A stretch of 64,000 nt of DNA from Bispira polyomma (lineage: Eukaryota): NCBI GenBank assembly GCA_965649765.1, contig OZ287750.1, positions 76,012,001 through 76,076,000 on the forward strand. The letters run 5' to 3'. How positions within the stretch are numbered: position 1 is the stretch's first letter; each line of letters opens with the position of its first letter. The position numbers and the translations under genes are program-made. This document shows positions 1-64,000 of this stretch, in pieces. The notes below the pieces were generated by a model. That model saw only the letters and a program-made list of their open reading frames with translations, searched no databases and was not told the origin of the DNA.

Positions 1-2127
1 AAATTTCACACAATTATGTTACTATTTTATTCTGTGATGGAGCATCATGTTTAATTTCATTCCTGCATGGCCCTCTTAAAAAGAAAACAAAGCCAAAAAT
101 GCGGCTTTCCACTTCAATGTTCTGAGTTACTTTGTCTTCTCATCACAAACAAGCTCGCGTTTATATAGTCTAGATAGTGTTCTTGGTGCTGACGATTTCC
201 CACAATTCCCCTCTTTTATAAATATATAGCAGTCCAGCGTATTTACGAGGTTAAACTTGGTATATGACTGACCACAAAAAAAACAAAAAACAACAAAGAT
301 TAAGTCAGAGTTTCACCCAAATATAGCAGCAAGTTAGTCTTACACAATATTATATTTTAATACACAGCTGTGGATATATATATATCAGTTACTTAAGTGC
401 AATCATATCTAAATATATTCTGATGTCACTGAATTTCAGAAATCCTGGTCAGATATCTCTACTTTCACATAAACAACTACATGTTGCTATTGTTTCATCA
501 CCCATCAGTGGTTTATTTTATTTCTGAAGCTGACATAATAACATATATCTTTATTTCTTCCTGCTTGGTTTGCAACGTTCCCACGAATTATTATCTCTCC
601 GTTATTACACACAAGTATAACAAGCAATTAAATAACTGATCATCAGCTTCCAGTACTTTCAAATCCTCTTTCACCAGAACATATATAATATATATGTGTA
701 TTCCCCCGTTCATTCCACAAGGCAATTTCAACTGAATTCAATATTCTCGTTCTTTTATGCAAGACGTTGGCGCTAAAACACAGCTCTGTTTTACTGCTGA
801 ACCCAGGCGCGCGTTTGCGCGTACGAATCTAAAAAGCGTGCTGTCTGCAATAATTAAAATAGGAAACTGAAGTTGCCTCTGTCCCATCCCCTCCTTATAT
901 ATGCATACTGAGACAGGGAAGAAAAAAAGAACGTTCGTCTCTACCCTGGATAAAAAGGCCTGAAATTCTTGATGATATTGTTGAAAGGGAGATAAATGTG
1001 CTGGTTCTTCTTATGAAGTAATCCAATCGACCGCGCTTAAGATAAACAACCAAAATTTGGGGGCCTACAAAATTGCTTCAGTTTTATAGATATAGTTTAT
1101 AATGGCCAGTCGTCCGTATATGTAGATATGTGAGAGCTAGTATACAAAATCATGTTGCCTGCGTGTGGTAACACATACTGATCCCAGCTTAGTTTGTTTA
1201 TCTAGAAACAGCATGGGGTTTGTACATTACATGCATATATTATTATTTTTATTTTTGTATGAAGATAAGTTATAACACAGGAAACACTAGAACAACAATA
1301 TATTTTACACATATGTGTGCGAGTTTTTATAAAATGATAATATATAAATAAACAAGAGGTGGCCTTTAAAAAAAGACATCAGCGCACAGTGTGGCTGACA
1401 CATACTTTCCACAGTTTGGCCAGGTCGATTGATTCCAACCAATCTATTAAGGCCTTGCATATTATTTTCAACATTTTGTTTCAATTTTATCTCAGCATAC
1501 CTAAATTGTATCTATAACGAAAAGTGAAATAATAGATGCTCCTTCTGCACTAGTGGAAGACCTGGGTCCTACTAGTACATCAGAGACATTTCTCATTTCA
1601 CGCTTCCCGACTGTGCCTGATAATAGACTGACAATATAACTCGGACATCACCCTCAGTTTCGCCGGGTAAATTGCTTACAACCAATCCATGAAAGCCTTT
1701 CATATTTTTAAGATGACAGCGCCTTTTTGAGAGTGAAAACAATATGAGGTTATGCTTGATATAAAAGGTAGTCTTTCTGGGTATTATAAAAGTCAACCCC
1801 AACCCAACCATAAGTAGGGGGTTGTTTTATTTGTGATGGTGCACGCCAGAAAATAAACATATAATATACCAAAACAAAATAAACTTGTCTTTCGATGATT
1901 GTCTAAGGCAAAAGATAAAGAAGAAAAGAAGAAAAAACCCACAAAAGAGTTGTTCAATAATTGTCGAGATTTTACAAGTGACTACCGTTGCATGATGGGA
2001 ATTTACAGAAAAATAAACAAAAAAAAAAAATTTAATTTTAAAGTCTGAAGTCAAAATCTTATAACACAGTGAGGAAATAATATCTCATGATTAAACTATG
2101 TTCGTTTATCAGACATAAAAGTGGACG

Positions 2128-2128
<1 letters not shown>

Positions 2129-2158
<30 letters not shown>
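2129..2158. repeat. (TA)n microsatellite
   Basis: Direct reading. Confidence 0.9.
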
Positions 2159-2161
<3 letters not shown>

Positions 2162-2907
2162 ACAATTTGTACCTACACCACTGACTAATAACTTTTAAAT
2201 TAGTAAAATATAATAAGTTTTGAAGCTTCTTAGTTTTTTTACATTCCACAAATAGCTATATTTATACAACAAGCTAGAGATGCTTTTAACATATGTGTAA
2301 TATGTGGAATAAAAACCCCAAATAGTTAAGTCTTAAAGATGAGGAATTTAGAAGTGGAAAAAGCTTTCTAGTTATATTTCTGACATATTTTATAAAAGCA
2401 TACATGTCCATGAAGCAGATCCTATTTACCAAGAGCCTGAAAGGATTTACAAAATATCTTATACCATTGTACAATAATTTATGAACAAATTATTATTAAA
2501 TCCCATAGACAATAAAAAGACATTCAGCGATTCGCCCATTTAGCATTTCTGTGTATTATAAAACCAAGTGATATACCGATACATTAAAGAGGGTGAGCAA
2601 CCATTTATCCAGGGAATATATAAAAAATATGAGACTAAATATAAATGTACAAGTCATTGAATGAAATAATAAAGGATCCCTTCCCCCCCCCCCCCCCTCC
2701 ACCACCAACAGTGACTCATGCATGTGTTGGCTTCTTAATCACGCCTGACCCTGATTCACAGGGACACAATAGATAATATTCATGGGAAGGGAAATAAATA
2801 GCAAGACCAGATTTTAGGGTTCATGTTAGCCTTGGATAGGCTTCCAGTTTCCTATATACAATAACAGAGTTGGGATAAGTAATTACTGTTTCCTTGTAAT
2901 CATACCT

Positions 2908-3272
2908 GGGGCGGTATTCACAAACAAGGATCAAGATCAGATCAAGATCAGATTTTAAGTGACCCTTGGAACAAAATAGACTTAAGCAAGGCTATTGTTT
3001 GATAATGTACACAAAGAAAAGATCATTAGATCTGAAAAGATCAAGTATTTGATCTGTTTTTGGGGGGGATCCTTTTTCCCTCAAACATCTCCTGTCAGCC
3101 ATAGTTGATATGTGCTGATCCAAAGTTAATCCACCAAGTTGGCTGAATTAAAGTTAATGCATTATTTGATCCCAAGAAAACCCAAGATCCAACTTAAACT
3201 GATCCAGAAAGATGATCTTTTTTTCTAAAATTTGATCTGATCTTGACTTTATCTCTTTCGTGAATACCCCCC
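2908..3272. mobile_element. MITE with GGG(C)..TATTCAC / GTGAATACCCC termini
   Basis: Terminal inverted motif shared with copies at ~7924, ~44413, ~46080/51335, 54145, ~55870 and ~63150. Confidence 0.6.
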
Positions 3273-4665
3273 TGGATTGTAACTGAAAATATAATTGGTT
3301 TGTCAAAAACTGTCTGTAGATATTTGATTGGCTTAAACTATAAAAACATTCTAATCAGGGTAATCTAAAAATGTTTGTGATATGGCCTCAGAATAATATA
3401 AATGTACACCAGCAGAAAAATTTAATGAATTTACTTTCTGAACAAGAAACTTTTGTCGAACTTGTAGATTATGTGTTATGGTTAGAATATATATAACAAT
3501 CGAAGGTATATATGTTAAAACTTGTTTCAAATTAAACTTTTATTAAAGTTGTTCAGACAGCCCTTTTCTGTTATATCTAATAGAAGGTAATATGCATATA
3601 GTATATTCATCTGGCTCGCAGGCGTCACTGTATTAGAACTATCCATAAGATATTGACATATATTTAACTACTGTGTAAAGATGTAAAAATTAGGTGTTTT
3701 TTTTAACAAACACGAGACTCAAGCAAGGCTATTGTATGATAATGTACACTGATCTCACTTGTCCAGATAACACAACAGACTTCTAGCACTGAGATTGATG
3801 TTTTTCCCTGGATTGGTCAAGTGCACGTGTGTTATTTTTGCTTTTCTGGGAAAGGAAGTAAAATATAAACAAAGGAGGATGCAGATATTTCCATGGACAG
3901 TTTTTACATACACATGCATATACAGTTATTGCGTTCTGTACTGTGTGTGAATCATAAATACAGATTAACAGCTCAACGTATATTGTGCTTACATCACCAT
4001 ATAGATCTACTTACAGTTACAAATGTCTGCTAGGATTTCTGGGAAAAGGTGGCCCTCTTAATCGCCTTATTCAAATAAAAAAGTAACTTTATTTTCTTTT
4101 ATCTTCTTGCATGATATGAACTTTCAAATGTCCAATTTTTAAGGCAATATGCAATGGTCAGTGCAGTCTGCTTGTGGGTAGGAGTTGAGAGCTCATCACA
4201 TCTCCATAGCCTGTAGAAGCATTAATAGGCAATCACAGGGTGAGCAATACACACGGCATGAGTTTATTTTGAGAATATCAGTGCAGTTCTTTGCTGCAGA
4301 GCATTAAGGTCAACATCTGTCATTAAAAAAGACCATGTCACCACCTATAAGAGCACGTTAAGATAAATTACACGCGTATTATATGTTTAATTTGTGTCAA
4401 ATGCGAAAAAAAAAAACACTTGTTGGTGAACCTGAACACTGTATTTCCTAAATGACTCAGACTTCTTAACTATGGACCTATACTCAAATATACCATTGAC
4501 ACTGACACACAGATTTTATACTTGGGTGAATTTAGACTCAGATTTAACTCAAATGAAGGCTTTCTGTAACGTCCACTCCCCGTATGTTCAAATAGACTAT
4601 ACTTGTAACCATTCATTGTAATAGAGCTGTCAGCGCTGAATTCAAAACTGTAAAATGGATTTTAC

Positions 4666-5135
4666 TTAATTTCACGCCAGCGATAGATATGGAGAACAAA
4701 AAAAACAACAACTGGATTTCAATAGTTGGGATTATTAACGTCACTTTCAGCATGCTTGTGTCATACCACGAAAGGTAGTTTCACTGTTTGCAAGACTGGA
4801 ATTAGAATATGGTCCTAATTGGTCAAGGTTTCCTGCCCTACAAACCACCTACTTTCAGCAAGTCTACTGATAACCTTTCTAATAGACTGAATAATCTGTC
4901 CCTATTTAGCGAGATTCCTTGCTTGATTCTGTCTATTAATTTCACGCTAGCGATAGATATGGAGAACAAAAAAAAAAAATAGATTTCAATAGTTGGGATT
5001 ATTAACGTCACTTTCAGCATGCTTATGTCATACTACAAAAGGTAGTTTCACTGTTTGCAAGACTGGAATCAGAATATGGTACTAATTGGTCAAGGTTTCC
5101 TGCTCTACAAACCACCTACTTTCAGTAAGTCTACT
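4666..5135. repeat. Direct duplication (~200 bp, offset 270) of a SINE-like fragment
   Basis: 4666-4868 matches 4936-5135; similar to the SINE-like sequence at ~34745-34960. Confidence 0.85.
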
Positions 5136-8100
5136 TACAACCTTCCTACATACATGCCAAGGGCCGAAGCCAGTCCATGACAGCACCACAGGCTTAACTA
5201 TATATATTTGCACTTGAGTGTGAGTTTTGCTTGAAAATACGGTCACTGAGCCTTAAGCCATTATATAGGTTATGTCCTGCTAAGCCATCATCTACCTGTA
5301 AGTTACCATCTGTAGCATCTGTACCTATTTACCACTGAGCTCACAACTTGACCTTTTAAGGTCATCTTTTAACAAACCTCTCCTTGTCTTTCACTGTGTT
5401 TTAGATTGCATAGTTACACATACTAAGCCATCATCTACCTATAAATTACCACTTGTAGTTCATATAGCTATTCACCACTCAGTTCACAATTTCACCTTCC
5501 GAGATCATCTTCCATCAAACTTTTCCTCATTGGTTCATTGATTAGGAACTGAGCCCTAAGTGAGGTTATGAATGAAACACAGTCACCTCGTTATAAGATA
5601 CACAAACATCCCTTTTCAATCTACCTGGATTCTACCAAGGCCTACTTTGACCTGGGCATGTTGTTTTTTTTCTCAAGCAAACTAAAAAAGAAAGTTAAAC
5701 TTAGATTCAAACTTATAAAAGCTTTGACGTCTGAACACAGCTGGACTTAGCATTGGCTATATATTTAAACTCATAGCTACTCTTTTAAAATTTACTGTCA
5801 AAATCTAGATTAAAATGATATGTGGCAAAAGTAAATAAGTTATTTGAAAAAGTACAGGAATACCACATGCTTTGCTTGAGTAGAAATTTGTGATCAGGGT
5901 ACTGCTGATTTAGATATATTTTTTATACTTTTTGTGACTTCATTATTATTCAAAGGAATATTTCAATCAAATCTTATCAAACTTACCTAGTGTTTAATCT
6001 CCATTAAAGTAGATTCTAAGGCATATATATCATTATCATATTCAAGTCTCGTAACGTCCTTTACCAAAATGTGACATCTAATATCAAACAAACCCAATTG
6101 TTATCTGTCATCAATCAAACAAAATCTCATATATTTCATGATATTTTGAATCATAAATTATTATAAGTTTTATTAAAGAAAATTATGTTAATTTATATTT
6201 ATTTTGTTTTTACTCTAGGATATTAGTGTTTGTAATAATGTAAACAACATTGTGTATTATTGTAAATAAGCAATATAGAGGCAAGACTTTTGGGGTATAA
6301 TTTCAAAATAGGAATTTCATTTCACGAGACCACGTCGGCGCACTAGACTTTTATTTTAATAACGTTAATTACTGTTACACTGTCATTTAAGCTAGAACAA
6401 TATGTTAGCAGTTAAAGTCACACTGTTTTATTCGGTAATGTCAGCAAGTTTTAAATAATTATTAATTTTGGTTGATGGAAATATGAATTACATGCACCTA
6501 ATGATTTGACCAATAACAAACCTGCAGAAATACATTTTAATGATATATTTAAAACCCAGAGAGTTTCAAAGTCCTGCCAACTCTAGAAAAGATTAGAACA
6601 TTGTCATGAATGTTTGTAGAATGGTACTGGTCACATAGTTAGAATTCATTCTACACAGTACACCACGTGTCATATAATATACCGTGTTATATGACACATT
6701 GACTTAAACAGAGTAATAATGTACTCATGTTGCACTCCTATTTACCCCCAATAACTGTTTTGGCGACGTTTGGTTTTTCGTGTGTTCAGCATCTACTGTT
6801 ATGTACGGAGTCACTTGTGGGACATATACCTACCCTTGTTGACAGCTTTTATCTTCTTATAAAAATACAACCTCGTTGTCACAAGATTATCTTGTTACAG
6901 TAACATTATCAATATTATTAAGGCCTAATTACGTTGTTAAATGGTATCCTCTTTTTATAACGAGATTATAACAACATAAATGGCGTTTACAATCTGTATG
7001 CCCTAAAATGTGTTCTATATAGTTAGATAAGTGCCCTTCTAGTTTTCATCACATGATAATACGACAGGCCAATAATTATATAATGCCAAAGATTTTAACT
7101 AAAGTTGAGACTCCTTTAATCCGCAGTGGCAGATGCATATGCGTACTTAATTTTACTTAATGTGATTCCTTTAATCTTTGTAAGTACATTTACAGACCCA
7201 GATGTGTATGCACAGAAATAAACTACGGATACAATTCCATTTTGAGCGATTTTTACAGATATGTGTGCTATACGGATTACAAATCACATTATTTTGGGGG
7301 GTTTTGCCAGGTTCAAATATTATTTATAACTTTTGGGTAAGTACTGTAGGACAAAGAAGTAAATAAAAATGCCTAGAGGAATACAAATAAAAACATTTGA
7401 CACTGCCAAATTAATAGAACTTGTGAGAGAACAATGCTGTATGAAGTTACACTATAGCAGATTACAAAGATGCTGTTAAGATAAATAATGTGTGGGAAAG
7501 TAACCAGGAAGTTCTAAATGCATATATCCTAGTGTGTTGAAAGAAATTCAGAAATATACATTGATGCGCACACATATATAAACATTTTGGAATGAATCTA
7601 ATCTCTTTAAAAACACAGCAGTATATGTGGTGATGGAGCCAGCCAAAACGTATACAGATCATAAAATGTCAATATGTATAAGTATACACGTCGTGTATTG
7701 TGCATTGAAGGATCCTTACCTTTATCCCTCACCATCAAAATATCTGATCAGCTTCACAGAACTATCAACAAATAATTGTTGTCAAATTAGTTCATTTCGG
7801 TAGGGCCATAGTGACAAAAAGCTAAGAAACAGAACTCTTTGCATCCACCCTTGTATCCAGATTGGTTCTAGTTTATTAGATCCTTCTGTGTAATAAGACG
7901 TGTTGTTTTGTTTTTCTGCAGTCCTGGGGTCGTATACATAAAAGGTCTTTGGCTTAATTTAATACTTATAAAAATGCCAGTAGTTAGTTTTAGTGTAAAA
8001 GAGCAAACTTAACACTAAGCAAAGATATTTTCTTGCTGTCACTGGGACTAAGACCAAACTCTTAATCTTTTCAGACAAAGTTGAAGACCAAAGTCTTAAG

Positions 8101-8789
8101 TTTAAAACTAAAGTTGAGACTAAAGACAGTTTGTGAATGTGATAGACAAACCAATAGACAAGGGTAAAAACATAACCTCCTTGACGGGAAGTATTAATGT
8201 GTCCCATAGTACCACGTTTGTAGGTATTTTTACTAATTACAAACAGTTTGATATGAGGTTTCATCCTTCAGATTTTAATCTCAAATATATAAAATCTGTC
8301 TTTATGTTGTATTATGTTTATGTGTCAATAGCATAGAGTATTTATGATCATAACATGTTGGCATGCCTAGAGGATTTGACAGTTCTACATCACTGTAATA
8401 GCAATACTTTTCACAAATCATTTTAATTGGGCTTAGATGGTCTACATAGATTATAAATAAAAAGAAACGGGTATCAGCTACGGTAGACTCTTAGGGTCTT
8501 GGTTTGCATTTTTTCCGGAAGAAAATGTAATTAACTTTTATTTTCACAAATGTTGTGGCCAATGTTTTATAGCTTAAACAGCAATTATGTAATAAATATT
8601 ATTGCTGTTATAACTAAAATTATTCAGTGGAAAATTAATTTTACGTGAACATTAAATGTTGTATTAATCTTTACGCAGTAAAAATTAGGCCTTACAGTAA
8701 AAGTAAATTCTACCGATTTAGTTAAATTTAGTTTCTGCTTAACATTTCCAATTGTATCAATAATTTGTATCTGATTTAATAATGTAATT

Positions 8790-9200
8790 TTGAATTTTGC
8801 ATTTTTAACTCGCCTTATTAATTCAAGGCATCTTCTCTAAATCGCAAACAACAGAATCTGTTAACTTTTAATTAACTAATCAAGAAGTCCAGAAAAAAAG
8901 TGAGGTCATAAGGAAAGATGTAGATGACAGGGGGGAGGGGGGGGGGAACAGGGAGGGAACTAAGATGGGTAAAGTAAGCCAGGTCTAAGAGATAGTTTTC
9001 AAGTTTACTCCTAAACCAAGAAAGTGTTTCTAAATATCTTAGCTCAACTGGGAGAATATTCCATAATATAGGGGCAGCTATTGAGAAAGCTCTTGATCCA
9101 GCCCTTTTGCTTGGTTTAACAGATGAAACATAAAAGTCTCTTTCCTCCCTTGAGGCTGCTGAAGGAAAGACCAGTCGCAAGGTGGGCCGGCTGTTGTGAG
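8790..9200 (-). mobile_element. 3' fragment of an L2/CR1-type LINE
   Basis: RAFSIAAPILWNILP...FRSKLENYL resembles the L2/CR1 ORF2 C-terminus; its 3'UTR is shared with 58820-59146. Confidence 0.8.
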
Positions 9201-12200
9201 ACAACAGCTTTGAAAGTGGTGACATGTATTTTAAACAGAAGCCAATGCTATTTTTTGAGGGACAGAGAGACAAATAGTTTTAAATGGCTGTAACTTATTA
9301 ATGTGAGACATTTTAATACCAAATAGAAGGGAATTAGAGTAGTTAAGATTGCTACTTACAAAAGGAATTAGCTACAGTAATAGCAGTATCCAGTGACAAG
9401 TGATTTCTGATGCCTTTGATATCATGAATGTGATAGCAACAGGAGCGACATATGTTGCTGATTGTGCATACCAAATGAAAAAGCAGAATCAATAGTGACA
9501 TTGAGGTTTTTGATGCTGTTTGGAGGTTGTTTATTTTTTGCCCAGCAGTACAATGAATAATGATCTTAAGTTCTTTAATTGTGTTTATTATATTGTGTTA
9601 TTGCTGTATGAGTATAAATTAACAGTAAGTGGAATTCTTTCTTTTTTTTCACGAGGAAATAATTTTAGCTAATTTATTAGCAATTAAAACAGTAGCAATG
9701 GTAATATTTTCTTCAAGTTAGTTTTTTCTGGACTTCTTGATTAGTTAATTAAAAGTTATATCTTACTGATTGTTTTACAGCTGAGGTAAATTTGTATGAT
9801 ATTACGGCCACATATACAGTCGTACTGGCGAACCACACAAAGCAAAGTCATTACTGCTCTGAACAGATAAACTGATCACCATCATTTCATATGATCCAAC
9901 TAATTATCATTTAAACTCCCTGTCAACTGAAACGACTAGGCAGAGTAGTTCTATTAAAACTAAAAGAAAACAGAGAAAAACTACATATGTCTAGTTCATA
10001 TTATTTTATACCAGGGGCACCAAGCATCTCTTGTCAAAAGTTTCAGCTTCGTATAATGTCGTGTTTGTCTGCCACACAACGTTTAACTACAACCCCCAGC
10101 CTAAAGTAAATACGTTAAATTACAGACAGGGATTGGTTGACAAAAAGTCTAATGAATTCATCTCATTATATGATGGTTTATCAATCCTCTGCGTGAGGAA
10201 AATGAAGACATCTCCCCATCATGTCCCCCCAGATTGAGTTTCATATAAGCCCACCCAGATTGGATTGGGGGAAAACGTGAAAGTTAACTCCCAAGTTTGT
10301 TATAAGGTTTCATATTATGTGACTAAATTTGCGAAGTTTTCTTTTACACAAATGTTGTTCAAAATATTTAAAGGGGAATCAGATATTTATTTATTGTGTG
10401 TCTGTGTATTTCAAATCTATCAGATGCTTTATTTCATATGCTGTAAAATCTGTGTATATTGTTAAATTTATTTTTTTTATCTACTGGGCATTTGAATTTA
10501 AGTTCCAGTTTATGGAATATGGACCACAGAACATTCTGTAATAAGTCCCATGCAGCTAGCTATGGGTCTGAATTCTTATCAATGTGTTTCATCTTTAAAA
10601 AGTCATGCAAATAATTATGGAAGACTAAATGTGTGTATTTAACAAAAAAAAAATGTCTAAATGCTTATAATAGGATGTATATATAGAATATGGCCATATT
10701 TTTTTCGAAAAAAAGTTGGCCACTCCCTAATTGTGAAACTAACATTATTCACCAACTATATCCGAAATTTATGCTGTAATTTGAATAATAGCAGCATAAC
10801 AGTTATATAATATAAGTTGTATTTACTCTACACATAATTAGAAAAAATAGGTTAAAGTTGAAATTTATAATGGGACCCAGGTGTGGTTGAAACGACACAG
10901 ATAACATGTTTAATTACATATATGGCTGAATTGTTAAATTAAATGAATTTACCTAAATCTATTAAATATCGTTTATAATTTGCTTTTGTATTTATTTATC
11001 AATAATGCATAAATATGCGAAGAATTAGCTATTTTCACAATTCTTATCGGACATGAAAAGATATACAAAGAATAAGCTATTTTCACCATTCTTATATGAC
11101 CTAAAAAGATGAAGTATTAGCTGCGACTAAACAGAACGTCTTCATGTATACTACAGTTAGCCTTACAAGCGGACGTTGTATATCGGCATCGGAACTAAGC
11201 TAAGTAATCGTCTTATACCAGGACATAGTGATGTACGGAAAGGGATCCTAAATGAAGATTCTCTGGAAAGCTGCCTTTCAGGAAGACTGACCGTCAAAAT
11301 AGATGGGGGATGGGGGGGGGGGGGGGAAGCATAATAGATTATATATTTAAACGTTTTTCTGTAAAATTAAATATCTGCCTATTTTTATAATTATTAATTA
11401 ACTATGAGTGACTGTGGACTATTTCTTTGACTATCCCTATCTTTACCAGCCTTTGTGTTTGATTAAAAGACGTGTATAAGAAATGACCTACTCACTTTGT
11501 TCATTCTGTAAGGATCAAATGCTGGATGACTTCCATATTGTTACCCAACTATACGTTTTGTAAACTATAGTACTTATTGCATGGTAATCTCCTGTGTTAA
11601 TGTTGTATACACACGTCATAAATATATACTAACTATGTTAAATTTATCAAATACAAGTGTTTCATAAATCATGTTTCTATAATATAAAAGCCACTATTCC
11701 TCCCCTTTCATTTCTATTAAGAGGCACTTTTAGAAATCTGCACATTATACAGCAGATATTCAAAACTTTCAATAATAGCTCTTATACATGTTTATATTTC
11801 ATATAATATTAAATTTTTACTTGATGCAGCAAACTGTGGGACGCAACACAAAATATAAAATTCCCTATTGATGGGGATACCTTTCTTTACAGAGTCCATT
11901 TATAGCCATTTCTGCATTATTTGACAACAAAATGATGTTCACGCATGTTGTTATAGAAGGTAAAGGAGCTTTTTTAGTATTTTACTAAGGTATCATTTGG
12001 AAAGTTATAATTGTACCTTTGCCTTTTGCTTCAAAATTATAAGTATACCTTGTTTATATAATCAAATTAGCCAACCCCATGGTTGACTTTTGAAAGTACT
12101 AAGAACATGTAAATTTAAGTAACAGCATTTATATATAGATTTCATATTAATGTTCTTTTCCTGTCATGGTCCCTCTTTTTCAAAACGATAATTTTAAGCC

Positions 12201-13940
12201 ACTTCTCCTTAATTCACTTCTTATTTAAGAATACACACGTGCATTTATATCCATTGATATTCAGAAAAAATAAAACAATCTCAAAACGTATTTGAAATTA
12301 AATTTTTTTTTTTATTTAGGATACAATCGAATCGGTGCATTAAAAACTGCTCTCCTAAATATCCGGGGTATCTTTTCGGTAAATGGTCATACAATGTCAA
12401 GGCCTTTTGTGTTGGAAGGTTTTGTTTTCTTGTAAAAATAATAAAATTACTGTAAACCCCAATTATTAACAAATTTATCTTCTCCTGTTGTAGTGTGTTA
12501 ATACATTCGAGAAATATTACATTAATACATGTGGAAGTAAACCTTTAAAGTCCAGATTTACGTAAGTTATTTTGATGATGAACTTTTGGGTGGGGGCAAT
12601 TAGTTCGGTTCATTCGTTTGGTTATTCATTTGTTCATAGAAGATCGGTTAAATTCGAAAATCAGTGATGTCTGGTGTTTTGATGTTCACACACAGTGTTG
12701 TAATTTGCAAAACACCTTATCTTTCTCACTTTAAACTATCGATATTTGAAAATTACAATTTTAACCAATTTATCCAAAATTTCCCGTCTGTGAAAAAAAA
12801 TGCGATATATAACCACTATAAGACAGTTTCAAAAATTTTAACAATTGGGACGGATTATTTTGTCTACGACAGCTACAGACAAGTTATAATGACTGTAACT
12901 AATCGATGCCCAACCAAATTAAAACAGTGAATATCCCTTTGAAGGAACACTTATTTCAAACACACTTTTGATCATGCAAACATGAAAAATATCCCAAACG
13001 GATTTCACATGACAAATGCTTCTGTGTCCTTTGTAGTCACAGCTATATTTGCAATCATGTAGAAGGTGGGCATCAGTTGGTACATAGGCGTTTACTGGTC
13101 TGTCACCACTAGCTGATTCAGTTGCGCAAAATTAAATGCTATTTCGGCGTATATATTAATTTGGCGCAAATGCAGCCTTGTAAGATTCACATTTCAATAT
13201 GAATATGTTGATATGTAAAGGATCATTCATCCATAAATCTTATGACCACAAACTGGTTTTATTGTCAATATTATTTTATAATACTGAGCTGAAACTTCAC
13301 CTACCGTAAATAGGTTAATACACCAAAATAAAATTGTGCCACTGTTATATATATATATATATTTATTATACCTCGGCGGCGAATCCAGCAATCTTATTGG
13401 TTAAAATGCGATCATGTGACATAACATATTTCCAGATATGGCCCGGGAGTCGGGGGCCATATCATTGCAGCGGGCCATAGCACTTGCAAAGTAAATAAAC
13501 AAATATAAAAATGGCTACCCTTATTTAAACTTAAATATCTCTGTCATTTCTTAACGGATTTGGATGCAACAAAAAGCACAATAATCACAATAAAATAAGC
13601 TTTCTCATATTTTCTCATATTTTTAGAACGTTTTTAGCTTTAGTAATTTCTGAGTTATTAATAAATTATTGACAATTTAGATTTATACGTCCAAGTAATA
13701 TATGCATCGAAATAACATAAGAAGACCATACATGATGTTTATATATGAACTGTTAAATGTTCTTGATATACTGGGTCTGCCTCATGGGAGCTAGGTGCGC
13801 TACTAAACCTCGGAGCTCCAAATATATCCCGGGAATGCTACAATATTTACAGTGAGAAAATAAATAGACGTCGGGTCTGTAAAATTTCTTTTTAAAGGCA
13901 CTCCTTATTAAAAATTCTGAGAAATGCTTCATTATAATAA

Positions 13941-14093
13941 ACAGAATATAAGCTGTTTGTGAGAGCCATACTGGATATATGCACTCTTGGTTAGCCCAAT
14001 ATGGCTTTTGGGCCTGACAGCCCTCAAGCCATATTGACCTGACCTCTGGTGCATATTTTGCAGTATAGCCCTCACAAACAGCTTATATTCTGT
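13941..14093. repeat. Palindromic non-autonomous element (~33-bp inverted arms)
   Basis: acagaatataagctgtttgtgag.gc.atactg ... cagtat.gc.ctcacaaacagcttatattctgt. Confidence 0.8.
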
Positions 14094-15066
14094 AAATATT
14101 TTCATTGGAAAATCTTAGGTCGGTGACCAACAGGTAGTACTTTGCTAGAACATCTAGAGAGGTTTCCCACAGGTCATGGAAAACATTCTATACCAAAATT
14201 GTCATAGAAAATTCCTAGAATTTTTAAAAAGTCATGAAACTTTTAAAATATATTGAAAATATTATGCTATGACAAAATACTGTGGCTCAATGATACAAAT
14301 TTAATAATGGTCCATGTCAATTCTCGCTAAGTCTGGAAGAGAATATTAGAACATTTGGTATTCCCCTAAACTAAAGCAAATAAAAATTGTAATTTGGATG
14401 AGCAGATATTTGTTTTTGAAAGTTTAAGTTTCTTCTATATACTACAAAAATGTGAAATGTAAACATAATTTTGGTTACAATATTAAATAGCAGTTAAATT
14501 AAATGACAGTTTTTGTAGAATGTCTTTGATATTGCGCCAAAACAAATAATTGATAGAGTAAAAAATCAAAAATTTGCCACTCAATCTAAAATTTGCCACC
14601 CCTTTTACTTTAAGCAAATCAATAAAAATTGGCCAAAAATTACTGGAATTTAGGTAAGTAAGGCCAAATATTCACAAAAATCTCAATTTCAGCAAATATT
14701 ACCCACAATTCTGCCAAAAAGACAATATTTCACGCACATTTCACTAAATGTACATTCAATTGAATGAAAATAAAATCTGTCTATAAATCTGGCCCCAAAA
14801 TGTTTTATTTGTGCGTAGTTGCAAAAATTTCTGGGTAAATTAAACCACACCTGTGCAAAAACAGAATCGCCAAGTTTCACTATCTAATATCCATGTTTTT
14901 CCAAATAAACGTTTGTATTGATCATTTCAATTGTTATATTTTTAGGGACACACATGGAAAAAGTGCATTGACCAGGATGGTTTTGGACAGAGATTATTGT
15001 TTAATTAGTGTTTAAGGACAATTCTCTGTAAATAATGAGATGAGGTGTTTAGAATAAGACACCACA

Positions 15067-15204
15067 ATGTACTTCCCTACGGGCTGGCCCCGTCAGCTAG
15101 CGTATCAAGTCGATGGATCACCACTTATACATTTGTCAGCCAATCCAGACAGGCTTCTGTTTGTAGTTCTTACGCACAAAACCATTGCCATTTGGTACTG
15201 CAAG
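15067..15204 (+). CDS. RIC1: RIC1 coding exon 1 ([14 protein letters not shown]...IAIWYCK)
   Basis: ATG at 15067, donor GTAGGA at 15205, 138 nt, phase 0; resembles RIC1 N-terminus MYFxxGWP. Confidence 0.93.
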
Positions 15205-18200
15205 GTAGGATTGAATGTTGACACTAGGGCTGTGAACAGGTAATCAGTCGCCATATTGACAGAGTGGTTTCTGATATTGGTTAATACTAAATGCCCGGCT
15301 ACCCATTTTCAAGGTGGTTAGACGTTTGCGCTTACTCAGGTCGCAGTTTTGGTACCTGCCACATCCCTAGTCCAAACTGTTGTGTTACTTTGTGTACATC
15401 TGTAGGTTTATAAGAAACCAAGAGTCTCATCATCAGACAATATGAGTGCAGTTAGCCATGTTGTTTGTGTAATTAACATAATACAGGCTGGGTTCTTTCA
15501 AATATAATAACGTTCAAGAAAACTTAAATATTGAGTGTCTTGCAGTCTTATTACACAAAAGCTAAGCAGGTAACCATGTTTTGTTTATCAGTAGTTGTAT
15601 AAACTGTTCATATTCCTGAATCTCTTTTGATATGTATTATATGTATAAAATTATAAATCAATGTAATGATGTTGTCAAAATGTACAGAAATGTTTGTTAG
15701 TTTTAAAATCTGAACTTTTGTTTTACAAATTTAATTTCTTTGGGAAAATGAAATATATTTAAGTTGTGATATGTTTATTTATGTGTAATATCTCTCCACT
15801 GTTATTACAGCCTTCTGTTCAGATAGTTAGCTTTAGAAGATCAGATAACTCTGTAAGCCAATTTGGAGAAAATCAGAAAGCACAATGGAAGCCAGATTCC
15901 AGCATGATAGCACTTACAGTAAGCACCTCTTATTTAACTCTGTTACAAATAGATGCCATAGATGCCAACACATTGTAGTATACTTGTCATTGCTTAAGTA
16001 TTAAGAAAATATGATATCTTCTATGTGTCTCATTAGAGGAACTCTATAATTTCTGTAAATATTTATTGTAAAAGTGAATGTAAAAAAAAGAATTGTTTGG
16101 GATAAAATGAAGAAATGGCCAAAAGTCAAAGACCATTTAAAACGAGTCATATGAGATGTGTATTTTGAAAATAGATTCGAATAATAGACTTACTTGTGTA
16201 TCTATAATAATTTTTAATATTATCTAATATCTATTGTCATTATTAAAATTTATCCCTATTTCTTTTATGTTTTTATTGTAGACATCCAAGGGATACATCA
16301 TTTTCTTCCGACTTGAGGTTGAAACCAAAGCCAAAAGTACTAACCTGTTTGTACAACATGAAGATAGGTGAGACAAAGGGATTCTACCATTGTGCTAAAA
16401 TTGAGAGCTGTGTACGAGTAATCAAGGCTTGTCGCACACAAGGCTGTTTTTACCACTGCTCGAGTGCATTATCTTTTCAACTGTATTCCTAAAAAAATAT
16501 TGGGTTTTCACTACTGCCATTCCGAGTCAGAACGCATTGGGCGATAATTGAAGCAAATATTGAGTCGTGCAATTAATCACTTGGGTTGCACACATGTAAA
16601 CCCAAAACAAATAAAAACTCCAAAATCACCCTACATCATATCTTTAGCTTAATAACTGACAAAATAGTACTCGATTTTTAAATAGATTTGAGTTACATGA
16701 CCTGCCATATTGCTGGACTGGTTTCTGAGATTGGATCATACTAAATGCGTAGGTACCTGAATTCAAGGTTGTTAGGTGTCAGTGATTACTCAGGTTTTTT
16801 GGCTAATTCGCCAATTCGCTCCACAAATGTGATGCTCGATCTTGTCAAACTACAGCTGATCCCAGCACGAGTTATTACTCAAAAATTTATACATTCTAAA
16901 TCCACATTTTCTGCCCAATAATATGGATACCCATCTAAATTTTTATATAATATTCATTAATTTATTATATATTTAATGCTGTCGCATAACATATTGACTT
17001 TTTTTTCTCTCAAAACTTTTATTTCTGGATGCTGAAGAAGTACTCAAATTCGGGGCAAGCTTCAGTCCTCAGGCCCATATTTTTGTACCGGCCCCACTTC
17101 TGTTCAACTTACTGTTTAGTTCTTAAATCCACATACTACACAGCTGGTGTTGAAGATGGCCAATGTTTGACCTGTCACACTTAAAAATTTACACCAGCAT
17201 TCTGTTGCTTCAGAGCTGTCATTGTCGAGGATAATGCACATAGAATATTTAGAAAATTTGATTGCTGTATGTTGATCAGGTTATTGTGTCTGTTAGGTTA
17301 TGTCAAATATTTGTAAATAATAACAAAATAATTGTTGTTATTATAGGGGTAAATACCTTTTATATAAAGATAATACCTTTATTTTAACAGTATACAAGAA
17401 GCTTATTGTTAAATCCTTTTGTAGAAAACCTGTGAAGAATGACCCTGCTGATATTGGTGCTGAGACTATCCCAGCTCTACACTTACAACAGACAGCTTAT
17501 ATACAGGTGGCTGGAGGTGTACACAGGTAAGGCTGTAATACTATATACAGTGAACCCAAAGGGACCTCTATTTAAGCGGGATTTAAACTTGACAGAGTAG
17601 ATTTTAATAGGGAAGGCTCTTGTGGGACTGAGAAGTTTTTGTCCACATAAAAAAGGAATGGACTTTACAGAGTCCCACTTAAAAGAGGTTTAACTGTCTA
17701 TACATTCATACAGGTGATTAAGGCTGTAAAGAGGCTGAGTATATGATACAGTAAAAACTCTGTTATCCGAACTTCTATTATCTGAATTATTATCATTTTT
17801 ATAAGCATATTTTTACTCTCACAAAATTATCTCTTTTGCTATTGTTTTGCACTAAAATGCATCTTCCAGTTTATGAAACCTCCTATTGTGCGAACAAATT
17901 CTTACTCTCCCAACATGTTCAGGTATTAGAGGTTCTCAACTGTATACAATACATACATATATACAGATGATTGAAGTTTTTCGGGACTAATTCTTAGAAA
18001 CTGTCAATTTGAGGGAGTTCATTTTGTGGTACAAATATTACTTAGGGGCTGTAGTTGACATGGTAACATCATGGTATGATTTCACCTGACAGCTGACATC
18101 TCAGATGCTATTTCATTATGGGAAAACTCTGTGGAGAAGGCTGTAAGAGGAGGGGTTTGCTTTGAGGTTGTTATTAAAAGTCTATGTTTGATTTGTACAT

Positions 18201-21200
18201 GTAATATATACAAGAAACTGACATAAATACATAAAACATGAAAAAACCTATTAAAAAAAAAACAAAAACAATAGAACTGATTTTTCACCTACTTTAAACA
18301 CTAATTTTTTTAGACACCAAAAGTAAGTTCTCTACTTGTTACAATTAATGATTTTGTCATTCCAGATGGTTTCAACATTAAATATTGTTACAGCTTATTG
18401 CATGTGTCTTGCAGCTGCTTGTAGTGAATTGGTTCTCTGGCTAATGGGTATTGGTTTCATAAATTATAGCAACATTTCAACTGATTTTCTACTTTGTGAC
18501 AATTTAAAATTAGGTCAAAACTGACAATTTCACCCTTTGGTAAGTAAATATTTACAAAAATGTGAAGATTCTCCCAATAAATCATGAAGGACTTCAGTAG
18601 CCAATTACAGTTCAAATCCTTTCAGTTGTAAAAAGACTATGATTTTCGCCACTTCCTCAATGATGTTTGGCTTTAGAAGATGCATGACATCAATTGTTGG
18701 CATCAAAATCTATATCATATTATAAATTAAACCACAAGTAACCCCGGAAGGAAGTCTCCTCTACTAAATCAGGATTTTCACTGAACAGGGTAGATTTTAA
18801 CAAGAACAGCACTTGTTGAACCCTTTCAAATCAAACTTCAAGTAACCAAGAGTAACACCTCTACTTCAGCAGAAATTCCATTTAGTAATGTGGATTTAAA
18901 AAATAAGGGCCTTTGTGGGACTACAGTTTTTTTCCACAATCGACACTAATTGACAGAGTTCTACTTTAAAGGGGTTTAACTGGAAAGTCAAATCAGTCTT
19001 TAAGTATTTGTCATATGTTCGCCAGCTTAACAAAAAATAGTTTCCAGTTAGATTAAATACTATCACAGATACCCCACCAGCATATTTTTGTCGATAGTTA
19101 TACTGTGTTAGAATTTGCTTTGGTATTGATTCTGGGTCTGTTGAATAAAAAATCAGATTGCTGTCATTGCGATCTTCTTAAAAGGAGGTTGTTAATATGC
19201 TCATTTAGGGAGAAATCCATGACAGATAAAATCATCAAATGTTTGTTAATACATGTATACCAATGTGTAGTGAAACCTGTGTTATCCAAACCCCTTGGGA
19301 GAATATGTTTTTATGTGGGTAATAGAATGCTCACAACTAAAGGGAGGTATTTTTTTGGTGTTAAAATAGGTGGAAAATATTTGAATCATGCAAGAACAAG
19401 ATTATGTTTGGAAAATAGAAGGTGCACTAAATCAAAGAAACATTTTAAGGAAAACCCTTATTATCCAAACTTCTATTATCTGAATTTTGCATTTGATTAA
19501 CACTTTCACTCTCCCAAATTTGCATTTTCCTGTTTGTTTTATACTGAAGTGCCTCTTTTATTTTGCTAACTTTCGATTTATCCAAACAAAGTCTATTGCT
19601 CTCCCAACATGTTTGGATAACAGTCACTAGTATACAAATTATAGGTCAATAGAAAAACTTTAACTCCAGAGAGTAGAAATGCTTTTATAAAATGGCATAT
19701 TCTGAAACGCAAGGCGGGATTATAGAGGTTTTGAGTTATACTAAATAGAAAACACCTCAACCTGTCAATTGAGGCCTTATCCCACTTTCACGATCTTGGT
19801 TACTAATGACTGCCGCGAAATCTAGAAGTGACCAACAATTCGCACTGGTCATAACCTGGTCGGAATTGTTTTTGAGACGACTTCAGCGATCGTGCAAGGT
19901 GCATTCTCAATTGACTCAACTCGAGGTAGTTTTTTGTGTGTTCTTTGTCACGATCTTAAAATAAGCGATGGTCCAGAGACTGGCTTGTAGGTTGAGTTGA
20001 GTATATGCATTGCTTTATCTATAGAATCAAGGAGGGCTAGGGGGTCTACTTAGATAATCATAGGGCAAATGATACATGCAGCCAACATGACAGAGGTGAA
20101 CTATTGTCTTAACTATTGTGCGATCCTTGCCAGGACAATTATTATTATTATGAATTTTCAATGCGCTTTATTGATGCTTGGCATCTTCTAAAGCGCAACC
20201 ACAGAATCATTGATCCAATCGTAAAATCAATGAGCATAGCAAAGTCGTAAAGAAGGAAGTGGGAGAAAATGCATGGTCAACTCATCCCCGGTGATTTACA
20301 AATGACCTCCCTTGCTGTGAGCAACCTATTGCGGTCAATTTGTTTTGAAACTAAATGGTTGCACACCAGTTTGCCACGGCTGCGCACAGAAAGGAGGGAA
20401 TAGGACAGCCGCCAGACACGACCTTGGCATTTTCAAACTTATTCTAAACTTGATCACTAGGCGAATACCAGCAATCTACATAATTTAAGCTGTGTTCCGT
20501 GATCTAATGTCAAATTGGCCGAAGTGGGACCTAAGCTTAAGTTCTTAGCTTGACTATTGAACTGGCACCCTGAAATGCTTGACAGAGTTTGATTTGTCCT
20601 CTGTGTGTATTTCCTTTAAATGAAGCTTAGGATGACTGAATGTTCTCTGAATTGTTTGTTCTCTTGTCTTGTTCACAGTGATTTACTCTTAGGTAGTCAG
20701 TATTGATTTTGATTGAGTCATAAATTTTACACATGCAGTATCTGTTGTTTGGTTTTTCTCTCTCTGTTATTAAGGACAGATTTATTGGTGTTCCACTTTT
20801 TCAGGGCTATGTTGATTTAAATTGCTCAAGGACTACATTTGAGTTGCAAAGCATCAATGACTTGATCTAATTTTGACATTTGTCCTTAAGTAATGACCTT
20901 GACAAAATAAGATATTTTTTATTTTTTTAATCTTTATATCAGTAACTAATATGCTGTCACCTAAACAGGGTTTTAATAAAATAAAAACAGTTTTGTTTGT
21001 CGTGTCTGTTTAATAAAAACAGTCAAGGTTTAATTGAATTTTCAAATAAGGAGACAACTCGTCAGAAGCACAGTTGCTAAATAAATTAAATTTGCACTAA
21101 GCCAGTCTCGCTGAAATATACCTTGTGTTAAAGTTCCTTTAAAGCATAGCTGTCTAATGTATTTTGAAGGTGTAATTTTAATGACAGAAGATCAAAACAT

Positions 21201-24200
21201 TTTGTTGTAGGTACTGGCTTCTGTATCAATTATGATTGACGAGTGTAGTTTTTCATTGATTATTTCTACACCTTGGGTTTCAGTGTTTTAAGACATCAAA
21301 GCCACTGAAATGAGTTGTGCAAACTGAGCCATTTTTGTTGTTTAAACCAGATAGTTTTACTGGAAATCATTTTTTATAAGGTGCAGCCCGTTGGAAAAGC
21401 GTCTTATTGGATTAGTTGGAAGCAATTGACCCGGCCAAACTGAGCAGTGTCAGATTGATATTATCAGACACAGCCTGATCTTGCCGCCATGTTAGAAATA
21501 ATATAAAAGGCCTTCATGGATTGGTTACAAACTGATAGCTGTTCATCACAAAGTGCTCCAATGTCCTTTTTAAAAGATGACTCTTGTTTACAATAGCTGA
21601 AGCTCATTTCAGAAAATAATCAAACTAATTTGTTGTGATACATACTGTTTCAACAAGATTGCTTTTTTTTTTCGCTGATTAGCTCTGAATATTGAAAAGT
21701 CATTCATAGAGAGAATTTGTATTAAGTTGTTGTTTTTTTCAGTTAAAAGGGATCAGTCATGAAATAAGTAACAGTGCAATTGTAAGAATTTGTCCGTGCT
21801 TTAAAAAGATTCTTTGTGTATAGAAAAATCTCCATATCGTCCAGTCATGTCGGGAGAAAGCATTGTTTTGTTTTATAATTATAATATTATGCATAAAATA
21901 GAAGAGGCATTTTTTCAGTACAAAACAATACGAAAATATGAACTTGGTGGTATGAAATTGTGGTAACAAAATTGAATAGAGTAGACTCTGTATAACCAAA
22001 AACCTCTAATATTCACAGGATTTGGTTCGAGTTATAGCTAACTTACAAATATACCTACACAACTACAGCATTTTCTGATATTGGGACCTCAAAACCGGTT
22101 TCACTTATCTCTACAATCTTCGTCTTCGTAAAATAGAAGTCCAGATAATAGAGGTAATCACAGTCTCATTAAGATAAGTTTTAATGAAACTAAACACTGG
22201 GTTAGAGGGCGTGGCTTCTATAAATTTAACACTAAACTACTTGAGGACAGAGAATTTATTGAAAAGGTAAATAAAAAATTGGCAGATTTATATGAACAAA
22301 GCATAGACTTTAACAACAAAGCTTTATTTTGGGATTTTGTGAAATGTGAAATAAGAGGGCTTTCTATATCACATTCATCTTATACTGCTAGGATAAGAAA
22401 GCAACAAGAATTGAAACTCCAAAGTGACCTAAATAGACTTGAACAAGAAATATGTCAAACGCCCAGTCCCGATATATTACATGAATATAATGAAACAAAA
22501 TCTGCATTGAATGATATTTATGATAATAAAGCAAAAGGTTCCATCATTAGATCAAGGGCAAAAGACCTCTGCGAAAATGAGAAGAACAGCAAATATTTTC
22601 TAAATTTAGAAAAACAAAATTATAAGCGAAAATGTATTAAACGGTTAATCACTGACAAAGGACACATAACTGAAGAAAATGAAATCCTTAGTGAAGAACA
22701 AAAATTTTATCAAGGTCTCTATAGTGAAAACAAATCAAGTAAAACCTCTGATGAGATAAGCAGTATAGCAAATCAGTTTTTGAATAACCATAATATAAAA
22801 AAGTTAGATGAAGCTCAGAGAAATCTCTGTGATGCTGACATAACAATAGAGGAATGTGGTAAAGCTCTTCAGTCCCTATCCAATAACAAATCTCCAGGAT
22901 GTGATGGTTTGCCAACTGAATTTTACAAATTTTTTTGGAGTAAAATAAAACTTTTTGTACTTGCCAGTTTTAAGTGGTCTATTGCTAACAAAATGTTGTC
23001 TGCTGATCAAAAGCGAGGTGTAATAACCCTTGTACCCAAAAAAGATAAAGATATATGCCATTTAAACAATTGGCGACCAATCAGTGTTTTAAACACTGAC
23101 TATAAAATTCTGACCAAACTTTCTGCCTTACGGTTACAGTCGGTCTTAAACACCATAATAAGTCCAGACCAGGTTGGTTACATTAAAGGTAGATTTATCG
23201 GTGAAAATGTGCGAAGTATTAAAGATATTATGGACTACTGCCATTTTTTTAAGAAATCTGGCCTCATTGCACCAATAGATTTCGAAAAAGCCTTTGATTC
23301 TGTAAGTTGGTCTTTTCTATTTAATTGCCTAAAGGCTTTTACTTTTGGTACTAAATTTGTTTCTCTTGTTCAGATGCTATATACGGACATTGAAAGTTGT
23401 GTCACAAATAATGGGAAATCATCTATGTTCTTTAAACTGCATCGCGGAATAAGACAAGGATGTTGCCTTAGTGCTTTACTATTCATTATTGTAGTCGAAG
23501 TTTTGGCAAACGACATCAGAAACAACCAAAACATAAATGGTATAGTCATTGACAATGTAACTTATAAGATATCCCAATTAGCTGATGACACTACTCTTTT
23601 CTTGAACAACCAAGAGTCCCTACGTTATGCCTTTGACCGACTGGATCTTTTTGGTACTTGCTCTGGGCTAAAACTGAATAGATCAAAAACTGAGCTGATA
23701 CCTCTTGACAACAACATAATAAAAGACAAAGGACTAAATGTAAATTGGAATACTGGACCATTTAAAACATTGGGTGTATGGTTTTCAAAGGTAGACGCGG
23801 AGATGACTAATTTAAATCTTGCTCCTAAAATAGCACAAATTCAAAAAACCATCAATATATGGTCCAATCTCTCTCTTAGCCTCAAGGGTAAAATCACTAT
23901 CATTAAAAGTTTGATAATAAGTCAAATCATTAATATTTGCAGCATGACCTATATACCTGAAAGGTTCATTAATGATATTGATAAGATGTTATTTTCTTTT
24001 TTATGGGGTATAGATAAAAGGCCTAAGGTCAAAAGAGATGTCATAACTAATACAATTTCTCAGGGAGGTTTAAAAATGGTGGATTTCAAAAACTTAGTTT
24101 ATGCAATAAAAGCAATGTGGATCAAAAGACTTCTCTGTAGCCAATCCACCACATATATCAACAAGTGGAAATGCATTGCTTCTAAAATATGTGATATTGA

Positions 24201-27200
24201 TGATAAAAATATATTGTTGCATAAATTAAATCCTAAAAACCTCTGCTTCCCAATATGGTGCAGTAACTTTTACAAGCAAACTTTGCAATGTTGGTTTACT
24301 TTCTATTCGATAGAGCCCAAAACATATCAAGAAATATTGCAAGAAAAACTTTAGAATAATAGCTTCATTATTGTGGGAGGTAAGCCATTAGGTAAAAGAT
24401 TTGACATCTTTAAAAATTTTAACATTATTACTATAGGCCAGATTGTAGAAAATGATGAGTTCATGTCAAGATTAAGCATAGAAAGAAAGTTTAAATGTCA
24501 CATACCGATAATGTTATTTAATTCTCTGCTCAGTTCAATTCCGAATAATTGGAAGTCTGTCATACGTGCCAATATGAAACCAGTCATTCGTCAATCATAT
24601 GACATTCCACATGTTAAGAAGAATATTTCAAATGTAACAAATAAAGAAATTTATGGGAGTCTAACCTTTTCACCATGTATTCCAACATGTATAAACAAAT
24701 GGGTCGAATATTACCCTTTCTTAGAAACTTTTGACTGGTTTCAAATTTTTGAGTTGCCATGTATTATTTGTTATGAACCTAGGCTACAAAGTTTCCAATA
24801 TAGTATTTTGCATAGATTTGTCACTTGTAATTATAACTTATTTTTATGGAAACAAGTTGAATCTCCAAATTGTGACATGTGCACGCAAATTGATACTGTT
24901 GAACATTGTTATTATTATTGTGAAGTGGTTAAATGTTTTTGGTCTAGAATTCAAAGCCTTGTCTATGAAGCCTTTAAGTGTAAAATTAATTTCTTTGTAC
25001 TGGAGGTTCTTTTTGGTATACCATGTGATAAAAATACATCTTTTAGCATTATCAATTTTGTTATTCTTTATGCCAAATGGTTTATTTACCTCTGTAGGAA
25101 AAATAATGCAAGTATAATTTTTAACCATTTTATTTCAAAATTGAATAAAAGAATTGATACTGAGTTAGTAACAGTGGAAAACAGTAATATTTTATGCAAT
25201 AAAGAGATTGTAACCAATCTTTGAAATATCTTATACTCAAAATGTCACTCATAGAATGAAACATGTATGTTGCAAGATATCATAGTACATGATAATCTAG
25301 TGTTTTCTAATTGATAAAGTATTTGTAATTATGTTCATGTACATCTTTTTACAGTACACATTGTAAGTCTCTGCGTATTCTCCTGTCTCTGACAGAAATT
25401 ATAGATATGAGTAACATCTATCTTTGTCAAATATTACCCGAAGGAAGTAAGGAATAATATTTTATATAAAGATATATATGATATTCAACACTTGAGTTAG
25501 TTCTAGGGATGTTGTTGTTTTAGCCGTACTGAGATATTTTTGTAAGAGCTGAGGCAATTCCTAAGTCTTGTTCAAGGCTCATGTTTGTAAGACAGCCTAG
25601 CTCAACTTCAGTGTGAGAAATAGCCACTCATCCACTAGCCACCCACCTAGAAAATATTGTGGACTAGTGAAGTTAAATTTAATTCTCCCACAATGTTGAG
25701 TTTGTTTTCTGTATTTTTAAAGGTTTAAAAAACTAAAAACATAATTTTTTGCTGTATTTTAATTTTTTAACTGCATTTTATTAAAGTTACTGATTTTAGT
25801 ACATATACCTATTGGTTTTTGGTATTTGTAGAACATTTTTTAAAATTTGTACCTTACATGTACATTTTTTCTTGTGATACTGATTTTATACAAGAAATGT
25901 ATGACAGATTTTGTTGACAACACTGCATTTGTGCACTTAAGTGAAAATTTTGGTGGGCGAGTTTACTTTCAGGCTCTCTACCCACTTGGCGAGTGTACTC
26001 AAAAATCTAAATTGTGTTTCGTACTCTGAACTTAGCTGTTTAGTGTAATAGAAACTGACACCGTAGGCAAGGCTAGCTGATCTTGTCCATATAAATGTGA
26101 ATGCGGTGGGACATAAGGGCATGGATATATAATTATAATATTAATATTATGCTAGTGTGTTTGAAGGTTTTTTTGGCATCTGTGGCTGCTATTTTTAGTA
26201 CCAATGGAAACATTTGGATCCTGAAATGATTAATCTGACGTTATTTTCTGAAGTTACACCTAATATTTTTTAATATGACAATTTTTTTTTTTTGACACAA
26301 AAATCACCATCATTGACTTTTACTGCTGTCACACATCACAGCCTGTGTCATATTTGATGTGTAATAACCAGTCAGCATCATCATTTACATGTTTATGAAA
26401 TCATGTAAATGATACAAGGTCAGCTTTATCCCCATCTAAAGCTCGTTGTCTGTGGCACTAGACAACATCTGTTTAATGTTGTTGCATTTGTGTGTAACTC
26501 CATTAATTTGGATTACGACTCAGTCATAATGGACCAGTCCAAATAATGAACTAGTCCGCTGAGCCGCACTGGCCAATCACAGCACAGCACTGCCTATATA
26601 AACGGCCGCACGTGGTGATTAGCTTCATTATTTGAAATATATTGAAGAATATTTAGTGGGAGGTATCTCCTGGTGTATTTTATAAAGAATAACTCCATTA
26701 ACGGAGATAGTTTTATACCGCGTGATGCATGGGGACAATATGGCTACACTAGACACTAGTGTGAGTAAAGCTGGCGCAAGTGGTAAGGCATTTTGTAAAA
26801 AATGTGAGATTGATCATGAACGTCCGGTCGGGTCTAAATGTAGTAAAAAGAACATGGCTGCAATAGGTAAGATCACGGATCGGAAGGAGGTTGGACGCCA
26901 AGATCACGTTGTGACTAACGAGACCTCGGTGGAACAGACGAAACACAGTGATACTGTCATGGCTGCATTGTTGACAACCATACAGAATTTCGGGGAGAAA
27001 TTAGGATCTGTGGAGCAAAAGATGGTAGACATGGCAGCCCGCGTGGACAAGCCACGCACGCTTACTGATAAGAGGCACAGCAAGAGCGTGAACGAGCCTG
27101 GGGAGGGAGATCATAGAGAGAAAAGGAATAGACATAAACAGTTAATAGACGATAGTGAGCCTTTATTTGTGGAAGAGCAAAGCCAGGTGATGACAGGGAC

Positions 27201-30200
27201 TTCGGAATACAGAGTTAAACAGACTTTTAGTGATACGGCTGTTGTCATTAAGGACTCGCATGGGAAATCTTGCAAAACACACACCCAAAGGAAAGAAGAC
27301 CAAACCACGGGAGGAGACAGTGATAGCCGAAGTTAATGAGATGCTGCCAGTCACATAACCAGTGTATTCCCAAGACACGCAGATCTCACAGCAAGGCGAG
27401 ATCTCGTTGAACTATGCGGCCACGCCGGCACATAGGCCCATGTACCAACAGCCACAACATAACGTGGGCTGGGGGAGAATGACACAGAGTGCTATGCCAA
27501 GCCAGATCACGGGAGACGACAAGATTCAGCGAGATGCTAATTATAACACGGTCCTGCCATATATGGACCAGCATGGTGCACCGGTTCACGTGCATGGCAA
27601 GGTGAATACATCAGCAGCACTAGGGAGAGCACCAGAAAGCACTTGGTCAGGGACAGTGCCTACACCAGCAACAGTAACGTCAACTCTCGCGGGAACTACA
27701 TGGGGAGCACCAGAGGTGACACAGGCCGTTGGAGATTCCTTGGAAGCACTGCGCAACAACCCGAACGTGGACGAGAAGATTGCTGCCCTCGAGGCCAGGA
27801 TGCGTACAGAGCTGCAACAAGGTACGAAACGCAAAAAGAGTGGTAGGTTTAACACCACCGACAAGCCAAGTCAGATAGCCAGTCTTCGATGGCCTAATGA
27901 GGCTTGTCTGATAGGCCCTAACAGGAAGAGAACCACCTTTGATGAACTTACTTTGGGACAATTTGTTATAGGGAGCATTAGGAATGCATTGGATACCACA
28001 AGGCTGATGTTGGGGGAATTGTTGGAGACGGTCCAGTTAGCTGAAAATTTATCTTGGCTTATTGCAAAAGGAGCCTTTGCTGCATCCATGCATCAAGTCG
28101 AAGAGGAGAAGCTAGAATGGTCCAACATGCGAGCTTGGGGAGAAAATCGAATGACATTTTCTCAGAGTGCAGTTTTCAGTGGCTCAGTTACCATCCAGCA
28201 GAAATCGCAGGTACCAGGGTCACCAAGTACGCAAACGAAGGCGAAAAAAGTTACCTGTAAGTACTTCAACGAAACCACGTGTGTGCATCAGCAGGACCAC
28301 CTGGACCAATCAGGAACTACGATGTTTAGGCATATTTGTATTTACTGCTTCAGAGCTTTGAGGCGTGAAAATGCCCATTCTGAGAGTAACTGCAACAACA
28401 ACAAGAAGACAGTAGGACATGACTAGGGGCATCGGGGCTGTAGCATCGTTGGAACCCAGGGACGTTATTTAAATACATGTGGTGGTGGTAATTCACGGGC
28501 CAGTCACGGCCCGAACCAAATTGACTCTCATCTCGTGCGTTCGCACATATGTTGCCTAGCTGATTTGGCTTGTCGGCAGCAGTGGCAACTCGTCACGCAA
28601 CAATTACAGGCTTTCCATGGGAAAAGCTCATTTAAAAACTTTAAAGATTTAAAAATACAGCAGTATGTGGGCTTGCCAGTGTTTAGGTGTCCATGTACAC
28701 GAGTGGAGGAGGTTACTCCCTGGACGACAGACTCAGTTGTTAGTTTAAATGAAAACAGACATGTTAACGTAGTTAAGGAGAGTAATTGTGTAGACTCTGA
28801 ACAAGACTCTAATGGTAACTTATGTAAGAGTAATAAACATAGTTCTGTTGTAGACAAGCAAAAGTGGGTTAAAGTTAACCAGGAACAACACTTGGTGACA
28901 GTAAGTCAACATATGCAGAAAATTAAACAAGTTTCATTTGACAGGCAATTGGGTTTTGTATCAGTAGCAACTCACTCCTCTCAGAGGGGATGTAATGAAA
29001 AGTATGACTCGCGAGATCCCGTTCAGTATGAACAGACTATCGAGAGAATTTTAGAATCAGGAGTACCAAACCATATGGGGGAACGCATTCTCTTGCACTC
29101 AAGTTTTAATTTGAAATATTGGGAACAGCATATTGAGGGTTTTTATGATAACATACTTTGGGATCTCGTGAGATTTGGTTTCCCACTGGGTATTGACCAT
29201 AGTAAGATTATTAACTCTCATGAAGGGGATAACCATTCTTCAGCTAGACAGTTCCCTGAAGCAGTCAATAAGTATCTCAACGTAGAGATGGGGCATAAGG
29301 CAATTATTGGTCCGTTTTCTAAACCACCTCATAACAACTTTACCTGTGCTCCTCTCATGACCAGGCCTAAGGACACTGATCAGAGAAGGGTGATTCTTGA
29401 CTTGACCTTTGGGGATTGCTCTGTCAATAATGCCACAGAAAGGAATCAGTACGAAGGACACCCATATAAACTGAGATTACCCACATTAGATCAATTGGTC
29501 CCACATCTCGTGAGACTTGGAGGGGAGGCCAGGTTACTGAAGATAGATATTTCTAGGGCATTTAGGAATGTGAGAGTTGACCCACGAGATGCAGTTCATT
29601 TAGGCATTCATTGGGAGGGGAAATATTTTCTGGACCAAAGTTTGGCATTTGGGACAGTTAATGGTACGGCCATTTTCCAACATATTTCAGATTTTGTTAG
29701 GTATCTTATGAACAAACAAGGTTACCAAGTTTATAACTATATAGACGACATATATGCATGTATACATGCAGATGATGCACAGGACGCTTATGACAGTCTC
29801 TTGGAGATTATAACGGGACTTGGATTACCTATTAACCCCAGTAAGGCAGTCTCCCCCACGAAAGAGTTGACAATTTTAGGGATAACAATTAATGTAGAAG
29901 GAACTTTTAGGATAGACAAAAACAAATTGGACGAGATTTGGCAGACATGTAAGGAGAGTTTACTTTTAACGAGAGTTTCCATCTCCCAACTACAGTCATT
30001 ACTGGGCAAATTTTTGTACGTTTCTAGGTGTGTACCGGGTTCACGTGATTTCTTGAATCGTTTGTTAGGGCTGCTAAGGCAACACAGAGATGATAGGCAT
30101 TTAAGCCTGATGATGGTTATTATTTGGACGTGGCTTGGTTTGTGAAGTTTCTTCCACGCTTTAATGGGGTGGTGTTCTTTAAGCGGGAACAAGAGAGGCA

Positions 30201-33200
30201 GCAAGTCTTTGTAGATTCAACTTTGAAGGGGATGGGGGGAGCTTGGCGAGATCACGTGTACTCTGTAGCCATTCCGCGAGATCTCGTGCATACCCAGTCA
30301 ATCTCGCAGTTTGAGCTTTATAATGTGTTAGTAGCAGTGAGGCTCTGGGCTCACGAATGGGAAAATAAAGCAATTTGTGTAAGGTGTGACAACGCTGCTG
30401 CAGTCCATATTATTAATACGGGAAGTACCCGAGATCCGTTTATGAGTTTATGTATTAGGAACTTATGGTGGTGCGCACCTAAATTTAATATAGATATTAA
30501 AGTAAAGCATATTGCAGGCAAAGATAATGTACTGGCAGATAAACTGTCCAGGTCCACACAGTCAGGTCATTAAAGATTGTAGTAGTGAGGTAATAGAGAA
30601 TGTAACTGATGATATGTTGTATTTGTATTCAAATATGTAGGGATCCCACGACACATGGAGGCTTTATTGACGTCTGCATGTGCCAGATCTCGCGAGGCAG
30701 TCATACCTGTGACCCATAATACTTACGTGAAGCAGTTTAGAACATTTTTAGCTTTTTTCATTAGCAACGAGATCTCATGTAATGTGAACGTGTCTATAGT
30801 TCTGATGTACCTAGAGTTTTTAACGGCGCAAGCCATGACGTATAGGGTCATTAATAATTATGTGTCAGGGGTGAAATATTGTTGTACAATGTATGGCATG
30901 GACATTCAGCCATGGGAACATGTTACTGTTGTCAGGTTTTTAAGAGCCATTAGGATTAATGGTTCTCGGGTCGTGAATAAGAAAGGTTTCTTTTCTCTTC
31001 AAAACATTAAGCAAATTTCGGAGGCATGTGCCGTGTTTGAAAGTACAAATGCGTACAGGGCTGCCTTTTTGACAGCTTTTTACGGATGTTTGAGGATATC
31101 AAACATAACCCCTGTTAGCGCAGGGGGATTTGATCGAAGTAAGCATATATCAAGGGGGGATGTGGTGTTGGCCCACCCTGGAATACATCTGACCTTAAGG
31201 TGGGCAAAGAATTTGCAGGAAAGGGACCAGTCGCACGTGGTAATACTACCACGGGTTAGGAACCCCCTTGTGTGCCCAGTGCAGGCCATACAGGCTTTGC
31301 TATCTTCCAGAATACTCCCAATCTCGGACCCTCTGTTTGTCGATGATAACTACCATTTAATAACCCAATCAATGCTGAGAAGACGGCTAGCCTCAATTTT
31401 GAGAATTGCAGAAATTCCCCTTCAGGGCCACGGGTTTCATACATTTCGTAGGTCAGCAGCCACATTGGCTTTTGATGCAAACATCCCGATGGATAATATA
31501 CGGTTACACGGGGTCTGGAAGAGCAGCGCGGTAAGGGCCTATATTAAACGCAATTTGCGTCAGGCACACTTATTGCCAAACACTTTCTCCTCCATTGTTA
31601 ACTCTACTTTCTAGGGATTATGTTCGATATTGCTCTCTTTTGGGTTGGGGGTTATTTTAGATTTTATATTATGTCAAACGTTATGTCATTTTATGTCAGC
31701 AACAGTATTTTAACCTTATGTGATAGAAAGCTAATAAAAGTAGTAGCCCAAGCTATATATGATCTCTTACTGGCTTTATGACTGTGTGTGTAACTCCATT
31801 AATTTGGATTATGACTCAGTCATAATAGACCAGTCCAAATAATGAACTAGTCCGCTGAGCCGCACTGGCCATCACAGCACAGCACTGCCTATATAAACGG
31901 CCGCACGTGGTGATTAGCTTTATTATTTGAAATATATTGAAGAATTTTTAGTGGGAGGTATCTCCTGGTGTATTTTATAAAGACCCACCCACCCTTGGGT
32001 CCCCTTTGTTATTAGTATTTTAGTATTCTTTGTATCTGGTGTGAATCTGTAGGTGGTTACAGATCAGGTACTTATGCTAGAATGTTAGACGGGGGTTATT
32101 TTAGATTTTATATTATGTCAAACGTTATGTCATTTTATGTCAGCAACAGTATTTTAACTTAATGTGATAGAAAGCTAATAAAAGTAGTAGCCCAAGCTAT
32201 ATATGATCTCTTACTGGCTTTATGACTGGGACTACTCAGTTGTATAGACGTCATACTTGCCATTACAGAAGAGTTCCTTGTTAAAAACCTTCCCTGTATT
32301 CTGTTCATATTATTTTTCTGATATAAATGTGAAATTAACACATAAAATTAAAATTATATAAACAAGTGAAATTTTTTTCTTTTGGCTAAAATTTCTTTTT
32401 GTACAGTCATATCATACCAATTGTATTGTATGTAGATATAATCCTAAGAGATCGATTTCTATGTGTAATTTTATTTTCCCTAAGTTTTATGGAGAATGGA
32501 AAATAATATACTAGGTAAGTCAAATTAGAACAAGAGTTGTCTTTTAAAAAAAGATGCAGGCACACAGTGTGAGAAATATAAATCTGGCACCCCCTCAGTT
32601 TGGGCAGGTTGATTAGATTGCTTTTATCTAACCCATAAAGGCCTTGCATATTGTTTCCAACATGATGGTTGGCGGTTTCCAACGTGGCCCCGCCCTTTTC
32701 AGAGTGAAAACAATATCAGGGTGTACCTGTATTGTCTTCAAAACATTCACAAAAAAGTTTTAGTGAGACCAAATTCTCAAAAGTAAAATTGACCTCATGT
32801 GAAAAATATGTGGAAGTGCCTGGCCAGGGAAATAGTTCCCATGCTTAAATGGTGGTTCCATATTGCCGATTCGGTTTCCGACCTTTCTGATATTGAGGTC
32901 CATGGCCTGTCCGTATAGGTCTGGGGGCAAAAACTGGGTGGTCTGGAAGGTCGGGAAGGATATCCAACATGTTTGATATTTTGTAAAAGTCCCCCAACTT
33001 GCCTTCCTGATCTCTAAAGCGGGAAGGTCGGCAATTGGATTATAATTACGTTCTGCAGTTCGATCTTCAGGTCGCCCAACACTTTCATCTTAAAATCGGG
33101 CCCATTTTGCTGATCGAACTTGAATGTGGAACCATCACTTCATAACCAATCTAGATAATCTACACAGTAGTTTCAGTAAATCGTAAAGCTGATCCGAATT

Positions 33201-36200
33201 CATGCACTAATGTTACAGACCAGCGTGAGCTATAGATCAGTTGTACCTTTGTATTTTCAGTATGTTGTGTCTGCGTGAGGAGTTGATGGTTGCTACTGGT
33301 ATCGGTTGGTTGCAGAGAATCCGGTGGGATGGTATGATTAATGGGGACATGACTATAGAGATCTCCTCCATCCCCTTCTCTGTAGATTTACAACAGTCTA
33401 GAGGTAAGAATACTTGCACTTAAACAACCTCTTTCTGTGTATTTATTGTGTGTAGATTTGTGTATAGTAGGGAATATAGGACGAAATCCCAATTGACGAA
33501 ATGTCCAAATCCTCTTGTGTACGAATTCCTCTGATCCAAATATTTGATTTGGTTAAATCTAAACACTGGTGTCGAATTTCTATTCATGTTAAATTTTAAG
33601 TATATTTAAGTGATGAGTTTGTGAAGCATTTACAGTACAGCCCTCTGATGTATTCTAAATAATTGCATAGTGTTTCAATACAAGTTATATTTCTAGCCTC
33701 TATTACACTATAAACATTTGTATATATTTACAGCCTCTCAGTTAACTTCTTTAGAAGAGTATGTCAAACAGTTAAAGTACAGCCCTCTGATGTACTATAA
33801 ACGTATATATTTTCAAGCTCTCAGTTAACCTCTTTAGAAGAGTATGTCAAACAGTTAAAGTACAGCCCTCTGATGTACTATAAACATTTGTATATATTTT
33901 CAACCTCTCAGTTAACCTCTTTAGAAGAGTATGTCAAACAGTTAAAGTACAGCCCTCTGATGTACTATGAACACTTGTATATATTTTCAGCCTCTCAGTA
34001 TGTTAAACAGTTACAGTCCAGCCCTCTAATACACTATAAACATTTGTATATATTTACAGCCTCTCAGTTAACCTCTTCAGAAGAGTATGTCAAACAGTTA
34101 AAATACAGCCCTCTGATGTACTATAAACACTTGTATATATTTTCAACCTCTCAGTTAACCTGTTCAGAAGAGTATGTCAAACAGTTAAAGTACAGCCCTC
34201 TGATGTACTATAAACACTTGTATATATTTTTAGTCTCTCAGTTAACCTCTTCAGAAGAGTATGTCAAACAGTTACAGTCCAGCCCTCTGATGTACTATGA
34301 ACACTGGTATATATTTTCAGCCTCTCAGTATGTTAAACAGTTACAGTCCAGCCCTCTAATACACTACAAACACTTGTATATATTTACAGCCTCTCAGTTA
34401 ACCTCTTCAGAAGAGTATATCAAACAGTTACAGTACAGCCCTCCGATGTACTATAACACTTGTATATATTTACAACCTCTCAGTTAAGCTCTTCAGAAGA
34501 GTATGTCAAACAGTTACAGTCCAGCCCTCTGATGTACTGTAACACTTGTATATATTTTCAGCCTCTCAGTTAACCTCTTCAGAAGAGTATGTCAAACAGT
34601 TACAGTACAGCCCTCTGATGGGAGGCTTTGCTGTTGTTCTGGCCAGTGGTAAAGCAGCTTTTATTACCGCCAGCTCACTCAAATTTGAACCTCATGTAAG
34701 TTGAAACCATGGTGTGTACGTGTGGAAATCTACATGGAGACTGTAGATTTGATTGATTTTGGGTTTATCATCACTTTTAACAAATTGTATTGGTCATATA
34801 ACGATAGGTAGTTTTCAGTGCTGGAGGAAGCCAGTGTATATGTAGTGTCAAGATTCTACACTGGAAACTCTCGACCATTGGCAAATAACTGCCAACTTTC
34901 CCACTTAAAGTCCCGGTCGAGATTCAAACTGAGATGATAGAGATGGAAGGCGAATGTGAGATACCCTAAAGCAGTCAACTGTCAAATATATGCTCAGGAT
35001 TTGTTATAGTTATGGCCAGTGTTCTAAACTACCACCGAAACTTGCATGCCCAGTGGGCTGGTAACTCTTAAAAGTAACAAGCCCAATTCGAAAGTTCCTT
35101 TCCAGTAATCTTCACAAGATCAATATTTTATTTATTTTTTTTTTTTTTTTTATTGTTTTTTTTTTTTGACAAATAACATCACAACTACAGTTACACAAAA
35201 CAGTAAGACAATGTACAATACAATAATACACAATTACAATTTACATACAAAAAGTGACTATTTCTATAATACTAACTTTCACTCAGATAGATGAATAATT
35301 TTTAAATTACAAATACAGTTCCACAAAACATAAACGACAATAGTACAATACAATAATTACAACTTACATACAAAAAATGTCTATTTCTATCTTATTTCAC
35401 TAATAAATACATGTACATCAATAATTTTTTAAATATAAAGGTACAATCAACTAATTCCGTTAAAGCAGCGTTATTAGCATTCATTTCAGTAAAAGTTTTT
35501 TTTACAATTGTTTAAGGTATTTCCAAAACATTGTTTAAATTTTTCCAGATCACCCCTTGAATTATAGAGGTTGCGGAGAAGTTGAAGTTTATTCTTGATA
35601 AGTAGCAAATATTCAGAAAAAAGGGTTATTTTGTTTGTTTGCTTTTTCTTGTTTCTAAACCATTTACCAACTAAGAGTAAATAGTTAATTAAAAGTAATT
35701 TATCATCTTGAGTAAAAACCATACCTAATAAAACCTCACATACTCTAAATCTGAACTTTAAATCTAGGTTGTTTGAGATCCACAGTTCTAGCTTTTTCCA
35801 AAATTGATTAGATTGTTTACAAGCAAATAAATGATGTTCTAAAGTATCTACAGTCTTAATCTCACAGTATTGACAAAAAGATGTTTCAACTATTTTCCAT
35901 TTGAACATATTATACCGACAATTTAGAGTTCTATTAAGGATCTTATACTGGAAAGTTTGAAGATATGGTTCTGATGTAGTAATATAAACTAACTTAAAAT
36001 AGATTTTCAATCCATTGCTTCTAGAAATGGATAAAGGTCTATCCAAGCTTCAAGCGAAGTTGGAGGCTCGCATTTACTGTAAACAATATTCCAGTACAAA
36101 TGGTTGTTTTTTATGTTTTCTATTGGTTTTATAATGTTATTAATACACAATGATATTTTATAGTTACTTTTCATTTGATCCAAGGTATTGAGAGATTTCA

Positions 36201-39200
36201 ATTTAGACCACCATTTAGTTGGAACTGCCTTAATGATTCCATAATACTGTAATATGGATATTTTGGGGGATAGTTTTAAAGCAAAATTTTCATATGTTAA
36301 GATGGTTCCGTTGGGGTTAATTAAGTCAATTAACTTCGTACATAAAAGATCGTGATTGTTATTCACCATAGTCAGTTCAATACAAGAATTATTTATAAGA
36401 ATGAACTTATTATAAAAAAGATATTCATTTAATATTTCGTGAATAGTAAATGGCTTGTTTGTTTTTATTGAAAACCATGAGTTCAAAAGTTGTTGGTAAA
36501 ATTTTGTCTTTGCTAGTTGATATTTTCTAGTCGGTAACTTAAAGTCAAAGAAATCTTTACCTAACCCTATCAGTGACCAAGACAATACTTTCCATCTTTT
36601 ATTAGTTCCATCAAATAAACGCTTTATCCATGAAATTTTCTGAGTGGCATGAATACTATATATATCTGGCATCTTTAAACCACCATTTTCCAGATCATTT
36701 ATTATTGTACTTCGCTTAACTCTTGGAGGTTTCCTTCTCCACAAAAAATGAAAAATTAGTCTGTTTATATTATCAAGCACATCAGTTGGTGTATATATAC
36801 TGCTAAATAAATGAAAAAATTTAGGTATAATTAGTGATTTAATTATAGCAATTTTTCCTTTCCATGATAGGTTCCTTGAACTCCAAATGTAGAGAGATTT
36901 TTCAACTGCTTTTAGTCGTTCTGTAAAATTTAAATCTATACTGCAATTTGAATTAAGTGAAAACCAGACACCAAGAGTTTTGAAAGATTTTGTTTGTATC
37001 CTTATATTTTTCAAGTTTTTTGGTAAATGGTTTGTTATCAAATGCAATGTTCCCAGAGGTATAATTTCCGTTTTTCCAACGTTCAACTTCAGGCCGGACT
37101 ATTCTCCGAATTCATTAAACAATTCTATTGCCCGTACTAATGATGTTATGTCTTTTAGAAAAAGGGTTGTGTCATCAGCTAACCGAATAATTTTAAATTC
37201 CTCCTCACCAATAGTAATTCCTTTAATTTTATCTTCTGATCTTATAGCAATGGCTATAGTTTCAGCAACTAAAATGAACAATAACGCAGATATCGGACAA
37301 CCCTGTCTTATTCCTCTACTCAATGAAAAGTATTTGGACAGATATCCATTGTTTGAGACGCATGAAAAAATGTTATTATACAATAATCTAATCCAATTTA
37401 TAAATTTTTCACCAAAACCAAAAGCCTTTAATGTTTGAAATAGAAAAGGCCATTCTACAGTGTCAAATGCTTTTTCAAAGTCTATAATAGTTAGGATCCC
37501 TGGTTGTTTTTTTAGAGATGAAAAATATATTATGTCATCTATAATTCTGATGTTTTCTCCTATAAATCTTCCTTTGACGTATCCGACTTGGTCCGGGTTT
37601 ACTAAATTCGAGATAACTTTTTGTAGCTTCATAGCTAATGCTTTCGCTAATATCTTGTAATCTGTTGCTAACAAGCTTACAGGTCTCCAAGATTTCAAGT
37701 ATCTCAAATCTTTTTCCGGTTTTGGTATTAATTTGAGTAAACCACGCCTTTGACTATCAGATAATTGACCATTCGAGAAAGAATACAAATAACTATCCAA
37801 GAGAGATTTTCGTAGATCTGACCAAAAATATTTGTAAAAATTAGTTGTGAACCCATCTGGTCCTGGTGATTTGTCGTTAGACATTGTCATTAAAGCTTTA
37901 TGTAAATCTTCTATGGTTAAATCTGTTTCACATTCATTTTTACCATTTGAATCTAATTTTGGAATGTAATCATTTTTCAAAAATCTGGTATCATTTTCGA
38001 GAATGATGCTTGGTTCAATCTTACTTTGGTATAAGTTTTTGTAAAACAGTTTCTGTTCTTCTAAAATTTTATTTGGTTGTACAATTTCTATTCCATTTGG
38101 TTGAATGATTTTTTTAATGTATTTAGTATTGTAATTCCGCTTTTCCAAATTTAAGAAATATTTTGAATTTTTTTCTCCATATTCAATCCACTTAGCTTTT
38201 GACCTTAAAATAACTCCATTCATTTTTGTAGTTTGCTTTGCCACTCATTTTTTAATGCCTGGTATTGATTAAATTTTTCTTCTGAATCATCTATATTTGT
38301 TTCTAGACTATGCAGTTGTTTTTCTAAATTTTGTTCTTTTTGTCTTTGTTCTTTTGCATTTTGGCCAGCATACGAAATAGTTTCAGTGCGGATTTGACAT
38401 TTAATATATTCCCATAATAAATTTTTATTTTCAAATTCCACAGTCTCTAAAACTGATGCTATGGTTTTTTTTATTAACGATACATATGCAATGTCATTTA
38501 ACAAGCTGTTGTTAAACTTCCAGACGCCTCTACCTCTATTTTGTGTGCCTAGTAATTCTAATTCAAGGACAACTATACTGTGATCAGAACGAAAACCAGG
38601 TTTTATCCTTGTACTTTTTGTTTGATATTCAAGAGAGTTTGAAATAATCAAATAATCTAAACGAGATTGAACAATTCCACAACAACTTCTTTCCCGCCTT
38701 GTAAACTGCGACAGTGCTTTATTTCTAAGTCTCCAAATATCAACCAATGAAAATTCTTCCATTAAACACTTTAAATTTTTACAGTAGTTAGTCATTACGT
38801 CTTTTTTGCCTCCTTTTTTATCCAAATTTTGATCTAAACACATATTAAAGTCTCCCCCCCAAATTAAATTTTTATCACTATAACAGTTTAATTTTTCTTT
38901 CAGGTTTTCAAGAAACTGGTTTTGAGCCAACTGTTTATCTTTAGTGGGTGCATAAACATTTATAATTGTAATATTATTCCCTTCTATGGTGCAATTTAAT
39001 ATGAGTAAACGCCCATCCTTATCACTGTCTAAATTGATACACTTTAAAGTTTGGTTTATAATTTGGTGGAATTAGGATGGCGACACCCCTACTATTAGAA
39101 CAACCATGTGCAAAATATATATCACCACCCCACTCTTTTGCCCAATATTTTTCATCAGAGGTTATAGAATGTGTTTCTTGTAATAAAATAATTTCTTTGT

Positions 39201-42200
39201 GCTTTTGTTTCAGCCAATTAAAAACTAGTTTTCTTTTGTTTTTGTCTCTGAGACCTCTACAATTAAAGGAGTTTATAAATGTAGACAATAAATTTTGAGC
39301 CATTTGTTATATAAAACTAAGATTTTGTTTTGCAATATGACATGATGATTTTCCCTTTGAGATTTAATACTAAATCCCATCTTATTACACCTAACGAAGC
39401 CAACCCTACTAACAGAAAGGACTCATTATTTAATGTACAGACATATATAATTGATACTGTGACAACATTTACACAGAGAACATAGAACAGAGAGGAACAA
39501 GCAAAAATATTTACAACAATAACTAAACTATTTTTACAGTTGACATTATTATTGTACATTGTAATAATAATGTCAGAACTGACCAAGTTAAATATTGTAA
39601 TTAGTTTTGTTCTATTATAGTAACTTGCACAGGTAAGTGATCAGTCACTTGAATTTATCAATAGAGATATAACTGGTAACTTATAAAAAGAGCATACACA
39701 ATTGATTTAGTCAACAATTTTATTGGTAAACGAAGTTAAGAAATTAGGCAAAGCCATGACACTCAAAATCTAGCAGAACAGACTTCTTAAAATTAGCTGT
39801 AGCTAATACTATGAGTATTTGAAAACATCATTCAATAAATGCAAAACGTGTAACAATTTTATTGCTGAACTAAGTTAAGAAATTAGGCAAAGCCATGATG
39901 CTCAAAATCTATAGGAACAGACTTACAATTAGCTGTAGCTAATAATATGACATAAGTATTTAAAAACATCATTCAATGAATGCAAAACGTGTAACATTTT
40001 TTTGTAAATGTTGGTTTAGCAATAGAGATACAACTGGTAACTTATAAAAAGAACATACATAATTGATTTAGTCAAAAATTTTATTGCTGAACTAAGTTAA
40101 GAAACTAGGCAAAGCCGTTACATTGAAAATCTAACAGAACAGAATTCTTAAAATTAGCACTCATCTAAAAATATGAGATGAGTATTTGAAAAAACATCGT
40201 TCAACAAATGCAAAACGTGTAACGTTTTTTGTAAATGTTGGTTTAGCAAAGATGATATTAGCTATGCTATAGAGGTAAACAAATTTGCACGTTTAGTGCA
40301 GGCCTCACTTTTTGAAAGCCCATACATATCAAAATCCAATGTTACCAGTTTCTTTTATTTTAAGAGTAGATATGTTTAAACAGGATTTACTTGACCTTTT
40401 TACAAAATGTAGAATGAGACAGTTTAAGTCAAAGGTCAAGCAACCACAGGTTGGCCCAGAAATGTTACTTGCATATCAAAATTAACTGTTACTAGTTACC
40501 TTTATTTTTGAATAGATATGTTAAAACAGGATTTACTTGACTTTTTACAAAATGTAATTAAATATAGAATGACACAGTTTTGAGTCAAATGTCTAGCAAA
40601 ATGTAATTGAATATAGAATGACACAGTTTGAGTCAAATGTCTAGCAACCACAGGTTAGTCCACCATTATGTAGTCAACTGAGAAAGTCTGTCTAGATGTT
40701 TATATCAAATATACTAATATGTCTCCATTAATATAACAAACTTTTATGGTTTTACTTACAAGCATTATTGTTCTTGCTGTCTTAACACATCTCTAAGTTT
40801 TGTGAGGATCTGCCGAAGTATGTTATCACCTTCCCAGCGACTTTCCTCCAGGATGCTTGGGTCAGACAGAGCAAGGCCGCAGGCAAAGAACTTGTCATTC
40901 CTATTTGCCTCTACCAATTTCCCGCAGCTTGATAACAGCTTCTCCTTGAGTGCCCTATTTTGGTTGAATTTAAGATAACATGCCTTTTCCATTGTGGGTC
41001 GTGCATGCTTTGACCATTTTGCTTCATCTAGACTTCTTATACGATGAGAGGCCGCCTTCATCTTTCTGAGATCTATACACCTTGCAATGGTAGTTGCAGT
41101 TGCATCGTCTTTGAAGAAGAGACTGTTCTGATAGAGATAGTATTGCTCTGAGCAAGAATAGATGCGTCCTTCCTCTTGGGAATGGTCCTGGATGAAAATT
41201 GCTCAGATAGCACTGCTGCCCAAAGAAGAATGTAGAATCCATTGCTGCAACATAACGTTCTCCCTTTACTGCCCAATGTAGGCTTGGAGGTAGCGAATCC
41301 AGGTTGTTTACTGTGTACTTACGGCCATTAATAAGTAGCACATCACCTTTAAGAGAGCATTTCGTCACTGTTCTGTCACGTTTAGCTGCTTTGAGACACG
41401 GAAGAAGAGTCCTTCTGTGGTCCCTAACACTCTCTGGGAAATCTTCACTGACGAAGTAGGAATTGTTTTTGAGAGACCAGCTTGCCTTCCAGACTTTGTC
41501 TCGATCCGGATAGAAATGAAAACGAGCGATTATCGTCCTCGGTCGTCTTGTAGAATGAGGGGATAAGTGCGGTGGCTTACCAAGCCTGTGGATCCTGGAA
41601 AATTGAATTTTACCAGGAACTTTCAGTGTGTCTCTGATGAACGCTGTGATTTTAGATTGTAGATCTTTGTTGGGTGATTCTGGGACTCCATCAAATAGAA
41701 GGTTTTCTCTTCTGGTGTAACTTTCTAAGCTGGCTAATTCATCCTGTATCCGTTGCATGGCTTTATCCTGCTCCTTCTTCGCACTTTCCAGATAATCACA
41801 CTTAATTTCAAGCTTTTTCAGTTCACTTTTCAGTTCTGTTTCCACTTTTTCAATGGGACGGTTGTCTTGCTTTATAGAATTCAATTCCTTTAATAAAAAA
41901 GAAAAGGCTTCCACAAACCACTCCGGTGCAGACTGCTGGATCTTTAATATTGTTTGATTTGCTTCTCTTTCAGTTATTACATCATCTTTGTTAGGTGAGG
42001 ATTTATTGTCTGTCCTTTTTATTGCCACTTGATCAGAGACAGGAGATACCAAAAGATCACTGGCTCCCCTCTTACTCATGACTCAATTTAGTTTATCTTG
42101 TATTATACTAGATCAAGGAATGTAAAGTGTATGAATAACTTTTAGTTGCCACAGCACTTTAAATGGTTCAATTCACCTTCATATAAATGTAAACATTTCC

Positions 42201-45200
42201 AAACATCAACAATAACAAAACACAAGCTCTGTTGTCAAAGTCATACATAAGCCACAGCACTTTAAATGGTTCAGTTCACCTTCATATAAGTGTAAACATT
42301 TTCAAACATCAACAATAACAGAACACAAGCTATGTTGTCAAAGTCATACAAAACACACCAGCAGATCCTCAGCTAATTCACTCATTTCAAGAAAACATCA
42401 GAAATACACAAGTGACATTGACCCAGTTTTAATGATTCACACTGACATTTCAATCACAAGCAAGTGTTTTTTCCTGCATATCCACTCCAACAGGGTCAGT
42501 TTCTATGCTTTTGTTAACACATGTTCTTTATAAAAACTCCAAGCCAACAAAGTTTATCAATAGACTATCTGAACACACTGTGTTGTACTTTGGCTGATAT
42601 TAATTGTTCAATGTGTTGGTCACTTCATGCATCAGTGCACACCATTGAATTATGTGGAGTTTTTTCACACAATTTTTTATATTTTCACAGAATATTTTCT
42701 TATTTTTCTCTTGTTTTTTCTTTCACAATCTAATAAAACTACAGCTTAATGTAGCCTATGTAATATACTCTTTATCTTGGTGCTAAAATTACACTGTAAA
42801 AACATACTTGTTTCATCTATTATAGCAAAATAGCACAGAACTTCCAAAACATGTCTGGCCTCTATGACACACACACATCATTTATTTTATACTGATATTC
42901 GTAGATGAAACTATATGTGACTACTTTTTATAGCAGAAAGACCAAAAGAAAAGTGTAAATCAAACATTTCTTGTAAATTTTTCAACATTTATTTTGAAAT
43001 ATCGAACGTCTTATTTTACTTAAATATTTATCCTTATTAACAAGCAAGATGTGCGGGCAACTCTGCAGAGATACCTGCCTAACCTAAAACTTGCAAGAAA
43101 TAGGCTTACTGGCAGGTGGCAGTTTTGAATACTGGTTATGGCTAACTTATACTTAATTTATACTTAGAATTATTGAATGTCGGGAGTCCAAAATTGATTC
43201 CAGTTCCAGAAAAATTTGAGTTGTATATATATATATTTTCGAATGAAATTTTTACTTATTTGTACTTGTGTAACATATACTACTCATTTAATCTGCAGGG
43301 AAAGATTTTTATGGGGGGGGGGGGGGGGGGGGGGATTTCCTGTTACATTGGTTCTACTTAAGGAGAGTCTGCTCACTCTGCTGTAGTAGAGACATCTATT
43401 ATCAGAACATGTTTCGAGAATAAAATTTCATTTTAGGCAATGGAAGGTTGATAAAATAGAAGAGCGTTGTCGGTATCAAACAATAGTAACACATTAATTT
43501 TGTGGAGAAGTAAAAAAGAGTTCATCAAATGAAATATTTTGATGATAGTAGTTTGAATTTTGGAGGTTCTACTGTGTACTCTGACCCTATTGTTTGGTAT
43601 ACAATAGACTTTGTTAACATCAATTTACTTTAAGCTAAATTCTACTGGTTGTTTTCTGGGTTTTTTAAAAACAAGTCACAAGCTTTATTTACACAAAAAC
43701 ATAAACTTTACACTGTTTGTTCTTGTATCACAAAAACAACACCATGTAACACAACAAAGACACTCCAAAAACAAACTGTAATAACTTGTATAACTAGTGA
43801 TTAGTATTCCCACAAATACCATTACATTATACAGTAGACTCTGTATAACTAGAACCTCCAATATCCATAGGATTTGATTCTAGCTATAGCTAAGTTACAC
43901 TTATACCTTCAAAAATACAGCATTTTCTGATGTTGGGACCTCAAAACTGGTTTCACTTATACCTAAAGTTGACTTACACTGGTTCTACTTTTACAGAGTC
44001 TACTGTAGTATGATGCTTCTACCACTTTCCAGTCTATTAAAATATTTGTGTACATCTTTTAGATTATAGCAGTTATGTTTGTAAATCAATTTAATTGTGA
44101 CGTTAAACACGTTTAGTCCAGAAATTGGACTAGTCCGGATTTTGGAACATTGACAACACTATGGACATTATTATTTTTTTTTTAACAACTCTGCTCTTTA
44201 ACAATATACTAGTGATTAACCACTGCAGTTAAGATATCATCTCTAAACATAAGATATTGTACCAAGATATTATAACATTGGACAACTTATGTGTACTATT
44301 TGTTACATTTACGCATAAATAGCATTATATAATAAACCTATTTACATTATGAAGAAAAAAGAGAAAAAACATTGGTCCAAAGTTAATTTTAGTTCCTTTG
44401 AATACTAAGACCAGGGGTTGTATTCACAAACATTCTTAGACTACAACTCTTAGAATTTTCTTAATCTCGGAAATAATGCTTTTAGCCAATCAATTTGCTT
44501 AAGACAAATATTTCAGAACTAGAATCTTTACTGATTCTAGTTAAAAAAGGTGAACTTTAGACAACAATGTCTAGATACTTTGGTTTTAAAACTTGTAACT
44601 TGTTATCTTACTGCAATAAGTCTACCTTAAATAGTGTTTCATGTAATTATTTTCTAGTTTGTTTCAGTTTTATCTACTGGTTTTGAAGCTGATGTTTGAT
44701 GTAATTTGAGATTTGCTACTCTTTATTTTGAAGTAGAATGATTGATCTAGGTCTGTAAAAATGACTTTGCTTTATGGTGTGGAAACATTTGAGAAATTTA
44801 TCCCTGATGTACAGAATATAAATATTATGATAAATGTTTTATATTGATGGCATGTTAAAAAAACCCACAATTGATCAAATGTTCCTCAACCATATCATGT
44901 CTGTTTATTCAAAACCAAATGTTATTTTACTAATTTAAAAATTTTAAAATGATCTTATCTTCTTTGTTTCTAGCAAGTTGTGGGTGTCTGGGCCCAGGAA
45001 GTGAGGGATGCCACTGCAGTAGCCGTCAACCACAAGTATACACTCATGGCTTTTGGCTGTAAAGAGTGAGTACTATAAACCAGCATGTATTGTACAAAGT
45101 TCACTTAAGGACCTAGTGTTGTGAAAATGAGTTGCCAATGTTTGCTAAATGAGTTAAACAAGGTATAAGTAGAATAAAATATGTGTGCTTTATACATTTG

Positions 45201-48200
45201 CATTTCCCTATAACAATATCAATCCACATTGAAGCTCTTGGGTAAAAACATTTTATTGTATATTCTGCAATTTTTAACAAAAAAAGTCATTGTCATTTGT
45301 TTTTGAAAATTTCGTTTCTGGAAGTCCAGCTATATTGTTATATGTGCTGAATGGTATGGGATTTACTAAACCCTGGAAGTACTTGCTGTTGATTAAAGTT
45401 TTACTACACAAGTGCTTAAGAGTGTCCCAAATTTATACTGACTGAGCGTATACATGTTGTCTGGTATTAAAACGTTATTTAACCTTTTTGTGACTTCAGT
45501 GTTTTGTGTTGTTCCTTTATCCTTGGAATTGATTAATTAAAATTATTTTTATTACAGTCAAACCCCTTTATGTATAACTTTGAGTCCCATCAAGACCTTT
45601 TTGTTTTAAATGTACCCGGTTTGAACGGTTTCGTGACATAGTATTTATTTCGAGTGGAGAAGGCCTTGTATTCCACTTAGATGACATGACAGGATCACTT
45701 TGATGACATGATAGTTTCTCATAAACTTAAAGTTTAGTGTCTAGTTTAGTGTCTTCCTGGTATTACTGTTCTGTTTATATATTTCCAGTGGAGAAGGGCT
45801 TGTCTACCACTTAGGTGACATGACAGGCTCTCTGATAGTGTCTCAGAAACTCCAGGTTTTTATGTCCTAGTTTGGTGTATACCTGGTATAAATGTCCTGT
45901 TTGTATATATTTCCAGTGGAGAAGGGCTTGTCTACCACTTAGATGACATGACAGGCTCACTGATTGTGTCTCATAAACTCATAGTCTCCAGCAAAGACTT
46001 TCCAGGTAAAATTTTGTCTATTTCTAGTCTAAGGAGTGTGAGCATTTTAAGGTAGTTTTAAAACTTTAAACTCTAAATTGGGGCGGGATGTTTACAAACG
46101 TGTGGCTATATTGAGTTTCCGGTGACTCAAACAGTTTGAGAATATATTTTTAGCCAATCAAATTGGTTGAAATATAAGCCTAAGATTAAGAATAAATGAA
46201 GATCAACACTGTCCCCACTTTATTTACAAAGGATGAAACACTTTTCCAAAACAAGGTACATATACAAGCATGGCATTATACTATAGTCTACAACATGATT
46301 ACAACGGAGACAAGAATACAACACTGGAAGACTACACAGTGAGATATAAACCAACATAACTTCGCTATTACATAAAACGAGGTGTATTCTGGGGCTTGAG
46401 GGGAGCAAGCGCACGAGGTAGTGCTGTCTGTCGGGGTTGCCTGTGGTGCCTTAGAATTGGGATATGGAGGAGGGGTGGACAAGGTAGGGGCGTTCGTTGG
46501 GGAATTTGTATCGTGTGAGTTGTTATCATCGCAATGTGCATCTGGAGTACCGTAGGAGAGGGTGTGTGGGCTGACAGGTGTGACTAGCGGTCTATTTGGA
46601 CTTGTTAGCACTGGTGAGCGGTCCATAGGTGCAACTAGACTTGACTGTTTCTCTGTGGTGCTCTGTGGAGGCCTGGGTATGTCAGCAACTTTGTTAGCAT
46701 CGATAAATGGGGTGAATTTGCGAAGGTGCTGTCTATTGCGGATGGTCACCCTGCCAGATCCATCTATACGCACAACATACTGATGGTACTGTCGGACTTC
46801 AACGATAGTCCCTGTGCGCTCCCATCTTTTGGGATGGTTCCCTACAAGGCTCTGTAGGTACACATGATCACCAACTTTCAGGGGTGGCAGGTGATGGGTG
46901 TGCTCACTCCATTGCTCCTGCTCTCTTGAGTGACGCTTCGCCAAGGCTCTCTCACGGTGGGACATCAGTTCAGACCATGTTCCATGAGGGGTATACCTGC
47001 CCATGGGGATCGGTATGGCGTCACGTATAGGTCTGCCAAATAGGACCAAGGCAGGAGATGATCGAGTTTCTGGATCAGTGGAATTCCTATACATCAGCAT
47101 GGGTCTCTGAAAAGTATCGACGTCGAGTGACCCACTAGGCGAGATATTGTCCACAAGCATGCGTTTTACGGTTTTTACTGCCAGCTCTGCCCTGCAATTT
47201 GCATGAGGGTTTGTCACAGACGATATCCTTTGTTTGACACCCCAAGCCTGAAGGAATTCTTGTGTTTTATGAGCTTTGAGTTGAGGTCCACCGTCTGACG
47301 TAAGTTCTTCAGGGATACCAAAGGTCACAAATGTCTCGCGCAATCTTTTAATTAAGCCCTCAGCGCCAGATTCTGCACGATACATAGATGGCCAATTGGA
47401 GTATCTGTCAACAATTACCACATAATCCTTGCCATTGTATGTAAGATAGTCAGAGCAGATCATTTGTAATGGGTATTCAGGAGGTTTAATGTCGCATGGA
47501 GGCTGCATAGGATTGGATTTGGCCATTCAGTGGCAATGGGTGCACTGATCCCTTATCCTTGTGATGTCGATTGTGATGTTTGGCCAATAAACAGAATCCA
47601 TGGCCCTAGCACACATGGCACTGACTCCCTGATGGCGGCGTGCAGCTCCTTGACGATTAAAGGGTGTAAATTTGTGGGTACAACCATCCTTTGGCCCAAT
47701 AGTATAACTCCATCGACCAAGCAAAGGCTGGAGGCATATCGGTGGTATGGTCTGAGCTCCATTCTCATTTCTCTGCTGTCAACCGGGAATCCTGTGTCCA
47801 TGTAGTGACTCAGTGTTACAAGGTCCTGGTCAGATGCTGTGGATTCGCGCACCATATCCCAAGTAACAACACTGCTGGTAGTTCTTAATAATGCAGATGC
47901 TGAAGCTGTGATGGCTGTGTCATCAGATAGGTCCATGTCAGTCTCATGTTGATAGAGGCATGCAAAAGTGTCCCTCAGAGTGGCAGCCGTGCTTGTATCT
48001 CTCTCATGTCCATATGGCTCATGATAGGGAATGTCACGAGATGTATTTTCAGCAGGGTGTCTCGATGCTGCGTCAGGCCCTAGGTTCTTTTTACCTGGTA
48101 CATGTACAATAGTGAAGCGGTATGCTAGGGTATTCTCCTTCAGGTTCAGAAGTCGGCGCTTATGAATCTCTGAGAGGGATCTGTTGTTTAGTACCTGGAG

Positions 48201-51200
48201 TAATGGTTTGTGGTCTGTAGCTACGATTAAGTCGTGGCACTCTAGGACATAATAGCGGGTCTGATGCAGAGCGTACACAATAGCTAGCGCTTCGCCTTCA
48301 ATTGGGGCATATCTGCTTTCTGCAGACTGTGTGAACCTACTGCCAACCAGGCACAATTTCCATCCATTCCGGCAACGGTCTGGTGCCTTCAGTGAACAAT
48401 CGCAGTATTTCTGCATCAGGAAAAATCCAATTCCATCAACTGACCACTCAGTGGCAAGGCAAGTGGAGCGTTTCGGGTCAAACAACCGTACACCTTCTTT
48501 CATTTCATGAATTATCACTTCCTTGGAATGTTGAAAAACTGACTCTAACTCCCTTGTCCAGACAAATGGTGTCGACGGCTTCAAAAGCTGGCGGAATGGC
48601 TGCATTTGTCGTGCCATTGAGAAAGCATATGCCCCCTGGTTGACAAGACCGAACCATGCCCTTGCTCCCGTGATGTCATTCGGTGTGGGGAAGCCTCTGA
48701 TGGAGGTCAGGAACTTTTCACTTGGTTGGATTCTTGTTGGAGTGATTGAGAGCCCAGCAAATTCGACCGTATCCTGTGCAATTTGAAATTTCTTTGGGTT
48801 AAGAGTGAAGCCATTTCGTGCGCACAGATCGAGCCAGTCACAAGCTTGGAAAAAGGCACCTTGAATTGAAGAAGACCACATGCAAGTGTCATCAACGCAC
48901 TTAACCTTGTTCCTGAAATTATCAATGATGGAGTCAAATCGCTGGTTTTAAGCGTCCCCACTTGCCAAGAAGCCCTGTGGTGCAACCTTATACCTATACC
49001 GCCCCCATGGTGTTATGAAAGTAGTAAAGTGGCGATCTGCCTCACGTATTGGTACAGAGTGGTACCCATTCCAAGCATCTGTTACAGTCTTTTGTACACC
49101 TTGTGGAACACAATTTGCCAAGTGAAATGGGGTGGGCACATGATGAGTTTGGTGTACCGAATGACAGTTTTGCGGTTGAAGATCGACTGTGCGCTTTTGG
49201 GGTTCCATCAGCTTAACAGTGACTACCATCCTAGAACACCAAGTTGTGGGAGTATTCTGATTAACACGCTCCAATACACCAATGCGAACATCTCTCTCCA
49301 AGTCAGCATAAACTCTATCCTGCCAATGAATTGGTACAAGGGCGGACTTATGCACAGCCACGGGGGTTGCATCCGGGTCAACATGGAGCTCCAGGGGCTC
49401 ACATTTCATGGGAGGCAAAGGCTGGTGTTCGCAGGTGTTGAATGTGGAAGATCCATAATAATCCAATAGCCATTCTTTCAGTGCATCTCTGTTTTTCTCT
49501 GTGGCCTCTAATCCAGGAGGTAAGGTTACAGGCAGTGGGGGCGGGTTATCTTGTCGCCTTGAGCAGGAGCAACCCTCGAGTGAGCTCTCAACGCAAGCTG
49601 CTACATGGGAAGGTGAGGAGGCATCAGGGAAGTTCGGGGGGATCACACCTAGGTCAACTAAGCCTTCCCTACACAAAAAGGCCTTTTCCATGGTGTCAGA
49701 TACATAACACATCAAGTTTGCAGTTTTAATGGTTCCCGAGGCATTCCTAAAGGAGACAGATACCATGATTCCACCAACTACTCCGAGGTCCTCTCTGATG
49801 GCGCCACACATCACCAGTTTCACAGGTAGCAAGTCAGTTCGCTGTAGGCCTAATCCCATTGCGGATCTTAGTGGTATTATAGAACTTTGGCATCCTGTGT
49901 CTGCAACCATGGATAAAACTAACATTCTTAACTTTGAGCTGGGTGCTATCGGAAGACCAAAGCAGGCGTTAGCCGACGGCAGTGGGGTCATAGATATGGA
50001 GATCATTGGGTGTGGCTTTGAAGGTCTGGCCACCCATTTGCCATCATACACGTGATGATCCAGAGCCTGCTCTCTGATCTTACATTGGGACACCAGACAT
50101 AATTGGTCAAACACAAAATTGGCATTGTCCTGGTCATCGCTCTTCTTTCTTGCTGTGGTGGGGCGGCCAATTGGCTGGCTTTGCTGCCTAATGCCTTGAG
50201 GACAAGCTCTGGAGGATTTGTCTCGGTGGCCCCAATTACCGCAGTTGAGACACTTAGTGCATGACGATGTGTAGTGGCCTTTGATTCCACAATTTGTACA
50301 AACCGATAACCAAGCTCCACACTTTCTTGACCTGGTTCTCCTGTCATTTCTCGGTCCATGAGATGCGCCACCGCAAGCCCAGCATTTGTGGCTAACTAGT
50401 TGCTGGTCCTGATTGGGTGATGTGGGGTTAAAGGTTGCACCTGCGGAGTCCCCGACGCCTGATTTCGTCACCTTACCCTGCTCTTTTTGTGCGATGAAAG
50501 ATACCGTCTCTTCTAATGTCCTGTCAGTTTTTGCATCACCAAGGAGGTCAGACATTATTTCTGGGTCTGCAATACCTCTGATGAGGTTGTCTTTTATAAT
50601 TTCATCACTATAGTCAAAAACATGAGTGCAATCGGGTTCTTTGCACCTGGCGGTATAGCTGCAAAGTGAAGCTTGACCCCTGAGGCTGGCAAGGAAGGTC
50701 CGGATGCCACTGTCAGGAGACTGGGTCATTTTACTAAGTTTGATCCGGTGTACCAATATGCTCTCATCCTTCACAGCCAACCTTTTTATTGCTGACAAGA
50801 GGTCTTCCTCCACCATGTTAGCTACATCGCTACGGCTATCACGAAGAATGTCATTGCAGAGGTCTTGGTCACAACAATAGAATAGAGCAGTTGAGAGCAT
50901 GTTCACTGCTATGCCCATTCCAGCTTTGTACATATTCCATTGACGCTTAAATGCCGACCACTGGTCCGGGTCACAGCCGGGTGTAATGGATGGTGGGTCC
51001 AGCTTGAGTTTAGATGGGGGTACAGAGGCTGCAGTGGGATGCGCGGTCCGATCATGCATCTGGAGAGCGGCGGTTAAGGCACCTGCAAATGCTTCAGCCA
51101 GATCTTTGGACTGCCAGGCATATTCTGCAACTGGGCACTGTAATCTAGGCATCTTTCAAGCTAAGATTGTTAGTGACTATCTACACAGCTGTTTTGGTTA

Positions 51201-54200
51201 TAAATTTTGATCCTGGTGGCTGTCATAAATGAAGATCAACACTGTCCTTACTTTATTTACAAAGGATGATAGCCACCTGAAAGTACATGCATGCATAAGG
51301 GTAAGCTATATATACAGACAGCGATGGTTCGCTAAAGAATCTTTGTACATACCAGCCCAGGTCGCATGTAATTGACATCAAGTACCCCCCTGTATTCCAG
51401 ACTGCCAGGCCGTGTGTGGGTCAGTGAGTAGCCTCAAGTGGACACCAGATGGACAGGCCCTGGCCATGACCTGGGATAAAGGGGGCTTTTCTCTGTGGAG
51501 TGTGTTTGGATCTCTACTTCTACACTCTTTACACGTGGACATGGGGTCAGTGAGATATGTGTGATTACATGGGGTCAGTCTGATATGTGTGATAACATGG
51601 GGTCAGTCTGATATGTGTGATTATGTGGGGTCAGTCTGATATGTGTGATTACATGGGGTCAGTGAGATATGTGTGATTACATGGGGTCAGTGAGATATGT
51701 GTGATTACATGGAGTCAGTGAGATATGTGTGATTACATGGGATCAGTGAGATATGTGTGATTACAAGGGGTCAGTGAGATATGTGTGATTACAAGGGGTC
51801 AGTGAGATATGTGTGATTACATGGGGTCAGTGAGATATGTGTGATTATATGGGGTCAGTGAGATATGTGTGATTACATGGGGTCAGTCTAATATGTGTGA
51901 TTGCATGAGGTCAGTGAGATATGTGTGATTACCTAGGGTCAATGAGATAGGTGTGATTACATGGGGTCAGTCTGATATGTGTGATTACATGGGGTCAGTG
52001 AGATATGTGTCCTTACATGGGTCAGTCAGAGATGTGTGATTACATGGGGTCAGTTAGATATGTGTCCTTACATGGGGTCAGTTAGATATGTGTGATTACA
52101 TGGGGTCAGTCTGATATGTGTGATTAAATGGGGTCAGTTAGATATGTGTGATTACATGGAGTCAGTGAGATATGTGTGATTACATGGGGTCAGTCTGATA
52201 TGTGTGATTACATGGGGTCAGTGAGATATGTGTGATTACATGGGGTCAGTGAGATATGTGTCCTTACATGGGTCAGTCAGAGATGTGTGATTACATGGGG
52301 TCAGTGAGATATGTGTGATTACATGGGGTCAGTGAGATATGTGTCCTTACATGGGTCAGTCAGAGATGTGTGATTACATGGGGTCAGTGAGATCTGTGTC
52401 CTTACATGGGGTCAGTGAGATATGTGTGATTACATGGGGTCAGTCTGATATGTGTGAACACATGGGGTCAGTCTGCTATGTGTGATTACATGGAGGTCAG
52501 TGAGATATGTGTGGTTACATGGGGTCAGTGAGATACGTCTCCTTACATGGGGTCAGTGAGATATGTGTGATTACATGGGGTCAGTCTGATATGTGTGATT
52601 ACTTGGATCAGTGAGATATGTGTGATTTCATGAGGTCAGGGAGATATGTGTGATTACATGGGGTCAGTTAGATATGTGTGATTACATTGGGTCACTTAGA
52701 TATTTGTGATTACATGGGGTCAGGGAGATATGTGTGATTATATGGGGTCATTTAGATATGTGTGATTACATGGGGTCGGGGAGATATGTGTGATTACATG
52801 GGATCAGTTAGATATGTGTGATTACATGGGGTCAGTTAGATATCTGTGGTTACATGGGGTCAGGGTGATATCTGTGATTATATGGGGTCAGTTAGATATG
52901 TGTGATTACATGGGGTCAGTTAGATATGTGTGATTACATGGGGTCAGGGAGATATATGTCCTTACATGGGGTCAGTTAAATATATGTCCTTACATGGGGT
53001 CAGTTAAATATATGTCCTTATATGGGATCAGTCTGATATACAGTAGAACCTCTATTATCCAAACTTCTGTTGTCGGAGTGTTCGATCTTTATAAACACAC
53101 TTTCATTCTGAGAAAAGGTACCTTCTCTGTATTGTTAACCTTGTATTATCTTGCTCTAGAAAAATAGAGGTTCTGTTCTGCATGGTTTGAAAGGTTTTAA
53201 TCATAGTGCGTTATATCATTTAATTAAAGTATTCTCAGAAAGTTTCTCTATGCAGTGTTAACCCCCTTGACGACTTTGTCCATCGACCAGCAGACGACGG
53301 CCGTTTCTATTCGCCCGCACCATGCCCCGTCGGCCAGCAGTCGATTGTATAGAATATTATATAGCTCTCTCAAGCACACAGGAATACAATCTACATGGTA
53401 CACAATTCTTTTAACATAAAATTAGATATAGGTTTTAATTTGTGAGGTAATAAGTAGTAGTGAAAATGTCATCTGTGACATCATGGAAGTGGGTCAAAGT
53501 TTTCTCCCTCCGTATAGTAGAATTACTCTCCGTCGGTGGCAAAGGGGTTAATATTTCAAAATTCCAAAAGTTCAATCCACATTTTTTGGTGGTATTGTGA
53601 TGACATTCAATTTTCCTCTCACCTCTTCCATTGTGGGTTCAAATCTTGGCCTTGGTGTGTATGCAGATAAGTACAGTAGAACCTCTATTATCCGAACATA
53701 TTGGGAAAGTGAGAATTTGTTTGGATAATAGAAGGTCTGTAAAATAGAAGGGGCATTTTAGTATAAAACAATAGCAAAAAGATCAATTTGGGAGAGTGAA
53801 ATTGAGTTTGTAAAATCGAATATTCAGATAATAGAGGGGGTCGGATAATGGAGGTTCTACTGTACTTCTAGTAAGGAGGTTATGTTTGTGTTGCTTGTGT
53901 CCATTGGTTTATTCATTCAGTTGTCACTAGGATTACACAAAAAAAAACACAACCCAATTTACATGAAATATGGTGAGCAATTGGGCATTGTGATGTATCA
54001 TAAAGATGGATGTTTAGAGTTGAAATTTCTCTCAGTATTGTTTCTGGAGAAAGGCAATTTATATTGTCCCTACATTTTGGGCTTGTTCACTAATGTGATA
54101 CATGACTGCATGGGCCAAGTAAGAATCCATTAAATGTTAAAACGGGGGCCGTATTTACTAAAGTTCTAATACTTGGAAAATTGTCGAAGAATGAGCTTTA

Positions 54201-57200
54201 ATTCTAAGAATGGTCAAGACCTTACTTTAGTTAAGTAAAAGCCATGGTATTATTTTGTATTTCTATTCATAATTCTTAGCTAAGAAAATTTTTATTGTAA
54301 GAATAAGAACTTTAGTGAATTCGGCCCCAGATATGGTCGAATAGCAGAATGTATTTTTTCATTGCTTTGCACTGTGGTACCTTGGTGGGGCACTTTCTAG
54401 TTCTGTCATATATCAGTGAATTTTGTATGCTTTTTTTCAGGGAGAGTCTCAGTGACAGTTTTACCACCCCACTTGTAAGAATTAAATCTTTGGTAAGTGA
54501 AAAAAATTTTCCCCCCAAAAAAATCATCTATTTTTATTAGCAAAAAAATAACTTTGGTATAGATATAAATTTGTAAAAACAATAAAATCGAGAGGCACTA
54601 CATTGACTCAATTATAAAATCTCTGGTGATTATTGAAGCTAGATATTTCATACTTATATGTTCTAAACCTTAAATAATAATCTTTGTGACTGCTTTTAAG
54701 GAATTAAAATGTAATGAAAATTGGCTGAAATATTTGAGGACAACTTGGTAAAAATCTAAAAAGTTTGGGGGTGAATATACATTGATTAAACTTGGATGTC
54801 TCAGTAAGGCATCTACATGTTCAACGTAACAGTCTAACCTTTGACTCTGGAGAATTTACCTTAACCTAAATAACAGTTGTCCGGAATATATCCTAGGAAT
54901 TACATGTCAACAAGGGATGTCAATGTGCAACGTTTAATTTTATCTCATTTTGTCCAGAGAGCTATATCCTTCATCACAAAATCTTTTGTCCATTATATGT
55001 CAGTAACTACTACTTCATACTTGGTACAGGATGTTCAGTGTTGGTATAAAATATTCATTGGGAACCATAGACTGCATAGTTGTAGAAGGTCCTGGTTTTG
55101 TTAACCACAGTTTGACCTTTGATCATGCAGTTATGACCTTGACCTGATTAATGTTTTCCAAACTATATCTCAGTAACTACATGTCACAACATAGTTGGGA
55201 GAACTATTTTAAGCCAGGTTTCGATAGATATGGCAATATGCTGATTAACCTCCTTATGACCTTGGAAAAATAACCTTCCCCTAAAAAATCTTGTATGGAC
55301 TAAAACGGTATCTCTCTAGAGGTACATGTCAGAGTAAGTGGATGTTTCTATGCAGGTATTTTTCCGAGGCGATCAGCTGACGACTTACGGCAATTGTTTC
55401 AGTTTTATTGATATATAAGTATCTGTTTCTATGTGAGCAACGCTGATAGGCGGTCGGCAATGGAAAGCAATTTTTTTCTCTTCTGCTAGCGAAAACATAA
55501 AACCGGCGTCTGATTGCTGACATGGAAGCGTAGACTAAGTTTATATTTCCTATGTGCAACACCCCACTTTGACCTTATTTTAATCTGTGTGACCTTGACT
55601 TGAAAAAACTCTGCTCAGTACACAGGAAGTTAAAATTTTGCAGATAAGATATTATTAGAAGCTGTAGTGTATTTTATTAAATTCTGTATAATATATTGCA
55701 GGAGTGGGGCAGTGAGGGTTACCACATGTGGCTCATCAGTGAGGTCTTCATTGACGATTCCCCCAAACCACTGGATGTAAACCATGCTCATCATGTGAAT
55801 CTACCCAAGTTGTTACAGCTCAGCTTTGTCAAGAGTGCACTGTCAGTCAACCCATGTATGGTAAGTGTAGGCCGCATTTACAAACATTCTTGGAATACAA
55901 TTCTGATTCTCAGCCAATCAGATTCTTTGAAACATTATTTTCAGCTGATCAAATTGATTGAGACAAATAATTAAGAATAAGAATCTTTTTGAATACCAGT
56001 ACTCGTTACTGAAATATTTTGTCTTCAAATGGTTATTCAGAATGTTGCTTATTGGGTAACACACTTGCTTAGGAACACAGAACACCTGGGTTCAATCCCA
56101 AATAAACAGACAGAACATTAGGAGGCTTTATAGTCAAATGTCAACGTGCTCCATACACTAATATCAACTGAAGCACTCCAGATGCTCGAAATGCAGTGCA
56201 AGCATTTCTGATCTTGCAAATAAACTTCTGAATAATAAAATATTCAGAGTAAGGAATCTAAAATTAGCCACTGTATCTGAAATTCGTCACCCCTAAAATT
56301 GAGGCTTATTAAATAAAAACTGGCAAAAAAATAACTGGAATTTGGATAACTAAGGCAAAATAGTCCCAAAAATCTTGATTTTAGCAAATATTACTCACAA
56401 TTCTAACAAAAACTCAACATTTTCTAGGTGGCCAATTTCAGATACAGTGGCTAATTTTAGATTCCTTACTCTAACATATATTTTTTTATCGGGAAAGTGA
56501 TTTTCCAATAAAGTGATCCAATAATACTTGTAATGTAAGTGCAAGGGATGTTGCAATGTGAGTGCAAGGGATGTTGCAATGTGAGTGCAAGGGATGTTGC
56601 AATGTGAGTGCAAGGGATGTTGCAATGCGAGTGCAAGATATGTTGCAATGTGAGTGTAAGGGATGTTGCATTGTGAGTGCAAGGGATGTTGCAATGTGAG
56701 TGCGGGGGATGTTGCACTGGCTGACACTTTGTGTTAAAAAAAAATTCAATTTCAATTTTTTCCTATTTGTTTACCCGACCGATACCCCAATGTATAAACA
56801 TCGGTGTTTTACTCGACTTATTTCTAAATAATTTATCTGTAGTACAGATATTCATGCATTTAGTAAGTGTTGTGGGCTGACCTTATTTTAATCCTTGAAA
56901 TATGACCCTGACCTTAAAATTATTGTCTTAAGCTTTAAGACATGGCTCTCTAACATAATAGTTATTCCCTTAGTTTGTTTTCTTATATATTTACAGAGCA
57001 ACAGAGAACACCTGTTTCTCCAGGGTGAAGACAAGTTGTATCTAAACACAGAAGACAATATACCACAATGGCCTAGTAATGGGGATTCTGGTCAGGCAGC
57101 CTTCCTCATGAACAAACAGTGGCAGATTGTACCTATACCTCACGCCTATCTCAGTCAGAACTGGCCTATTAGGGTACTTTATTCAGTAAAATTATTTATA

Positions 57201-60200
57201 TGGCCCCCTTTTTGAATAAATCGCTCAGAATGCTTAACAAAGTAGAACAAATATATACATGTATGTGGATAACAGTGAAGAATGTCGTAGAATTATTGTA
57301 CAACTAAAAATTTTAAAGAGTTAAGATGTAAAATTAAGATTGTGTATAAATTAAACTACTGAAAATGAGACCAAAAATAAACAACATGTAATGAAGAACA
57401 AAAGTAAAGGACTAAACTGGATATTATGTATTACACCTAATATAAAGGCAAGTCTTTAAAAGTGTTTTTTTTTTTCAGACTTACTTAAAATATCTTTTGG
57501 TTAAGAGATTTAGTTTATAACACTAGTTCTGCTGGTAGTGCTGTAGAAACAATCTACGATTGAGGAGTGCAATGTTTTAACATAATGCTACAATTGTCAT
57601 GTTACAAGTGTTGCTGATATTGTTAAAGAAATAACCTACATCATTAGACAATTCTAACATGACTGTAGAATTGTAATGATTAAAATGCATAACACTACAT
57701 ATGTTAAATTTATATGCTAGCGAAAAACAGTATGGACAAAGTATTGAGTGTCTGAAAATAGTTTTTTTTTTTGTAAATAGTAGATTAAGTTCATTCATAT
57801 AAAACTGTGGCTATTAGTGGGAAAGTCATTTATGGGTCATGACTTCAAGTTCGAAGGGCTTTCAGTATTGACCAAGTATTAGAACATACAAAGAAACTGT
57901 AATTAGTTTTCCCAAAATGAAATAATCTGCCTGAACTAAAGAGAAGAACAAACTGTAAACTTGTTCTGGGTAAAAAAAAAAGGGTTTAAAAGTATTTATG
58001 ATCTTTTGTGGCATTTATATATTTAACGAAAATCGTTAAGAGAATGTTTATGTGTTCTGTTACCTTTGATATTTAATAGAATCTTGAGGCAAATTTGAAA
58101 AATTTACTGCTTTGGTGTGTTTAAAGTTTAATGCAGCATTTATAATATTTACATGCTCATTGAGCATTGTGGAGAATTTAGAGTGAAAAATACTTTAAAA
58201 CTTTACATTATCAGGAGGAAACCTGTTAATTTTATAAAATAACATAAAAACTTTTGTAGAGGACCTCATGTGTATATTTTATTAATCACGTTAAATATCA
58301 ATATCGGCATGAAACAAAATAATATATATTGTCAATACCAATAAACAACTTCCCAACTAGTGTTCATATTCATGAAGTAAATGTTTAAAGTGTTGTTTTT
58401 TTGTGTAATCCAGTTTTCCTCAGTCAATAGATCAGGTCACTTGGTTGCCGTAGCAGGGAAAACTGGCCTGGCCCACTATGCACTGTTCTCACGGCGATGG
58501 AAACTGTTTGGAAATGAAACCCAGGTAAAAAAGATCAGTTTTTGCAATGTACATATGTCTATATGTTTGGAAGTATACTAGAATCAAGTTATCCTTCTGT
58601 CTGTCAATCCGTAGACACAAATGGTAGTCGGTATTGAAACTATATTCTTCAACCTAATTGTATAAAAAATATGATCAGGAAATTATTTAATAAATGGTAT
58701 ATGGATGTCACTCTTTGTCATTCTTTATGTACTGTTCTAATTTTGTCAGAAAACGAAATATATGATAGCGAAAAAGAACAAAAAAACGAAATGTGAATTA
58801 CATATGTTTATATGGATCTAAAGCTGTCTCTATTGCTGCCTTTATGTTGTGAAATAGTTTCCCAGTTAAGGTTAAATCACTTGAAACACTTTCTGGTTTT
58901 AGGAAAAAGGCTTAAAACCCACCTCTTTAAATTTGCCTTCTTCCCCCCCCCCCCCCCCATCACCCCCCACCCTCACCCCCACCCCCCACCCTTAGTTCTC
59001 TCCCTGTACACTCCCACATCCTTCCTTACGACCTTGGCTATGTTTTTGGACTTCTCTATTGGTTAACTGATTCTGTTGTTCCACTTTAGAAGATGCTTCG
59101 CATTAATAAGATGCATTAAAAATCCATAATACAATACAAATACAATTTTTACACAGGAGAAGGACATGGTTGTGAGTGGTGGTCTGACATGGTGGAAGGA
59201 CTTCCTGTGTACAGCCTGCTATAACCTGCTGGATCAGAGAGATGAGGTAAGAGATCCCAGAATCAGAGAGATAAGGTAAGAGATCCTAGGATCAGAGAAA
59301 TGAGGTAAGAGATCCTGGGATCAGAGAGATAAGGTAAGAGATCCTAGGATCAGAGAGATGAGGTAAGAGATCCTAGGATCAGAGAGATACGGTAAGAGAT
59401 CCTAGAATCAGAGAAATGAGGTAAGAGATCCTAGGATCAGAGAGATGAGGTAAGAGATCCTAGGATCAGAGAGATGAGGTAAGAGATTCCTGGATCAGAG
59501 AAATGAGGTAAGAGATCCTAGGATCAGAGAGACAAGGTAAGAGATCCCAGAATCAGAGAGACGGGGTAAGAGATCCAAGGATCAGAGAGTTGAGGTAAGA
59601 GATCCTAGGATCAGAGAGATGAGGTAAGAGGTATCATCCGACTTTGACAATTTACACCCCCAACCTGGGATCATCCACTTGTCAACCAATTGGTCAGTCT
59701 CAGCTTCCTCAGGGAACATATCAGCCATGCTGTCACATATGGTGCAAAAAACAAACACCAATTAGCGGCCAGGTATCATTTATACACCTGGGTAGAGAGG
59801 GACAACTTTTGTGTTAAGTACCTTGTTTATGGGTACAGTTACCAGGCCAGCAGCTAGGATAGAACCTGGACCCTCAGATACGAAGTCAAATACTTTAACC
59901 ACTAGGCCACAGAGATTATAGAACTGTTTCAAGATGTGTTGCATGTAGACATTAAGGAGGGGCCATTGACATTGTAGGATTTGACCAATAAAGTCTGGAA
60001 TGATCAGAACTATTGTATTACACACTAAACCTATCTTGTGATGTAAGTGACATTAACCACCGACTCATACTGAAAACACAGTTAAGGCTTCTTAGTATAT
60101 TATATTATTTACTGTGTCAAATTTGGAAACATTATTGCCGATCAAAGAGAGAAATAGAAATAGCAATGGCTGGATTGTAGGGACTCAGCGGTCGACGTAC

Positions 60201-63200
60201 ATTACAATGGCCGGATTGTAGGGACTCAGCTGTCGACGTACATTACAAAACCTAATTTAAAATGTACAAAAACGTAAAATGTATTAGCGAAATTTTTCCT
60301 CAACTTTAACTACCTCAGCAAATATAATGTTTACATAGAACAAGCAAAGACAGAAATCTCTCATTATCTGTCATTTTTTTCAAAATCCATAAATTTTAAA
60401 TACTGCATGCCTGTTTTTAGGTATACAGGTACATCACAATGTAAAAAGCAATAAATACCAGTAATAAAAGTAATGATGGCCGGATTGACTATATTTCGGC
60501 TGGACTACCAAATTTTGTCTTATTGAATGTGTTACAGGTGAGGTTTTACCCCCGCGAGTGTAAACTGGATAACACCTTCTCTGAGGTGGTCAAGGTGCCT
60601 TCCCAGATCTTGTTACTCAACACTTTCCACGACGTTCTCGTCATACTGTGTGCTGACTGTCACCTCATGCTCTTTAAGCTCAACAGAGTCGGTGACAAGC
60701 CTTGTAAGTGTTGTGTATATAAATTTATGTTTTCCTAATTGTTTTGTACTACATGTCTTCTCTATTTTTAAACCTTCTGTTATCCAATCAAAATCTTGCT
60801 CTCCCAACATATTCGGATAATAGAGGTTCTACTGTATAGTAATATAATTTTGTTGGTCTTCATAGGTTGTCATCAGCGTAAACCCAAGGACCATTAAGCC
60901 TTCATTATCAGTTATTTTGTAGAGCTTGCCAACTTTGTTGAAGTTAGATTTCCACCTAACTTCAAATTACTAATATTATTAAAATGTCACACTAAAATAC
61001 AATATTTTTGAAAATTCCGTACAAAAGTAAACTAGACGGCTATTTTAACTTCTCCTACTAATCCATGTTTCTATCCTCTCAGATCCCACTGTAGAGGTTA
61101 TAAAAGTCCAAGAAGTGGCTGTTGGGAACTTCATTCCTCACCCGGCAACGGTGGTATCTGTTACCCTGACAACCATCAGGACAGAAACGGGTACGTAGTA
61201 CAACCCACCATCACAAAGGTGCTCAAAACATTTGCAAAATTTAAAAAAATGCCACAATTGTTTTTAGGGGAAAAAAATAAGTGAAATTAAATATTATGTG
61301 TATATTTAATTGCATATGTCACTCTTTCAGAGATGTGTATATGTTTTCAGTGGGGCTACAAGAGCTATAAATTTAAAGTTATGAATTGCCTTCACAGCAA
61401 ATGACATCTTCAAAGATGTCTTCAGTTTATACAAAATATATGCTTAATAGTATTTATAGTTTGCAAACTTTACAGACATTATGCTATTAATTTGACACAC
61501 ATAATATAAGCTTTCAAATGTTGTTCTAAAGATTGTGAGGGTAATATTTTTTCCAAAATGAGATAAAAAATTCTAAATGTGGGTATATCATTAATAACAC
61601 TAGAATACAAACTAGGGTGGGTGAGTTAATACTGCCTTATTCATTAAATTAATTCCTGTCAATATAGAATTTTCTTAAACATGTTTTGGATGTTTGTTTA
61701 AGTTTGATTTAAAAAACAAACAAACTTACAAGTGAACCAAATTCACAGAACTGTACAAAACAAAACGTGAAATACAAGAAAAAATGCGTAACAATTTGCA
61801 AGGTTAGTGCTTACTGTATGTCTATCTTGTGTAATTTTGATACTAAACCAGCTTTCCCTATACAAACTTGTATCATCCCCTAAAAGGCACTCATTCAGTG
61901 ATCAGTGCTTACATATTCTATTACCACAAGGTAATGAACCCTTTCTACCTTCTAACATTTTCATCAGGCTTCTGAAAAGGGTGCCGCCATATTTGAAATA
62001 ATATGTACAGCGTTCATGGATGGGTTTGGAAACAATCAACCCATCCAAACTGAGGGTGTCAGATTTGCCTGAGTATATAGTAGCCATATCAACATTAGTG
62101 TATTTCACACTGTGTTATTTCTGTTTGGTTTTATTTAATTAGCCACAGTCAGAATCCAGCCTCAGAACAACAATGAAGTGGAGAGCATCATTCTGAATGT
62201 TGCTGGCCGACTGCTCATGTTTCAGAGAGATCGATCAGGTGTGCAGGCAAAACCGAAAGAACACGGCAACAAAGAAAGACCTGTATGTACCTCTCTGCTC
62301 ATTTCAGGGGTAGTAAAAAGAGTTTAAAACATAAATTTAGGTGGGTGTTTACGTCGCTGTTTAGGTCATATTAAGCGGCCAGATATACTGGTTAAAGTAA
62401 CCACCAGCCTAGAGCAAGTACCTGACAAAACTTTTTCACATGAAGGAAAAAAACAGGATTTAATCCCACGTTCAAGCGATCTTAGGCTTTGCATTTTTCC
62501 AAAAGGGAAGGCTATTATTAAAGAAAACATTCTTGATATGTTGCGGTGTAACATATTCATAGGAATATGTATGAAACAATTGCACTATCTACAGAATATC
62601 TAGATTTCTTAACTCAAGGTTAATGAAGATGACCTGCATTACCATACAATTATCTAGTACAAGTCAGTATGTTATCATTTTCAGCAGTGCCTGAAGAAAA
62701 GAGATCTAACAATGTCTCATAATATTTTTGTGTTGTATTTTAGTGTTGTCAGGGGAGGCAGGTGATAGGTGGGTGCTATAATTAGAAAGGGGGCATTTAG
62801 AACAGAAACTATGTTGATCTTGCCCCTGTGTATTTTTTGTATAACTTCCATTCTGTGCTGTAATCGTAACTACTGTAGATCTCCATGTATGACAACCTGT
62901 ATAGTTTAATCTTGCCCTTGTGGTTCTTGTGTAGCTTCCATTCTGTGCCCCTGTGATGGTGGCGTCGTCTGTAGAGAACCTGTGGTACTGCTCCCACAAG
63001 AGTAACCTCAAACCCCACCTCACAGAGGCGCTCTGGCTTAGCTGTGGTGTGGCAGGAATGAAGGTATTCTTTTCAAATTTACATTCATTTGTCTAATTTT
63101 TATGTGGTATTCAAAGTGCTAATTGACCTTATTGTGTTGTTCTGTATTTACTGTATTCACAAACTGTCCTAGAATACAATTCTGAGTATTTTCTTAGGTT

Positions 63201-63928
63201 TAGCGAATTAGATTTTTTTTGAAGCAATATTTTCAGCTAATCAAATTGGTTGGGACAAAAATGTTCAAATAAGAATCTATATGAATACCAGCCCTGGTAA
63301 TCAAAGTGCTTATTAACCCCTTTTATATGACTGCCCCAGTACAGCCAACCAGCACCAGCGACTGTCATTCCTCCTAACTAAAGACCATTAATTAACATTC
63401 CCCAGGTTCATTAGCCTGCCACTGGTAATAGATCCTAGTGACGGAGAATATCACCATTTTAAGTAATTCTCTAGGCCACTATGTAACAGCCTGTGCCTGG
63501 CCCCAGGATTACATCAGAACCCTGGGTAAAAGAGGTAAAAAAACATTTCACTTGTGGCACCGTTTAACAGAGGTGACGTAACAAATACCAAAGATCTACA
63601 TTAAAACCTGTTTTTAAAGACCACCCAAGGGAAACCCTTAAATGTGGACTTTATTGACAAGTGGTCTTTATCTATAGAGGTGGGATATTGTTAAACATTT
63701 CATCAAGGGGAAATGAAAACTGTAGTCTTTTATACAGAGGTAATTTTTGAGGTAGCTAAAGTTTTTAAAAGACCCAAAAACAGTAACATTGACAGAGTGT
63801 GTTACATTGTTAATGTTCTGCTATTGTTTAGGTGTGGTTGCCTTTACATCCCAAAGATGACGGTGTCCAAAGAGGGTTTATGTCTCGGAGAATTATGTTA
63901 CCATTCCGAGTGGACGTTTACCCTTTAG
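15067..63928 (+). CDS. RIC1: RIC1 homolog (RAB6A-GEF complex partner 1, WD40-like/RIC1 family): 19 coding exons in window, 3' part beyond window end
   Basis: Manual splicing gives one continuous ORF: [11 protein letters not shown]...WKPDSSMIA...[11 protein letters not shown]...SLWSVFG...WGSEGYHMW...[22 protein letters not shown]...NWPIRF...[10 protein letters not shown]...QRDRSG...[18 protein letters not shown]...RIMLPF. These motifs are collinear with vertebrate RIC1 as I recall it. All junctions are GT-AG with matching phases. Confidence 0.96.
15811..15918 (+). CDS. RIC1: RIC1 exon 2 (PSVQIVSF...[11 protein letters not shown])
   Basis: ttacAG acceptor, GTAAGC donor, 108 nt. Confidence 0.94.
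16282..16367 (+). CDS. RIC1: RIC1 exon 3 ([11 protein letters not shown]...VQHED)
   Basis: ttgtAG acceptor, GTGAGA donor, 86 nt, ends phase 2. Confidence 0.9.
17425..17526 (+). CDS. RIC1: RIC1 exon 4 (KPVKNDP...IPALHL...GGVH)
   Basis: ttttgtAG acceptor, GTAAGG donor, 102 nt, phase 2 to 2 bridging exons 3 and 5. Confidence 0.85.
17749..17942. mobile_element. Tc1/mariner(pogo)-type MITE, TA target
   Basis: TA|CAGTAAAAACTC...GAGGTTCTCAACTG|TA; same family as 53674-53862. Confidence 0.7.
22156..25224 (+). mobile_element. 5'-truncated L1/Tx1-clade non-LTR retrotransposon (ORF2: endonuclease remnant, RT, C-terminal Cys/His knuckle)
   Basis: ORFs 22279-24354 and 24373-25224 are in one frame, separated by a single TAG. 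Motifs [49 protein letters not shown]...EH...C. The frame extends upstream to HSLIKISF...RGRGFYKFN (end of APE domain). No ORF1 and no clear poly(A). Confidence 0.93.
26571..26603 (+). promoter_or_regulatory. CCAAT and TATA boxes in Ngaro A1 repeat (TATA copy also in A2, ~31889-31897)
   Basis: ggCCAATcac...ccTATATAAAcgg upstream of gag; function inferred. Confidence 0.55.
26740..28426 (+). pseudogene. Ngaro gag-like ORF1 (frameshifted near 27270-27360)
   Basis: Two consecutive ORFs; N-terminal CxxC-H-C; C-terminal CKYFN...C...H...HICIYC...H...C zinc finger of the type seen in DIRS/Ngaro gag. Confidence 0.8.
28535..30573 (+). pseudogene. Ngaro reverse transcriptase/RNase H (frameshift near 30110)
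   Basis: [28 protein letters not shown] motifs; RNase H FVDS...ISQFEL...RCDN...NVLADKLSR. Confidence 0.92.
30655..31614 (+). CDS. Tyrosine recombinase of Ngaro element (ORF intact, 319 aa)
   Basis: Catalytic residues R (GCLRISN), K (WAKN), HxxR (HTFRR), W (GVWKS), Y (VRAYI). Confidence 0.92.
   Translation: MEALLTSACARSREAVIPVTHNTYVKQFRTFLAFFISNEISCNVNVSIVLMYLEFLTAQAMTYRVINNYVSGVKYCCTMYGMDIQPWEHVTVVRFLRAIRINGSRVVNKKGFFSLQNIKQISEACAVFESTNAYRAAFLTAFYGCLRISNITPVSAGGFDRSKHISRGDVVLAHPGIHLTLRWAKNLQERDQSHVVILPRVRNPLVCPVQAIQALLSSRILPISDPLFVDDNYHLITQSMLRRRLASILRIAEIPLQGHGFHTFRRSAATLAFDANIPMDNIRLHGVWKSSAVRAYIKRNLRQAHLLPNTFSSIVNSTF
33261..33403 (+). CDS. RIC1: RIC1 exon 5 ([12 protein letters not shown]...[11 protein letters not shown])
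   Basis: ttttcAG acceptor, GTAAGA donor, 143 nt. Confidence 0.94.
33610..34620 (+). repeat. 87-bp tandem array made of the RIC1 intron 5 acceptor (28 nt) plus the first 59 nt of exon 6; ~11 clear units plus degenerate ones
   Basis: Unit tactataaacacttgtatatattttcAG|cctctcagttaacc...ccctctgatg; the last unit is the real exon start. Confidence 0.95.
34562..34695 (+). CDS. RIC1: RIC1 exon 6 ([26 protein letters not shown]...KFEPH)
   Basis: Acceptor is the last unit of the 87-bp array; GTAAGT donor; 134 nt; phase 1 to 0. Confidence 0.9.
34745..34960 (-). mobile_element. Degenerate SINE-like repeat
   Basis: Similar to 4730-4870 and ~62340-62480; simple-repeat tail at left end, B-box-like sequence at right. 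Confidence 0.5.
35486..39303 (-). pseudogene. LINE ORF2 (APE endonuclease + reverse transcriptase + CCHC-type knuckle), about 3 frameshifts and 1 nonsense codon
   Basis: SFNCRGL, LLQETH, GGDFN, SRLDY, RSDH (APE); [34 protein letters not shown] (RT); CQYC...EH...C; spread over ORFs 39022-39303, 38220-38930, 37099-38244, 36007-37086, 35486-36046. Confidence 0.95.
40765..42079 (-). pseudogene. LINE ORF1 (coiled coil + RRM + CTD, L1-type) fused to a C-terminal NADAR/YbiA domain; one 1-nt frameshift at 41178-41180
   Basis: ORF1 motifs [31 protein letters not shown]. Removing one base gives a 437-aa ORF ending FFFG..LSNFHP.PF...YSCSEQYY...KFNQN...[11 protein letters not shown]...WEGDNIL..IL..LR, collinear with YbiA/NADAR motifs. 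Confidence 0.88.
43832..44005. mobile_element. Tc1/mariner-type MITE, TA target
   Basis: TA|CAGTAGACTCTGTA...TACAGAGTCTACTG|TA; related partial copy at ~21980-22155. Confidence 0.85.
44974..45065 (+). CDS. RIC1: RIC1 exon 7 (QVVGVWAQE...[14 protein letters not shown])
   Basis: tttctAG acceptor, GTGAGT donor, 92 nt. Confidence 0.94.
45640..45980 (+). repeat. Three tandem copies (~128-134 bp) of the exon 8 acceptor plus 5' part of exon 8
   Basis: AG|tggagaagg.cttgt...ccacttag.tgacatgacagg starting at 45655, 45789 and 45917. Confidence 0.92.
45917..46005 (+). CDS. RIC1: RIC1 exon 8 ([21 protein letters not shown]...KDFP)
   Basis: tttccAG acceptor, GTAAAA donor, 89 nt; only the third of three tandem copies is complete. 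Confidence 0.9.
46192..51269 (-). mobile_element. Gypsy/Ty3 LTR retrotransposon (single gag-pol ORF, decayed) with incomplete LTRs
   Basis: gag CCHC knuckles, protease ADTG, RT (APQG...CVDD), RNase H (Y.PIEGEAL, TDHKPL), integrase (H..HQG..CxxC, VDRYS, SDGG, AELAVK) in Gypsy order; 45-bp terminal direct repeat 46192-46236 / 51225-51269. Confidence 0.94.
46288..51152 (-). pseudogene. Gypsy gag-pol polyprotein with stops at 48948 and 47527 and a frameshift near 47635
   Basis: ORFs 48948-51152 and 47553-48881 share a frame; 47527-47724 and 46288-47526 share the next frame. Confidence 0.9.
51401..51545 (+). CDS. RIC1: RIC1 exon 9 (CQAVCGSV...KWTPDG...SLWSVFG...HVDM)
   Basis: ttccAG acceptor, GTCAGT donor, 145 nt, phase 1 to 2. 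Confidence 0.92.
51539..53040 (+). repeat. 28-bp minisatellite beginning at the exon 9 donor (acatggg|GTCAGTgagatatgtgtgatt), ~53 copies estimated from length/period
   Basis: Direct reading; first unit overlaps the last 7 exon nt. Confidence 0.96.
53262..53547. mobile_element. piggyBac-like MITE
   Basis: TTAA|CCCCCTTG...CAAAGGGG|TTAA. Confidence 0.65.
53674..53862. mobile_element. Tc1/mariner(pogo)-type MITE, TA target
   Basis: 22-bp TIR CAGTAGAACCTC(T/C)ATTATCCGA flanked by TA; relatives at ~19450-19630, ~43390-43514, 53041-53180, ~60750-60834. Confidence 0.88.
54145..54328. mobile_element. MITE with 23-bp TIRs
   Basis: GGGGCCGTATTTACTAAAGTTCT vs reverse complement GGGGCCGAATTCACTAAAGTTCT (21/23). 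Confidence 0.8.
54441..54492 (+). CDS. RIC1: RIC1 exon 10 ([17 protein letters not shown])
   Basis: tttttttcAG acceptor, GTAAGT donor; 52 nt restores phase 2 to 0 between exons 9 and 11. Confidence 0.85.
55702..55860 (+). CDS. RIC1: RIC1 exon 11 ([10 protein letters not shown]...[12 protein letters not shown])
   Basis: ttgcAG acceptor, GTAAGT donor, 159 nt. Confidence 0.95.
56246..56472. mobile_element. MITE with perfect 39-bp inverted repeats
   Basis: 56246-56284 is the exact reverse complement of 56434-56472; related sequence at ~14555. Confidence 0.8.
56530..56716 (+). repeat. 23-bp minisatellite (tgcaatgtgagtgcaagggatgt), ~8 copies
   Basis: Direct reading. Confidence 0.92.
56997..57173 (+). 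CDS. RIC1: RIC1 exon 12 ([17 protein letters not shown]...QNWPIR)
   Basis: ttacAG acceptor, GTACTT donor, 177 nt. Confidence 0.95.
58414..58524 (+). CDS. RIC1: RIC1 exon 13 (FSSVNRSG...[11 protein letters not shown])
   Basis: atccAG acceptor, GTAAAA donor, 111 nt. Confidence 0.95.
58820..59146 (+). mobile_element. 3' fragment of the same L2/CR1-type family, with (TACAA)n-like tail
   Basis: Degenerate AVSIAA...[12 protein letters not shown]-rich tract, 3'UTR homologous to the 8790-9000 copy. Confidence 0.75.
59157..59246 (+). CDS. RIC1: RIC1 exon 14 ([13 protein letters not shown]...[10 protein letters not shown])
   Basis: acacAG acceptor, GTAAGA donor, 90 nt. Confidence 0.94.
59231..59630 (+). 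repeat. 29-bp minisatellite spanning the exon 14 donor (ggatcagagagatgag|GTAAGAgatccta), 14 copies
   Basis: GTAAGAG occurs every 29 nt from 59247 to 59624. Confidence 0.96.
59640..59914 (-). mobile_element. tRNA-derived SINE
   Basis: Minus strand has A-box TGGCCTAGTGGTTA, B-box-like GGTTCTATCC, then aaggtacttaac...ctacccaggtgtataaatg, resembling a conserved SINE central domain. Confidence 0.7.
60166..60248 (+). repeat. 41-bp tandem duplication
   Basis: aatggc.ggattgtagggactcagc.gtcgacgtacattac x2; partial third copy near 60476. Confidence 0.8.
60538..60703 (+). CDS. RIC1: RIC1 exon 15 ([12 protein letters not shown]...ADCHL...GDKP)
   Basis: ttacAG acceptor, GTAAGT donor, 166 nt. Confidence 0.94.
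61083..61190 (+). CDS. RIC1: RIC1 exon 16 ([11 protein letters not shown]...IPHP...[12 protein letters not shown])
   Basis: ctctcAG acceptor, GTACGT donor, 108 nt. Confidence 0.93.
62143..62282 (+). CDS. RIC1: RIC1 exon 17 (TVRIQP...[20 protein letters not shown]...KERP)
   Basis: Acceptor tAG at 62142 (alternative in-frame cAG at 62148); GTATGT donor. Confidence 0.91.
62935..63063 (+). CDS. RIC1: RIC1 exon 18 ([17 protein letters not shown]...[13 protein letters not shown])
   Basis: gtgtAG acceptor, GTATTC donor, 129 nt. Confidence 0.95.
63832..63928 (+). CDS. RIC1: RIC1 exon 19 (VWLPLHPK...[15 protein letters not shown])
   Basis: tgtttAG acceptor, GTAAGA donor, 97 nt. Confidence 0.95.
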
Positions 63929-64000
63929 GTAAGAAGACAGTAGGCAACCTATTTACCACACAAACTCAGCCAAAAAAAAGATCGACGATGAATCAATTAA

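What the first reader, a model, noticed from the sequence alone, without database searches (positions are those of the whole stretch)
40765..42079. LINE ORF1 fused to a NADAR/YbiA domain: candidate retrotransposon-encoded anti-ADP-ribosylation module
SEEN: the ORF track splits this into a 351-aa and a 98-aa ORF. Deleting one G of the GGG at 41178-41180 joins them into a 437-aa protein: L1-type ORF1 (coiled coil, [18 protein letters not shown]) followed at ~41230-40765 by [149 protein letters not shown]. This is collinear with E. coli YbiA motifs as I recall them (FSNF, SEHYF..QKF, KFEQH, LVE...D..WG, GKNRLG.LL..LR). It lies inside a complete 5'UTR-ORF1-ORF2-poly(A) unit bounded by a split MITE, so it moved as part of the LINE. 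KNOWN: NADAR-superfamily enzymes are N-glycosidases. YbiA acts on riboflavin intermediates, and bacterial/phage NADARs remove ADP-ribose from guanine in ssDNA, reversing DarT1. PARP-family proteins act on L1 retrotransposition, and guanine-DNA ADP-ribosyltransferases (pierisin, clam CARP-1) exist in invertebrates. INFERENCE: multimeric ORF1p would coat the LINE RNP with an ADP-ribose eraser that protects RNA/cDNA from a host ADP-ribosylation defence, analogous to viral macrodomains. I do not know of a characterisation of ORF1-NADAR LINEs, but I could not search.
Basis: partly seen in the sequence, partly recalled or inferred. Interest (0 to 1): 0.93.

Follow-up and report, generated by a model that had tools for sequence, protein, structure and literature searches.

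The report
Dead LINE copy with ORF1-NADAR fusion
This is a broken copy of a young, very abundant jumping gene (an L1/Tx1-type LINE). Its RNA-binding ORF1 protein ends in a conserved NADAR enzyme domain, a kind that strips ADP-ribose off DNA and RNA bases. The fusion is real and under selection, has been noted in print for oyster LINEs, and its role is untested.

Summary
On the minus strand, 42079-40765 encodes an L1-type ORF1 (coiled coil, RRM, CTD) followed by a YbiA-family NADAR domain (Pfam E 4.7e-29). The frame is split at the base run 41178-41180.

The window copy is dead.
- It alone has one extra base in that run; 15 of 15 siblings lack it.
- It alone has the catalytic Lys replaced by Asn.
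- Its ORF2 has at least three frameshifts and a premature stop.

Two sibling copies encode an uninterrupted 437-aa ORF1-NADAR, and a second family (66% nt identity) encodes 438 aa.

The genome holds at least 2,147 candidate NADAR loci. About 60 of the 150 scored lie in open frames of 400 aa or more. The same ORF1-NADAR then ORF2 order occurs in distant relatives from other samples.

The catalytic Glu/Lys/Glu are kept in 78, 71 and 79 of 79 ORF1-linked domains. Between families the NADAR dN/dS is about 0.14-0.22.

Function is inferred only. Trimeric ORF1p probably carries an eraser of base-linked ADP-ribose onto LINE RNA or cDNA.

This is not new as a kind: a 2025 paper notes NADAR in ORF1 of oyster Tx1 LINEs. 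This scan had already found the fusion on other DNA of the same genome.

The parts
35127..42866 (-). Whole LINE copy (about 7.7 kb): 5'UTR, ORF1-NADAR, spacer, ORF2 remnants, 3'UTR, poly(A). An untemplated-looking GT run lies at 42867-42879, just 5' of it.
   Evidence: Colinear at 96-98% identity with eight sibling copies. About 12-bp target-site duplications are seen in siblings L031, L035 and L036.
42080..42866 (-). 5'UTR, about 790 nt. It contains a 103-bp unit repeated twice at 42148-42350.
   Evidence: Siblings L031, L035 and L036 start at the same point, and two of them carry about 12 more bases at the 5' end. Tandem repeat.
41240..42079 (-). ORF1 proper, residues 1-280: disordered N-terminus (1-35), long coiled-coil helix (53-123; nt 41923-41711), RRM and CTD (124-280; nt 41710-41240).
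   Evidence: AlphaFold2 model of the intact sibling, mean pLDDT 86.9. Foldseek hit to human L1 ORF1p trimer 2yko, E 5.7e-7, TM 0.70 on the target. Homotrimer model of residues 45-282: ipSAE 0.55 against best control 0.28.
40768..41239 (-). NADAR (YbiA-family) domain, residues 281-437 of the sibling protein. In the window it is split between two frames. The stop codon is at 40765-40767.
   Evidence: Pfam PF08719 E 4.7e-29 for the part after the break, and E 6e-36 over profile 4-163 in the intact sibling. TIGR02464 at 115 bits. 8bau TM 0.76 and 2b3w TM 0.75.
41178..41180 (-). Site of the frame break: a three-base run where all siblings have two bases.
   Evidence: 15 of 15 sibling copies that cover it have one base fewer. 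Public contigs laid on the stretch did not cover this place, so an assembly slip is not excluded.
41125..41127 (-). Codon of the catalytic lysine (equivalent to K50 of Phytophthora NADAR and K95 of E. coli C7 NADAR). The window has Asn (AAC); every sibling has Lys (AAA).
   Evidence: Codon table of copies. Alignment to 8bau. Residue roles from PMC11543638. Lys in 71 and Arg in 4 of 79 ORF1-linked domains.
41146..41148 (-). Codon of the first catalytic glutamate (equivalent to E43 of Phytophthora NADAR). It is kept in the window copy.
   Evidence: Glu in 78 of 79 ORF1-linked domains.
40909..40911 (-). Codon of the last-strand glutamate in the LVEAN motif (equivalent to E125 of Phytophthora NADAR), the hallmark of the YbiA family. 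It is kept in the window copy.
   Evidence: Glu in 79 of 79 ORF1-linked domains. Family definition from PMC11125620 and PMC11543638.
39304..40764 (-). Spacer of about 1.46 kb between ORF1 and ORF2, with internal diverged repeats. Siblings carry about 250 bp more at 40635.
   Evidence: Self-similar BLAST rows and the sibling gap. A 49-bp unit repeated twice at 40548-40647.
35486..39303 (-). ORF2 remnants (AP endonuclease, reverse transcriptase, zf-RVT), broken into at least five open frames.
   Evidence: Pfam Exo_endo_phos, RVT_1 (E 4.9e-33) and zf-RVT. Lesions against the intact 1268-aa sibling ORF2 of L033: +1 near 39045, -4 near 38235, TAG at 37099, -1 near 35999; 98.4% nt identity.
35127..35485 (-). 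3'UTR and poly(A) tail. The A-rich tail lies at 35127-35167.
   Evidence: All siblings end in the same A-rich tail.
42880..43137 (.). 5' flank: part of a short repeated element that ends at the LINE junction. One arm of a terminal inverted repeat lies at 43115-43135.
   Evidence: 378 candidate loci in the genome match 43137-42905 at 82-89% identity. Inverted repeat.
35016..35126 (.). 3' flank: presumed other part of the same short element, with the inverted-repeat partner at 35016-35037.
   Evidence: 18 of 21 complementary bases with 43115-43135. No unsplit copy was seen, so the 'split MITE' stays a likely reading only.

Best explanation
The window holds a decayed copy of a young, poly(A)-tailed L1/Tx1-type LINE. 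In this lineage the ORF1 protein has four parts: a disordered N-terminus, a trimerising coiled coil, an RRM, and a CTD followed directly by a YbiA-family NADAR hydrolase domain.

Shown here:
- The fusion is real and is one uninterrupted frame in sibling copies.
- It travels with ORF2 as one unit.
- It occurs in thousands of loci of this genome and in many diverged lineages elsewhere.
- It keeps the catalytic Glu/Lys/Glu under purifying selection.
- The window copy itself is inactive: a private frameshift, the catalytic Lys changed to Asn, and a broken ORF2.

Inferred mechanism: ORF1p binds its own RNA in cis as a trimer, so each LINE particle carries many NADAR active sites next to the RNA template, the nascent cDNA and the single-stranded target DNA. 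There the domain would hydrolyse the N-glycosidic bond between ADP-ribose and guanine or cytosine bases, the activity shown for YbiA-type and animal NADARs on ssDNA and ssRNA. This would clear a modification that blocks reverse transcription or marks the nucleic acid as damaged. The likeliest writers are host pierisin/CARP-1-type transferases, whose homologues are reported mainly from bivalves.

My odds: about 0.97 for the identity and the selection. About 0.45 for base de-ADP-ribosylation of element-bound nucleic acid as the selected function.
For: - Domain identity: Pfam NADAR E 4.7e-29 in the window and 6e-36 in an intact sibling. TIGR02464 at 115 bits against a cut-off of 73.7. Foldseek 8bau E 2.1e-10, TM 0.76; 2b3w TM 0.75; human L1 ORF1p 2yko E 5.7e-7, TM 0.70.
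- One frame in nature: 437-aa frames in L002 and L004, 438 aa in the second family L022.
- One unit: colinearity, poly(A) and target-site duplications.
- Spread in this genome: 2,147 first-look NADAR candidates. All 150 scored are above the Pfam cut-off, and about 60 lie in open frames of 400 aa or more.
- Spread elsewhere: 43 database homologues at 28-60% identity, 40 of them with PF08719 on record. Three contigs from other samples have APE-RT ORF2 downstream. 43 of the best 150 cluster representatives have the ORF1 core just upstream of NADAR.
- Selection: NADAR dN/dS of 0.14-0.22 between families and near 1 between young copies. Catalytic residues kept in 78, 71 (+4 Arg) and 79 of 79 domains.
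- Trimer: ipSAE 0.55 against best control 0.28, with heptad-spaced contacts over residues 50-125. The runs agree in at least 90% of their contacts and the partner's pLDDT is at least 76. The mark was reached by 21 of 30 proteins solved as pairs of one chain and 0 of 23 solved as single chains; a pass may come from memory of L1 ORF1p.
- Biochemistry of the family: all tested NADARs, YbiA-type and a sponge enzyme included, remove ADP-ribose from guanine. YbiA-type ones also remove it from cytosine, on ssDNA and ssRNA (PMC11125620, PMC12945103). CARP-1 homologues are reported mainly in Bivalvia (PMC12945103).
- Context of close relatives: NADAR fused to ADP_ribosyl_GH, to a MavL-like ADP-ribosylhydrolase, to RNase T, and inserted in an LTR-retroelement Pol.
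Against: - No enzyme activity, substrate or host transferase was tested.
- A search of this genome for Pfam Enterotoxin_a found nothing. It also rang in no control genome, so it says nothing about CARP-1-like genes.
- Base ADP-ribosylation has not been shown inside animal cells; PMC12945103 says it may simply be undiscovered.
- The best NCBIfam model is named for a small-molecule role, riboflavin-intermediate N-glycosidase.
- In PMC11125620, NADARs outside their own toxin context often failed to rescue cells from DarT1, so substrate specificity cannot be read from the fold.
- No public RNA run held the stretch, so expression is not shown.
- dS between families is saturated (1.4-2.3), so the dN/dS values are rough.
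- The NADAR tree is a FastTree on 154 columns. It does not resolve one capture from several.
Confidence: 0.5

Rival explanations
1. The NADAR domain serves the element's own RNA handling and is not a counter-defence. It would process an NAD- or ADP-ribose-derived group on LINE RNA, such as an NAD or ADP-ribose cap or a product of RNA end processing, and so tune translation, stability or priming.
For: PMC12477816 proposes that NADAR domains in retrotransposons process the RNA intermediates of transposition. The NADAR superfamily was first predicted to act in NAD/ADP-ribose-linked RNA processing (cited in PMC11543638). A close relative is fused to an RNase T exonuclease. ORF1p is an RNA-binding protein.
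Against: In the table of PMC12945103, ADP-ribose on 5' or 3' phosphates of RNA and DNA is removed by macrodomains, PARG and ARH3. NADARs are not listed for these ends. No NADAR activity on caps is reported in the papers I read.
Confidence: 0.2
2. The domain acts on something other than nucleic acid. One option is reactive riboflavin-pathway or other N-glycosidic small molecules, as for E. coli YbiA. The other is ADP-ribose on proteins, for example PARP marks on ORF1p, ORF2p or repair factors at the nick made by ORF2.
For: The best NCBIfam hit is TIGR02464, 'riboflavin biosynthesis intermediates N-glycosidase'. The catalytic set is that of the YbiA family.
Against: A housekeeping small-molecule role gives no reason for fusion to a cis-acting RNA chaperone, nor for retention in at least 43 diverged LINE lineages plus an LTR Pol. 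No NADAR is reported to reverse protein ADP-ribosylation in the papers read.
Confidence: 0.12
3. The domain is kept as a binding module, a reader of ADP-ribose or of nucleic acid, and not as an enzyme.
For: ADP-ribose-binding folds are often reused as readers; this is general knowledge, not tested here. The domain sits directly after the nucleic-acid-binding CTD.
Against: The three residues needed for catalysis, not only for binding, are almost invariant: Glu 78 of 79, Lys 71 of 79 plus 4 Arg, Glu 79 of 79. In PMC11543638, mutating these residues abolishes activity.
Confidence: 0.05
4. The fusion is of no consequence: a passenger domain, an annotation artefact, or a chance juxtaposition in this copy only.
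For: The window copy itself is frameshifted and carries Asn at the catalytic Lys.
Against: Uninterrupted frames exist in siblings and in a family at 66% nt identity. The genome has thousands of loci. The same order is found in other samples. dN/dS is well below 1 between families.
Confidence: 0.02

Closest known systems
ORF1 proteins of Tx1 LINE families of Crassostrea gigas in Repbase, noted to carry YbiA-family NADAR domains (PMC12477816, Genome Biol 2025)
   Same: The same kind of thing: an L1/Tx1-group LINE whose ORF1 holds a YbiA-family NADAR domain. Function is unknown in both.
   Different: That paper gives one sentence and a supplementary alignment. It gives no copy numbers, no selection test, no structure and no catalytic-residue survey. 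I could not compare sequences because Repbase is not at hand. Whether this genome is an oyster or another mollusc is unknown to me.
Human LINE-1 ORF1p (PDB 2yko, 2ykp)
   Same: Coiled coil, RRM and CTD in the same order. Foldseek E 5.7e-7, TM 0.70 on the target. A parallel trimer is predicted. ORF2 has APE, RT and a zinc motif; the element has poly(A) and target-site duplications.
   Different: Sequence identity is only about 20%, and Pfam Transposase_22 does not match. Human ORF1p ends after the CTD and has no enzyme domain. The spacer to ORF2 here is about 1.5 kb.
YbiA-family NADARs: E. coli YbiA (2b3w), Chondromyces crocatus YbiA; and Phytophthora nicotianae NADAR (8bau)
   Same: Same fold (TM 0.75-0.76) and the same catalytic Glu, Lys and last-strand Glu. 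TIGR02464 is matched above its cut-off.
   Different: Those are free-standing proteins, in some bacteria paired with a toxin (YarT). Here the domain is the C-terminal module of a retrotransposon RNA chaperone. Activity is untested.
DarG1-type NADAR antitoxins of DarTG1 and phage orphan NADARs (PMC11543638, PMC11825919)
   Same: These give the closest analogy for the proposed way of working. A mobile element (a phage) carries a NADAR that removes guanine ADP-ribose put on its DNA by a host defence enzyme.
   Different: This domain is not a member of either group. The last-strand catalytic residue is Glu, where DarG1 has Asp and phage NADARs have His. No transferase gene lies next to it. The host is an animal.
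[quoted passage not shown]
   Same: Retroelements that captured a YbiA-family NADAR. In my tree the NADAR of P0117, from the same 90% cluster as P0197, falls on the same side of a branch as all ORF1-linked ones.
   Different: The host protein differs (Pol, between RNase H and integrase in P0197) and so does the element class.
Viral macrodomains (e.g. coronavirus Mac1)
   Same: A genetic parasite carries an ADP-ribose eraser fused to its replication machinery. The resemblance is in the proposed way of working only.
   Different: The fold is unrelated. Macrodomains act on protein-linked and terminal-phosphate-linked ADP-ribose and are not reported for guanine or cytosine N-linked ADP-ribose (table in PMC12945103).

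Membership tests
NADAR superfamily, YbiA family | Sequence match to Pfam PF08719 and NCBIfam TIGR02464 above the curated cut-offs | tested here: met
   PF08719: 102 bits in the window piece and 124.6 bits in the intact sibling, cut-off 35.1. TIGR02464: 115.1 bits, cut-off 73.7.
NADAR superfamily, YbiA family | YbiA fold (helical core flanked by two small sheets) | tested here: met
   AlphaFold2 model with pLDDT above 90 over most of residues 282-437. Foldseek 8bau TM 0.76 and 2b3w TM 0.75 on the target.
NADAR superfamily, YbiA family | Catalytic Glu and Lys (E43 and K50 of Phytophthora NADAR), plus Glu in the last strand (E125), which separates the YbiA family from DarG1-type (Asp) and phage (His) NADARs | tested here: met
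   E311, K318 and E390 in sibling copies. They are kept in 78, 71 (+4 Arg) and 79 of 79 ORF1-linked domains. The window copy itself has Asn at K318.
NADAR superfamily, YbiA family | N-glycosidase or ADP-ribosyl hydrolase activity | not testable with these tools
   Needs purified protein and ADP-ribosylated oligonucleotides.
L1-group LINE (L1/Tx1) with type II ORF1 | ORF1 with coiled coil, RRM and CTD | tested here: met
   Foldseek hits to 2yko, 2ykp, 2ykq and 2ldy. Helix at residues 53-123. Trimer model 0.55 against control 0.28. Pfam Transposase_22 itself does not match.
L1-group LINE (L1/Tx1) with type II ORF1 | ORF2 with AP endonuclease, reverse transcriptase and a C-terminal zinc motif; poly(A) tail; target-site duplications | tested here: met
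   Exo_endo_phos, RVT_1 and zf-RVT. Intact 1268-aa ORF2 in sibling L033. Poly(A) and about 12-bp duplications.
Tx1 clade specifically | Placement of the RT domain within Tx1 in a phylogeny with reference elements; often site-specific insertion | not tested
   No reference LINE set (Repbase) is at hand. The flanks of the copies differ, so insertion is not site-specific. The clade name rests on PMC12477816 for the oyster relatives.
DarTG1 toxin-antitoxin (DarG1-type NADAR) | NADAR encoded next to a DarT1 transferase, with Asp in the last strand | tested here: not met
   The neighbour is LINE ORF2, with no transferase. The last-strand residue is Glu.

The most novel reading that the evidence does not exclude
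Molluscs, and perhaps other invertebrates, restrict mobile elements by ADP-ribosylating guanine or cytosine in their RNA, cDNA or DNA, with CARP-1-type transferases as the likely writers. Unrelated elements have each captured a NADAR eraser as a counter-measure: L1/Tx1 LINEs in ORF1, LTR elements in Pol, and possibly Polintons in their polymerase according to unchecked notes of this scan. That would be an animal counterpart of the phage NADAR against DarT1 conflict.
Probability: 0.2. Interest if true: 0.85.

Novelty: new member of a known kind. Interest (0 to 1): 0.5.

Why it matters
No physiological role is known for animal NADARs (PMC11125620), and base-linked ADP-ribosylation has not been shown inside animal cells (PMC12945103). 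Here a selfish element keeps a catalytically complete NADAR welded to the protein that coats its own RNA. It does so in thousands of copies and in dozens of diverged lineages. That is strong indirect evidence that something NADAR-sensitive happens to retroelement nucleic acids in these animals.

It turns a vague question into a bench test: does nucleic-acid ADP-ribosylation act as genome defence in animals? The test needs natural proteins, defined ADP-ribosylated oligonucleotides, and a group of animals that is also reported to hold the CARP-1 transferases.

The window's own copy is ordinary junk. The value lies in the family.

Tried and rejected
- Expression: no public RNA run holds the stretch. 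This says nothing either way.
- Reads on the frame break: contigs of three public runs, laid at 99% likeness, did not cover 40805-41414. The extra base could be neither confirmed nor shown to be an assembly slip.
- Host transferase: Pfam Enterotoxin_a in the window's genome found nothing and rang in no control genome, so it is uninformative. I had no profile or sequence for CARP-1 and typed none from memory.
- One capture or several: the FastTree of 213 NADAR domains puts all 80 ORF1-linked ones on one side of a branch (support 94). That side also holds tandem-NADAR proteins and short singles. The label needs 17 changes, so origin and number of captures stay open.
- Taxon of the relatives: the database hits for ORF1-NADAR and ORF2 carry no organism names. 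Only the tandem-NADAR protein P0044 is named, from Haliotis rufescens.
- A shared frameshift subfamily was rejected. L007 and L012 end in the same alternative frame as the window copy, but through different lesions (+7 and -53 bases).
- Site-specific insertion was rejected, because the flanks of the copies differ.
- I built no consensus and no mended frame. Natural intact sibling frames were used instead.
- The supplementary files of PMC12477816 that are held as text did not name the oyster families.
Full report
**What is in the window.**
On the minus strand an ATG at 42079 opens a 351-aa frame, and a 98-aa frame ends at 40765. The two are separated by a change of frame at the three-base run 41178-41180.

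The stretch after the break (window:40768-41178:-) matches Pfam NADAR PF08719 at E 4.7e-29. That is 102 bits against a cut-off of 35.1, covering profile positions 33-163 of 163. The missing first 30 positions lie in the other frame, just before the break. The N-terminal 300 residues match no Pfam family beyond coiled-coil noise.

**The break is private to this copy.**
The window's genome (1.035 Gb) holds at least eight full-length copies of this stretch at 97-98% identity and many 5'-truncated ones. It also holds a second family at about 66% nucleotide identity.
- All 15 siblings that cover the run have one base fewer there.
- Two siblings (L002, L004) encode an uninterrupted 437-aa protein. 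The second family (L022) encodes 438 aa.
- The intact sibling matches NADAR over profile 4-163 at E 6e-36. It matches NCBIfam TIGR02464 at 115 bits against a cut-off of 73.7.
- Two other copies end in the same alternative frame as the window, but through different lesions (+7 and -53 bases). There is no frameshifted subfamily.
- Public contigs did not cover the site, so an assembly slip in the run is not excluded.

The window copy is dead in any case. It alone has Asn (AAC, 41127-41125) where every sibling has the catalytic Lys. Compared with the intact 1268-aa ORF2 of sibling L033, its ORF2 has +1 near 39045, -4 near 38235, a TAG at 37099 and -1 near 35999.

**The unit.**
Eight siblings are colinear with the window from about 42866 to 35127. 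In order along the minus strand the parts are:
- a 5'UTR of about 790 nt with a 103-bp duplication;
- ORF1-NADAR;
- a spacer of about 1.5 kb with internal repeats;
- ORF2 with AP endonuclease, reverse transcriptase and zf-RVT;
- a 3'UTR and poly(A).

Three siblings show target-site duplications of about 12 bp in unrelated flanks, so insertion is not site-specific.

The 5' flank belongs to a repeat with 378 candidate loci that starts at a 21-nt sequence. The inverted partner of that sequence (18 of 21) lies about 100 bp beyond the poly(A).

**Structure.**
An AlphaFold2 model of the intact sibling, built on an alignment of 29 relatives, has mean pLDDT 86.9. It shows:
- a disordered N-terminus;
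- one long helix (53-123);
- an RRM-like domain and a CTD (124-280);
- a compact C-terminal domain (282-437).

Foldseek finds Phytophthora NADAR 8bau (E 2.1e-10, TM 0.76 on the target) and E. coli YbiA 2b3w (TM 0.75) for the C-terminal domain. It finds the human LINE-1 ORF1p trimer 2yko (E 5.7e-7, TM 0.70) for the rest.

A three-copy model of residues 45-282 scored ipSAE 0.55 against 0.28 for the best of three controls.
- Contacts are spaced in heptads along residues 50-125.
- The runs agree in at least 90% of their contacts, and the partner's pLDDT is at least 76.
- The mark was reached by 21 of 30 proteins solved as pairs of one chain and by 0 of 23 solved as single chains.
- The calibration used two copies, and the pass may come from memory of L1 ORF1p.

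**Catalytic residues.**
Phytophthora E43, K50 and E125 correspond to E88, K95 and D171 in E. coli C7 NADAR. They are the residues whose change abolishes guanine de-ADP-ribosylation. A Glu in the last strand defines the YbiA family (PMC11543638, PMC11125620).

By alignment to 8bau they correspond to E311, K318 and E390 of the sibling protein. Among 79 ORF1-linked NADAR domains from the databases:
- E311 is Glu in 78;
- K318 is Lys in 71 and Arg in 4;
- E390 is Glu in all 79.

**Spread and selection.**
- The Pfam NADAR profile finds 2,147 first-look candidates in this genome. All 150 that were scored exceed the cut-off (E at most 5e-37). By my count about 60 lie in open frames of 400 aa or more without a stop.
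- A word-indexed protein search found 43 relatives at 28-60% identity, 40 of them with PF08719 on record.
- Three contigs from other samples show the same order, ORF1-NADAR then APE-RT ORF2.
- An exhaustive search with the domain found 8,850 NADAR proteins at E up to 0.001. Of the best 150 cluster representatives, 43 have the ORF1 RRM-CTD core directly upstream.
- Between families, dN/dS of the NADAR part is 0.14-0.22 and that of RRM-CTD is below 0.1. dS is saturated, so these are rough. Between two young copies it is near 1, as expected for decay after insertion.

**Context of the nearest relatives.**
In a FastTree of 213 domains, all 80 ORF1-linked ones lie on one side of a branch (support 94). 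That side also holds:
- some tandem-NADAR proteins;
- short singles;
- the domain of P0117, whose longer cluster mate P0197 is an LTR-retroelement Pol (protease, RT, RNase H, NADAR, integrase).

Other close relatives are fused to ADP_ribosyl_GH, to a MavL-like ADP-ribosylhydrolase with a PUB domain, or to RNase T. These partners point to ADP-ribose and nucleic acids, and away from riboflavin chemistry. The tree is too weak to count captures.

**How it most likely works.**
Shown: a catalytically complete YbiA-family NADAR is kept by selection at the C-terminus of a LINE ORF1p.

Inferred: L1-type ORF1p binds its own RNA in cis as a trimer and also binds single-stranded DNA; this is established for mammalian L1 and not tested here. 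The NADAR sites would therefore sit along the template RNA, the cDNA and the target strand.

Published enzymology shows that every NADAR tested removes ADP-ribose from guanine. That includes E. coli and Chondromyces YbiA and a sponge enzyme. YbiA-type enzymes also remove it from cytosine, on ssDNA and on ssRNA (PMC11125620, PMC12945103). The known writers of these marks in animals are the pierisin/CARP-1 transferases, and CARP-1 homologues are reported mainly from Bivalvia.

The simplest reading is an element-borne eraser of base ADP-ribosylation. I give it about 0.45.

Rivals are:
- an RNA-processing role for the element's own transcript, the suggestion of PMC12477816;
- action on proteins or small molecules;
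- a non-catalytic reader role.

I could not test for a transferase gene in this genome (one search is uninformative), nor for expression.

**Comparison with what is known.**
The fusion has been noted in print. PMC12477816 (2025) reports that ORF1 proteins of several Tx1 LINE families of the Pacific oyster in Repbase appear to hold YbiA-family NADAR domains, and that Ectocarpus Gypsy elements hold one in Pol. The role is unknown in both. I found no paper that characterises it.

This scan had already found the same fusion on other DNA of this genome. One follow-up (s1-576401) reached the same verdict. Other first-reader notes report NADAR-like domains on Polinton polymerases in the same genome. 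I did not check those.

The domain is a member of the YbiA family by sequence, fold and catalytic residues. It is not a DarG1-type antitoxin, because it has Glu where those have Asp and has no transferase neighbour. It is not related to macrodomains, which it may resemble only in role.

**Verdict.**
- Observation: confirmed.
- Interpretation: partly supported.
- Novelty: a new member of a known but uncharacterised kind.

The window copy is ordinary debris. The family is a good experimental lead. I built no consensus and no mended frame. All protein work used natural intact sibling frames or the window's pieces apart.

Noticed in passing
P0044 (protein from the databases; no window coordinates): Some animals have giant proteins made of tandem NADAR domains. 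P0044 is Haliotis rufescens LOC124129589: 4,240 aa with 7 NADAR domains, the last five spaced 642 aa apart. Others have 2-6 domains (P0045, P0046, P0048, P0055, P0061). Their role is unknown.
   Followed up: partly
P0197 / P0117 (database proteins): An LTR-retroelement Pol has NADAR inserted between RNase H and integrase (protease, RT, RNase H, NADAR at 857-1003, integrase). In the tree its NADAR falls with the LINE ORF1-linked domains. This hints at exchange or repeated capture among retroelements.
   Followed up: partly
P0106, P0069, P0064 (database proteins): Close NADAR relatives are fused to other ADP-ribose or nucleic-acid enzymes. P0106 has NADAR, PUB and a MavL-like ADP-ribosylhydrolase. 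P0069 has two NADAR domains and ADP_ribosyl_GH. P0064 has two NADAR domains and an RNase T exonuclease.
   Followed up: no
window 42880-43137 and 35016-35126: The LINE seems to have landed inside a short element of about 370 bp with 21-nt terminal inverted repeats. The 5' part has 378 candidate relatives in the genome. A different, more abundant repeat (2,826 candidates) lies at about 34748-34958.
   Followed up: partly
window 39304-40764; siblings L031-L037 about 2445-2697: The ORF1-ORF2 spacer is unusually long (about 1.5-1.7 kb) and is built of diverged internal repeats. The window lacks about 250 bp that siblings have at 40635. Its function is unknown.
   Followed up: no
window 42867-42879; L036, L037 5' junctions: Several copies have a (GT)n run or other extra bases between the target-site duplication and the first base of the element. 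This suggests untemplated or microhomology-mediated 5' joining.
   Followed up: no
same genome, other windows (scan notes s1-596202, s1-579532, s1-596207 and others): First-reader notes report Polinton protein-primed DNA polymerases fused to a NADAR-like domain in this genome. If true, a third class of mobile element carries the domain. I did not check this.
   Followed up: no
L031 (G000:C6:57742964-57752963): This sibling sits in a locally repeated flank: similar sequence lies on both sides beyond the target-site duplication. Its ORF2 frame is 1166 aa, against 1268 aa in L033.
   Followed up: no
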